From the NCBI GenBank assembly GCA_000182565.2, contig KQ257450.1: a DNA stretch of 64,000 nucleotides; one strand, given 5' to 3'. The stretch comes from Spizellomyces punctatus DAOM BR117. Taxonomy: Eukaryota. Within the stretch, counting starts at the first letter, position 1; every line of letters starts with the position of its first letter. Shown piece by piece: positions 1 to 64,000 of this stretch. The position numbers and the translations under genes are program-made. The notes under the pieces are model-generated. The model had not been told where the DNA came from, ran no database searches, and was given only the letters and a program-made list of their open reading frames with translations.

Positions 1-1086
1 CCCAGAATTGATTTCACTAGACAATGACATTGTCACGGGTGAGATCAATAAAATTTCCAGACGTTCGACCATGGAAAAAAATAGACGGTACCTCTTCTCG
101 TACTCCAGTGACACGTTCAAGGTCAACACAAAGGCGTCCTCAACCCGCTTTGGCATGTCTGGATGCCGTGCACCATGGTCTAATACCAGACCCTTCACTA
201 ATCTAGTGTCCGTGTCGCTCTTGTGCATCATCTTCATGATCTCAACCATGTGGAGATCAATTGGCTCGCCTTCCTTACGAATGCAGAGTACCGCGTCGAC
301 AACCGCTTCCATCAAAGCATCAGCCAGTTCTTGGCGAACTTTGGTCCGTAGAGACGTCCGTGCAACGTTCAGCAATGTTTCACGATCAATTTCCTGCTTA
401 ATCTTAAACTTCTCCAAAAACTGTTGGGAAATACAGCCGTCAAGATCAGGCAAAAATTCCGAATGCTCATTTTGGAGTAGAAGTTACCTCAAGAGCTTCT
501 TTCTTGGCAATATCAAATCCTTCAGTGATCACACGTGGATGCAATCCCTCAGCGATGAACCTCTCGGCTTGCTTCAAAAGTTCGGCAATAAGCAATACAT
601 TGGAAGTTGTTCCATCACCGGTAACATCATCTTGCGCCGTAGCGGCCCGAGCAATCATCGCTGCCGTGGGATTCTGGATTTGCTGTTTACGCGGACTTCA
701 GGTTTAGTGATTTGAGCGATGCACCACGCGATCTCTTGTAACTTACCATTTCCGTGAGGAGCACCTTACCATCCTTGGTGAGCTTAATATCACCCGCACC
801 ACCCACAAGCCTAACAAAGACACGGTTATTGATCGCGTCGCAAACGTCTGCGCAGACATAGATCACAAGTCCTCACATCTTCTGAGTACCCTTCGGCCCC
901 AAGTTGCTCCTCAATACATCCTGCAGACCTCCCGCGGCAGTGATGTTAATGCTGAGGGCCTGCCCTTGGCGAGCCACCTCGGCTTTTGGGTTAGCAAGCT
1001 GTATTGCTGATGACGACCTAACATGAACCGCGGTATCAGATGTGATTGCCATTACGTGTCAGCTACCGTGTCGAGCGATCTTACAT
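1..1086 (-). CDS. CCT6: T-complex protein 1 subunit zeta (CCT6), 5' part; runs off window start
   Basis: Spliced translation [48 protein letters not shown]...[14 protein letters not shown]...[31 protein letters not shown] (chaperonin GDGTT motif). ATG split AT|G by intron 1018-1084. Confidence 0.95.
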
Positions 1087-1390
1087 GGTGGCTAATAGAG
1101 TTACAGGGGACTGCAAAAGAGAAGAACACCAAGCTAAAATACAAGGAAGGACGATGTGCCAGGGATGGAATTCACGGGGGAATGAGCGAGGTGGTGGTCT
1201 CCCAGTTCTTTCTTGTGCAAGGTTTCGGACACGCCAGACATTGCATTTTCGATTGGACTCCTGGCCTTGGACGCGTTTATTACCATGGCAACCAAATTAC
1301 TAAGCCATCTGGACGACATCTTGTTTCGCTGACAAAACTTGCAACTTATAAAGAGTTTTGAAGCGTCCTAGCAAAGACAACGTTTGAACC

Positions 1391-2453
<1,063 letters not shown>

Positions 2454-2811
2454 TTTGTAATAACCGGCAGTTTTGTATTTATTTATATTTTTAATCCTGT
2501 ACATAGTTGCGATACTTTTCATATCCAGTCGTTGTATTAACCTCCTGCGCAGACCCCAGTTGTCTCCCCTTGCACACCACGTGGTTTGATGCGCCTCATT
2601 TCCGCCAGGCGGGCGGCTGAGACGTTTCACATGTCACGTGTTATAGCTTTTGTTGTTGTCCTTTGACTGTGGCTCGCCCCAAAGGTTGAAGGCTATTTTC
2701 TTTTGCCACCTGCAAGCAGTAAACGGGACGCAAGGATTTGGTGCTGACGACGAGGTTGATTATCGTTCGGCGGAACGGTCCGCGCTCTCCTTGTCTTTTT
2801 ATACGACGCAA

Positions 2812-4814
2812 ATGGACGGCATTGCAACTGAACAAGCACCTCAACAAACAACAAACACAACCTTATCGCACAATACAGCCAACAACCCTCCAAGTGTATC
2901 CCAAACCCTTACGCTTTCCCACCTCGCGGCTCCTACGGCTGCTTTCGTTCACCTCGTCGCTGCTGCTGCCGCTGCAGCGTCAGTTCACAACTCTACTTTG
3001 ACAACGCAACAGCAGCAAGCACTTACCAACCCGCAAACGGACCCGCATCCTGCAAAAATTCACGACACGATGGTTACAACACCTGGGATTGTTCATCCGC
3101 TACAAATCGGCGCTCTTGCACATTTGCAACATCAACAGCCGTCCTCAGCAAATACATCAGGAATGTCTGCACTGCAGCAGCAACAGCAACAACAGCACCT
3201 TACTGAGCCGAAACAAGAACCTGATGCTAATTCGGACGGAGGAGTGAACGCAAATGCAAAAGGAAATAAGAAGCGAAAAGGCGCATTAAACAAGCGAAAA
3301 GTTTCGCATGCATGTGTTTACTGCAGACGAAGCCACATGACTTGCGGTGAGTCCTGGGATGCGCACACGAGAATGACGTTGGCTCTCTGCGCGAAACTAA
3401 ATTTTGGTTATTTAAGACGACGGTCGACCTTGTCAGCGTTGCATCAAACGAAAGATTGCCCACTTGTGTCATGACGATTACAAAACCAATGCTACGCGGA
3501 CCAACAGACGTCGTTCAGTCCAACCGCCAAGTTCCGTTATTGTCACATCTCCTCCCTCAACCGCAGCCATCCACGAGTCCTCTGATTCCTCTTCACCCGC
3601 TTCTACCCCGCCTCCTCCTATATCCGCCCCGATAATGACCGCAACCACTTCACAACCGCAACAGACAGCCTCTTTATCAATGTTGGATCCTGGCCTAGCG
3701 GAAGATCTGGTCGGCTTACCATCGGATCGGGACTTGACAGCTACGGTCGCAAATGCTTTAGCTACCCTTGACCCAGTAACTATGGCACCGGCATCTACAT
3801 CTGCGCTCGCCTTGGATACTGCTTTTACATTTGCGAGCATGTCGGCATTCCCTCCTGTTTTTGCTAGCGAAAGCATGGGGCACGAATTTGCCATTATCTC
3901 GGACTTTCTTGCAAGTTGGGATGGGACGTTTGATGGTACTCTTGATCCTTCTCTTGTTGACATGGATTTGGTTGATATGTCTGCACCAGGAAGTGGTTAT
4001 GCAACGCCATTGGGAGCTGCGTCGTCAACTACATCTCAAGAGTCACTTTTAAATGGGACGAAACTGAGCAGCGCTGAGCGATTCATTCTCACGGCTGCTG
4101 ACCCGAAAGACGGACCATCCGAAGACCGTCTTCGGTCGGTCATTAGTGCAAAGATTGAGGCTGGACTTCTCAAGCCCTACAACTATGTCAATGGGTACAC
4201 TCGCCTTCAAAAGTGGATGGACTCTCACATGCCCGCCCCTTCCCGTCAGCGAATTCTCAATGTGATGGGGATATTCAGACCTATGTTTCGTTCCGTCGCG
4301 CAATCTCTCACCGATTACGATCTGGTTTTGGTGGAAGAATCTTTTGAGCGTTTACTCCTCGAGTACGACCGCGTCTTTTCGTCAATGGGAATACCGGCAT
4401 GCTTGTGGAGGCGTACAGGCGAGATATGGAAGTCCAATAAGGAATTTGCCTCTTTGGTTGGAATTCCGATTGAGCAACTACGAGAGGGCAAAACGTGTAT
4501 ATATGAGTTGATGAACGAAGACAGTGCTGTGAATTATTGGGAAAAATACGGCAATATCGCTTTCGATGCTGGACAAAAGGCGGTTTTGACGAGTTGTGTT
4601 TTGAGGAATCCGGCGGATGATCCGGCGCCGGATGGAGACGGACTAGTGCGACATAAGGGGAAGGAAGTTCAATGTTGTTTCAGCTTTACAATTCGACGAG
4701 ATCGGTATAATATTCCATTACTGGTAATTACAGATTGTTGTAGTTGGAGGAGACCATATGTATTTTCTAACCTTGCCTCATTAGATTGCTGGAAACTTTC
4801 TCATTGCGTCATAG
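2812..4814 (+). CDS. RDS2: Zn(II)2Cys6 + PAS-like gluconeogenic transcription factor, AcuM/Rds2 family
   Basis: KVSHACVYCRRSHMTCD..RPCQRCIKRKIAHLCHD; C-terminal LTAADP, GLLKPYNYVNGY, PACLWRRTGEI, YWEKYGNIAFD, CCFSFTIRRD. Introns about 3347-3416 and 4724-4784. Confidence 0.9.
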
Positions 4815-5096
4815 AATGAGAGATGAGATTATATTTGCAAAGCCCTACTCGGCAATACCCAGAGAAAGACGTACATAGAAGCTGAGGGATGACGGGAATG
4901 CTGCCCGCAAGGCAACCGTACACACACTAGATGGACAACATCAACTTTTTTATTTGTACATAGTGATTGTTGGCTAGCAATAGTTGCTAATAAAGAAAGG
5001 AGGGCACGCGGGGCAGGCCAAGCGAAGCTCTCCTTGTGTTCTGCGCTTTCGATCGTGGTGAATTTCCATTTGCATGCTTACCATAAAAGGAATGTG

Positions 5097-5814
5097 CTAA
5101 GCTATGGCGCAGTAAGCAGTTCTCATTGGCTGTAATTTTTTTGTTCCAAGCCACATGCCTTGGGGTATAAAAGGCGGCTGCTCCCAATCCCCTCGATATT
5201 TCTTTACTTGTCTTAGGATTAACCTTCGACTCGCAACACATTATCTATACATATCACCCAATGATGAGAATTCGCGCTAAACAGAACTTGTTTTCTGAGT
5301 TCCGTGACAGATAGCGGAGGGTGTAACTGTCAGATATTCTTGTTTCTCTCGAGTGCTTGGTCTGAAAGTGGAAAATATACCCTAATTCACACCGAGGTAA
5401 TCGAGCGCTAAAGTCGTTGTAGATTCGCACCATTTTGCAGACGTGTTGTATTTTATGGACACGGAACTTTTCCTGAGGGTGCGTAGAGGAGAAAACCAGG
5501 GTGTATGTTTCGCTCTTGGAGGGGCGTGCGTACATTCGCATCTTTGCAGCAGTTGAAGAATACTTTTTTTTGGCCTTTGACTCTAGTAGGATGCAGACAT
5601 TTGTTTGATGCACTTGTTTGAATCATGTTTGGCGAGATTTTAAATTCAATGCCATGTTTGCAAGAAGGAAAATGGCGTGAGACAAGCTGTATTGCTCATC
5701 AGAATCTCCTTGTTGATGCATGTCAAATTCCAAAGTGAAAAACATAACCAAATTTTGGACGCCCGCTATCTCGCCATTAACGATGCGATGAGCAGCGATT
5801 TGAGCTTGTTCCAT
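5097..5814 (-). CDS. Putative 5-exon hypothetical protein (~160 aa)
   Basis: Four GT-AG introns of typical size join an open frame MEQAQIAAHRIVNGEIAGVQNL|LVSRHFPSCKH...CKDAN|EKFRVHKIQHVCKM|TKHSRE...ILIIG|QVKKYRGDWEQPPFIPQG...AIA*. No family recognised. Confidence 0.45.
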
Positions 5815-5945
5815 TTTCCCACAACTCGTAAGCACAGGATTTACTGGCAATTTGGGGTTTTGCCCGTATTCGCAATCTGCTAGCAAGAGTGTGTGCATTG
5901 CAGAGCCGCTCTCTGCTGCTGTCTTTGAGGCGTAGTCTCTCCGCA

Positions 5946-7909
5946 ATGCCAAAAGGCGGAGCTGGGCCGTCATTTTACACATGCGTCAAAGATAACGATG
6001 CAGCCTCTGCGCTCAATCTCATTCAGTCCCATTTCCAACAGCAACAATCCCCGGCGTTCCCCCAAACCTTCCGGTCCCACGTACGCACTCACGAGGATCC
6101 TGTAGCATTCATACTTGATATTGCTGCAAGCATTCAGTTGAAAGAATGCACGCTGAGAGAGCAACGCAAAGTCTTACGAGGACTCGGGGAAGTTGTGGGA
6201 AAGTTGTACTTGAGCGAGGATTGGACGGGCTGGATGAAGGACCAAATGAAAGAGAGAAAAGATGAAAAAACTAAAGTACTCGAGGAACTTGACGGTAAGA
6301 ACTCAGAAGACCAGTACCCCAAACGACAGAAAACCGAGCGTGCCGTTAAGAGAATTGACGACGACATTACCCCAGCGTCAACAGCTCTCCGAACTACAAA
6401 TACCAAGCGATTGCTATCCCTCCTTGCAAATTATACCGAATCGCCGCTCCTTTGCCTCCTAATCCCTCCTTTCGGAATCGCATTCAATGTATCTGACCAT
6501 CGATTACTGGGGCGCTCTCTTTTCGAACGTCTTTTAGCAATAGGAGCCCTTGCAGAGTGCGTGATGCTTGCAACCGACTATGGATTTTATCCCTATGTCG
6601 ATCATCGGGCATTACTACTTCAGTTGGCGAGAGCAGAGGACAAGAAGAGCATAACTGTTTTGTTGGCCGGCTATACGGACCGCTTGATAACCTTTTGCGA
6701 GTTGATGGAGGAGATGTGTTCGCAAGAGTTGAAAACTATAGATCACATGCTAGGTTCGGGACATTTTGTCGGAACAGAGCATAGAATGCTCTTGAAGCAA
6801 TACGCCAAGGCGGGATCTGATATTATGGCCAAGCACCGGATTGACCCTGACGCGAATTATCATTCTGTGGCAGCTGCAAGCCGACTCATGACAGTGACTT
6901 GGCTTCTGCACGAAGTCGATTTGCTCATCTTTTCTTCTCCCAACCTGGACCTTGCAGAGCTCGAGGATTATACTGATATATTTGAAACAGTGGCTACAGC
7001 AGGGTCATCGAAGCGCTGGAAAACTGTGCTGAGTAAGCTTTTTGTGGGCCATTTTATGCGGTACGAGAAGACAAGACTTTATGGTGCCTTTCTATCCGAG
7101 TTGCTGCAAGTACGAGATTTTTATGGTCAAATGACAAAAGTCACTGTGGAGCCAACACCGGAATTTCATTCCGTCCCGGCACACGGAAAGAAGATGGACA
7201 TGTACCTATCGGATGTGCCAGTGGAGTTTGTGAATACGTTAGAAAAACTTGAGGTTTTGAACGGACTGATCTCTGAGCGAGTCGTCAAAGTCGGAATTGA
7301 CTGTGAATGGGCGCCGACGGCATTAAGAATCACTGCGGATACAGCACCACCGGCTATCCTCCAGATTGCATTAGATTTAAATGATGCAGACGAAACGAGT
7401 CCCGTCAATTCCGCACCACGCAGAATTTGCCGGATTCTCGATCTTATCCACCTTCCGCGCAAGGATCTATCTCGCACCCTCGAACGTCTTTTCACTAGCC
7501 GCACCATCCTTAAATTGGGCTTTGACTTCTCGCATGATCTCTCCCTCCTCCGCACCATCTTCCCGTCTCTTCCACCACTTGCTCAAATCCCGCGGTTTGA
7601 AGACTTGTGCAAGTATCCCGTCAACGGTAACAACCCTACCAAAAAGCACAAAAACAGCTTGAAGAAGATGGTGGAGCTGATACTCCATAAAAGGTTGGAC
7701 AAAACTGTGAGAATCAGCAACTGGGAGAGAAGACCATTGAGAGCTAGTCAATTGAGATATGCTGGTATGTTTGTCATACGAGATCGCGTTGGCGGCCTGG
7801 GTACTGATGGCTTTCTCCATTGGCAGCTAATGATGCTATTGTGCTATTGGATTTGTATGATAAATATCAGACCGAGAAGGTGTCTGACGTGAAGCCTGTT
7901 AATGTTTGA
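5946..7909 (+). CDS. DEDDy 3'-5' exonuclease, Mut-7/EXD3/Nibbler-like
   Basis: ExoI VGIDCEW, ILQIA, ExoII LGFDFSHDL, ExoIII SNWERRPLRASQLRYAA|NDA after intron about 7765-7826; long helical N-terminus. Confidence 0.85.
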
Positions 7910-8008
7910 TGATAATTTTTGTATATAGGTGAGATAGCTTTTATATCTGACGAATCGGTCACATTTTTCTTTGCTGTCAACGTTACTCTACACCCGTTTT
8001 GTTTGCAT

Positions 8009-9899
8009 CTATATAGCCGCCCTGAGTAAATCACAAACCTTTTTATGTTCACCCCAATTCTTGACCTGACAAGGTCTCGAGCAGTACCATTCGCTTTTAC
8101 ACCTCGAGCACCGTTGTGTAGCAGTATGCGTTGACCGGTTTGGACAATCGGGGTTGGCACATTTCGGTGCATCAGGCAAAAGTGTCGAGAGTGTCGGGTG
8201 AGTATATGTTTCGGCAAGTCTGACGAGGAGAATGATATGTTGGTATATTTCATCGTCATTGGCCGCGCATTACAATGTGCCAGTTTACCCTTTGACAGTT
8301 TCTTCATCATCATCTACCAGTCTCGTCAAAGTACTCTCACCAATCTTTTCCAGGTCCACATTCCGCAAAATCCCTTCCATGACAAGAGGCACTTCTTCCA
8401 CAAATCCGGTCAACAATGTACCGGTTGTCCCTGGTTCGGGGGGAGTGAAAAGGGAGAGTTCTTCGAGGTATCGGAGTAAGGAGGTCAATGGGGGAATTTG
8501 GTCGAGGACGGTTGCCGTGAGGTGTGGTTTGAGCTTTTGGGTAGCGATGAGTTTTGCTTCAGGATGAGGTACGGCGATGAATGGAAAAACCTACTTTGAG
8601 AACAACCGCATGGTTGTGGGTGTTGAATTGGTATTTTTGGCGGCATTCATCGGTAAGAAGCAAGTTGTATAGTGCTAGCCATGTCTAAGGGAGGCAAGTA
8701 TTCACGTCTTTGGCACCATACCGATACACGAGGCGTAATGCACATGTCCACCCACCTGCGCTTCCCATCCGGTTACCCTCTCAACATCTTCCCCCACAAC
8801 CTTTCTCCATTCACCACCCTCTCCAAATCTCTCCAGAATCCATGCCTTCCCTTCCCGCCGTCTCCTCTGCCACGGTGCGCGTTCCATAACCCATACTAAA
8901 GCGCAAATCATATCGTGTTTACCCAGCAGCCGCGTAGTTAGGGTGTACGGGAGAGAAGACAGATGGGTCGTTAGGTGTCGGATGAGCGAGAGGCTCGAGA
9001 GGTGAGTTGTTAAGGGAAGCGTGGTTTGCGCGCTGGCCAGTGGATGATCTTCATCGATGGCCTGCGTGTCGTCCCTTCGTCCATGAGCAGAAGGATGAGG
9101 AGTTCGTACCATGTCTTGCCCAAATCGCGATAAGCATACCAGCTACCCAAAGCTCCAATCTTTTTTGCGCAATAATCCACTAAATCAACCAATGCATCTG
9201 CACCCGCTTCACATGCCGCAGAATTAAATAACACAATCTCAAGGAGGTTGAGCACGGTTGCTTCGTGGTAGATCTGTCCAACATTGCTCGTTGAGAACCG
9301 CGATGAAGAAAAGAACTGAACCATCAACTGGGTACATACAATAAAGTATAGCTTCAGCGTATTCGCTCGCTCAATTTTACTTTGAATCAGAGGCAGTATT
9401 CGAGTTTTCCACGCATCAATCAGCAACAGATCGTGGACAATCGTTTTAATCTGTCCCAACAGAGAAAACGTCAAACGTCATTGCAAGTGACGATGAAGGT
9501 CCAATCACACAGCACCTTGTTAGCCAATATGAGACCCTCAGTGACAAACTCCTCGTTCATTTTCTGAGTATTATAATGGGCCTAGAAGAACGAGATAAAT
9601 TACCAACCAAGAATCCCATTCTCAAAAGGTGACTACGAGCAAATAGATATAGCTCATACCTGCATATTCAATCGCTCAATAACTTGATGCTGTTTCATCC
9701 ACCCCTTTGTTCCAACATCTTCCAATGCAAATTCCCGAAGCCCTTCGATCAAGTGGTGGGATTCATACTCGGGGAGAACGGGACTGTGTAGCGGGTTCCT
9801 GAGATATTAGATCCAGTGCCTTTTTTAATGGGAGCAATGAATAACATACACGTCATCGGTAGGTGCAGAGCTGGATATATTACTTTGTGTTGTCATCAT
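8009..9899 (-). CDS. ZMYND10: ZMYND10 (BLU) axonemal dynein assembly factor
   Basis: W..QH..IERLNMQA, IVHDLLLIDAWKTRILP, YHEATVLNLLEIVLF, LVDLVDYC, and a C-terminal MYND finger ...QRCSRCKSEWYCSRPCQVKNWGEHKKVCDLL; multi-exon. Confidence 0.92.
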
Positions 9900-10461
9900 A
9901 ATGGGCAGAAAAGTAAGCTAGAGGTTTAGATCAAAACTTGTTCTGCAAAACATATCTTCAACAGTTTGCAAGGGACGCGCAGCTAAACGCGCTTACTAAA
10001 CTCGCGTCTGGTGCGCGGCTGCATGAAGCCTGCTGAACTGCTAGGAAAGTAAACGATCGGTCTAGAGCATACCGCAATGGACGATTGTAACGATACGTAC
10101 CAACCAAGTCACTAAAAGTACAGCAAGTTCGATTTGGTATCTAATTTGGCATCAAACAAAGTTCGCTAGATTAAAAGGTACCCCCGATGTTCAATAGTTT
10201 GAAGACTTGGTGGGGAGGTAACCCCTGCAGAAGTCCTTTACGCGAGAAAGATGGATATGCATGTGATTGCCATACACGATACATGTATCCATTTTACGGA
10301 CTGAAGGTGACGTTGACAGAGGATTAATGGAGATATAACTTACGGTATTCGACGATCGCGGAAGGTAGTGGGTGGCATTCCGCCTGCTTGTCGTTGAAAC
10401 CCATACCATCCTTTGACTTGTAATAGCTACTAAGAAATGCTATCTTCACAACTGAAGTACC

Positions 10462-10533
10462 GGGCTTGTAGTGTAGTGGCTGCATATTCCCCTCCGGAGG
10501 GAAAGGTCCCAGGTTCGATCCCTGGCTGGCTCG
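10462..10533 (+). tRNA. tRNA-Arg (anticodon CCG)
   Basis: Cloverleaf GGGCTTG TA GTGT-AGTGGCT-GCAT A TTCCC-CTCCGGA-GGGAA AGGTC CCAGG-TTCGATC-CCTGG CTGGCTC G; A and B boxes present; oligo-T terminator about 10555-10561. Confidence 0.88.
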
Positions 10534-10751
10534 CTAAGTTCCAGATGCGCGTCATTTTTTGCCGATTTAAAACACTCGCAAAGCGACATCTCAGCTCATG
10601 GATCTACATGCAGTAATGGCACAATTGTTGCAAGTTTTAAACTATTCATCTTCAATATTGGTGGGTATTTGAAAATTTGAACGGCCAGTCAATCACTTGA
10701 TCAACTGCTCTTGCAAATGCTTTTCTTGCAAATGGCCGCAGTATGCTTATA

Positions 10752-13227
10752 TTACTCCTTTGGTAAACCACACATTTCACATGTATCAGCCGAACCCGCA
10801 TTATTAAATGTGCAATATTTGCAAGCCCACGACGCCCCAGTACTGCTTGAGGCTCTCGTCGCTGTTGCCGCCGAACTCGCTCCTGATCCAGATCCTGCAT
10901 CCATATAGCTGCCCACTCCTCCTCCATGGGCACCGGCCTCGTTCAATATCATCAGTAAGGTTTGCCATGAACTTTGATGTACGAGTTGGTTGGCAGTCTC
11001 TTCACTGTGGTTCTTGGCAATTTGGTATACCAGTTCAAAATCCGGCTAAAAGTGACGAACTTTGAGATATGCTAGCCCCGAACTCCTTGACCAAGCCTTT
11101 CCACTTACCGCTTCTATAACATGTAGATGCTTTAGATATACCAAGGCATGGAAATCCGAAAGTGCATCTGTAAGCTTTCCAGTGCTGAAATGTCGTTGCA
11201 GTGCCGCAGTGTCCTGGATCTCGACCCCTCCGCGATTCTCAATTGGAAAATGAACAGGTGAAGTAAAAAATGGACTTGGATTTTGCGGAAATCCATGTGT
11301 GACCTGAACATGATGTTTAACACAAAAATAAAACAGACGTAGACTTGATGAATACTCACAGTAACTAAGAGATACTCCACTGGAAAAGTTGGTCGCGCGG
11401 CATCCTTCACCATTATCCCATACTCGTTCTTGTACTTGTAAAAGACTTCCGGTACATATTGCTCATTTGTCGATTGCTTAACTCTCATCAGTGAAGGCTC
11501 CACAGATGCCTCCACAATATCGTCGCGGACCATCGCCATTGCTGTATTTGAAACCTGGAAACTTGATATATCAATACCCCCGTCCTCGTTACCTAAATAT
11601 AATTGCCATCAATCGGATGTAAAGACAGTAGCGACATATCGTAAACATGAAGAAACTGCACGTAAGCTCACCAGTCATGACACAGGTGACAAATCTGCTG
11701 CCGAACTGGCCAGTTGCAGACCACTTGCTGGGTGTAGGGTACTTTAACTGCATTTGAGCTGCCAGAATGCACTCGGCAGATGACAAAAAGTATGATTCGC
11801 TATGTCGTTTGCAAATGACAGTTCCATTCCCTGTCCCATCATCAGTGAGGTCCGTGTAAATCATTCCGACCTGTTCCAGCAGAACGTTAAAGGTGGGGCC
11901 TGACAATTTTCGGCGCGGGTCATCCAGCATTAGTGTACCTTTGTAAGCCCCAGCTTTGTGGCCACCTCATCCACTGATGTCTCTTCAGGATTAGGCAAGG
12001 TCAATTGCAACCCGTCATACGCCCCTTCTTGCGGAGGTTCGTAAATAGCTGTAACCACGGCCTTGACACCCAATGGCACCTCTGAATACTGCTCAAAGCG
12101 TCCATATAGATATCCAAATCGCTGATATCCAGATGATCGCCAAAACGTCAAAAAGTTCTCTATCATTCCTGCTGTTTCGAATTCGATATGGTCCACCATT
12201 CGAAAGCTCTGATGCACGGATTAGGAACCGATGGGCATCTAAATGATTTCGAAACTTGGTTTTTGACATTACCTGGCTTTGCAGCGTAACGGCTGACGGC
12301 TGGCATTTCGTGCAGATACCATTGGGCCACGATTCGTGACCTTTGCTGGGACAGGGTATTTTGACCTTTAGATCCATCTCGTCAAGAGGGGGAAGGAACT
12401 GGGAGCTTGTAAGGGGGGCGGTTTTGTTTTGATCCGTAATTTGGCGAAGATATGCATGGAACGACATGTGCTTGATCTTATTTTCCTCTAGATATTTCGC
12501 GTCCCATGGCTGTTTCATATGAGAATGTCAGCAGCCGCCTGGTGAAGCAGCCGCGACAGAAACGTACCTGTAAGGGCATGCAATACTCGCACATCCCGGA
12601 TGTCCCGTGCTTGCAGCTACAGTCTAATGAGCATTTTGCAAGGTATAATGAAGAATGAAAGATGTGCATGTCTACTCACAATCGTGGATCTCTGCCCCGT
12701 TGAATAGTTCCCTCCTGTTTCGCCATATATTCGTCTATCGGGTCTTGCACAACAGCAGCGGTAATCTTTTTATCTTCGGTAGGGGCTTGCTGTTCCTCTT
12801 CTCGCCGATAGGCAGTGTACAATATATCGCCATGTCTGGATAATCAAGATCCAAAAGTCCATCAATGCTTGTACATTCACAATATTGAATACATATAGTC
12901 GTACCGAAGACCTATCTTTCCAACCAGCGTCCCCTTTTTAGCGTCAATGATTTTCTGGCCCTTCTCGTCCGCAGAGAGCACAAGAGTGGTTTCCGATATT
13001 TTTAAAGTTTCTGCAATCTTTTGCTCACTCAGTTGGTGAAATTCCGCTGCCTCGCGACTGAACAATGCGACTGAAAGCATACCCTTTTCCTTAGCACTGA
13101 TATGTCGTCTGATGCTTCGATATTTACACGACCTTGCCCTTCAGCTGATCGTAGACGAATAATCTACTCGGGTGAACAGCACTGAGAACCTAGAACCGTG
13201 AAACACTCCAAATCCAGGACGCACCAT
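10752..13227 (-). CDS. NPL4: Npl4, Cdc48/p97 cofactor, with C-terminal RanBP2-type (NZF) zinc finger
   Basis: [76 protein letters not shown], and [10 protein letters not shown]...CEMCGLP. Confidence 0.96.
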
Positions 13228-13520
13228 TCTTTTTTGTCAAATTCTCAGTAAAGGTGACTGCTTCTAACTCGTTTCTCAACAAAATTGGGCCGTCCTATGG
13301 CTATTTTCAAAAGGATGAACGATGAAAGGAAACTGCAGAAGTCGTTTGGAACGCGAGAAGTTCATCTTCCCAAGTGACGTGGCCTATTGGGCGGCGCAGT
13401 CACAAAGGAAATAGATCATGTGACCTACTGGGAGCTAAGCCTTTTACTTGCGAACTTCGTTTTTGCTGCTTGGGGGTGTTGATTGTAGGATCTTTTTGCA
13501 GTCATTTCCAAGCTTGCAGC

Positions 13521-13860
13521 ATGATTATTCCAGTACGGTGCTTTAGGCAAGTAACAATACGGCAGCCATCTTCTTGACCTTTTCAGCCAACCTTCGATGT
13601 CCACAGCTGCGGTAAAGTCGTGGGTGACAAATGGGAAAAGTATTTGTCACTGCTTCAAGCCGACTACAGTGAAGGAGAGGCGCTTACACAGCTTGGCCTA
13701 AAGCGGTATTGCTGTAGACGGATGGTGCTGACGCATGTCGACCTCATTGAGAAGCTTTTGCAGTAAGTAGATATTCTTGGAAGCTGCTCAAGCGCGCAAG
13801 ACTGCAGCACTGACGCAATCTCTCGCTGCCAGCTTTGGGCAGAACACGAAACGAAACTGA
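13521..13860 (+). CDS. RPB10: RNA polymerases I/II/III subunit RPABC5
   Basis: [60 protein letters not shown]. First intron is GC-AG (13547-13606). Last exon uncertain. Confidence 0.95.
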
Positions 13861-14183
13861 GCTCGGACAGCCATTTGTGCATTGATCAATTGGGAGACGA
13901 AGTCCACGGCCATGAGGATTACAACCCAGCATAATCAAACCTCGGTACGAGACGTACGGCATGGTGGGGTTGCGGCGAGAAACCAGAATAACCAGAAGGG
14001 AACTGGATTGTAAATAGACGTATATAATCATTAATCGCAGAGATACGGCATTTTTGCCGACGTAGAGTGGTTTTGACCAGTTTGGCCGTGCTCTTTCTAA
14101 ATGCAAATTAAACGGGTAGACATGTTCGACTAGGGGTAACGACTATCCACAAAGGGAATTGATAATGTACATGTGGGAATGGA

Positions 14184-14734
14184 TCAGAATGGAAGTTCAG
14201 GTTTCGCAGCTTCTTTCGCTTTGCGCCGTTCCTATAAACGGAAAGCCCACATTGGTATCAAAGCGACTGAAGATCAATAACGTTGCAATCCACACCTCCT
14301 TCCATGCGGCAATGCGTTCCGGCATTTTGGCCATATTTTCCGCAATTTTCTTCTCCCTACGATACGTTGATTTAGGTCAATAAGAAAGATGCAAAAAGTT
14401 TGCGAACCAAATGAGGTATACTCCTTCGCTACTCCTCCTGGACACACCTGTTGTATTGCTCCAGCTCCTTCTTTGTCCCCTTCGGCTGCACCGCTTTGGC
14501 TTTGAAGATCCCACCTACTTCCGCCGGTAGTCCAAGGTTCGCCACAGAATCAAGCCCAGCCATTCGACATGCTTTGCGGATACGCCCCTGTTCTCGAATG
14601 CCAATTCGCGGGGGTCTTACCGACCCGTCAAGGGAAATTGTTTCGCGAAACGCTGCTGGCGGAGGAGGGAATGCAATTTGTTTGAGAATGTGGTCCGTGG
14701 GCATGCGCGAGGGAAACCTGGCGCCAATCTTCAT
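14184..14734 (-). CDS. MRPL25: Mitochondrial ribosomal protein mL59 (MRPL25)-like
   Basis: PPRIGIREQGRIRKACRMAG...PKGTKKELEQ...KIAENMAKMPERIAAWKEE|ERRKAKEAAKPELPF*, two introns; matches the remembered mL59 pattern. Confidence 0.7.
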
Positions 14735-14800
14735 TTTGTCCAGTGTAGGGATTTAGAAAGATCGCAGTGGCAAAACTGGCAGGCGGGGTGAGCGCTGGAT

Positions 14801-14814
14801 GTTACCATGGCAAC
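14801..14814. promoter_or_regulatory. RFX X-box
   Basis: GTTACCATGGCAAC, a near-perfect palindromic X-box in the ~140 bp divergent promoter. Confidence 0.65.
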
Positions 14815-14872
14815 TTTACGTAACGTCGTCGTGCAGCTGTGATGGCGGACATTGCCTTTGCTGGCCAAGATC

Positions 14873-15388
14873 ATGCCTCCGACATTGCTTGATCTCCTCT
14901 CAACGACCCTTGAAATATCTTCCTCAAAGCCCCGTCCGCGTACCCCGATTCTGCATTATCTACTTACACGATATCTGCCACCTCCAGATATCTTGCGTGT
15001 CCTCCAAACGACTGACGTTCTTCACTCAGAGCGCCGCCACTGCCCTTCTGGGGAGCTGTGGTGGACCCTGGCCATCCTAACCGATACTGGGCATCCGCCA
15101 AATCGCGGTATGCGACCTGTTGAGCGCCGACGAGACTGGAAGAGAGTATGTTTCCAGCGATATAAAGACGACATGGCACGCCGCGACAGGCCTGTTCCTG
15201 TAATGTCGTCAACAGCGAAAGATGCATATGTTTCCGAAATAATGGAGGCATCGTACACCCCGCGAGCGAGAGGGAAACTGACTGCCGAGGAAAAGCAGGA
15301 AGCTAGGGCATGGTATAAAGATCTGCGAAATAAGAAAGTTCGAGGGAAAGGGCCTGAGAAGGACCCAAGGGAATTCTTTACGGTATAA
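14873..15388 (+). CDS. Hypothetical protein (171 aa, intronless)
   Basis: Open frame from ATG with protein-like composition, basic C-terminus; AT-rich sequence after the stop. Confidence 0.7.
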   Translation: MPPTLLDLLSTTLEISSSKPRPRTPILHYLLTRYLPPPDILRVLQTTDVLHSERRHCPSGELWWTLAILTDTGHPPNRGMRPVERRRDWKRVCFQRYKDDMARRDRPVPVMSSTAKDAYVSEIMEASYTPRARGKLTAEEKQEARAWYKDLRNKKVRGKGPEKDPREFFTV

Positions 15389-16260
15389 AAAATCACCAGC
15401 TATTTTCACCGTATTCAGGAGATTGCCGTGCGTAGCTTATATGTGATGACTTACTGGCGGCAACTGGGGCCATACCGGCCTTGTACGCTCGTCGGGCCTG
15501 GTACGGCCCCCAGGTCCCTAGTACTTGTCTAGCTAGTTGCATGAGAGCAGAGCGCATCTAATGTGTCTTTCCGGCGAACACAGGCTCCTGGAGATATGGT
15601 TGACGCGAGCCGCTGAAAAGGATCCTTAATGTGGGGGAAAGCGTTCGGGAGCGTGACGCTGAGGTCGCGATGACCGACCGACATGTATACAGCGCGAACA
15701 CATACGAATTTGTGTATCTGGGAGCTCTGTTCCGCTCAATACAACCCCGTCGCTCGTGATGCTCAATATTGAGATGTTGATATCAATCTGCAATTCAGAT
15801 GAAAGGGAGCATAGATCATCCACTCGGTCCATGTAGTACGTACGGTAACCATCATGAGAGCACTGACACCGAGTGACTTTTTTTTTACACCGACACAACA
15901 GGACAAATCCGTTTGTTGCCTGCAATGCACGTCCTGCGAGTGACGAAGCACCTCTGCTAGGTAAATCCAAAGACGACCAATCTTTTTCATGTCAAACGAG
16001 TTTTCTAGTACAATAGACATCATCAAACAGATATTATTTCACATCAACCAAGTTATTTAAAAATAAAACACGGCATAACGCGAAACCAAAGGTGTCTTTC
16101 GACCGTACTTAAGGAAAAAACATATATCCCTTGCTTTATTTACAGTGTATACAAAACTTGCACTTGGCACGTATTTACAGCAAAACATTCATACATCCAA
16201 TAGATGTACTTGTACCGACAGACGTAATCCGCAGACAAACTATCTATGCTTTTTCACAAT

Positions 16261-19200
16261 TCAAACTTGAGTTCTACCCCAGCGGTTGCAGAACTTTAGG
16301 GATGCTCAGGTGCCGAGGAGCTCACGCATCGACACGATGTTGCTATGGAAAAAAAGGTATATTGTTAAAGGTGGTGGAACGGAGACCCAGTAGATTGAAA
16401 ATACTGATGTCTCACCTTATTTCCTTGCATCTTTTGCTCGGTCAAAAGCCGCAACAGTCGCTTCAACAGCCGCAGCTTCGCTTTCCCCTTCGGAGCCGCA
16501 GCTTTTGGGGCCGCAGTTTTTGCAGCCGCTTTGGGCGCCGCCTTCGGAGTTGCCTTCGGAGCCGCCTTCGTTACGTTTGCTTTCGAGGCATCTTTACCAG
16601 CTGCTTTCGCGGCGTCTTTTCCAGTTGCTGCTCTTGCGGCATCTTTACCAGGTGCTTTCCCGGCGTCTTTTCCAGTTGCTTTGGCGGCATCTTTACCAGC
16701 CTTTGGAGCTGCCTTCGCGGCGTCTTTACCAGTTGCTTTTGCGGCATCTTTACCAGTTGCTTTCGCGGCGTCTTTTAGAGCTGCTTTCGCGGCGTCTTTT
16801 CCAGTTGCTTTGGCAGCGTCTTTTCCAGCCTTTGGAGCTGCCTTCGCGGCGTCTTTACCAGCTGCTTTAGGGGCGTCTTTACCAGTTGCTTTCCCGGCCT
16901 CTTTACCAGCTGCTTTCGCGGCGTCTTTACCAGCTGCTTTCGCGGCGTCTTTACCAGCTGCTTTCCCGGCGTTTTTACCAGCTGCTTTCCCGTCGTCCTT
17001 ACCAGCTGCTTTCGCGGCGTCTTTACCAGCGTTTGGTGCCGCTGCTTTCCCGGCCTCTTTACCAGCTGCTTTCGCGGCGTCTTTACCAGCTGCTTTCCCG
17101 GCGTCTTTACCAGCTGCTTTCCCGGCGTCTTTACCAGCTGCTTTCCCGGCGTCTTTACCAGCTGCTTTCGCGGCGTCTTTACCAGCTGCTTTCGCGGCGT
17201 CTTTACCAGCTGCTTTCGCGGCGTCTTTACCAGCTGCTTTCCCGGCGTTTTTACCAGCTGCTTTCCCGTCGTCCTTACCAGCTGCTTTCGCGGCGTCTTT
17301 ACCAGCGTTTGGTGCCGCTGCTTTCCCGGCCTCTTTACCAGCTGCTTTCGCGGCGTCTTTACCAGCTGCTTTCCCGGCGTCTTTACCAGCTGCTTTCCCG
17401 GCGTCTTTACCAGCTGCTTTCCCGGCGTCTTTACCAGCTGCTTTCGCGGCGTCTTGACCAGCTGCTTTCGCGGCATCTTTACCAGCTGCTTTAGCGGCAT
17501 CTTTACCAGCTGCTTTCGCGGCATCTTTACCAGCTGCTTTAGCGGCATCTTTACCAGCGTTTGGCGGGGTCACCGTTGCCTTTGCGGCGTCTTTACCAGC
17601 AGCTTTTGCGGCGTCTTTGCCAGCGTTTGGCGGGGTCACTGTCGCTTTTGCAGCATCTTTACCAGCGTTTGGCGGGGTTACCGTCGCTTTTGCAGCATCT
17701 TTACCAGTTGCTTTTGCGGCGTCTTTGCCAGCGTTTGGCGGGGTTACCGTCGCTTTTGCAGCATCTTTACCAGCGTTTGGCGGGGTTACCGTCGCTTTTG
17801 CAGCATTTTTACCAGTTGCTTTTGCGGCGTCTTTACCAGCTGCTTTAGCGGCGTCCGCGGCGTCCTTTCCAGCGTTCGGCGGGGTCACCGTCGCTTTTGC
17901 AGCTTTACCAGCGTTTGGCGGGGTTACCGTCGCTTTTGCAGCATCTTTACCAGCTGCTTTCGCGTCTTTACCAGTTGCTTTTGCGCCGTCTTTACCAGCG
18001 TTTGGCGGGGTCACTGTCGCTTTTGCAGCATCTTTACCAGCGTTTGGCGGGGTTACCGTCGCTTTTGCAGCATCTTTACCAGCGTTTGGCGGGGTTACCG
18101 TCGCTTTTGCAGCATTTTACCGTCGGCTTTTGCAGCATTTTTACCAGTTGCTTTTGCGGCGTCTTTACCAGCTGCTTTAGCGGCGTCCGCGGCGTCCTTT
18201 CCAGCGTTCGGCGGGGTCACCGTCGCTTTTGCAGCTTTACCAGCGTTTGGCGGGGTTACCGTCGCTTTTGCAGCATCTTTACCAGTTGCTTTTGCGGCGT
18301 CTTTGCCAGCGTTTGGCGGGGTCACTGTCGCTTTTGCAGCATCTTTACCAGCGTTTGGCGGGGTTACCGTCGCTTTTGCAGCATCTTTACCAGTTGCTTT
18401 TGCGGCGTCTTTGCCAGCGTTTGAGGCGGTAACAGTCGCTTTTGAACATCNNNNNNNNNNNNNNNNNNNNNNNNNNNNNNNNNNNNNNNNNNNNNNNNNN
18501 NNNNNNNNNNNNNNNNNNNNNNNNNNNNNNNNNNNNNNNNNNNNNNNNNNGCGTTTGGCGGGGTTACCGTCGCTTTTGCAGCATCTTTACCAGTTGCTTT
18601 TGCGGCGTCTTTGCCAGCGTTTGGCGGGGTTACCGTCGCTTTTGCAGCATCTTTACCAGCGTTTGGTGGGGTTACCGTCGCTTTTGCAGCATCTTTACCA
18701 GTTGCTTTTGCGGCGTCTTTACCAGCTGCTGTAGCAGCTTCCGTCGCGTTTTTTCCAGCTGTTGTCGGGGTCACCGTGGCTTTTGCATCTTTACCAGCGT
18801 TTGCGGGGTTACCGTCAGCTTTTGCAGCATCTTTACCAGCTGCTTTCGCGTCTTTACCAGTTGCTTTTGCGGCGTCTTTACCAGCGTTTGGCGGGGTCAC
18901 TGTCGCTTTTGCAGCATCTTTACCAGCGTTTGGCGGGGTTACCGTCGCTTTTGCAGCATCTTTACCAGTTGCTTTTGCAGCATCTTTACCAGTTGCTTTC
19001 GTGGCGTCCTTTCCAGCGTTCGGCGGGGTCACCGTTGCTTTTGCGGCATCTTTACCAGCTGCTTTAGCGGCGTCCGCGGCGTCCTTTCCAGCGTTCGGCG
19101 GGGTCACCGTCGCTTTTGCAGCTTTACCAGCGTTTGGCGGGGTTACCGTCGCTTTTGCAGCATCTTTACCAGTTGCTTTTGCGGCGTCTTTGCCAGCGTT

Positions 19201-20412
19201 TGGCGGGGTCACTGTCGCTTTTGCAGCATCTTTACCAGCGTTTGGCGGGGTTACCGTCGCTTTTGCAGCATCTTTACCAGTTGCTTTTGCGGCGTCTTTA
19301 CCAGCGTTTGGCGGGGTCACCGTTGCTTTCGCGGCGTCCTTTCCAGCGCTTGGCGGGGTCACCGTTGCTTTCGCGGCATCTTTACCAGCTGCTTTCGCGT
19401 CTTTACCAGTGGCCTTTGCGGCATCTTTACCAGCGTTTGGCGGGGTCACCGTTGCCTTTGCGGCGTCTTTACCAGCAGCTTTTGCGGCGTCTTTACCGGT
19501 TGCTTTCGCGGCGTCTTTGCCAGCGTTCGGCGGGGTCACTGTCGCTTTTGCAGCATCTTTATCAGCTGCTTTCGCGTCTTTACCAGTTGCTTTTGCGGCG
19601 TCTTTACCAGCGTTTGGCGGGGTCACCGTTGCTTTCGCGGCGTCCTTTCCAGCGCTTGGCGGGGTCACCGTTGCTTTCGCGGCGTCCTTTCCATCGTTCG
19701 GCGGGGTCACCGTTGCTTTTGCGGCATCTTTACCAGCTGCTTTCGCGTCTTTACCAGTGGCCTTTGCGGCATCTTTACCAGCGTTTGGCGGGGTCACCGT
19801 TGCCTTTGCGGCGTCTTTACCAGCAGCTTTTGCGGCGTCTTTACCGGTTGCTTTCGCGGCGTCTTTGCCAGCGTTCGGCGGGGTCACTGTCGCTTTTGCA
19901 GCGTCCTTTCCAGCGCTTGGCGGGGTCACCGTTGCTTTCGCGGCGTCCTTTCCAGCGCTTGGTGGCGTTACCGTTGCTTTTGCGGCATCTTTGCCAGCGT
20001 TTGGTGGGTTCCCCGGTGCTTTCGCATCTTCTTTTTTAGGAACTGATGTAGTGTTTCGAGGGATCGCCTCGCCGTCACTATCAGGATGTGGTCCGTCATG
20101 TGGCGCGGGTGCTAATGTATGCCAGAACAGACCATTAGAGCAACTCCATTACATATCATCTCAGGAATCATACGGCACGCTACCTCTTGGATCAACTCGG
20201 ATGACCTTGGTGAGTGATTCTGTCCAAGCTGAGATTTCAGCACATTTCTCGCCTTTGCAATTTCTCTCTGTAGTGATTTGAGGAGTAGGTACTATTTATG
20301 CCAACACTGTGTGATCAGAAGGATGTCATTTTGTGCATCGAGCAAATGTATGTGTACCTGCTAGTGCAGTCGTGGTGAGGGCCGCAATGATAACGAGCGA
20401 CAACTTCACCAT
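16261..20412 (-). CDS. Secreted Ala/Lys/Gly/Asp-rich tandem-repeat protein (>1200 aa), interrupted by an assembly gap
   Basis: Signal peptide MVKLSLVIIAALTTTALA, spliced exons VPTPQITTERNCKGEKCAEISAW...VDPR|APAPHDGPHPDSDGE..., then AAKATVTPPNAGKD and AAKAAGKD repeats and an H1-like KAAPK tail. Last two small exons are tentative. Confidence 0.8.
16500..20020. repeat. Coding minisatellite array of 21/24/42-bp units with higher-order duplications
   Basis: Recurrent GCGGCGTCTTTACCAGCTGCTTTC (24 bp) and GCAGCATCTTTACCAGCGTTTGGCGGGGTTACCGTCGCTTTT (42 bp); 276-bp duplication (markers at 16989 and 17265). Confidence 0.97.
18451..18550. other. Assembly gap (100 N)
   Basis: Run of exactly 100 N inside the repeat array. 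Confidence 1.
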
Positions 20413-21208
20413 CTCGTGTACGTGTGCAGCGTTAGAATGTGAAAAGAATTATTCGATTGTTTCTATTGAAGAGGAAGCGGATGGAAGTATGGTCTTCTAT
20501 TTAAAACAACTCTACAAGACATTATATCAGGATGTAAAACTCCGCTCCCAAGTTACCTTGATAAACCGATGCAAGGAACCCCAAGACTTTCCACAATCGT
20601 AGTGGGCAATCATCACCGGCCTCGAGCCAGCACCCCTCCAAGATGACAGGTTGTCTTCATAATAGATGCATCGTTTTGAATGAGGACGAGATAGGCCACT
20701 TCAGGCTGGTTTCGTGCCATTCCTGGCTGAACCAGGGACATAGCTCTACAACCGGGTGCAATCCTCAGTGGATATCCGGGTATTCTACACAGAACAATAT
20801 GAGCGTTCTGTTCATTCTTTTGAATATGCGCCTTCCTCTACGGTTGCGCCCGGCCGCATCAGGCACGGCAATTTTGCCTGTGACGTGTGACTCCTCTGCC
20901 AGGATGAGGAAATCGCTAATCTTGGAAAGGCGTATAACTGGGGTTTTAGAAAAGTGCCAACGTAGTCGAGATTCCTGTATTTCAAAGTCAAGCCCAGATG
21001 TTCGGGGTGGTATTCTGGGGTACAACCGCAAGCGTAATTGCAACGATTCAAGCGAGAGGGTCGGGGCTCCCCAAACTTTAGGTATGAAACGAGTTCGCAC
21101 AATGACTGCCACTTTCACAGCGTTTGCTTGCCCTTGTATCAGTATTGCTCTCACCCTCGCAGGATTTGAAAGGATAAAACATTGCAGTCGATAATTCCGG
21201 GCCATCTA

Positions 21209-21410
21209 CCCAAATCCTCCGGAGCTCTTGCGACATTTGTGGTGATACTTGGTTGTCGGCCCGTCGGTCGAAAAGTCCCCAGTTCCTATGGAGCTCTTGC
21301 AGAGGGGTTGTCGGCCCGTCGGTAGGACAGTCCCCAAATCCTCCAGAGCTCTTGCGACACTAAGTCACCAGATCCTATGGATCTCTTGCAGAGGGGTTGT
21401 CGGCCCGTCG
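21209..21410. repeat. Modular imperfect direct-repeat cluster in intergenic DNA
   Basis: GGTTGTCGGCCCGTCG x3 (21251, 21306, 21395); CCCAAATCCTCCRGAGCTCTTGCGACA x2; CCAGWTCCTATGGAKCTCTTGCAGAGG x2. Confidence 0.85.
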
Positions 21411-21621
21411 ATAAGACAATTTCCAAACCCCATGTCTTAAAAGTCCCAAACCTGTAGAGAAAGTCTTGCTCCTCAAAATGCCCAAAACTAAGAAAAGGGC
21501 GGCACTCAAACCCAGAAATCCTGGGGCATCTGTAACGCAATCTGCATACAAAGTTACATACCGCAGCCATACCGTCGGCTCTCCCACAGCGACCCAGACG
21601 AGTCTCCTAGGTAAGCAAAAT

Positions 21622-21635
21622 GTTGCCATAGCAAC
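21622..21635. promoter_or_regulatory. RFX X-box
   Basis: GTTGCCATAGCAAC, about 110 bp upstream of the gamma-COP start. Confidence 0.55.
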
Positions 21636-21746
21636 AAGACTGGAAACGCGTGACACGTGTCCGGGTGGTGAGGCGTCTCTCCAAGCCAAACTTGGAACAA
21701 GTCCCGTTCAACGCGCAACTTGGGATTTGTAGCATTTTCAAACACC

Positions 21747-24700
21747 ATGAACTTGGGCAAGAAAGATGAAGACTCGGGTACGGGTGCAAAGGAAAATCGT
21801 CACTTTTACGTGCTTATCTGACCTGATGGCCACCATGGATTTGCCTTTTAAAAACTGCCAGATGCAGGCCTCTTCTTCCACATTGACAAGAGTACGGTCC
21901 TGCAAGAAGCACGCGCATTCAACGAAACTCCCATCAATCCTCGGAAATGCCGCCTCATATTGACCAAGATTGTGTATCTGCTCTACCAGTCCGAGGTGTT
22001 TCACACCCAAGAAGCGACCGAAACATTCTTCTCCATCACAAAGCTCTTTCAATCTCAAGATGTATGTTACCGTGATCATCATGCTTCCATACTACAAGTA
22101 TCCATAGAGTTGCATCTCACGTGCTTTTCAGACCCCACTTCGGCAAATGGTCTACCTTCTCATCAAAGAACTATCGACGGTGGCCGAGGATGTCATCATG
22201 GTGACCTCAAGTCTGATGCGTGATATGAATGCAAAGTCGGACGTTATCTACCGAGCGAATGCTATTCGAGCGTTGGCAAAGATTACCGATGTAAGCGGAC
22301 ATATCAGAACGCTTAAGTCTTGTCACATGTATATGTTTTGATGGATTTGGTTGACCCATCATGGGATTTAGAGCTCCATGCTGCAAGCGATCGAGCGATT
22401 CATAAAGCAGGCAATTGTGGACAAAAATCCCAGTGTCTCTAGCGCAGCTCTCGTTTCCTCCCTTCATCTTTTTGGCGCGAATAAGGATGTTGTGAGACGG
22501 TGGGCTAACGAGGTCCAGGAATCCATCAACAGCAAAGGTCCTATTACACAGTACCATGCATTAGGTTTAATGTACCAGATTCGGCAACATGATCGAATGG
22601 CCGTCATTAAATTGGTGCAGAACTACTCCCGCGGATCCTTGCGCTCACCTTTAGCGTACTGCATGTTGATTCGATATGCGTGTAAGATTATGGAGGACGA
22701 AGAACCAGGGTATGGGTGATCCACGTGGTCTCAGAGAGTACAAGTGTCCTTAGTAACGTTTACGCAGGTCACGCTCTCTGTACGATTTACTGGAAGGCTG
22801 GTTGCGGCACAAGCACGATATGGTCGTATATGAGGCAGCACGCGCAATTTGCGACTTGCGGGATGTCACAAGTAAAGAATTGTTCCCCGCAGTTTCCGGT
22901 GGGTGAAGAACATACAGCGCGCGTGATCGTCACTGTCTTGACGTTTTGTTCAGCTCTGCAGCTCATGCTCGTGAATCACAAGCCCACCCTCCGCTTCGCG
23001 GCCATCCGGACCCTAAGCAAACTAGCAATGACACATCCTGCCGCAGTATTCCCATGCAACCTGGACATGGAGAATCTGATAACGGATCCTAATAGAAGCA
23101 TCGCCACATTCGCCATCACTACCCTCCTAAAGGTGCGCACACATGTATATCGCCCATGTGTTTGATGGTCTGCTTATCCTGTTGACATCAGACCGGTAAC
23201 GAAGCCAGCGTAGATCGTCTGATGAAGCAAATCACCGGTTTTATGAATGAGATATCTGACGAGTTCAAAATCATCGTTATTGATGCGATCCGGTCTCTCT
23301 GCCTCAAATTTCCGGCGAAGCAATCGTTGATGCTGAACTTCCTATCGAATGTGCTGAGAGATGAGGGTGGATACGAATACAAGAGAGCGATTGTAGACGC
23401 CATTTTGGATATTATTTATCATATCCCTGAGTCCAAGGAGTTTGGTAAGGGGCACATGGTGGAGCAACCGGAGCGAGGAATCGTATTGTAATATTGGATT
23501 CTTTCTACCGATTAGCACTATCCCACCTATGCGAGTTCATCGAAGATTGCGAGTTCAATAAGTTAGCTGTTCGCATACTGCACTTGCTTGGAAGGGAAGG
23601 GCCCAAGACATCAAAACCGTCAAAGTACATCCGATATATTTACAATCGGGTTATTCTTGAAAACGCCACAGTCCGTGCGGCTGCAGTGAGTGCTTTGGCG
23701 CGGTTTGCGGTCCATCTCCCCGAGCTACGAGACCGTGTTAAGGTTCTTCTGACCAGGTGAGTACAGCTGTTCGTGACATTCGTGTATTTGCACGCCATCC
23801 TCATATCTCTGGATAATCATGGAAGATGCTTGGACGATAATGAGGATGAAGTAAGAGATCGTGCAGTGATGTATCTACGCATCATCGATGACGAGGATCT
23901 TTGCAAGCGTTACATTGCAGATGGTTAGTTGCGGCAAAGTCATTCTGATTATTGGGCGTCCGTGTTCATATGGAACTGCCAATCTTACCCAACGTAGAAA
24001 CCACATATAGCTGGCCCTCTCTCGAACGGAAACTCGTCGAATACGTGAACGATGAGGCCGCTCATTCTTCGGCCTTTGATATCAGTACCACACCTGTGAT
24101 CACGGCTGCGCAAGAGAGGGCGGAACGAGCTCGTACGTCACAAGCGTTGTATCGAACGTTCTTTTTTGATATGCTCATGTGCCATCGTATTCAGGGGTCG
24201 CGACGGCCGCTGCAGAACTAGCAGTTCCCACTTTGCGAAGCACTCAGGGTGGGCCGACACCGAGTGCACCTTCAAGCACTCCTGCCGCACGGGGAGCTGT
24301 GCCCTCAGCGGCGGGTGACGCACAGGCTGGATATGCGGCTGCCATGGAGAAGATCCCAGAGCTGGCTGGGTTGGGGTCGCTTTTCAAGTCGTCAAAACCT
24401 GTCGAGTTGACAGAATCAGAAACTGAGTACGTCGTCTCATGCGTGAAGCATGTCTTCTCAGAGCACTTGGTTTTCCAGGTAGGATGCATCGTTGGTTAAT
24501 CCATAACCTGCGTTGACGTGTCATTTTCGGTGAGCCAGTTTGACTGCCGCAACACATTGAACGACTCTCTTTTGGAAAATGTCAATGTCGTGATGAAATT
24601 GGAGACCTCTGAGGACGATGACGCGACAGCGTTGGTGCAAGATAAGGCTATACCCATCCAAAGACTCATCTATGACATCCCGGGAACAGCATACGTTGTG

Positions 24701-25403
24701 TACAGCCGGCCTGGCGGGGTGTGTCCGACGGGTATGCAGTGACGTCCCGTATCATCATGATGAATGTGCTGTTGCTAATGCCGTTATTATAATCTCAGCA
24801 ACCTTTTCAAATGCGTTACGTTTTATTGTCAAAGACTGCGATCCTAGCACGGGCGAACCTGATTCGGAAGAAGGCTACGAGGATGAATATTTGGTATGAT
24901 AGCGGTTGCACACAAAGTTGCTCCCGATAAACACGTGCTTAGTTTTGTACATAGTTGGAAGATTTGGATCTGGTAACGGCAGACTACATGCTCCCGTCGT
25001 ACATCGTCGACTTTAAGCGAACGTGGGAGGAACTCGGGGAGGCCACCGAGGTTACAGAGACGTACGCCCTGACCAATGTAGCTAGCATTAAAGGTAAGCG
25101 CTCATGGAGTGCTATGATTTTTAAAACTCGCGCTCTAATTATAATGATGTCCTCCCTGCCCGACCCAAAGCTGCGGTACAAAATTTGCTTCAACTTCTCG
25201 GCATGCATCCATGCGACGGAAGCGATATGGTCAAGGACAAAGCCACAACGCACACGCTCTTATTGAGCGGAGTGTATGTTGGTGGGACAAAAGTGGTTTG
25301 CCGGTGTCGAATGGTACTTGGTGACGACGGCGTGACGCTGGAGGTCACAGCTAGAAGCCCTGATCAGGACGTTGGGCGGAGGGTTGTGGATGCTGTTTGC
25401 TAG
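21747..25403 (+). CDS. SEC21: Coatomer subunit gamma
   Basis: [112 protein letters not shown]; many introns. Confidence 0.97.
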
Positions 25404-25561
25404 ACTAAAAGCAGAAACATAATACTGCTTCCTATAATGCACGTTGCAATATTGTTGTGGGCTATGATGTTGGGTGAATTCATGCTTACGTGAAGATATG
25501 CAAAGCCACGCAACTAGTGCGAAAGGCAGGCGATGATCTTCTGAGCTTCTTGTCACCGCAA

Positions 25562-27031
25562 ATGCATCCCGTCGCAACTCTCGCACTCTGCACCGCCCTT
25601 GCAGTACATGGCATCCGCAAAAAGTCGCTTAGTTATAGTGGTGCTATTGCTGCCTTTGTGGTTGGCTGCATAACATTTTCGTGTTCGGGATCGCAGGATG
25701 GCCTGCTCTTTGGCGGCGTTTTATTAGGTTTTTATCTTGGAGGTTCGAGAGCTACCAAGGTGAGATGACTCTATACTTTGTCTCGATACGTGATGCCGAG
25801 ACAAATTGGAGCCGCAGTTCCTTTGCCGCGGCCGTTGAGCTCTGAAGCTGTACGTCGCCATATATATATTTTCAATTTTCCAGTTCAAGCAAAACATTAA
25901 GAAGCAACTGGAAGAAGATTTTCAAGAAGGTGGGATATCGATTTTGTAGTATTGGAAAAGCATACAAGTTTATCGCGATCGTCTCCAACCCGACCGACCA
26001 GAACTCTAATTGTCTTGTTCAAAAAAGGTGGTCGGCGAACGGCGATCCAAGTCCTTTCCAACGGACTCACTGGCACCGTTGCATGCGCATTGCATTACTA
26101 TCTTGTTCGTCGGGCCACGCAAGAGCGAGTCTGTTTTGGTGTGATTGACACGAGAGTCGGGCTGCTGCATACAGTTCTAGTATTGGTATATATTGGGTGA
26201 GGACGCTGTGGGTGGGTATCTCGGCGCTGGAGACATCATTTATCATGATCCTTGTTTGATTGCATGCTGTAGTCACTATGCATGTTGCTGCGGTGACACA
26301 TGGGCGAGCGAACTGGGGATCTTGAGCAAAGGTCAACCGCTGCTCATCACAACGCTTAAAAAGGTATTTCGCTGGAGGTCGGCGATGTTAATAATTAGCT
26401 CAACGTCTTTTCTAGGTACCAAAGGGTACGAATGGAGGTTAGACAGGTTCATCTTTATTTATAAGTCCACTGGATAAGGCTTACATCATCCTTATGTCTA
26501 GGGATCTCATTACTTGGCTTGACAGCATCGATTGCTGGGGGTTTGTTGGTCGGAATGATCGCTGCGATTGGCTTACCCTGGAATCCCGAGTGTTCACAGT
26601 CGAAGCCATATCTCTTCATTCTTGTGATGGGTGCTTTGGGGGGATTGGTCGGTTCATTGGTAAGCTTACCTCAATTTTAAGTCGTGCCCACGTTAATGGA
26701 TAATTAACTTATCTATCACATGTGGCAGATTGATTCATTGCTTGGGGCTACTCTTCAAAAGAGCGTGTACAATGCAGCTTCCAAAAAAATAGCGGGTGAT
26801 CACCGTCGCCTTCGTGAGGGAGAAACCACGTCGGATTTAAAACATATTTCTGGGATCGAGTTACTAGATAATCATCAGGTGCAGTATTTTTGCATTTTGA
26901 ATGAGGTTCCGGATGCGAGAATAACTCGATGCTGCTCTTCTCTTTTGGCTCAACAGGTCAATTTTATTTCTTCTTTAATTACTGGCGTAATTATCGCATA
27001 TATCGGCGTTTGGTGTTCACAAGTAGCGTGA
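25562..27031 (+). CDS. TMEM19: TMEM19 / DUF92 membrane protein
   Basis: [81 protein letters not shown]. Confidence 0.92.
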
Positions 27032-27364
27032 GTATAGGAATTCGTTAGGAGAAAGTAGTACATTATACATGTAGCAAAGTAGTCGGATGTAGTTGCTGGT
27101 CACGTATATGGATGAATATTACCACCTGTTACTATACCGGCTAAATATTACTTCGCTCCACCGTAAAATCAAAGTCGTGATGCAGGCTAACCTTGACTGC
27201 CACGTATTTTCCGCATGTGCATGATCAAAGGTGGGGGACGCTTGAGGATCAGGCCGCTTCAAAAATATCCGAGACGCATCAGGTTCAAATATCCTACAAG
27301 GAAATTCCTTTACTGGGTCATTGAATAAGAATTCAATAGGTTATGTTCAAAATGAGGGTTCTCT

Positions 27365-28981
27365 ATGAGGATCGTTTCGCAATATCCCAGACCAGAAAGT
27401 GCGGCTGTGAGCACCAAAACGATTCTCTCAAATACACTTGTTTATGCTGGATTATATGCGATTTTCTTGTACAGCGTTTATCCAGTTGCCAGGTTTTACT
27501 CATCACGGTGCATTTTTCTTGCTGGCATTAATTTTTGCAAAGCTGTAAGCTGGTGTTTATAATGTGTGCGGCGATGGTAAGCTTGAGGCGGATGTTGATG
27601 GTGGGGTACGTGCTCGCCGGTAGGTCAATCTCTCTATCCGTTCGATGCACCGGGATCTTCTTGATAATCTCCCGTAAAGGTGTATTGCATGGGAAGTTTG
27701 TCCAATCTGCGGCAGCTCCTACCGTTTGCGACCTAGGTACGATTATCTGGTATAAGGTTTTCTCCAAAGTTCAATTTCACCCATATCGTATCATGTATCA
27801 GATCTCGGGTGTGGTGCTGGATGCCCTTACGCTTGTCCTTTCGGATTTCCATGTGATACACCCAAAGACTGTCTTTCGGGTTCCTGTACAGGAGGATATT
27901 GTGATACGGGCAAATCGACAACGTCAAAACCATCCACAACTGGCGAACAATCCTGGGAACTCACCGATTTGACGACGGGAACCGATGCATTCAATGTGGT
28001 CAAGAGCTCTTATGGGGAAACCAATCGTAAAATCGTTAAAGACCCGGCAGGGTCAGGCAAGCCAGTGCTGAGTGTCTTGTAAGCGGGTTTTTGATGTGCA
28101 GGGGAAACCATGCTCATTCCACTCACTAATGTTTATTTGCCTCAATAGCTACCCTGCAGGCAGCTACAACCCTTCCGGCAAACCACGAGGTGGAACTGGG
28201 GTATGCTCATACTTTGTTGTCTTCTCTTGTGATTACCATGATGTTTAGCATCTTGATCCATATTACAGTTCTATGCTCAGCCTATCAATTTAAGCAATGC
28301 AAAAGTCGTATCGTTCGAGTATCAGATATACTTTCCAAGCGGATTTGCTTTTAATAAGGGCGGGAAGCTACCTGGACTCTACGGTTGGTAATAAAAATGG
28401 CAATAATATTCGTCAACGCTCTAAACCAGCGACGATTTTAGGTGGTCGTGAGAGCTGCTCCGGAGGAGATCCCGCCCTCGACTGTTTCTCCACTCGTTAT
28501 ATGGTATGCTGTTTTTTCTTTTTTGTATGGCCTTACCTACGACAATGCCCTTTGACTAACAGATCCAATTGCGGTTTTATTCTTTTATTAGTTCCGTAAA
28601 CAGGGAGCGGGTGAGACCTATCTTTACGTAGACGCCTCAAAGCAAGTTGAGACGTTTTGCAAGGTTCCCCCTCTGAGCGTCTGTAACGGTGACTACGGAA
28701 ACTCCATCGGCCGTGGCTCATTCAAATTCAAGACTGGTAAATGGCAGTCCCTCCTGCAACGCATCACGCTAAACACACCAGGCCACGCAGATGGACGTGT
28801 CCAAGTTTTTAGCGATGGAGTTGAGGTGATTGACTTTGGGCAAGTTAGCTACAGGAACACTGCAAATGTAGGATTCGTCGGGATTGAGTTTGAGACTTTC
28901 TTTGGCGGGTCGGACTCTAGTTGGGCTACACCGAAAGATCAGTATGTCTATTTTAGGGGATTCAGTTTGCATTGGGAGTGA
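27365..28981 (+). CDS. Polysaccharide lyase family 14 (alginate/glucuronan lyase-like) with N-terminal hydrophobic segment
   Basis: YPAGSYNP...GGTGFYAQP...FNKGGKLPGLYGG...CSGG...CFSTRYMFR..GAGETYLY...YGNSIGRGSFKF..GKW...ITLNTPG..DG...FETFFGGSDSSWATP. Start tentative. Confidence 0.88.
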
Positions 28982-29123
28982 AGAGCGGAGGAAGGCAGCC
29001 GTGACAGTTTGTAGTAGTGTGGTAGCGATATGTACCATGTGAGAAACATATTTTTAAGCAGGGTCCCAGTATTTGCTTTCTATTTATGTACAAACGTATG
29101 TCATCGTCTAACAGTCATTCCAT

Positions 29124-31974
29124 TCAGCGGAATCCTGAAGATGTCGCTTCTAAGAACCCCTTTTCAATTAGAGCTATCATGTCGGCTTGAAGTGGTAGAA
29201 GCTACATATTGTCCGGGAAGTGATCAGCAACGAGAATAGTTTCACCGGAAGTCAATCACTGGCCTTACCTTGAAGATCGGACGCCTCGGAGGACCGGGTT
29301 CGCCCTTCCCAGACTGAAAAGCGAACAATTCAGCCTGGCTGGTTTTTTGGACATGAACGTCCAAACCTCAGTCAACATACCTTGTGGCTTGCATTAAATG
29401 CACCGAGATCTTGTACGTATTGCGCAAGTTGCTTGCGGTGCTGATATCGCCGTTTGATCAGATCTTCAAGAATAACCGCCCTCTTTGTGTTGCTGAATGG
29501 AATATATCAGAATTGTCAACACAATGTGGTACCAAAACTATTTTCGGTCTCTCACTCTGCAATTCTCAAAGGCACTTTATCAGTATTGTCGTCCTTTCTT
29601 GCTTTTGTTCGTCCTCTGTTTGACAAATTGAATTCGATCATCAGAGCCTTTCCATGCATACTAGGACCTCACAATTCTTACTTTTTTCCTTTAACCTTCT
29701 TGTCATCGAGTTCCGTTGACGATCCAAGTTTTCGTGCCCCTGCAAGCGGTGTTCCCCCTCCTCCATGCACCTTTCTTAAACTCCACCAAAGCGGCTCCAG
29801 CTTCTCCCAGTATTTGCAAATGACATCCACTTGCGCGTTGCGAATTGCATGCCAGCCAATGACATAGTGTTGCGCTTTGACGACTGAGAACGCAGGCGTG
29901 TGTTAGCTGGGCCTTGAGTACCTTTGCAGATTTGTTCCTGTACCTGAAAACCGATACTTCTTGACGACTTTCATGAGCCTCGAAACATCGTACACATCCC
30001 GGAAGAATTGACGAATGGTGTTCGAAGCTCGGTGCTTTTGTACTTCACGACGACGGCGGATAAATTTATGAAAGACCCTAATTTCAAGGGAGATGGAAGT
30101 CTGTTGGCAAGGTGTCAGATGCGAACACTGGATTTGAGCCCACGTACACAGCTATCTTTGCAAGCGCCAAGCGTTTGTTCCGTTCATATTGCGCTTGTTT
30201 ATACTTTCTATATGCCTTTTGAATGACTCTTGCAGCATGAACTTTAACCAACAACTCTGCACGCCGCTTTCGTTCCGTCTACAGAACAGCTTGGGACTGA
30301 GTTGTTTTCCTCAGAAATGAAAATGCCTGGAATGGTCGTACCTCGAGCACTATTCTCATTATTGTCATTCGACTAGCAACTGCGGTGAGGATAAACCACT
30401 TTTTCTGGAGGGCTTGGGCTCTCCCCATCTGATCTTTCTCCTTCTTCTTAGTATGCTCCTGCCAAAGGGGAATGATGAACTCAATGACGCAAGCGTCTAA
30501 ACCTCATCCAAAATCTTACCACTGCATCTTGCTTCTTTCGCAGCGCAAGTACATGCTCTTTCCACAGATCCATATCTTGCTGCATTTTTCGATTGCGAAC
30601 GTCAGCACGATGCCGGTCATGCAGCTCTTTCTGGTCAATGAGCGACGTTAGCAAAATCTAAAACGACAGCAGCACTTCGACATTAAAATATACCCCTTCT
30701 TGTATCATAAGTCGTCGCTGACTTGGATGCATCTGAGCGACTGCAAGCTTGTTTTGGCGGATCAGATCAGCTGGTATCGTCCGCGCACGGTCATTGTCGG
30801 CAGCGCGGTATTCTGCTAAAGAACCAACGAATGCAGATCCGTCAGATAACTTTCCCGTACTTGCAACTGACACAGAGATACCAGCATTGAAGGAAGTATT
30901 AAGAGCAGAAAGCTCGATACCTACAAATCTTGGTTTGAAATGCTTCCCATTCCGCCTGATTTGTTTTCAAGGTTTCAATGCGCTTTTCCAATTCTGCAGC
31001 GATAACGCGAATAGGCTTTCGTCCGGCCAATGTTTTATTCTCCGTCAATAGATCAAATAATTGCGGTTGGTGATGTTGTTGTGCAGTTGGTTTATCCACT
31101 TTGCGTCGCTTTCCTGCTTTGTCCCCTTCGCTAGTCACCAAGGAAGCACCGTTATAAGCTTTTTCGTCAATGTTCTTGGCACGTTCTTGTCAGATGCACT
31201 GGTCTTTAGTTTTAAAGCTGTATTGTGGGGATGCCATCCAAAATTCTTACCCAGTAGCTTTTGAATGTCCACCAAATTCTTCTCAAATCCAACATATGAA
31301 TCCTCCACCGCAAAGCTGTACTCATTCTCCCGCCTCCGAACACCGCCAGCATAATCTCTACCTTCTGCGCCATTTGCACGGTTGAGCAAAGCTAGAAGCT
31401 TGACTAGTCGGGCATTTTGCTGTTTCGTAGGATATGAGATGGTCGGAGTACGAAATGGTCCATTTGTGAGCGGGGCAGGGGGATACGGATATATGTACTG
31501 ATCATCATCCTCCGTGTCGTTGAGACTCCATTGATGACATCCTGATGCTGCTGGCGCCGTGTGAGAAGCCAATGTGCCCCCTGAGAGCATGATCGTCAAA
31601 TCACTTTCATTAATGCTAGAGCCCAAGTATGCGGTGCCTGGTGCCAGTAAGTCCTGCTTCACGTCTGTTCCTTCTGAAAGTTGAAACCGGACGTCCAATC
31701 GGTTGGTTATCAATGGTACGTCGGCTTTGCTCTTGGGCCGAAGAGGAATGGGGCCGATGATACCGAATTTGTTGTTTTCCACTGGTGGTAGGGATGCATC
31801 TGCCATAGGGTTAGGGGTGCCATTGATTATTCTACCAGTTACAGAAGTCGTTGGTCCGTGTTTTGATAATCGCGGGCTTCCCGCTCGACCGTCTGTTCGC
31901 TGGCGACTGGCTGACCCTAACCGTTTACCGTGACTGCCACCGATGTTGGGAAGATTCGAAGCAAGGGTAGCCAT
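29124..31974 (-). CDS. Hypothetical multi-exon protein
   Basis: 279-codon first exon, then further exons with canonical splice sites ending ...SDLQ|ALIEKGFLEATSSGFR*. No family recognised. Confidence 0.7.
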
Positions 31975-32449
31975 AAAGTGACAATGATGCGATATTTTCG
32001 AGTTCGGAGTGATCAGCGTTTATTTTAGGAACAGATTTTGGAAGACTTTTTGGCCCAGCAACAAATGCCATCTTTAGGCAATTATCGGACTTTATTGGCG
32101 AATTCTTTGCTGGATACTGAAGCTAAAGTTATTATTGAATCAAAAAATGAAATTATGATTCAGGGCTGACTTTCACTTTGATCATATTGGCTGTGCAGCA
32201 CACATATATTACCAGTACAGCGGTCTGCATATCATCGGTAATATGGCAGTTGTTACATGGCTGTTGAACGTTATCTATGTATCCAATGACTGGTCACTAT
32301 GCCCGACTTACAGGGACTTGCCAAAGTGTGACTTGGTAATGACGAGTCTGCAAGATTAATGTGCGTTTTCTTCTCTTTGGTTTATAATGCATTCAAAAAA
32401 AAGTATTCACATACGTGCGTGAGAGATCAACAATATACAAGATTCTACA

Positions 32450-34436
32450 CTACTTGTTCTGCCGTGGTCTTTTGTTTGCATCTATTAACTCAATACCTGC
32501 CATCAGCCCGTCCGCTTCATCCAATTTCCGTTTCTCCCCTCTTGCACCGAGTTCCTCCTCTACTTTTCCGCTAGCATCTTTTGGATTATCTTCCTCATCG
32601 CTATCTGCAAATCTTAGATGTGTAGTGGGCGTGTGTGTGGCAGTACTTGTCTCCAAATTGCGCTCCTCAGACTCGTCCTCGTCATCGCTCCTCGCGAACT
32701 TGACATGCCGCCGCGCAACTGCTGGTGCGTGGGTCTTTGCTATCCCGTCCGATGTTGAGTGTGGGGTAGTATCTCCAGTCTTTTCATGTCTTTGGTGCCA
32801 TTCCTTTTGTTGCTGCCGTTGTGATATCAGATTCCAATAGGCGACTTCGGCTTGACCTGCGGAGCATAGAAATGAGGAGACGGAACCACCAGACAAGCAT
32901 CATTATGTATGGTCCTCGCTCACCTGTCAGTATCTCAAGCTGAATATTTGGCCACTTGGGTGGTTTCTCTTCATCTTCTTTTTCACGGGCTTCATCTGCA
33001 TTCTCCGAAACCATTTCCTCCATCGCCTCGTCATCCCATTCACCCCATTCGCTGGCTTCCGTTGCAGCCTGCTGTCTCTTCTCCTGGTTATTTTTCTTTG
33101 TCTGGCGCGGCAGTAAGGTTCCAAGGTCGTCCTTATGTGTCTGGGCAATATATTCTCTTGAGAAAAACACGAAAGCAAGTCGTGCACCATGCGATGTTTT
33201 GAAACGAACATGGCCCTTGATGTTTGTTATTGGTTAGAAATCCCCGCCGGTGGAAGAAGGCTCAGTACACTTACGGAACCCTGATTTCGATTCAAATCTA
33301 TGAAGGATACGGGAGCAATCATTTCAAACAAGCGCTACATTTACAAGTTAGCATGATACTTTGCACGACGACAAAAACTGCAACCTCTAGAATCAACTGA
33401 AGCCCTACCTTCAGCACTTTCGGTGTTGTGCTCTTGTGTGCTCCCGAGAACTTGGCCACTATCCTACTTTGATATTCAGCCTTTTCGTGTGTACCCATTT
33501 GGCCCTGGATGACGTTAAATAGTTCCTCTTTTCTTCTCTTCAGAAGTGCCGCATACTCATTCGTAAGGGCTCTCCATTGAGTCCTGAGATTGACATTTCA
33601 GTGACAACCTCAGATGAGATACTTCCGTAGTCACCAACCGACCCACACATACTTGGACATAACTCTCACCTCCCCTAAACCCCCCAGGTTGACTTCTTCT
33701 TCAGTAAACGACTTGAGATCCACGTCAGGAAGCATTTTCCGGAATCTTCCTCCTATAGCGTCCACCGCCCGAGCCGCGTCCGACGCTTTCTCAAAGATCG
33801 CAAAGGCGAAACCTGCATGCTTTGACTCATCTCCGTACATTTTTGAAAAAATAACCCTTTGGACGCGACCAAAGGGGTAAAAAAGATCCGTAATGTGTCG
33901 CTCTGTTGCTCGAGGTGGTAAACGCTCCTGAAGGCATGATGAGTTAGTTACGCACACGCTAAGCTGCTAGTAAATCTGCAAGGATACTCACAATGTAGAC
34001 GGTTCTTGTGTCGATCTCTGCATAGTCGGGTAGAGGAATTCGTCGTCGAACCATTTTTCCATCTTCACTAACCTAGTTTCTAACGATGAGCGGTTATCGC
34101 GAATGTTTTCAAGTCTCCTACAGCTATGTTATACCTCCAGTTCTTTGGCGAATGTTCGGACAGCGTTGGCGACCACAGCGTCGTCTTTTGTTATTCTTAG
34201 ACGAGATTGAGTGAAGATTTCCAAGGGAATCCCTACACCCAAAGCGTTCAACGTTAGACAAGCGAAAAGCTGGAACATTGCCCCAGGTCTATATACTGAC
34301 AATTCCCCTCATTGCTGGTAATCGCCTCGACGATCTGTATGTCGTACGATAGTACCTCGTCCGAGAGGTAGTAAAGCATCTTATCTGCCACCTGCTTTTC
34401 GACAGACTGAAATGCCGGTATTATAGGAGCAGCCAT
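32450..34436 (-). CDS. LARP7: La-related protein 7 (La motif + RRM1 + C-terminal xRRM)
   Basis: ADKMLYYLSDE (La motif), LEVSEDGKMVRRR.P, RTVYIERLP...GFAFAIFE (RRM1), then ...VSFIDL....GHVRF...LEILTG..EVAYW (xRRM signature). Confidence 0.8.
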
Positions 34437-34632
34437 ATTGGAATAAAGCCAGATTCAAAAGTTTCTGAGAACAAGATGATGATCTTTGTAGATCTCCCCG
34501 TCCACGATGACTGCGTCCTTGTGAGTGGCACAGCAATTCATCAAAATAAACAAACTATGAATATAAACAAAACACTTCTTTAACCCAGGTTCCCCTGCAA
34601 ATCTATTGCACATTACTTAGAGATTGCCAGTC

Positions 34633-37600
34633 ATGGCGACAAGAGCGAATGACCTCGCCATATACCCCAATAGTGAAGGCTGGAAATCCAGCAGCTCCGG
34701 AGTCTCGAGAATCTTGGAGGTTGGCCAAGATTTTTGTGCGGCTACTCTACCGGGTATCGTCTGTCGCGGAAGAAGAGCTGCAGACAAATACCGCTAAGAG
34801 TGTTACATGATGAAACTGAATCATCTGAACAATGGAGTTGATGGCAAGATAAGCGAGACGCGTACACTCTGCAGGTTGGGCGGACCAGCATGGAAGATCG
34901 CAGGCGGCCAAGCTACAAGGAATTTTTGCAGCGATTTCGCCACGATCCACCAGAGGCACCCAACAGAAGGAGACAACTCGTTCCACGGTCAAGGAACGAC
35001 CATAGACACGAGGCATATTCCGGAGGCGATGCAGCCACGAAGAAAGCTCACTCCCGCCCAGTCATCACCAAGTCTCGTATCCCGACTGCAGCATTCCGTC
35101 AGCAGGACACCAAGAATAAAAGGAACCCTAGCGTGACGACCACAAATCGGCCAAAGCCTCCCGCAAAAGTAGCACATCATGCGTCGCAGACAGTCGCCAA
35201 ACCAGTGAATGCGGTCCATGATGGGTTGGCCAAACCCGTTCGTCCAGACGAGGAAGGCTCTTTGCGTCCTTTAAGCATGGAATGGTCTAGCCATACATCC
35301 TCTCCTTGGTCGTCATCGCTAAATTCTACCACGTCCAGTGATATTGCTGAAGACGATCACATCGGACAGCGTCGATGGGAATGGAGCTCAGAAAGTGCCC
35401 AGGGTGATACTGTCCATAGTGATTGGGATACGACCAGCGACATCACTGCATTACGATCTAAATACTTTTGGGAAACAATGAGCGAAAAGAATGTAGAGAT
35501 GTTGGGAAGAAGGTATCATCAATGGATACTATCACATGCGCCCAATGACTTCTCTGACTAATGTCATTATCCATTGTCGTACCTGACAGACTGGAAATGG
35601 AGGAAAAAGAGAATATGGAGGATCTCCTCAACACAGGAACGAAAAAGCCACTTTCCATACCGCTGAATTGTTCAGCGACCTTGAATCCCGAAGAGATACT
35701 GAACTCACTACGTCAAAGGTGCGCTGAATTGACATAGGTTAAAAACTGGATATCAACTAAATTTACTGTGACTTTAGATATCGGATTGATAATTCTCACA
35801 GCGGATGTGGAGCAGATAGGGAACGGACGAACAAAACCGCGGATAAGGACCGTGTGACCGGTAAACACCCGTGCAATGTTTCCGGTGAGAGGTATGGAAA
35901 GTGCGTTCGCGGTCACCTTCCACTTTAGCTGATGAATGACAACCCTCACAGTGTTGGACGTGAGCGTCAAAGCGAACTTCGGCCAAAGAGCATCCCTCTC
36001 GACCTTGACGAATCCTGCAAGCGTGAACAGCTACAGTTGGGAGAACCAGACGAAATTTTGAATTCAATAAGACGAAGGTAAGTTTAGTCGCGAGTAGTAG
36101 ACGTTATGGCGCAGTACGGCAAAAACTTACCTCTTATCAGATACGGGCTAGATCCGCCGCCTCTTCCCACTACTGGGAACGAACGTGAAGGCGCTCCTAT
36201 GAGAATTGGACACAGTTCGATTTCCTCCCATCATGAACAGTACGCGGTTAATACATGTCCTTCTGGATGAATAGTATGTCTTTTAACTATCTGGATATGT
36301 TGTAGAGTAATATCAAGAGGGGCCGCAGAAATTGGGCCCAATTTGCTCCGTGATGAGACCGTCGAACGTGTGTCCATTCTAACTCCAATTCAATCCGACG
36401 ATGTACGGTGCCTCAAAGGTAAGCTTGCGTCGTAAGCGTGCTGCCGCGCAATCCGCATGGCATCTGACAGCCCAATGGCTTCGATAATGTTTACAGAACA
36501 GGAGCTATCATCGCACCATAACGGTTATGCACATGGCCTTCCGGAAACGATAGATGGATACGGATTACCAATGGCTAATACGCCGGACACCACTCCGGAA
36601 TCGCTTTCTCATCTACGCTTATCGGCGCCGTCACATTGCAATCAGGTGCTGTCACCGTCCACCCTGATCCAACCCCCAGTGCACTTGCAGAAACCTACTT
36701 TCTGCGCACGTACTCAGCTGGGCGAGGTCGATTCTAATAGAGAGTTTAGAGGCAGCACTGGAACAGTTGCTGATGTGTCGACATTGGTAAGTTGAGAAGA
36801 AACCATGCCCTTTTGTCTGCACGCTTATCGTACTCATAAGCTTAGGTGATGGACACTGATCTGGTAGACCCATCTGGCTCATCGGATCCTCCATTGCAGC
36901 CGCTTGAGCTTATGCCCACCAACCAGAGTCTGCCGCACGTTGCATCGCAGGGGAGAAAACCAAGGGATGAACGGAACCCACGAATGGAACGAATGGAACG
37001 CATTTTTTCTGTGACACAAGTGATGATGGCCAGTCAAGAAGAAGCCAACATCGGACTACCCGATATGCAGGTTCAACCAGCAGCGGTGGCCGCCTTTCAA
37101 ACGACTTTGGCCATTTTAACTCTTCCGTTGTCAATTCCATGCCGTATCGATGGTTTGTGTCAGAACGTCCAAAGTACAAAGCATTCAGCGCAAGTTAATA
37201 TTGATGATGTTGCGGGAACGGGAACGATACATATCATGGAAGAAAACGATGGGCTCTTGGATGGCTCTGATCAAAATAGAGATGCCACTCCAGACGGAAA
37301 AGAAGCTCACCGACTACAAGAATCCGAACTAGCTTCCGAGCAGTGTACTACCTTTGAAGAGAAACAAGTACCTTCCTCGTCACTTTCTGATCAGGAAACA
37401 GAATCTGGACAGTTCTCTCGGGCACAGGCTGTTGACGACGATGAACGTGCGAAGAATCTTGATTCTCGAGATAGCCACATGCAACCCGAACGGTCACCTG
37501 CGTTTATCCGAGGGATTGATCCTGGATGGACACCTCAAGCGGGACTGGAATCCTGTTGCAATCCTGATTTTCCAGCTGCTGTCTTGAATGATGTGGAACG

Positions 37601-38519
37601 TTCTGAGCCATCTATTGAAACAGGGGATGGGAAAGGCTTTACCGGGTGTGGTGCCAGTAGTTCTGAAGGATCAATATTTAAGCAGGTGACAGACACATTG
37701 ATGTCACAAGGTCATGGGTCAGACTTAAACGAAAGACCTACGCAGATGGAGGGAGCAGCTCTTGTGCAACAATCTGTGGAGAGGCCGATTCCCGCGCCAG
37801 GTCTGAACCACCATGCCTTCGTGCTCTCTGAACGTGACAATGTCCCTGCGAATGATGCATCCACGGTCCGCGTTGTACTGGAAGATCAAGATATCGATGG
37901 GGCGATTGTCGGAAACGCAACTGACGAGGAGAGTCATCATGGCCCAAAGCCGTTGATCACTCCAGTGTGTGTTGATACGCAAGATGCTACGGAGCCACTG
38001 CTGTTGGGGTTACAGAAAGAGGATGAGGATGCGGTCAATGCCGCGATTTTATCTGCGGATTTAGTAACGCCCGCTGGAATAGTAACGTCTCTGGATGCGC
38101 CCCAAGAATCCAGTGATGGGCCGAACAAGGATACCTCAGTAGTAAGCCCGACACAGTCACCTCCAATTACAAGATCATCTGTGACGACGCAAACAATAAA
38201 CAGCGCGAGCGCAAGTGCTTCTACGCAGACCTCCCCTATTGTATCAGCTAGAAGTAGCAGAGCAGCCCAAACCAATTCCTCCGAGACAGTTCAAATGGGT
38301 GATGCTGCAACGCAAACTGAACTTGAGTTGCTAAATGCATCAAATGCGGATGCTACGATCAGCGTCATCGAAGGACCACCGATAGACGTTATGGATTTTA
38401 GCGATGAGTCGGATGAGATACTCGCGATATTGACAAGAAGATTGCACTCTTTGAACCAGGAATTGGTTCGTGTTGATGCAGAGATTTCTGAATTGGAAGT
38501 TGAAGGAGCAGTTGGATAG
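34633..38519 (+). CDS. Large, mostly disordered hypothetical protein with TQT motifs and C-terminal coiled coil
   Basis: Long ORFs 34890-35561 and 36846-38519 joined by splice-compatible exons. Exon map approximate; could be two genes. Confidence 0.65.
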
Positions 38520-39493
38520 TGTATATAAATACAGCTCTCACGAGGCGACCCTATATGGGGGGAGTGGGCAGCCTTTTTGTAAATACTTTGATTTTTCGGC
38601 TACTTGAAGATGGCCGGAAGCAAACTTTCGGTCTTGAAAATAAAATTTATGCCAGTTACTGTCAAAGCGTAGGTGTCGGGACTCTGACACGATTCGAACT
38701 CTAGGATTGAGATGACAGATGCATGTACTAAGGACCAAAATCATGAGAGACTGTGTCCAAAGTACTAACTAACACATCACACGGTTTATTCCAGGCTAGC
38801 ACCAGATTATTGCGAATCGTTTGAAACGATATCCGAGTAGCCTTCTAATTTATTTCGAATGGTTCAATGCATCAATGGTTCAATGCATCGGTAATACTTC
38901 CTATACTGTTGCCCTGCCTTTGCGATGAACCTCTCCACACAGTGTTCCTTGAACATCGGCATTGCTTTGGGACGTATTAGTAGAGCCTGAAGGTCCAGAG
39001 ATCAAAAAGCGAAAGAAAAAAGCGTAACAGTGGACCAACTGATCCTATTAAGACGTGCAACATTGTCTGGATGCATCTATCTCGCGACCGGCACGTCATG
39101 GAAGGAGCAGATGGTATTGTGCACCTCATGCTCAAGGGATTTATCAAATGGGTGAGGAACACTGAAGTTGAGATTGCTCATCAAACTCTCTCACAGGCTT
39201 AGATGGTAGCTCCCGACATTGATTCATCTCGGACGACCAGCGATCTCTTTCTTGATGCTGAAAGAGCCGAAATGGGGTTGACAAGATAGATGGAAGTGCT
39301 GGCGGTCATCCATCCCATCGTTGGTCTACCCAAAAGTACACACGAACGGCACCGTCAGCCCAGTCCAGCCGGCCCCAGCGTAACGTCGGACCCTCTACAC
39401 TCAGCTTTTCGTTTATCCTTTCTGTATTGGTGTAATATGGTACCAAAAATACATTGGCTGTTTACAGTGCAAACAACTGACATCATAGTCCGC

Positions 39494-40849
39494 TTATAGG
39501 TCGATTGTTTCATGAACACTATAAGTGGCCTTCAGTTCGGTCTGTTTCGCTGCTTTATCTTGGCCGACTACTGAGTTCCTTCTTTTCCACTTGATGCCCA
39601 GAATATTGTACGCAGCGCTCTTCCACTTGGCGTCCAAGGTGATGAAGAGGAGCGGATTACATGCTGAGCTGTGAAAACCAATAGCAGTCAATTGCAACTT
39701 GTTGCTGATAGTCACCATACAGCATGTTTCCTTACTTTAAATAGCAGCCTAATATTGAGAGCTGGCACAACCGCTTCTCTGCTTGGCGCCCTGCTGTTAA
39801 CTCCCACATAAACTGCACGTCGTACAGCAACCAATTGACAACAAATACGAGCACGAGTATGGCTGCTTTGCGGGCAATCCGCGCTTCCAGAACTTGTGCC
39901 AATCGTTCTTTCGGGTCAACATCATTGGAATGAGGGCCTTCCCGAGCCGCCCAACAGCGTGTGTTTTCTCGAGCAGTACGCAGGATGTGGTAATACATGA
40001 CGGCAAAGAACTTCATCGGCAGGGAGACAGTCATCAGGCAGAGAATGGAGAAGATGATAGCAGTCGGCTTCCGGTTTGACCAGTCTCCTACATTCATCGA
40101 TGCGGGCGTGAGTGAGAGCCATAGAGAGACCATGCAATACCAACGTACAACCTCCGCAATATATCCCAGAAGACTGTAAATAGTATCAAAAGCGTGGTAA
40201 GCCTTCGCTCAACAGCCCCAAAACCTTCGCAAGCATACCGAAAGAACATAACGGTCTCCAAACCAGTATGGAAAGGAGCTAAGACATATGCAGTAGCACC
40301 AGGCACAGCTTACAGCCAGAAGCGCTTTCCGTGCGGTCATGGGCGTATGCTTGACGATAACGAGGTAGCGCTCATAGCCTACTATTGCTAATGATGGTTT
40401 CAAAAGAATTGCTCAATAGTCCGACTCTCTTGATGTTGTGGCCTTACCAAGACCTACTAAACTTCCTCCACAAAACAGAATGTTGATAAGTCCGTTGATA
40501 TGACATCCAACATATCCCAGGGCCCATTTTTCAGAAGCCACGTTCGCCCACAGTATAATTGCACTGAAAAGCGAAAGACCAAGATCGTTGACGCTCAAAT
40601 TTAGAACAAGAGCGTTCTGCGCATCAGTGTTAGAAGAGATATGATTAATTTAGACGCTGACAAGTACATGTAACTTGATAAACTACGTACAGTGACCGTC
40701 CTCAGCTTATTATTCGTGATAAAGAGCAGAACCACGAAGGCATTTCCAACGACCCCAATTGTGCAGATCACCGCACATACTGCGGACAGTGATATAAGGT
40801 CGGCTTCCAGTATATAGGATGCTGCTAAATCAACTTCACGCAACTCCAT
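39494..40849 (-). CDS. Rhodopsin-like (class A) GPCR, opsin-related
   Basis: TM1 GVVGNAFVV, KLRTVTNALVLNLSVNDL, WALGYVGCHING, ERY, TM4 AW, ECL2 RYVLSSSGIYCGGDW, TM6 FVVNWLLY, TM7 YLNSACNPLLF. Confidence 0.9.
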
Positions 40850-41282
40850 GGCGGAGCCAGGCAAGTGACGTAGCAGGAATCCAAGGTGCACGCTTTTCGG
40901 CTGTGTATTTGGGGCATCTTCGTCTTTCCTCCGAAGTCCCGAGGTTAAGGAAGGGGTACCGCATCCTTGTTCATCGAATCTTCCATCCTTCTTCCTTCGC
41001 CTCTATACCTGTTACACGCCAATCAGAGTTCCCGGTATCCCTACGATGAACAATACTAATATTACGTGAATGTCTCTGGTATATGCGTAATCTGAATCAC
41101 CCATGGGTTGTACAGGGTCCAGCGTTGTGGATTCAACGGGCTTTGGCTCTATGTTTCTGTGAAAAAAGCTTTAAATGCAAAATGCTTTTCATGGGAAACA
41201 TGTCTTTTATTCAACTGTTACCGGTTAGCTAGGCATAATAGACACAAATCTGAATAGGCATCTGGAATGCCATAATCATTTG

Positions 41283-41852
41283 CTACAAGACTTTGAAGCC
41301 AAACTGTAGACCCACTGATCGGTAAGTACGCTCCTGATCAAAGTGGCGATCAGCAGGATGACCGATTCCAATACTCAGGCCGACGCTGAGCAGCAAGGGC
41401 AAGCCAATGATGTTGACTTGCGCATGATTTTCCGGCACCTGCTCAATCTTAACCTTGACTTGCCGCTCGAGGTGGTCAATGTCCATGTAACTAAACCCCA
41501 ATTCATCGTCTTGTATACGACCGTGTTCGGTCAGCAACTGTTCAAGACCCTTGTTCACATAAATTCCGCACGAAGCACCAGTGTCCAGAATGAATGTTGC
41601 TGATGTAAATGTGTCCCCATTCAAGCGAATGGGCAACCGAGCAAACAAGCGATGATATTCATCCAAAGCATAATAGAAGATGTCTGGTTCAATTTTGGTA
41701 CTAGCTTCGACCAAATCATCCGGATGACCAAAGTTAGCGCGGTAAGAAGGAGGATAGTCTTCCTTGCTGACGAGGACACTTGGTGCCAATGGCTTTATTA
41801 CATCGATGGGCATTTTATGCGGGTGCTGATGATGGTGGGAGACGTATTGCAT
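41283..41852 (-). CDS. Intronless retropepsin-like aspartic protease-fold protein
   Basis: FILDTGAS catalytic motif and downstream NIIGL motif typical of single-lobe clan AA proteases. Confidence 0.65.
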   Translation of the reverse strand: MQYVSHHHQHPHKMPIDVIKPLAPSVLVSKEDYPPSYRANFGHPDDLVEASTKIEPDIFYYALDEYHRLFARLPIRLNGDTFTSATFILDTGASCGIYVNKGLEQLLTEHGRIQDDELGFSYMDIDHLERQVKVKIEQVPENHAQVNIIGLPLLLSVGLSIGIGHPADRHFDQERTYRSVGLQFGFKVL

Positions 41853-42243
41853 GTATTTATAAAAGATGTTTGGGCAGTTTACACCTTTCTAAACAAAGAA
41901 AGGGGGACGACCCAAAACCAACAACTCCGCAGTGTACGTAATCAAAGCTTAGCTACCCGCCGCCTCATTTTTCCTAAAATAGCAAATGAGATCACGTGGA
42001 GTCAAGTCAGCCGCTTCGAAAGTCTTGAGTCGCAAGTTGGTCGTTGCTTTGTCACAGCTGGATTCCCCGTTTTTTGCTTCTCCGCCCAGGCTTCCCGCCA
42101 TCTCCGACACCGTTTTCCAATCCTTTTTTTTCCTTTCTTTCCGTGTGGCCCTCAGTTTGTAAATACTCGCAACCTCACGCGACCAACTCGTTCTTGTAGC
42201 TGGTACGGGCGCTTGCATCGTTTATTGGAAACACTCAACAAGC

Positions 42244-44340
<2,097 letters not shown>

Positions 44341-45578
44341 GTAGGGGTTTTAAGTGGGACAATTTGTATATGTATTGATCTGTGTTTACTGATCGGGCTA
44401 TTTTATTATGAATCTCATTTATTCACTCAAATGTCCCAACTTTTGTTTTTGGCACTCGAATATTGGCCCTTGCGGTGGGGATGATTGGAAATGATGCTGA
44501 TTGTTGCGCTTTTCATCCAGACATCCAAACAACGCAAGACGTTGACATAGTGTGGAGGTGATTGAACATGGCACTAGGACCCAGTATTATTTGGATCCAT
44601 CCGGTTAACCATCTCGCATAATCAGCACCCCCATCTATTGCTCAAAGCGGTGTGGCATGCATGTAATGTTTTTTTTTTAAACTGCAGTGAGGCGCATGCT
44701 GAAGGTCTATAAAAGGGGAGCCTTTGCTCTCTCTCCCCTTCCTCACCAGTTCCTCGACTCACAAGCATCTGCCCAACTCTCATCAATCATGAGAACGCCG
44801 ATGTGGTGGTGTCGAGGACCTTGACTGCCCGACAGCAACCGTGATCAGAACCAGCGGCAACCAATCGGATCCAATAACAAAACCTACTATTATGCTGCCA
44901 CATTAGTTGAGCTTGGTTGGTATGTATCAATGGCATTTCTTGCATTTCTTGTCATCGGGTCATCTTCTGACATGCAGTTTTTAGTCTCCAAGCCTTGTCA
45001 CTGAAGATCCTCCAGCTTGCGAGTCTCCCCAATGTTGCGAAGACTCTGGCTTCAATGCCATCAAGAGTTCTGGATCAAGGCCTAGTAGGGACCGCGTGTG
45101 GTGGTGGGCAATTATCCGGTTAGAACCAACCGTTACGTATTGCGTGTATAATTGCCTAGTAGTAGCTTAGTTTGCTTTTCCGAACCAGTTATCGCTGGTT
45201 TATTCCCTGGTGTAGTAGCTAGTGCCAGTTTCTGTCACCTCTACACTAAATATCGCATCTATCAAATGAAACATGCCGGTGGGCAGCCGGTACATTTCTC
45301 ACTTTCAAAAAAGTACAGAAGACGCAAGATATTCCCAAGTTGCAAACAGATTCAGTAATCATGCATCCAAAAGAACACACATGCTGAGCCTGGATCGAGT
45401 TGGGGTAAGGGGCCATTGAGCCTTGGAATTGGTTACAATTCGTGATTGGACATTGATTGCCCTCGATGGTCCTCAAATCCTCATTATATCGATTTTTAAA
45501 AAGTTTTATTAGGTCGATCAGAGTAGAGGGTGAAAGATACAGTTTTGCATTCTCCAGATAAACAGGTCATGGAGAGTT

Positions 45579-46015
45579 CTACTGTTGGTAACTCCACACA
45601 CTAGCAACAGCGCATTTAATAAACAAATCGCACCTAAAAAGTCAATCCTGACTTACCCCTTGAGGTACCCGTCAGTGGTCGCCAATCGGTTGATGGAGTC
45701 ATCAGATTCACCCATGGATCGGACGAAACCAGACAGGGCGTAGGTATGGAAAGTACCCGCCAGACGTCCAGAAGCATCTACATCAGCCACGTTGATTTGA
45801 ACCGATGCGTGGTCCTTGGCGGTAATGAGACGTCCGGTTGCAGAGCATTTGCGAGGAATGTAGAGGTCGACGACCTAGTTGCAAATGTCAATATAAACTT
45901 GCGTTGTCCCGTCCATGTGCTGCTGGCACCGCACTCAAAAGTCCCCTTGCCCTCCCCTCGCCCTCCCCCACTGCATCCCCGACGCCCTACACACCTGACC
46001 CTTCTCGTTCTCCAT
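45579..46015 (-). CDS. RPS21: 40S ribosomal protein eS21
   Basis: [40 protein letters not shown]...[21 protein letters not shown]...LKG|VWSYQQ*. Confidence 0.97.
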
Positions 46016-46339
46016 GTTTGATACAACGAGGGTGCTGGAACGAAGCGGGAAGGGATCGTTCAGGTATTGCCGAAAATGAAAATGTCCAAAAGATCTCGAA
46101 CTAGCAAACTTCAAAAAGAAGTTGATCACGTGATCGAGACGTCATGTGGTTGCCATCATCCGCCATCGGTCCCATTTCCAAGACGTTTTAAAAAAACCTC
46201 ATTTTGAAAGTTGCTGGTTAACATCTCGGAAATTTCCATTGTAGAGCTTCCTACAGCCCCACTAAACAGTTTTGCAAAACGGGCCCGCTATCAACCGAGT
46301 TTCAATCCCATCGATTTTGAAAATCTGTAGGCTTTTCCT

Positions 46340-47986
46340 ATGGAGGGAACCGGGTTTCGGGACGATTCCTCCAGAACTTTTGATTCTGGCTCAAGCACTT
46401 GGCCCAGCCATGGCCATTCTCACCATTCCCATCATTCCTCGTCTTCCTTTGTACCGGGCCTGTTGCTTGGTGCTCTAGGAGGGGCTTTTGGTGCATCATG
46501 GTGGCGATCTAACAATCCCGCAGTCCCTCCTCCATCTGGATACTTTCCACAACATCCACAACAACCTTTATTCCCAAACGACGGTCGAACGTATTATCCT
46601 GCCCCGTCTCCTGTTAGACCTCAGCCCCAGCATCCTTACTACCCGCAATACTCCCCCGTCCCGCCCCGTCCGTCCACGCCCCAAAATGTGCCCTTTTTGC
46701 CAGACCCCGTCTTTGTCATGCCTGGTCCCCCGCCGACACCGGCAAGAAAAAGGGCCTGCAGTCTATCATGTTGTCTATGTATTCTTTTGGTAATTGCCAT
46801 TGTGATTGCTGCTATGCTTGTCCCAAAACCTGGAGCCCATGACGTAAAAGTAGTGGTGAGTGTGAGACTTTTTGGCATAGCACCTGGGAAAGCTTGTGTT
46901 GACGTGTCGTGTGCATTTCCAGGTTGGAGACCGAAAATTGGTGTCAGTAGATTCGAAATGGTTCAAGGAGGTTGAAGTGGCAGGAGCTTCGCAAGTTGAT
47001 GTTTATCTGTTCAACCAAGTCCCGCCTCTTGACGACGTTGTTCAGATGTCCAAGAATATCAGTGTCAACTTGGAGCGAGGTGGGCTATTTTGCAGACAAT
47101 TGCAGCATATTATTCGATATTCACACGGGATGCTGTTTATTTTTCAGGTTCTTACCACTTTGTGAGATATGACGTGCACCCCGGTTCGACAGTCCATGTA
47201 ACCTGGGATTTCAATAGGTATGCTCTCCTACATCACGCTATAGACAACCTTGTATGACAACTGAGAAATGATCTTTCCGTCTTCAGTTATAATGTACATC
47301 CGACGTTTGCTATTTTGGAATCCGAAGCTGCATTCCACGCGTGGAAGGCCAATGCATACATTCCTCCCCAATGGTGGCTGCATGATCAAAACACACCAAA
47401 GGGCACCTATACCTTTACCGCTCCCGATAATTCAGAGTATTATTTTATATTTTACTCCCCCAGTCGGCGAGCGTACGCAAAAGGCTCAGCGTCCTTTCAA
47501 GTGAAGGCCATCACCTACTCCATCACCAATCCAGCTGCTCATTGTCCGGCCGGATCGAACGATATCTGCTCCTTTACATTATTCCCAGGACGCGAAGCTG
47601 ATATCCTGTTTGTAGCCCCAACCGACGGTGATTCGTACACGATGACATACAAGACCAAACCACGAAGAGAAGCGTACGCAGCTCTGTTTGCGTCCTTGTC
47701 AAGTGCAGTTGGCGTCTGCCTTGGTGTAGCCCTTATTGCCTGGTGTGGTCAAAAATGCTGTGGAATGATTTGTGGGAGGAAAGAACGACGAGGATATGAA
47801 CCTATACCGGATGGGCAGGGTGAAGAGGAACGGAGAGCAGGACAGAGCTCTTCCCGGAATCAAGGGCCGCATACTCCCCCGCAGATACCTCCATTCAACC
47901 CGGCAGTGTCGGGGAGATACGGAGATGGTAGACAAGAGCCATCTGCTCCTCCGCCGTACTCTGTTATGGATCCCAATGTGTTATAA
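46340..47986 (+). CDS. Hypothetical membrane protein with Pro-rich N-terminus, two Cys-flanked TM helices and C-terminal PPxY
   Basis: TM CILLVIAIVIAAMLV and TM ALFASLSSAVGVCLGVALIAW flank a beta-rich luminal region; ends APPPYSVMDPNVL; three introns. Confidence 0.75.
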
Positions 47987-48235
47987 GAGGCTTACATAGT
48001 AGAGAACCGAGTTATGTATACTAGCATTGAGTATGGTGCATATTTTTAGGATATTGTTTGCGATGAAGTAATAGATTATGCTACTGAGCTGGAAAATTAC
48101 TGCCTGCACAGAACCATAGTTTCTTTCGGTAAAGTTGGGCCACTTGTTGATGATCAAAAAAAAAGACCGACTATATATACAGTCTATCACATTCACTATG
48201 AACAGCTACTATTCACACCTTTTCTATTCATATAT

Positions 48236-49335
48236 TTACGCCTTGAAGCCGTGTGCTTCCTTAGGGTAAGTCGGCCCGCTGCGCTGAATGACAACATTCG
48301 CCACGTAATGACCAGCAGCTACGCAAGTGTCAAGTGGCTTGCCCTGGACGAACTGGGACATGAATCCACCGACAAACGCGTCACCAGCACCATTGGTATC
48401 CACGATAGCCTCGGGTTGAATCTTGATGATGGGGTACTCTTTTACGGTTCCTTCGCTGACCAGAATGGTTTGCTCGGCTCCTTGGGTGAAGACGACTGTA
48501 CGGGAACGGGATGAGTTGACTTTGGGGAGGGCAGCAATCTTGAGGGCAATTTCCTTCACGTCTTTAGTTCCCCAGTTGTGAGCTTCGGCGTATGCCTCCG
48601 CTTCGGATTCATTGCCTAATATGATTCGTCGAGTTAGTTATTTGCACAGTCAATGCCAAAGTGTCCTTCTGCTGCGACTTTACCAAAAAGTATGTCAACG
48701 TAAGGAAGGAGCTCGTCCAATGGCTTAGTGAAGAATTGGGAAATGAAGGGAGCGGACAGGTTCATGGTGAACACCTTGTTGTTCTTGGCGGCATGCTCAC
48801 CAATGAGAAGAGCTGCCGGAGGAGACACAGTCAAGAAGAAACCTCCAGTGTAAAAGAACTTTGCATTCTCGACCAGACTCCAAATCTCTGGCTTTTGGAG
48901 GTGTTCAACCTTGTAGTTGTTGGCTGCCAACAAGTCAGTGCACAAGCTACGGTGGGTACCGGTGATCAGCACTGCGCAGAGACCAGTGGGGGTGTCGGGG
49001 TCCTCGAGATACTCGGTTCTCAATCCATCCTTGGCGGCAGCGTCACGGAGGATCTTGGCATTGGCATCACGGCCAACACATCCAATATATACCGTTTGCT
49101 TGGGGGGAAGCAACCATTGTGCACCACGCAACGCGTTCTGAGCCGCACCACCAGCAACGTATTCGACCTGGTAGGTGTCTACGAGTTCCTTGTAAAGAGG
49201 TTTGTGCTCGTCTGCGGCCAAGATGGCGTCGTTGGCCTTGAGGTTGTACTTTGTCAACAGCGACGGGTCGACGCGGGCCGAAATGTCGAGCAAGGGGTTT
49301 TCAATACCCAGGAAAACGTACTCTGAGGACGACAT
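48236..49335 (-). CDS. ADO1: Adenosine kinase (PfkB family)
   Basis: ENPLLDISA, AGGAAQN, PTGLCAVLIT, RSLCTDLLAAN, GFFLTVSP, NLSAPFI, ILFG|NESEA, DTNGAGDAFVGGF. Confidence 0.97.
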
Positions 49336-49656
49336 GTCGAGTGGATGCGGTGCCGGTTGCGGGATGGGATGACGACGACGAAAAGCCAAATGCAACGGAA
49401 GACCCAGCTGAAGGCCAGTCTTTGGGGCAAAACGGAGCGGATGGGAACGTGACATCACGTGCGTCATTTACTTGTTGCTATGCCAACACCGCAGAAAAAC
49501 GCTGTTGGGAAATGCGCAACTTGCCTGCAAGTGTCATTGTAAAGAAATAGAAAACGGAACTTGTGAACGGTCTTTCCGCCCATCTCCTTACTGGCCAGTT
49601 TTCCATTTCTTCCGGAATACCGTTTACTGTTTTTAATAGATCTTCTCTAAACTATA

Positions 49657-50964
49657 ATGTCGAGCGGAAAGTCAGTTCAAGAGTCTGGCGACGAATCTGG
49701 CCCAGAAACCCTCTCTGCTCCAAACCTCGGCAATGACCCTGTTGAGGAACTTGAAGAAACCGGAGATGTCTACCGTGCCACATTCACCCCAGCTGCTGCT
49801 GCAGCCATTGACGAACGACAAGCCCGTCTTCAGTGCCGCATGTACGAACAAAAGTTTCCCGAAGTGGACCAACTCGTCATGGTTAATGTACGACAAATCG
49901 CTGAAATGGGAGCTTATGTACATCTTCTCGAATACAACAACATTGAGGGAATGATCTTGTTGAGCGAGTTGTCTAGGAGACGTATTCGGTCTATTCAGAA
50001 GCTTATTCGGGTGGGGAGGAACGAGGTGGTGGTGGTGCTCAGGGTGGACAAGGAGAAGGGATATATCGACTTGTCCAAGCGTCGTGTGTCGGCTGAAGAT
50101 GTCGCCAAGTGTGAGGAAAAGTTTAACAAATCCAAGGCGGTACATAGTATTATGCGGCACGTTGCGGAAAAGTTGAACTGGAGTTTGGAGGAGCTCTACG
50201 AGAAGTTTGGGTGGCCACTCTATAGAAAGTATGGCCACGCATACGAGGCTTTCAAGTTGGCAATCGCGTAAGTTCAAGGCTTGTTGGGTGTTGAGGTCGA
50301 ATGGATGTTTATGGCATGCTTGCTTTCAGTGAACCAGAAACGGTCTTTGAGGGGTTGGAAATGCCAGAAGATGTAAAGAAGGAGCTTCATAGCAACATTC
50401 GGCGACGATTGACACCACAACCAGTCAAGATCCGAGCTGGTAAGCATTGCGGAATTCATTTCCTTTGTTAAAACAATGTCGTTGAACAAGTCTCCCTGTC
50501 GCAGATATTGAAGTTACATGCTTTGGATACGAGGGAATAGATGCTATCAAAACCGCCTTGCAAGCCGGTGAGGCATGTTCCACAGAAGATGTACCAATCA
50601 AGGTGCGTTGTTTTGCTCTGTCTCGGTGTTGTGTCGCTGAAGCCATGCTCACCAATGCGATTTTCTGGTGTAGGTCAAACTGGTCGCGCCACCAATGTAC
50701 GTTGTGATGACAAACTCACTTGAGAAGAGCGGGGGTATCGAAATCATGGAAAAAGCCATTGCCACGATCGAAGAAACGATAAAAAAGCAGTCTGGGCATC
50801 TGACAGTGAAGATGAAACCGAGAGTCGTTAGTGCGACGGATGATCTTGAGCTTGCACAGCTTATGGCACGAGTGGAGCGGGAAAATGCAGAGGTTTCTGG
50901 TGATGAGGAGGAGAGTGATGCTGAGGGAGCAGTGCCTGCTCCGGAAGAGGCAGATGATGAATAG
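49657..50964 (+). CDS. SUI2: Translation initiation factor eIF2 alpha
   Basis: [35 protein letters not shown] (Ser51 site), [34 protein letters not shown]; three introns. Confidence 0.98.
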
Positions 50965-51193
50965 GGGAATTGATGGGGTTGCGGGCGCATGTTTGGGATT
51001 ATTTTTTTTGTCCTGGAAAATGCGTTTATTTTTGTATGACAGCATGTGGAAAACTGTCGATATTTCTCCGCATTCTGAATCAATGTATATTATACCTTCA
51101 TGGCATTGTGTGATGTTTTTGCACGGTGATGGTTTATAATGTCCTTTCTTGATAATGTACAGTTTCATGTGTCAACCCAGAGGCCGTTTTTCC

Positions 51194-52009
51194 TCACGCC
51201 TTTTCCACCTTGCCCACCAATTCCGTGACACCCACAGGCTCAGATGCCTTTTCATCGTACTCTGCCCATTCTTCTCCTTCACCCAATGGGATATCTGTAA
51301 AAGGTGTCTCTGACTCGGCGCCCTCAGCTTGCCACCCGTCCTAATAGAAAATGTTCATGCATTGTCAAAACACACCAGTGTCATCAACGAAAAGCTATGC
51401 AACCTACCGCCGGTGCCCATTCAAACGGCTCCAACCCCCGACACTCGATCTGCACCAACGGCGCAAACCGCCCACTTGATTCCAACGTGTAGGGTTCAAG
51501 TGTATCTACCAACACATCTGTACCAATCTTGGTCAACAACATCCCACAAGCGTACGGCTCAAAACCAACAAGAAAAATACACACTTGCAGTCCCTTCATT
51601 TTTACACGACTTGCATCTCATAACAAGGTTGGCGACACCTCTTGTATTTGATTGTTCAACCTCTTCCTATTCGAGTGTGAGTTTTATGTTGAGTGTGTGG
51701 GGATGAGAGGAGACGTACCGACGCGTTGACGGTGACCCATCCGGCATGTTCTTCTTGGCATTTCGTGCAACGAAACTAGTTGGGGGCAGTGAGGATCGTG
51801 TTTGTGTAGTAAAGGGAATAAACAGTGGGGGGAGAGGGGGATTTACCTTGAATTTCCAGTCGTACTCGTTGATATCTTGGGGACGGAGATGGGTGACGTT
51901 TTCTAGGTCGGCTTTTATGAAAATCTTGAATTTCTAGTAATGACACATTGTTATGAATAAAACGGATGCTACCAACTGCGAAGAACTCATACAAAACGCT
52001 TACCGGCAT
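51194..52009 (-). CDS. CZIB: CXXC zinc-binding protein (C1orf123/DUF866 family)
   Basis: Six-exon splice: MP|KFKIFIKADLENVTHLRP...FK|FRCTKCQEEH...|...RGVANLVMRCKSCK...|...QIECRGLEPFEW|...EWAEYDEKASEPVGVTE. Confidence 0.92.
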
Positions 52010-52345
52010 GATAAAAAACAAAATGTGAGATGTTAAAAGATAATCTCGGAAACAAGAAAGTCGCTTCCAAAAGCCCAAACGATGAGAGTCACGTGTTGTG
52101 GGGGAGATTCCTTCCTTTCGTTGAGGACAGACCCTCAAGAGAAGAACGAGCTTTTTACATCTTTTATAAAAATAGCAACGACGAAGCGATCCGCGACACT
52201 ACCGCGACACACTCTACATCGTCATTCCGACGTATGCGATACATGGGTATGCTGATAAATGTCTGGGATAATAAAAAGGCACCTCTTTTCGTCCCCATCC
52301 CACCGTCCGACTGCCACATCACATGAACGAGATTACTTGACGAGC

Positions 52346-54289
52346 ATGAAAGTGACGACAATGCAGTTTGTGGAAGTGTTACCGTGTGTCTGTGTTGGGA
52401 TGGGGTTTGTCGCTGTTGAAAAGGCCGCAAGGTTTTTTTTGGCGGAGGATAAGGTTAATGAGATTTTCGGGCCTTTTATGCCACTGTTGGAGGAAGTGAG
52501 CGCTGTTGTTCAAGAGGAGGCAGAGCAAGAGGGAGATGGGCAGCAAGTGGATACACCTGTTGTTGTTGAACCGGTGTCGAGTCCTGTGGAGACGTGGATA
52601 CAGCGGGTCAAGAATGCAGCGATCGGTGTACGGACAGAGTTGCAACAGACCGCGACGGGGATCGTCCATTTCTTTGTGTGGAGACCTTATTTATTTGTCA
52701 GGAACAAGTACTTTGAGAGTATTACCTGGGCCCGGCTGATCAAGGATCGGCATAGACTTCGTGCAGGTGAGACAACAAGTCAGATCCGTTGGGCCTCCCA
52801 AAAAACATTATCGTTTAAACATTTTTTTCTTTATAGAAAATACCCGACTTCGCCGCACCATTCGCCAACTCAACCTCCGTCTCAACCTCTCTAGACGCCG
52901 CCAAAGAGCCGCACACGAAGCCTGGACTCTCCTCCGCGACGACCTCAAAAACGAGCACAGAACCCGCGTCCTCGCAGCCCAATGTCACGCTGACTATGTC
53001 CAAGTCATTACACGCGAATACGCAGCCGAACTCGACCGAATGGAAACGGATAATGTCAACCTCCAACAAGAGATTGCTCGATTGAGGGGACAGTCTACCC
53101 CCGAGTTTCTCGATTTGTATGTGCAAGTGGATACGGTCGTTCAAAACCGGGTGTACGAAAACATTGAGGCTGAATTGGATGCGGTGGTTGAGAAGCGGGC
53201 GGCGTTGGCGGAGATGGATGAAGTTATTCACTTGAAATTGGAGGAAGCGTTACAGGAAACTAGTATGAGCGAAGAGGATGACGATGATGGACACACAGAG
53301 TCATTAGAAGAACTCGCGGGTAGGTTTTAAATGGTTTCGCGTGCATTTGCGAGAATACGCTATTTACACCCTGCTTGTAGATTTTAAAACAACGGCTACT
53401 AGCCGGCTTACTCAACTTTTAGTCTCAGACGCAACCGCCTCAGCCATGGTCCTCCAACTCGAAGATGCCGCCATGAAATGCACGCGCGATGTATCCTCCC
53501 GTGAATCCCTCTCACTCATTATCGGCATCGTGCTGGCTCACATGGAGGAGTTGGGGTTGTATGAGGATTGGAGTCGAGTGGATGCGGTATGTTATGACCA
53601 GTGACTGATCTGTTGATTGCCGTACTGACGGGTGTGTATGGTAGGCTTTTGGCAAGTACCAAAAGCTGCTGTGCTACTATATTGACAGTGATGCCGATCA
53701 AGTGGCATTTCTCGAGGGCGTCGAGGTAAGACGTTTTTTTTTTCTTTGTGTATACATTACCGACTTTTTTTGACATACTTTCAACTAGACCTTTTGCACC
53801 CCACCCCCCAAACCCGCCCTATTCCCCCGCCTCCTCCGCGTCATTTACAAATACGAATTAGTGGAACCCACCGCCGTTGTAGAATGGTACCGCCTCCCCA
53901 GTTCGTCACCAACCCACAACATGATACGGGCGTCTTGTGCCCAGTTTGTCGAGTGGCTACAAACCAAGGAGCGGGAAGAGGATGAGGAGGAGGATGAGGC
54001 TGTTGAGGCGGATCCGGCTCTGTCGGTGGAGAGGTTGTGTCAAGGGGATGAAGAAGTCGGAGTCATATTGGCGGACTGTATGGAGGAAGATGGGGAGGAT
54101 GAGGAGGAAGAGGTATACCCAGAGATTGAGTTTAGATTTGAGGATGAGGAGCGGGAGGGTGCGGGGGTCAAGAGTCCGAGGCGGGGGTCACTGGTGAGAC
54201 GTGTCCCAGGGGAAGCTGTCACCACGGTCAAGAAACGGGTGTGCTTTAGTAATGAGGTACACACCCTGTTGATTGATGATCCCATGTAG
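52346..54289 (+). CDS. Coiled-coil protein with eIF2B-epsilon-like HEAT/W2 domain and C-terminal RVxF motif
   Basis: Four introns. ...LFPRLLRVIYKYELVEPTAVVEWY...CAQFVEWLQTKEREEDEEEDE (W2 aromatic/acidic boxes), ends KKRVCFSNEVHTLLIDDPM. Start codon tentative. Confidence 0.8.
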
Positions 54290-54435
54290 GGGATGAGGGG
54301 GAGACAGTGTTTCTTTTGTGTATATATTTTTTTGTTCAAGTAAATCTCTATAGAGTTATTATTCACAAACTTGTTGGCATTGTGTCTTTGCATGGGTACC
54401 AGTGTCCACAGCAGATCCATAAAAGAGGCAACCTC

Positions 54436-55934
54436 TCATATACCCAATCCCCACGACAACAACCCCGCCAGACATCCCAGAACCATGACGATCACTGTTC
54501 TCATTCCAGCATCAACAAGCACATAAGCCACACCGGCTACCACAGCATAAAACGGAAAATCCCCCAAAGGTCTCACGACAGCTCCTCTCACGACCCCCTT
54601 TTGCCACAACAGGTACGCAGCCGCATAAACGAGTCCCACCGCCGCGGCATTCATACCCGGCAACACATGCACAAGGACCTTACTCTTTCGTACCCGAGCC
54701 CAAAGCGGCATTGCAGCAGCATTGAGCGCCAACCCAGGAGTAAAAATGCCAATATACCCCAACAATGCTCCACCAATTCCCGCGGCGGTACCATAGGGCG
54801 CAAGAGCCAACGCACCACAATAAGCCGCAAAATTAAAGTTTGGACCAGGAAGGGCCTGGATGAGGGCTACACCCAACAAAAAATCGCGTTCGGATAGCCA
54901 GCCTGGTACGACCACGTAGGAATACAATAGGGGAATAACGACAGGGCCTCCACCGAATATAACGCAGCCTGCTACAAAGAATTGGGTGAGGACGGCCAGG
55001 GGGCGGATGGATGCCACGTGGGGTTTGAGGACCATGCAAACGATTAGGAGGATGAGCCAGACGATCATGATCGCTACACCGGTTTTCCAGGATATAGGAT
55101 TATGTGCTGGATATTCCTCTCGTACTTCCACCTCGACATGTGCCGCTTCGAGCGGTGTAGGTTCTTGTGTACGATCCCGTTTTGCCCGTCTCGCGTCCCA
55201 TCTTGCATGGCATTTGACAAGTACAAATGTCAGGATCCCTCCAACGGCAATCACAACAGGTTCCAACCACGATGCCGACCACAGGACAGCCGCACACGCC
55301 GCCAGCGTACATACAGCCAATGTATCCTTATTGACGACAATTTTGCGTGCGAGGGATGTGCCGGCTTGAGCGACGAGACCTACCACTGCAGCGCTGATAC
55401 CGTTTTGGAGGTGGATTAGCCAGTCGGGGAGTGGGGAGGGGAGGTGAGAGACGCCGAGACCGAGTGCGGTCATGATGATCAACCCTGGTATACTAATAAA
55501 CTATAAACAAAAACGACTCTGACAAACCAAATAAAAAAAACGCACCTCCAACAAACAAATCCAACAAGCCCAGCCCATATCCCACCCCGATGAATCGCAA
55601 TCGAAAACAACATTTCCGTACTCCCGGGTCCAGGTAACGCCTGACTCACTGCAAAATACTCTCCAAAAAGCGTATCGTCCAACCATTTCTTGCGTACGAC
55701 AAATGTGTTGTGGAGGAGGGCAATGTGGGCTGGGGGACCGCCGAATGCAATGACCGAGAGAGGAAGGAAGGAGCGGGCGGATTCATATAGACGGTTTGAA
55801 GGGCGGGGTGTTGGGGGATCTTGCTCGGTGGTTGTGTAGAGCTTTTCGGAACTGGATTGGGCGGACACGTCTATGGTGCTTTCGGTGGGGTGGACAATGA
55901 CGGTGGGTTCCTCGGCGTGCCTGTGTGCGTGCAT
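54436..55934 (-). CDS. Chromate transporter (CHR/ChrA family, bidomain)
   Basis: AFGGPPAHIALL, QALPGPGSTEM, IFGGGPVVIPLL, FLLGVALIQALPGPNFNFAAY, GMNAAAVGLV; one intron about 55488-55546. Confidence 0.93.
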
Positions 55935-56278
55935 GACGGGCGATCCTTGTCTGGCGAGGAGTGCATCCCCATCCCGTTCGCTTTTTTTAAACCTTAAAAT
56001 CTTGATAACATAAGTGGGAGATGCACGTGCTAAAATCGCGCCATTTGACAGGCCGTGGCTTAGCTTGGTGATCGTTTCGCGTTTTCGCGACGACGACGAA
56101 CGAACGAACGAACGACAAAGGATAACCAAGTCGAGATGGATCTTTTTCCAATACGAGAAATATCGTTCATATACATATTAAAGCTAATAGCTGAAAAACT
56201 CCAAAATAATATACATAGATGTAGTATCATCATACAAGCAAAAGGAAATACAAATGAGGAATATAATCAAATCATCCA

Positions 56279-57610
56279 TTAAGGGCGACCTTCCAATCTC
56301 GACAACCTCATTCTTGCCTCCCGATTGCCTTGATCTGCAGCTCTCTTGTACCACAATGTGGCCTCCTTTGTCGGATCCATACATTTGACACATTGCCCCT
56401 CTTCTACAAACCTGCCGACTAAACATTGGGCGCTTGCCAGGCCCTTTTCGGCAGCTTTGCGGGCCAGTAGGTAGGCTTCGGCGGGGTCAGGTGACAAGAT
56501 GACAGTCGTAGGCGTGGACATGCCTGTCAGGTACATTTTCGAGAGGGAGAGCATGGCGGGTGGAAAGGAGGCTTTTGCGGCTAATGAGCAATAGTGGACG
56601 GCGAGAGCCGGGTTGGGAGTCGTAATGCCGAGTGAAGGCGTTGGGGAGAGGTAGGCTGTTGCCAAGAGGTGCTGGGAGGGTGCGTGTTTGAGGTCAGCGG
56701 CGTCCAGGAGGAGGTTGAGGGCGGAGGTTGGGTCTTGAGCGACGAGGGTCGAGAGACCGTCGCGGTATATGAGAGCCAGATCGTGCAGGGCTTCCGGATG
56801 GACTTTTGTTGCCGTTGCGGCAGAGAGGCGGAGGTATTCAATGCCCTTGACGAGGTCTTTGCGGGAACCAGAGCCGAGAAGGCGTTTTGCGAGAGCATAG
56901 AGTGCACCTGGATGGTTGTGCTTAGCTGCCATGTTCAAGAGACGAATGCTCTCTGTCATGTCGCCTCCCCATGGCACGCGACGGTTTTGAATCATCATTG
57001 CGGCGCGGTAAGCAGCGTCCGGGATGTCTGCTTTGGCAGCCGACATGTAGAGACGAAAGGCACCTTCATTGTCGCGCTGCTGGAGGATGGGTTTGGACGG
57101 GTCTTGACAAGGTGGGCCCGACAAGAGAATGTTGGCGCGAACGAGTTGAGCAGGAGGATAGGCCGAGGGACCGGACGCAAGGTCCTTTATGATGGCGAGT
57201 GCATCTTGGACGTAGGCGTACTGATCAAATTCGAGACGAGTTGCGTGGTCGAGAATGTATTTAGCATAGGCAAAAGCGGGAGCGTGATCCAACGGATTTG
57301 CAGCGTCCGCAGCGCGCTTGAGAGCCTGAAGGCGACGGACAATGTAGAGGGCTTGACGGGAGGAGCGGGAGCGAACTGCAAAGTCTGCCAAGACCTCTTC
57401 TGTCGATGCCGTCGATCCACTCGAAGAGATTGATGAAGTTGAGGACAAGGAGTTACTTGTGCTGGTGCGTGCAAGGACTTTATTATTTGCAAGAGACGGG
57501 CTCTTGTTTGCAACGGTCCTTCTACTGGTGTGCATAGCTCCGCGTTCTTGAAGGTTGGAGGTCCTCCGGGGACGAACGCGGGGTGATGAGCGTTGAGTGC
57601 AAATGTCCAT
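56279..57610 (-). CDS. SEL1-repeat protein, chitin synthase activator Chs4/Skt5-like
   Basis: Tandem SEL1 repeats (AFRLYMSAAK, HPGALYALA, HPEALHDLALIY, HAPSQHLLA, AMLSLSKMYLTG, EAYLLARKAAEKGLASAQ, WYKRAADQG). Confidence 0.85.
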   Translation of the reverse strand: MDICTQRSSPRVRPRRTSNLQERGAMHTSRRTVANKSPSLANNKVLARTSTSNSLSSTSSISSSGSTASTEEVLADFAVRSRSSRQALYIVRRLQALKRAADAANPLDHAPAFAYAKYILDHATRLEFDQYAYVQDALAIIKDLASGPSAYPPAQLVRANILLSGPPCQDPSKPILQQRDNEGAFRLYMSAAKADIPDAAYRAAMMIQNRRVPWGGDMTESIRLLNMAAKHNHPGALYALAKRLLGSGSRKDLVKGIEYLRLSAATATKVHPEALHDLALIYRDGLSTLVAQDPTSALNLLLDAADLKHAPSQHLLATAYLSPTPSLGITTPNPALAVHYCSLAAKASFPPAMLSLSKMYLTGMSTPTTVILSPDPAEAYLLARKAAEKGLASAQCLVGRFVEEGQCVKCMDPTKEATLWYKRAADQGNREARMRLSRLEGRP

Positions 57611-58264
57611 TGCTGTGAAACTAGGAGGCAAAAGTGGGATATAGAGCAGGATGTGTGAATAAAGTCCTCTTTATAAAGGATTTCCTGTAATCGACTGTCA
57701 AATCGAGTAGTCAGGTTATGATTAAAGACCAAGGATAAGATTAGCACGGGCCAGAAAGGAGTCAACTTGGAAAGCAGGAGGAGAAGAAGGAGGTAAGTGA
57801 TGATGATAAGTATGAAAAAGTGGGATGAATCCATGGAAAGGGTCAGTCATTCGGAACAAGAAGAAGAAGCGGAGAAAATCACAAAGAGAGCGATCACGCA
57901 ACGAATCAAAGAAGAAATTCTCTTGAAATGATGATAACAAACTGCCGACAAGTTTTGGAAAGCCAAGAAAAACGCAACCAACGCAACACACGCAGAGTTC
58001 ATGTCAACGAGAGCAGATGCACACACGCAAACGGAAAAAGTCACAGCCAAGAACAAGAAAAAAAAAAAAAAGAAATTGTCTTTTTGAAAAAGGGCGCGGC
58101 AGCTTGGAGCATTTTCATAATCAAGTTGTCTTTAGAAAGAAGAAGCAAAAACGTGCCATTTGGAAACCAAGGGCGATTCCTAGCTGGAGATTGCTCTCCG
58201 TTTGATATCAGCGTTCCAATTGCATGCATATCCTCCATCATCTATTCGCTCGAGTGTGTGTACA

Positions 58265-58296
58265 GTTGCATGTTGCATGTTGCATGTTGCATGTTG
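58265..58296. repeat. (GTTGCAT)n short tandem repeat
   Basis: About 4.5 copies of a 7-bp unit. Confidence 0.9.
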
Positions 58297-58443
58297 CCTC
58301 ATTTTGGGTTATCATTGGATGATGGTCTCCTTTCTATCCCCGCCATCTTCAAAGCCCTTGTTCACAACTCCTCTCCTTTCTTCTCCTTTCAACTGGGCCT
58401 TTGGCTCTTGTTCATTCTTCACACTCTTGTCTTCATCTTACAT

Positions 58444-58457
58444 GTTGCCATAGAAAC
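58444..58457. promoter_or_regulatory. RFX X-box
   Basis: GTTGCCATAGAAAC in the divergent intergenic region. Confidence 0.5.
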
Positions 58458-58952
58458 ATTATATTGCTTTTTATCTCCTTGCCACGTGTCATTTCTCCTT
58501 CCACGTGCATTTCCATTAAATTCATTTATTTTCATATGCATTCGTGTCACATATGTGTCACGTTCATTTTAAAATGCAAATTTTATGCGAAATGGGCAGC
58601 ACCTGGGCTTTTGCTTATGTTGCATTCTCAAATTCTCACCCACGGATCCATTCTTTCACATGAAAAGGTCCGCGCATTCGGTGACACACCGATATTGACC
58701 CCACGAATACATTCTCCGGTTCCGAGTGATACAGCCGCGCCTGCCATTCCGGCTGATTACACTATCGGATCGTCCCGGGTAGATGACGGATTCTGACGGA
58801 ACAGATCGGCATGTCCCTCGCGACAAGCATCAAGCTCATGTGTTTCCCACGTGATACAGTCATGTGTGCTCATGTGCTCACATGTGACGCGCGCGTCGTG
58901 TCCGAACAGTGTCCGACTACAGAGAACTTGTTTCCTCGTTGTCAATGCAATC

Positions 58953-59684
58953 ATGTCGTCGTCGTCGTCGGCGTCGTCGTCCTTGTCGTCAAATACCAAT
59001 GTGACCCACCCAAAGATCCAAACAGAGTCCAAACACGATATTCTCTACCTCCAATCCATCCTCACCTCCCACGCCCTCTCCTCACCCCTCCTCACTTCTC
59101 GCTCACAACAAGACCGTGACACCCTCACCGAGCGCATCCAATCCTGGATATCATCCATATTCACTATTGCAAAACCCAATATCCTCATCAACGGGATAGA
59201 GTATGACGAGGCGTTCAAGGAAATTGTCGAGTATGAACCCACGTCTGAGGAATTGGCTCAAAAGCTTGCAAATATCCATGCGCAAGTGACGGGATTGCAA
59301 GTTGCCATGGCGCACATGCGTACCAGTGTGCCCATGGCCGTGCGCGACCTTGTTGAGCGCGAATGCGCATTAGCAACCGAGTGCTCGAATGCCCAGAGTG
59401 TGAGCCTTGGGGATGTGGATAAGAGCAGTGTTGAGGAGACGAGTGGGAATCTCGACTATTCGCGACTATCGGACGTGTATAAAACGGTCGTGACGCGCCC
59501 AGCGGCATTAAACGCGACTCTGCAAGGCACATGTGATAAATTGACGAGAGCTCAAGAGATTGTTGGGCAGAAGGGACAAGAGGTGCTGGAAGACAAGGAG
59601 AATCTTGGAGGGGAGGAACTATCAAGTGTGACTCCCAGACGGGCGAGAACGGGCCTATTAACGTCCTTGGGTGTCCCTGTTTAA
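58953..59684 (+). CDS. NSL1: Kinetochore MIND/Mis12 complex subunit Nsl1/Mis14-like
   Basis: KIQTESKHDILYL...AKPNILING...EYEP...L...AHMRTSVP fits the remembered fungal Mis14 pattern. Confidence 0.72.
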   Translation: MSSSSSASSSLSSNTNVTHPKIQTESKHDILYLQSILTSHALSSPLLTSRSQQDRDTLTERIQSWISSIFTIAKPNILINGIEYDEAFKEIVEYEPTSEELAQKLANIHAQVTGLQVAMAHMRTSVPMAVRDLVERECALATECSNAQSVSLGDVDKSSVEETSGNLDYSRLSDVYKTVVTRPAALNATLQGTCDKLTRAQEIVGQKGQEVLEDKENLGGEELSSVTPRRARTGLLTSLGVPV

Positions 59685-59796
59685 AATATACTTGTTTTTA
59701 TGCATACCATTGGGTCTTGAGTATTATATGCACACACACAACACAGTCCAGTGTTTCCTATTCAGATAGCACAAACGCATCTTTACATGCCGCACA

Positions 59797-62700
59797 TCAC
59801 TGCCGTATCCTAACAGCCAAAACCTGCAATCTCCCCACAACCTCCTGCGCCTCCCCCACATCATGCACAGCCATCACATACTTTTGAATCGCGTCATCCA
59901 ACACCCGTCTTGGCACCCCCTCGGGCCCCCTCCACCGCATCCACTCATTAACAAGGTACGCTATATCTTCTAAAAGATATATCCGCGCAGCTGTGGACGT
60001 CCAGGGTACGAGCTGCGTTTCGTACATGTCGTTGAAATGCTGAAACAGTTCGGCATACGAGACTTTGATGGATGAAAAGAGGCGAATCACCCAGCCGCGT
60101 TCTGGGCCGCGTCCTTGTTCAGAGGCGGTAAAACTCTCTTCTTCCAATCGGTGAATAAGGAATTCTGTAACATAGATCAACATCGATCCCATTGATGCTG
60201 CATCACATAGTATGATTTTTTGCAACTCACGTAGAGGAAAGACGTTTTCATCAGGAAAGAACCTCGACCCAATCCCCCAAACTTTTTCTTCCAACGCTGC
60301 AAACACATTTCGATTCGATGCCATTGCGTCTTGTTTTGCTGTTACTCAACATTAGTAAATCTTTCTAAAACCATTGACAAACATAATGTCTTACTCTTTT
60401 TGATAATCTCGTTCCAAGCGGTTTGGGCATACCCCCGTGCATTTGCATCCACATCAGACACATGGAGAATATACAGTTGGATTTCGTACAATTTGCACGG
60501 TCGGACGTACTTGTTGAAAAGCTACGTTGCAAGGGCGCGCGGGTACAATGAATACAAGATTCTCAAACAAGAAAAATACAAACTCACAGTCAACCTACTT
60601 CTGAAACAGTCAACAACCGCTCATTCAACTCCCGCATCAACTCAGGCGAAAGTCCCATAGAGTCTCTCGACAAGGTATCCAAAATCTCTTTCTGGACATT
60701 GGCGACCGCATTCAGGTCCTGTATATCTTCCACCTCGCCTTTATCCATGTGGTCTCTGTACTCGCCTTGGAAGCACAGTTTGCTTTGGACGAGGGCTAGA
60801 GAGAGGAATTGCATACGAGCATCCAGATGTAATCTGTAGCATTATTAGTCAAATATCGTACATGGCATGCGAATGTCGTCATGTACGCACCCTGGAGCTT
60901 CAGCTAACCCCCGATACGTCTTGGCAGCCTCGTAAAATCGCTCATGCTTGACGTAATACTTGGCCAAGAGGGTCGCTTTAGCTAAATTCGTGTTTGCCCC
61001 GCGCGTCAGAAATTCTTCAAGGTATCTCGTCCGAATCTTGCAAATTTAAGACACATTAGTATTCATGTTCTCCAGGCAGAAAAGTAAAACAGACCCAACC
61101 TGCAACAACTGCTCCTGTCGGTTCTGACTGATAAACCACTCGTAAAGCGTCTCATGGAATAATTGATCATCATACGCAAGCGCCTGACCAATCATGCCAT
61201 TAATGACATGTAAAATATGATCTGCCAAACCCACCAACACGTCAGGATCAAAGGGCAAAACGTTTTCAAAAAACTGACAACCCACGCTACTGACCAGGAT
61301 GCGGTCCTCCATATCCAACCGGCTGCTGCAACATGCCATCCAACTTGGATATCGCATTCAAAATAATCTCATACGCCCCTCGTCGCGCAACCGTTCCACT
61401 TTCCTAAAGCATCGCAATCAACAACCACCTCATAAGTTGCACGAAAAACCACACACATACCAAACCCCGTACAACCAACTCATCCTCGTCCATACCCCCC
61501 CGATCGCCATACTCTACAGCATCCTGCGCCGCAGCCCACCGCAACACAATCTCCACAACCCCCTCATAATAAAACAGTCCCTCAAACTGCTCAGTAATCT
61601 CCTGCAGTTTGCGAAACGGCACGTCTTTAAGAATCTGTTTAAACAACCTGCACAAAAAAATCAACCAAAATTCCACACATACGGCGCGCAAAAGACATAC
61701 TCTAATGCTTCCCGCAACTTTCGTCCCTGCTGCTCGCGGTTCGGCCTCGTCTTCGCCATCTGAATACACTCTATGCCTTTATACAATATCACATCATTTT
61801 GGAAGCAAATCGATGGACAGGCTGCTTGGAGCTCGTCTGTGATGGTTTGGACCTGAACCGTTGTTAGAAAAAACGACAAGTCTGCGCGCACACAATAGAG
61901 AAAAACTCACATCCTTTTCATCACTAATATGCTTATCAATGTGCGCGGCCATGAGGGCTCGAGTAACCTCCAGACCGCTAGATGTCGTAATGAGTCCCTG
62001 GTAAGTCATGTTTTCAAGAGCTTGTCGTTGCTGAACAGGCATACTAAAACAAAATATGAATTAAATGCCATAACCATTAACGAAATCGAATACACATACT
62101 CTTTGATAAGCGTCAGATTCTGCTCAAAAACAATCAAAAGCAAGGCAATTGTTTCCCGTGTGATTTGCAAGAGTTCGTAAAGGTTATGCAGTGACTCTTG
62201 TTCCGTCTGTGTTCATATTTAGCAAAACGTCGACAGCGCATTACCATGGGGTGCCACCAACCTTCCATGCCTCGCTATCAACAGCTTCTGGACGATTCTC
62301 AGGAATAGGTGGTGCAGTAAGATTACTACGTCTAGCCACAAGAGTCATATCAGTGAACGCCAAGTAAAACAAAAATAAAGTCTCTTTAACCTACTGTCCA
62401 AGGAAATCATTCAAACTCATCAAATTCATTTGCAAAGAAACGAGAGCATGCGAATCCACATTCGACACCACGTTGCGTGACCTATTCAGCAAGTTCAGTA
62501 TCCCAATACCGTGCCATTAAAAAACATTGATGGAAACGTACACTTCAACGACAACTCTTTGTGCCCAGATGGGTTTCAATAGTCTGGAAAGATAGAGTGC
62601 CAGTCCATTGTGTCGTCCACTGTACTTTATTTCCGGAGCGGGAACCGCGTGTCCTAGTGCACCGTTTGTGTCCATGCTGTTGCCTGTACAAATATCCTTT

Positions 62701-64000
62701 TAGTCCAACAGTAGTTAGCTACCCATACCCTAGGGACACAGCAACATACTTGTTAGTGAGTCAGGACGATTTATAAAAGGCTGTCCTCCAAACTCGTCAA
62801 AAAGACGACTCGCAATGACAACAACTTGATGCTGTCCATTAGGGGCATAATCTGCATAGAAAGTTCAAAAACTAGCTCAAAATGGTCCCACAAGTCCAAT
62901 TCTGCAGCTTACCTCGAATAGCCTGATCAGCAGATCTGTGGAAACTCGGTCGTCAGCATGCTGGATCGTGCTAAACTTACGGCAAGAGGTACTTACGGAT
63001 GTCCACAAGCGATCGCAAGACACATGGCACACGCCTCTGCGGGACTATAAATATTAAAGAACTGCTGGTAATCCGCTGTACCATCTCCACCAGCCCGGTA
63101 GATCAATTCACACAATTGATCAATCGGTCGTAGTTTTGTCATGTGTCCGATACCTGCAATGATCGTTAATGTAGATCCCCGGAGAACACACGGTGAAAGT
63201 AACCGTACCTTCATTGGTAAGTAACCGAAAAGATCGCGCGGGAGACTCAAGTTGAGAGGCAAGTTCATTCAGAACCGTGCCCGTGTCGTCTTTTTTAGTA
63301 ATCCTGGACACGGGTCTTGCCGCCGGTTTTGGAATTTCAGTAATCTGCCACACCTTTCCTTGCTGATCTTCATATGATATACTATCTATCCACAACTTTG
63401 ACGGTGTCTGTCAAACCCCCAATATGTTAGGTTCTTGCATCGAGTGCCATAGTCCAACCAAAAAATACCTGAGCAATGGCCCCCGCATGCGGTTCAATAC
63501 CATATATACGATCCATATCCTGACTAACAGCATCAGCCATGATGAGAAGCCCATTGGTATACAGCCCCTCGTGAATGGCATTCTCCGACATCATGAATTT
63601 TTTGTTGGTTTCAAGAATGTGCACCAATTCCAAAGTAAATGGTTCTTTCTCTCCCTCAGAGGATCCGGTAATATCGCCAGTAGATTGTCGTCCATATACG
63701 GAAAAATACAGACGGTCGCCTGCAGGGTTCCGAAATAAACAAAGCGGTTATTGCGCGGTGCAAAAAGTTTGGGAGTAAGTTCCGCACTCGACGCACCAGA
63801 GGACGTTATGGCGACCAATTGAATCCGTCGCGACTCTGCCAATGTTACAGGGTAGAGTCCTTGAAGGATGACACCATCTTCCGAGGCAGCAGCACCGAGG
63901 GCACTAGCGACCACATCCCGAAGTACCTTGACTCGATGGAATCCTTTCCCATCACGACCGAGGTATATCATCTACATGTACAATAGCGCTTAGGAGTGTG
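59797..64000 (-). CDS. NUP170: Nucleoporin Nup155/Nup170, 3' part (5' end beyond window)
   Basis: ESRRIQLVAITSSG, NELASQL, LRPIDQL, EACAMCLAIAC, YSGRHNGLALYLSRLLKPIW, DQLFHETLYEWF, LLAKYYVKH, FFPDENVFPL. Confidence 0.93.

What the first reader, a model, noticed from the sequence alone, without database searches (positions are those of the whole stretch)
52346..54289. Candidate GADD34/CReP analogue: degenerate eIF2B-epsilon domain fused to a PP1-docking RVxF motif
Seen: after an acidic stretch the spliced protein reads DFKTTATSRLTQLLVSDATASAMVLQLEDAAMKC, then a W2 end (VVEWY...FVEWLQ plus an acidic run), then a tail ending KKRVCFSNEVHTLLI (54230-54247 = KKRVCF). From memory, yeast Gcd6 reads DFEKEGIATVERAMENNHDLDTALLELNTLRMSM. 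This aligns without gaps and puts Gln (CAA, 53455-53457) at the catalytic Glu569 position. The nucleotidyltransferase-like and beta-helix domains of real eIF2B-epsilon are absent, replaced by a hydrophobic N-terminus and a coiled coil. Established: W2 acidic boxes bind eIF2-beta, and basic-V-x-F followed by hydrophobic residues docks PP1, as in PPP1R15A/B. Inference: a catalytically dead eIF2-binding module that recruits PP1/Glc7 to dephosphorylate eIF2-alpha. eIF2-alpha lies 1.4 kb upstream with one gene between, which may be chance.
Basis: partly seen in the sequence, partly recalled or inferred. Interest (0 to 1): 0.8.

Follow-up and report, generated by a model that had tools for sequence, protein, structure and literature searches.

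The report
eIF2B-epsilon-like protein with PP1 dock
A chytrid fungus gene joins a copy of the eIF2-binding end of translation factor eIF2B-epsilon, without its catalytic glutamate, to a tail motif that docks protein phosphatase 1; an undescribed family in early-diverging fungi shares this design, which could switch off the eIF2-alpha stress signal.

Summary
Positions 52346-54289 (+) hold a five-exon, 563-aa gene, and a 562-aa Spizellomyces ortholog matches the splice model. Residues about 300-465 are a W2 HEAT domain (Pfam PF02020, 58 bits against a cutoff of 30). Its best sequence and fold matches are the eIF2B-epsilon catalytic fragment. Gln sits where 14 of 14 canonical eIF2B-epsilon proteins have the catalytic Glu. 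A disordered acidic tail ends in KKRVCF..LLI.

New here: this is one member of an unnamed family in Chytridiomycota and Mucoromycota. The family forms its own clade (95/93) beside canonical eIF2B-epsilon, which is present in the same species. Of 31 members, 13 carry exactly one consensus RVxF in the tail. Another 12 carry K[ST]V[RT]I two residues from the end. A PP1 co-fold puts V and F in the RVxF groove (0.86; best control 0.01), though this is a textbook kind of pair.

The Glu-to-Gln change is not family-wide: the column reads D 10, E 6, Q 2, N 1. Binding to eIF2 and dephosphorylation of eIF2-alpha were not tested.

Best reading (about 0.5): a PP1-targeting subunit for eIF2, functionally like PPP1R15 but not homologous to it. 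No paper describing it was found.

The parts
52346..54289 (+). Whole CDS. Five exons: 52346-52766, 52837-53319, 53381-53586, 53645-53725, 53789-54289 (stop included). 563 aa.
   Evidence: All introns are GT-AG and the frame stays open. The 562-aa ortholog P0001 matches along its whole length.
52361..52417 (+). N-terminal hydrophobic stretch MQFVEVLPCVCVGMGFVAV (aa 6-24). Possible membrane anchor.
   Evidence: It has the highest 19-residue Kyte-Doolittle mean in the protein (1.88). Like stretches sit near the N-end of 9 other chytrid members. Mucorales members have none. AF2 pLDDT is under 50 here. Topology was not tested.
52652..53093 (+). Long helix / coiled-coil region (aa 103-226; intron 1 lies inside).
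   Evidence: AF2 helix 103-226 with pLDDT 70-96. A sequence block here is conserved across the family: L[KR]xD[LV]..ER..R....C.. then ME.[DE].[DE]FK.
53313..53992 (+). eIF2B-epsilon-catalytic-like W2 HEAT domain (aa about 300-465; introns 2-4 lie inside).
   Evidence: Pfam W2: 58.3 bits for P0001 and 46.6 bits for window exon 5, cutoff 30. PDB phmmer: S. pombe eIF2B-epsilon at E 2e-7 over the whole domain. AF2 pLDDT 89-97. Foldseek: 1paq, TM 0.79. VIA: 3jui Z 18.8 and 1paq Z 18.5.
53455..53457 (+). CAA = Gln at the position of the catalytic Glu of eIF2B-epsilon.
   Evidence: Canonical proteins have E in 14 of 14. The family has D 10, E 6, Q 2, N 1 among 19.
53885..53887 (+). First hallmark Trp of the W2 domain (VVEWY).
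   Evidence: Present in at least 90% of 27 aligned members. Coordinates.
53954..53956 (+). Second hallmark Trp (FVEWLQ), followed by an acidic run (AA-box 2 type).
   Evidence: Invariant in 27 of 27 aligned members. Coordinates. The role of the AA boxes in binding the eIF2-beta K-boxes is from PMC9177959 (passages).
53969..54163 (+). Acidic, disordered linker between the W2 domain and the PP1 motifs.
   Evidence: AF2 pLDDT is 41-54 for blocks from residue 471 on. Every family tail begins with an acidic run.
54185..54196 (+). GSLV within RRGSLVRR. Possible second PP1 contact of the SILK type.
   Evidence: Exon-5 residues 133-136 touch PP1 residues 52-56, 115-118 and 165-168 in the co-fold. The likeness to the SILK motif is recalled. 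The stretch is not conserved in other members.
54230..54247 (+). KKRVCF: RVxF-type PP1 docking motif.
   Evidence: Fits [RK]x(0,1)[VI]{P}[FW]. It is the only such match in the tail. V and F contact PP1 residues 167-168, 241-242, 260 and 287-292 with the lowest expected errors. The motif is conserved in family tails.
54266..54274 (+). LLI: hydrophobic pair after RVxF (phi-phi type extension).
   Evidence: Exon-5 residues 156-164 contact PP1 residues 292-295 in the co-fold. A like V/hydrophobic run follows RVxF in P0003, P0004, P0009 and P0047, but not in members that end 2 residues after the motif.
54290..54369 (+). 3' UTR up to a poly(A) site at about 54369.
   Evidence: Raw RNA reads of run X8: plus-strand depth rises to 35 at 54198-54271, and 11 reads carry untemplated A-runs after 54369.

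Best explanation
The gene encodes a non-catalytic subunit that targets protein phosphatase 1 (PP1) to initiation factor eIF2.

Shown by computation:
- It is a paralog of the C-terminal catalytic/W2 HEAT domain of eIF2B-epsilon.
- It keeps the two hallmark Trp residues and the acidic AA-box.
- It lacks the sugar-nucleotidyltransferase and beta-helix body of eIF2B-epsilon.
- It has Gln in place of the catalytic Glu.
- It carries a disordered acidic tail that ends in an RVxF plus hydrophobic PP1-docking motif.
- A conserved coiled coil precedes the domain, and a hydrophobic stretch precedes that.

Inferred mechanism:
- The W2 domain holds eIF2 through the eIF2-beta lysine boxes, and perhaps through eIF2-gamma, without exchanging nucleotide.
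- The tail of about 85 residues swings bound PP1 to phospho-Ser51 of eIF2-alpha.
- The coiled coil pairs two copies.
- The N-terminal stretch may tie the complex to a membrane.

By this reading it does the job of PPP1R15A/B (GADD34/CReP), or of the RVxF-bearing N-end of S. cerevisiae eIF2-gamma, with unrelated parts.
For: Domain identity:
- Pfam W2 scores 58.3 bits for P0001 and 46.6 bits for the window's own exon 5, against a cutoff of 30.
- The best PDB sequence hits are eIF2B-epsilon (S. pombe E 2e-7, human E 2e-4), aligned over the whole catalytic fragment.
- The AF2 domain has pLDDT 89-97.
- Foldseek ranks 1paq first (TM 0.79, rmsd 2.8).
- VIA gives 3jui Z 18.8 (rmsd 3.2, 155 aligned) and 1paq Z 18.5 (rmsd 2.3, 155 aligned).
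- W453 is invariant in 27 of 27 members and W430 is present in at least 90%. W2 AA boxes bind the eIF2-beta K-boxes (PMC9177959, passages).

Not the GEF itself:
- The canonical eIF2B-epsilon P0106 exists in Spizellomyces punctatus. It is 23% identical to P0001 over 183 aa, and ALELN aligns with VLQLE.
- The catalytic column is E in 14 of 14 canonical proteins. In the family it varies: D 10, E 6, Q 2, N 1.
- Yeast E569D is lethal and reduces GEF activity to background (PMC3877758, passages).

PP1 leg:
- Each tail holds at most one RVxF-type match. 13 of 31 W2-only proteins match the published consensus. 12 of 31 have K[ST]V[RT]I two residues from the end. 6 of 31 have neither, and two of those are marked partial.
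- The background is 7 consensus matches in 11,659 upstream residues.
- In the last 30 aa the counts are 10 of 31 against 21 of 827 background windows (P 3e-9). Canonical proteins score 2 of 18, and both matches are the W2 domain's own K.V.W.
- The motif lies in a disordered stretch.
- Co-fold of yeast Glc7 with the window's last 62 residues: score 0.86, best of 3 controls 0.01. That mark was reached by 51 of 78 solved complexes and 2 of 108 mismatched pairs. The runs agree in at least 70% of contacts, and the partner's pLDDT is at least 52. V and F sit in the groove formed by PP1 residues 167-168, 241-242, 260 and 287-292.

A family, not a one-off:
- In the careful tree the family clade has support 95/93. 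It splits into a Mucoromycota part (99/97) and a chytrid part (95/89), and stands apart from eIF2B-epsilon (92/88).

Expression:
- Polyadenylated plus-strand reads cover the RVxF-coding end.

Context:
- S. cerevisiae, S. pombe and Aspergillus have no PPP1R15. The eIF2-gamma RVxF is limited to Saccharomyces and close kin (PMC10743859, passages). Fungi therefore need some other recruiter.
Against: - Binding to eIF2 was not tested here in any way.
- A W2 fold does not by itself mean eIF2: the eIF4G W2 domain binds MNK (PMC9177959).
- By fold alone the domain ties with the DAP5 W2 domain (Z 18.1 against 18.8).
- The substrate of the docked PP1 is pure inference.
- The co-fold pass concerns a kind of complex that has been solved many times, so it may reflect memory. 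It also used yeast PP1, a disordered peptide and no alignment.
- Six of 19 aligned members, the Mucorales-type branch, keep Glu at the catalytic column. Some exchange or displacement activity in the family is therefore not excluded.
- The 12 K[ST]V[RT]I tails, the same Mucorales-type branch, have Ile where the consensus needs Phe/Trp. Six of 31 members show no motif.
- Unlike PPP1R15, nothing follows the RVxF region: the protein ends 16 residues after the Phe.
- If the N-terminal stretch were a cleaved signal peptide, the protein would not be cytosolic. This was not tested.
- No member was found in Dikarya or animals at phmmer E <= 1e-3. 10 of the 31 members were never looked up for a name.
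- The eIF2-alpha neighbour is a single case.
Confidence: 0.5

Rival explanations
1. The protein is an eIF2-binding regulator in its own right. It could be a 5MP/BZW-like competitor of eIF5 and eIF2B, a GDP-dissociation inhibitor or displacement factor, or a weak stand-alone exchange factor. On this reading the RV[S/T/C]F tail lets PP1 control the regulator itself, as a substrate or an inhibitor of PP1, and does not aim PP1 at eIF2-alpha.
For: - The same W2 / epsilon-cat evidence applies.
- Glu is kept at the catalytic column in 6 of 19 members.
- In most members the x of RVxF is Ser or Thr, a phosphorylatable residue preceded by basic residues.
- W2 domains of eIF5 and eIF2B-epsilon have stand-alone GDI and GDF roles (PMC9177959).
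Against: - The catalytic column is free to vary (D, E, Q, N), which speaks against selection for exchange. Yeast E569D has background activity.
- A docking motif held at the very end of a long flexible tail is the usual build of a targeting subunit.
- In this gene x is Cys, which cannot be phosphorylated.
Confidence: 0.2
2. The protein is a PP1-targeting subunit for a different client of the W2 domain. Candidates are another lysine-rich protein, eIF2-beta, eIF5 or eIF2B-epsilon phosphosites, or a membrane-bound partner of the conserved coiled coil. eIF2-alpha would not be the substrate.
For: - The PP1 leg is as in the best explanation.
- W2 domains bind varied basic tails, including MNK (PMC9177959).
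- The coiled-coil block is conserved beyond heptad pattern, which suggests a partner.
- Chytrid members have an N-terminal hydrophobic anchor.
Against: - The domain is closest in sequence to eIF2B-epsilon-cat, whose known partners are eIF2-beta and eIF2-gamma (title of Mohammad-Qureshi 2007, seen only in a reference list).
- Ser51 of eIF2-alpha is the established PP1 site on eIF2 (PMC10743859).
Confidence: 0.15
3. The C-terminal motif is not a PP1 dock. It could be a basophilic-kinase site, a sorting signal or some other short motif. The protein would then be a W2 paralog of unknown partner.
For: - 12 of 31 tails end in K[ST]V[RT]I-x-x, outside the RVxF consensus, always 2 residues from the C-end. 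Three chytrid members with true RVxF also end 2 residues after it. This hints at a role for the free C-terminus.
- The co-fold pass may come from memory of solved RVxF complexes.
Against: - 13 of 31 tails fit the strict published consensus exactly once, against 0.06 matches per 100 residues elsewhere.
- In this gene the motif has basic residues before it and acidic and hydrophobic residues after it. It is not at the C-end: 16 residues follow the Phe.
- The controls of the co-fold scored 0.00-0.01.
Confidence: 0.08

Closest known systems
eIF2B-epsilon (Gcd6 / EIF2B5), C-terminal catalytic W2 HEAT domain
   Same: - Best sequence and fold match over the whole fragment of about 165 residues.
- Both hallmark Trp residues and the acidic AA-box 2 are kept.
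- With eIF5/5MP as outgroup it is sister to the eIF2B-epsilon clade, though that node is weak at 82/40.
   Different: - No NTP-transferase or LbH domain.
- The catalytic Glu is replaced. ELNTL[KR] becomes [DEQN]L[DE]D.. and the upstream ERA becomes Q..[LV]S.
- The domain is not at the C-end: a 98-residue tail with RVxF follows.
- A coiled coil and a hydrophobic N-end precede it.
- A true eIF2B-epsilon exists in the same genus.
PPP1R15A/B (GADD34, CReP) and viral relatives
   Same: - The proposed job is the same: an RVxF plus phi-phi dock for PP1 joined to an eIF2-recruiting part.
- Both have an N-terminal membrane-association element and an acidic, disordered middle (PMC10743859).
- PPP1R15B is reported to recruit trimeric eIF2 through eIF2-gamma (titles and abstract starts of PMC7615683 and PMC10998612).
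   Different: - No sequence relation: no PPP1R15-type Pfam hit at E <= 1.
- eIF2 would be held by a folded W2 domain, not by disordered motifs.
- No region after RVxF for eIF2-alpha or G-actin contacts.
- Found in early-diverging fungi, not in animals.
S. cerevisiae eIF2-gamma N-terminal extension (KKVAF)
   Same: An RVxF motif physically tied to eIF2 recruits Glc7 to eIF2-alpha-P without any PPP1R15 (PMC10743859 and PMC8262944, passages).
   Different: - There the motif is part of eIF2 itself and is limited to Saccharomyces and close kin.
- Here it sits on a separate W2 protein in chytrids and Mucoromycota.
5MP / BZW1-2 (eIF5-mimic proteins)
   Same: A non-catalytic W2-domain protein that would bind eIF2 and modulate its cycle (PMC3201852, abstract start; PMC9177959).
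   Different: - No HEAT_5MP1_2 domain.
- 5MP proteins form a separate clade.
- 5MP proteins end with the W2 acidic box and carry no RVxF tail. Their only pattern match is the W2 Trp motif itself.

Membership tests
W2 domain (Pfam PF02020) | Profile match above the curated cutoff | tested here: met
   58.3 bits for P0001 and 46.6 bits for window exon 5, cutoff 30.
W2 domain (Pfam PF02020) | Two conserved Trp residues and an acidic/aromatic box | tested here: met
   VVEWY and FVEWLQ+EREEDEEEDE. W453 is invariant and W430 is in at least 90% of 27 members.
W2 domain (Pfam PF02020) | All-helical HEAT-repeat fold | tested here: met
   AF2 gives ten helices over residues 303-463 with pLDDT 89-97. VIA Z is 18.8 / 18.5 to 3jui / 1paq.
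eIF2B-epsilon orthologs (Gcd6/EIF2B5) | N-terminal NTP-transferase-like and left-handed beta-helix (LbH_EIF2B) domains | tested here: not met
   P0001 has no such Pfam hit at E <= 1. All 10 canonical hits have one or both domains.
eIF2B-epsilon orthologs (Gcd6/EIF2B5) | Catalytic Glu in E[LI]N motif (yeast E569) | tested here: not met
   Gln here, encoded by CAA at 53455-53457. Canonical proteins have E in 14 of 14.
eIF2B-epsilon orthologs (Gcd6/EIF2B5) | Single essential copy per genome | tested here: not met
   A separate canonical protein, P0106, exists in Spizellomyces punctatus, and likewise in 10 other species that hold family members.
PPP1R15 (GADD34/CReP) | Sequence homology to the conserved C-terminal PP1-binding core | tested here: not met
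   The Pfam scan of P0001 at E <= 1 lists only W2 and two weak coiled-coil hits.
PPP1R15 (GADD34/CReP) | RVxF followed by phi-phi | tested here: met
   KKRVCF then LLI. Both contact PP1 in the co-fold.
PPP1R15 (GADD34/CReP) | Functional region C-terminal to RVxF (RARA, eIF2-alpha / G-actin contacts) | tested here: not met
   The protein ends 16 residues after the Phe. The features are as described in PMC10743859.
PPP1R15 (GADD34/CReP) | Promotes eIF2-alpha-P dephosphorylation | not testable with these tools
   Needs a biochemical or genetic assay.
RVxF-type PP1-interacting proteins | Match to [RK]-x(0,1)-[VI]-{P}-[FW] in a disordered region | tested here: met
   KRVCF is the only match in the tail. 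pLDDT is under 50 there.
RVxF-type PP1-interacting proteins | Motif conserved in orthologs | tested here: met
   13 of 31 have the strict motif, 12 of 31 the positional variant K[ST]V[RT]I, and 6 of 31 none.
RVxF-type PP1-interacting proteins | Docking in the RVxF groove of PP1 | tested here: inconclusive
   The co-fold scored 0.86 against a best control of 0.01. That mark was reached by 51 of 78 solved and 2 of 108 mismatched pairs. The runs agree in at least 70% of contacts and the partner's pLDDT is at least 52. Like complexes are solved, so the pass shows likeness, not binding.
5MP / BZW | HEAT_5MP1_2 domain before the W2 domain | tested here: not met
   Absent in P0001. Present in all 4 5MP hits.

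The most novel reading that the evidence does not exclude
Early fungi had their own eIF2-alpha-P holophosphatase adaptor. It was a dimeric eIF2B-epsilon catalytic-domain paralog that had lost exchange activity and was membrane-anchored in chytrids. It grips eIF2 by beta/gamma and delivers PP1 through a C-terminal RVxF. This would be a third, independent solution beside PPP1R15 in animals and the eIF2-gamma RVxF in Saccharomyces. It would be ancestral to Chytridiomycota and Mucoromycota and lost on the way to Dikarya. The upstream ORFs before its start codon might even make it stress-induced, like GADD34.
Probability: 0.4. Interest if true: 0.85.

Novelty: new variant of a known kind. Interest (0 to 1): 0.7.

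Why it matters
Dephosphorylation of eIF2-alpha ends the integrated stress response. Outside animals (PPP1R15) and Saccharomyces (an RVxF on eIF2-gamma), how PP1 is brought to eIF2 is unknown. The review read here states that S. pombe and Aspergillus have neither device (PMC10743859).

This family offers a concrete, testable candidate in chytrids and Mucoromycota. These lineages include animal, plant and human pathogens.

It would also show a new use of the eIF2B-epsilon catalytic domain: a substrate-capture module without catalysis. The W2 proteins listed in the review read here are eIF4G, DAP5, eIF5, eIF2B-epsilon and BZW only (PMC9177959). My five literature searches found no paper on a W2 protein with a PP1 motif.

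In the databases seen, members are labelled 'hypothetical' or 'W2 domain-containing'. One is labelled, wrongly, 'eIF-2B subunit epsilon'.

Tried and rejected
- Own genome: not held. A canonical eIF2B-epsilon was therefore sought in named proteomes instead.
- Profile search with the 27-member alignment: swamped by low-complexity words. It returned 8 hits, only 3 of them family members, and did not even recover its own rows. It says nothing about the family's range.
- Protein Atlas: one unnamed cluster at 0.85, below the level of a lead worth quoting. No structure search was possible.
- Sequencing-run index: no RNA holder listed.
- Laid reads: the RNA run is 3'-biased, so no splice joints were seen. 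The introns rest on GT-AG, the open frame and the ortholog only. The weak plus-strand depth over exons 1-4 is not informative.
- Fold alone does not separate eIF2B-epsilon-cat from the DAP5 W2 domain (Z 18.8 against 18.1). The assignment to the epsilon-cat type rests on sequence and the tree.
- The loose pattern [RK][RKST]V[RTSCH][FWI] (21 of 31 against 0 of 18) was written after seeing the data. I rely on the published consensus counts instead.
- Mohammad-Qureshi 2007 (PMC1951959) is not held. Only its title was seen, in a reference list.
- One literature query failed on a term that was too short and was re-asked.
- Considered and rejected: a truncated or mis-modelled eIF2B-epsilon gene. A separate full-length one exists in the genus, the family forms its own clade, and the N-terminal half is a conserved coiled coil.
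- Considered and rejected: the motif arose by chance (P 3e-9).
- Supplementary files of papers were not opened. None bears on a claim made here.
Full report
1. What is in the window

Positions 52346-54289 on the plus strand hold a five-exon gene. The exons are 52346-52766, 52837-53319, 53381-53586, 53645-53725 and 53789-54289. All four introns are GT-AG and the CDS is 1692 nt, or 563 aa. A search with the last exon found a 562-aa annotated protein of Spizellomyces sp. 'palustris' (P0001). It is 92% identical over that exon and collinear with my splice model from the first residue. The window therefore comes from a Spizellomyces-type chytrid.

Every string and coordinate in the finding is correct. 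KKRVCF lies at 54230-54247 and the Gln codon CAA at 53455-53457.

Raw reads of an RNA run with the same species label are 3'-biased. They cover the last 250 nt of the CDS on the plus strand, with depth up to 35. Eleven reads carry untemplated A-runs after 54369, which places a poly(A) site about 80 nt past the stop. No splice joint was covered.

2. The domain

Pfam finds a W2 domain and nothing else above noise: 58.3 bits in P0001 and 46.6 bits in the window's own exon 5, against a cutoff of 30.

Against PDB sequences the best hits are eIF2B-epsilon: S. pombe at E 2e-7 and human at E 2e-4. They align over the whole catalytic fragment, not only the last 80 residues. eIF5 hits are weaker.

An AlphaFold2 model built on a 27-member family alignment has these features:
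- pLDDT 89-97 over residues 300-465
- a long helix at 103-226
- disordered ends at 1-78 and from about 466 on

Foldseek ranks the yeast catalytic fragment 1paq first (TM 0.79, rmsd 2.8 over 164 columns). VIA-align gives 3jui Z 18.8 and 1paq Z 18.5. DAP5 is tied at 18.1 and eIF5-CTD scores about 15. Fold alone therefore says 'W2 HEAT'. Sequence says 'eIF2B-epsilon type'.

3. The catalytic position

HMMER and MAFFT both put the window's Gln in the column of the catalytic Glu. In 14 of 14 canonical eIF2B-epsilon proteins, including the one from Spizellomyces punctatus, that column is Glu within E[LI]N. Among 19 aligned family members it is Asp 10, Glu 6, Gln 2 and Asn 1. The six Glu are the Mucorales-type branch, not all of it named. 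The two Gln are this gene and one Mortierella.

Yeast gcd6-E569D is lethal and has background exchange activity (PMC3877758, passages). The chytrid members, this one included, are therefore probably not exchange factors. It is not a family signature.

4. A family

An exhaustive phmmer run of P0001 over 1.84 billion representatives gave 70 proteins at E <= 1e-3. I scanned 49 of them with Pfam (P0001, 48). I left out 21 hits. Most of these were short and ended in a W2 box, and one was a 1609-aa protein.

Of the 49 scanned:
- 31 have W2 as their only domain (three of them under the cutoff)
- 10 are eIF2B-epsilon
- 4 are eIF5
- 4 are 5MP

Names were looked up for 21 of the 31, and 18 carry one. 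They belong to Chytridiomycota (Spizellomyces, two Synchytrium, Phlyctochytrium, Borealophlyctis, Quaeritorhiza, Dinochytrium, Batrachochytrium, Polyrhizophydium, Entophlyctis, Chytridium, Clydaea, Rhizophlyctis, Zopfochytrium) and Mucoromycota (Hesseltinella, Syncephalastrum, Fennellomyces, Mortierella). All are labelled hypothetical or 'W2 domain-containing'. One Batrachochytrium record is labelled eIF-2B epsilon.

True eIF2B-epsilon, with its NTP-transferase and LbH domains, is present in Spizellomyces punctatus. It is also present in ten other species that have a family member. P0001 is 23% identical to it over 183 residues.

In a careful ML tree of 38 domains the family is one clade (95/93). 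It splits into a Mucoromycota part (99/97) and a chytrid part (95/89). eIF2B-epsilon, fungal and ichthyosporean, is another clade (92/88). For the quick tree I had dropped five gappy rows. For one search I chose 19 family rows, 14 canonical rows and 5 outgroup rows.

The shape of the tree implies that the paralog predates the chytrid-Mucoromycota split.

5. The tail

Every family member continues past the W2 domain with an acidic run and a variable, disordered stretch. Counting the published consensus [RK]x(0,1)[VI]{P}[FW] in the tails gives this:
- 13 of 31 have exactly one match (KRVCF, KKVTF, KRVSF, KQVTF, KRVTF, KSVTF, RRISF, RKVHF).
- 12 of 31, the Mucorales-type branch, have K[ST]V[RT]I exactly two residues from the C-end. 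Three chytrid RVxF motifs occupy the same position.
- 6 of 31 have neither. Two of those are marked partial, and one is a near-copy of a member that has the motif.

Upstream of the W2 domain the same proteins hold 7 matches in 11,659 residues. In the last 30 residues the counts are 10 of 31 against 21 of 827 background windows (P 3e-9). Canonical proteins score 2 of 18, and both matches are the W2 domain's own K.V.W. Two further Mortierella-type proteins also carry RRISF.

6. PP1 co-fold

I co-folded yeast Glc7 with the window's last 62 residues. The score was 0.86 in three runs, and the best of 3 controls scored 0.01. That mark was reached by 51 of 78 solved complexes and 2 of 108 mismatched pairs. 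The runs agree in at least 70% of contacts, and the partner's pLDDT is at least 52.

The contacts in the model:
- Val and Phe of KRVCF touch PP1 residues 167-168, 241-242, 260 and 287-292 with the lowest errors.
- EVHTLLIDD runs on along residues 292-295.
- GSLV, 13 residues before KKRVCF, touches residues 52-56, 115-118 and 165-168.

From memory, these are the RVxF groove, the phi-phi strand and the SILK pocket. RVxF-PP1 complexes have been solved many times, so the pass shows likeness to them. It does not show that this protein binds.

7. The rest of the protein

The helix region contains a block that is conserved across chytrids and Mucoromycota well beyond a heptad pattern. It is therefore a functional part, most simply a dimerising coiled coil or a partner site.

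Ten chytrid members, this one included, have a hydrophobic 19-mer near the N-end (Kyte-Doolittle mean of about 1.55-2.3). In several it is followed by basic residues, which fits an N-terminal anchor with the bulk of the protein in the cytosol. Mucorales members lack it.

8. Reading

Shown by computation:
- a W2 domain of the eIF2B-epsilon-cat type without the catalytic Glu
- a conserved, disordered, C-terminal PP1-type docking motif
- a paralog family that exists beside the real eIF2B-epsilon
- expression of the 3' end

Inferred:
- The domain binds eIF2. W2 AA boxes bind the eIF2-beta K-boxes (PMC9177959). The epsilon-cat domain contacts eIF2-beta and eIF2-gamma, by a title seen only in a reference list.
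- The docked PP1 acts on eIF2-alpha-P.

The logic matches the two known solutions. PPP1R15 joins an RVxF to eIF2-recruiting segments, and yeast eIF2-gamma carries its own RVxF (PMC10743859; PMC8262944). I put the full mechanism at about 0.5. The narrower claim, a PP1-docking W2 protein of a new family, I put much higher.

Rivals:
- a 5MP-like eIF2 regulator that PP1 controls (0.2)
- PP1 aimed at another W2 client (0.15)
- a motif that is not a PP1 dock (0.08)

9. Known or new

The protein fails the tests for eIF2B-epsilon, PPP1R15 and 5MP membership (see Membership tests). It passes those for the W2 superfamily, and the sequence-level tests for RVxF-type PP1 interactors.

Five full-text searches found no description of a W2 protein with a PP1 motif or of an eIF2-alpha phosphatase subunit in chytrids or Mucorales. 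The HEAT-domain review lists only eIF4G, DAP5, eIF5, eIF2B-epsilon and BZW as W2 proteins.

I class it as a new variant of a known kind: a PP1 targeting subunit built on an unexpected scaffold.

The link to the eIF2-alpha gene 1.4 kb upstream remains a single, untested coincidence.

Noticed in passing
window 52234-52345: There are upstream ATGs just before the start codon. A 30-codon uORF (52234-52326) has a stop that overlaps the ATG of a 5-codon uORF (52323-52340, MNEIT), which ends 5 nt before the main ATG. An in-frame ATG at 52259 would add 29 residues. If these lie in the 5' UTR, the gene could be translationally controlled by eIF2-alpha-P, as GADD34 is. The transcription start is unknown.
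   Followed up: partly
window 49651-50964 (+): This is the eIF2-alpha gene (Pfam S1 + EIF_2_alpha), 1.4 kb upstream on the same strand. Its first open frame runs about 55 residues upstream of the usual [13 protein letters not shown] start, so the true start codon is unclear.
   Followed up: partly
window 54290-54400: The transcript ends converge and overlap. Plus-strand reads are polyadenylated after 54369. Minus-strand reads carry T-runs before 54310, presumably the 3' end of the chromate-transporter gene at 54439-56177 (-). The two 3' UTRs would overlap by about 60 nt.
   Followed up: partly
P0008, P0010, P0012, P0013, P0015, P0024, P0030, P0031, P0039, P0043, P0059, P0065 (Mucorales-type members): All 12 tails end in K[ST]V[RT]I-x-x-COOH, with Ile where RVxF needs Phe/Trp. 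Nearly all of them also carry the Cys motif YC.CQ[FL], and further C.C pairs follow, often with Y.PP. Whether this variant still docks PP1, and what the Cys motifs do, is unexplained.
   Followed up: partly
P0001 residues about 140-230 = window 52765-53105: The coiled-coil region holds a block conserved from chytrids to Mucorales: L[KR]xD[LV]..ER.[AS]R....C.. then ME.[DE].[DE]FK. No Pfam family matches it.
   Followed up: partly
P0017 cluster (Batrachochytrium dendrobatidis): One NCBI record names this 829-aa W2-only family member 'Translation initiation factor eIF-2B subunit epsilon'. The real eIF2B-epsilon of that species is a different 689-aa protein, P0184. This is a likely misannotation.
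   Followed up: yes
window 54185-54196: GSLV within RRGSLVRR resembles a SILK-type second PP1 contact and an RRxS kinase site. It touches PP1 in the co-fold but is not conserved outside Spizellomyces.
   Followed up: partly
window 48637-49467 (-) and 51670-51933 (-): The neighbours are a pfkB-family kinase (129 bits) and a weak match to a CXXC zinc-binding protein (20 bits, under the cutoff). The latter is the single gene between the eIF2-alpha gene and the gene studied.
   Followed up: no
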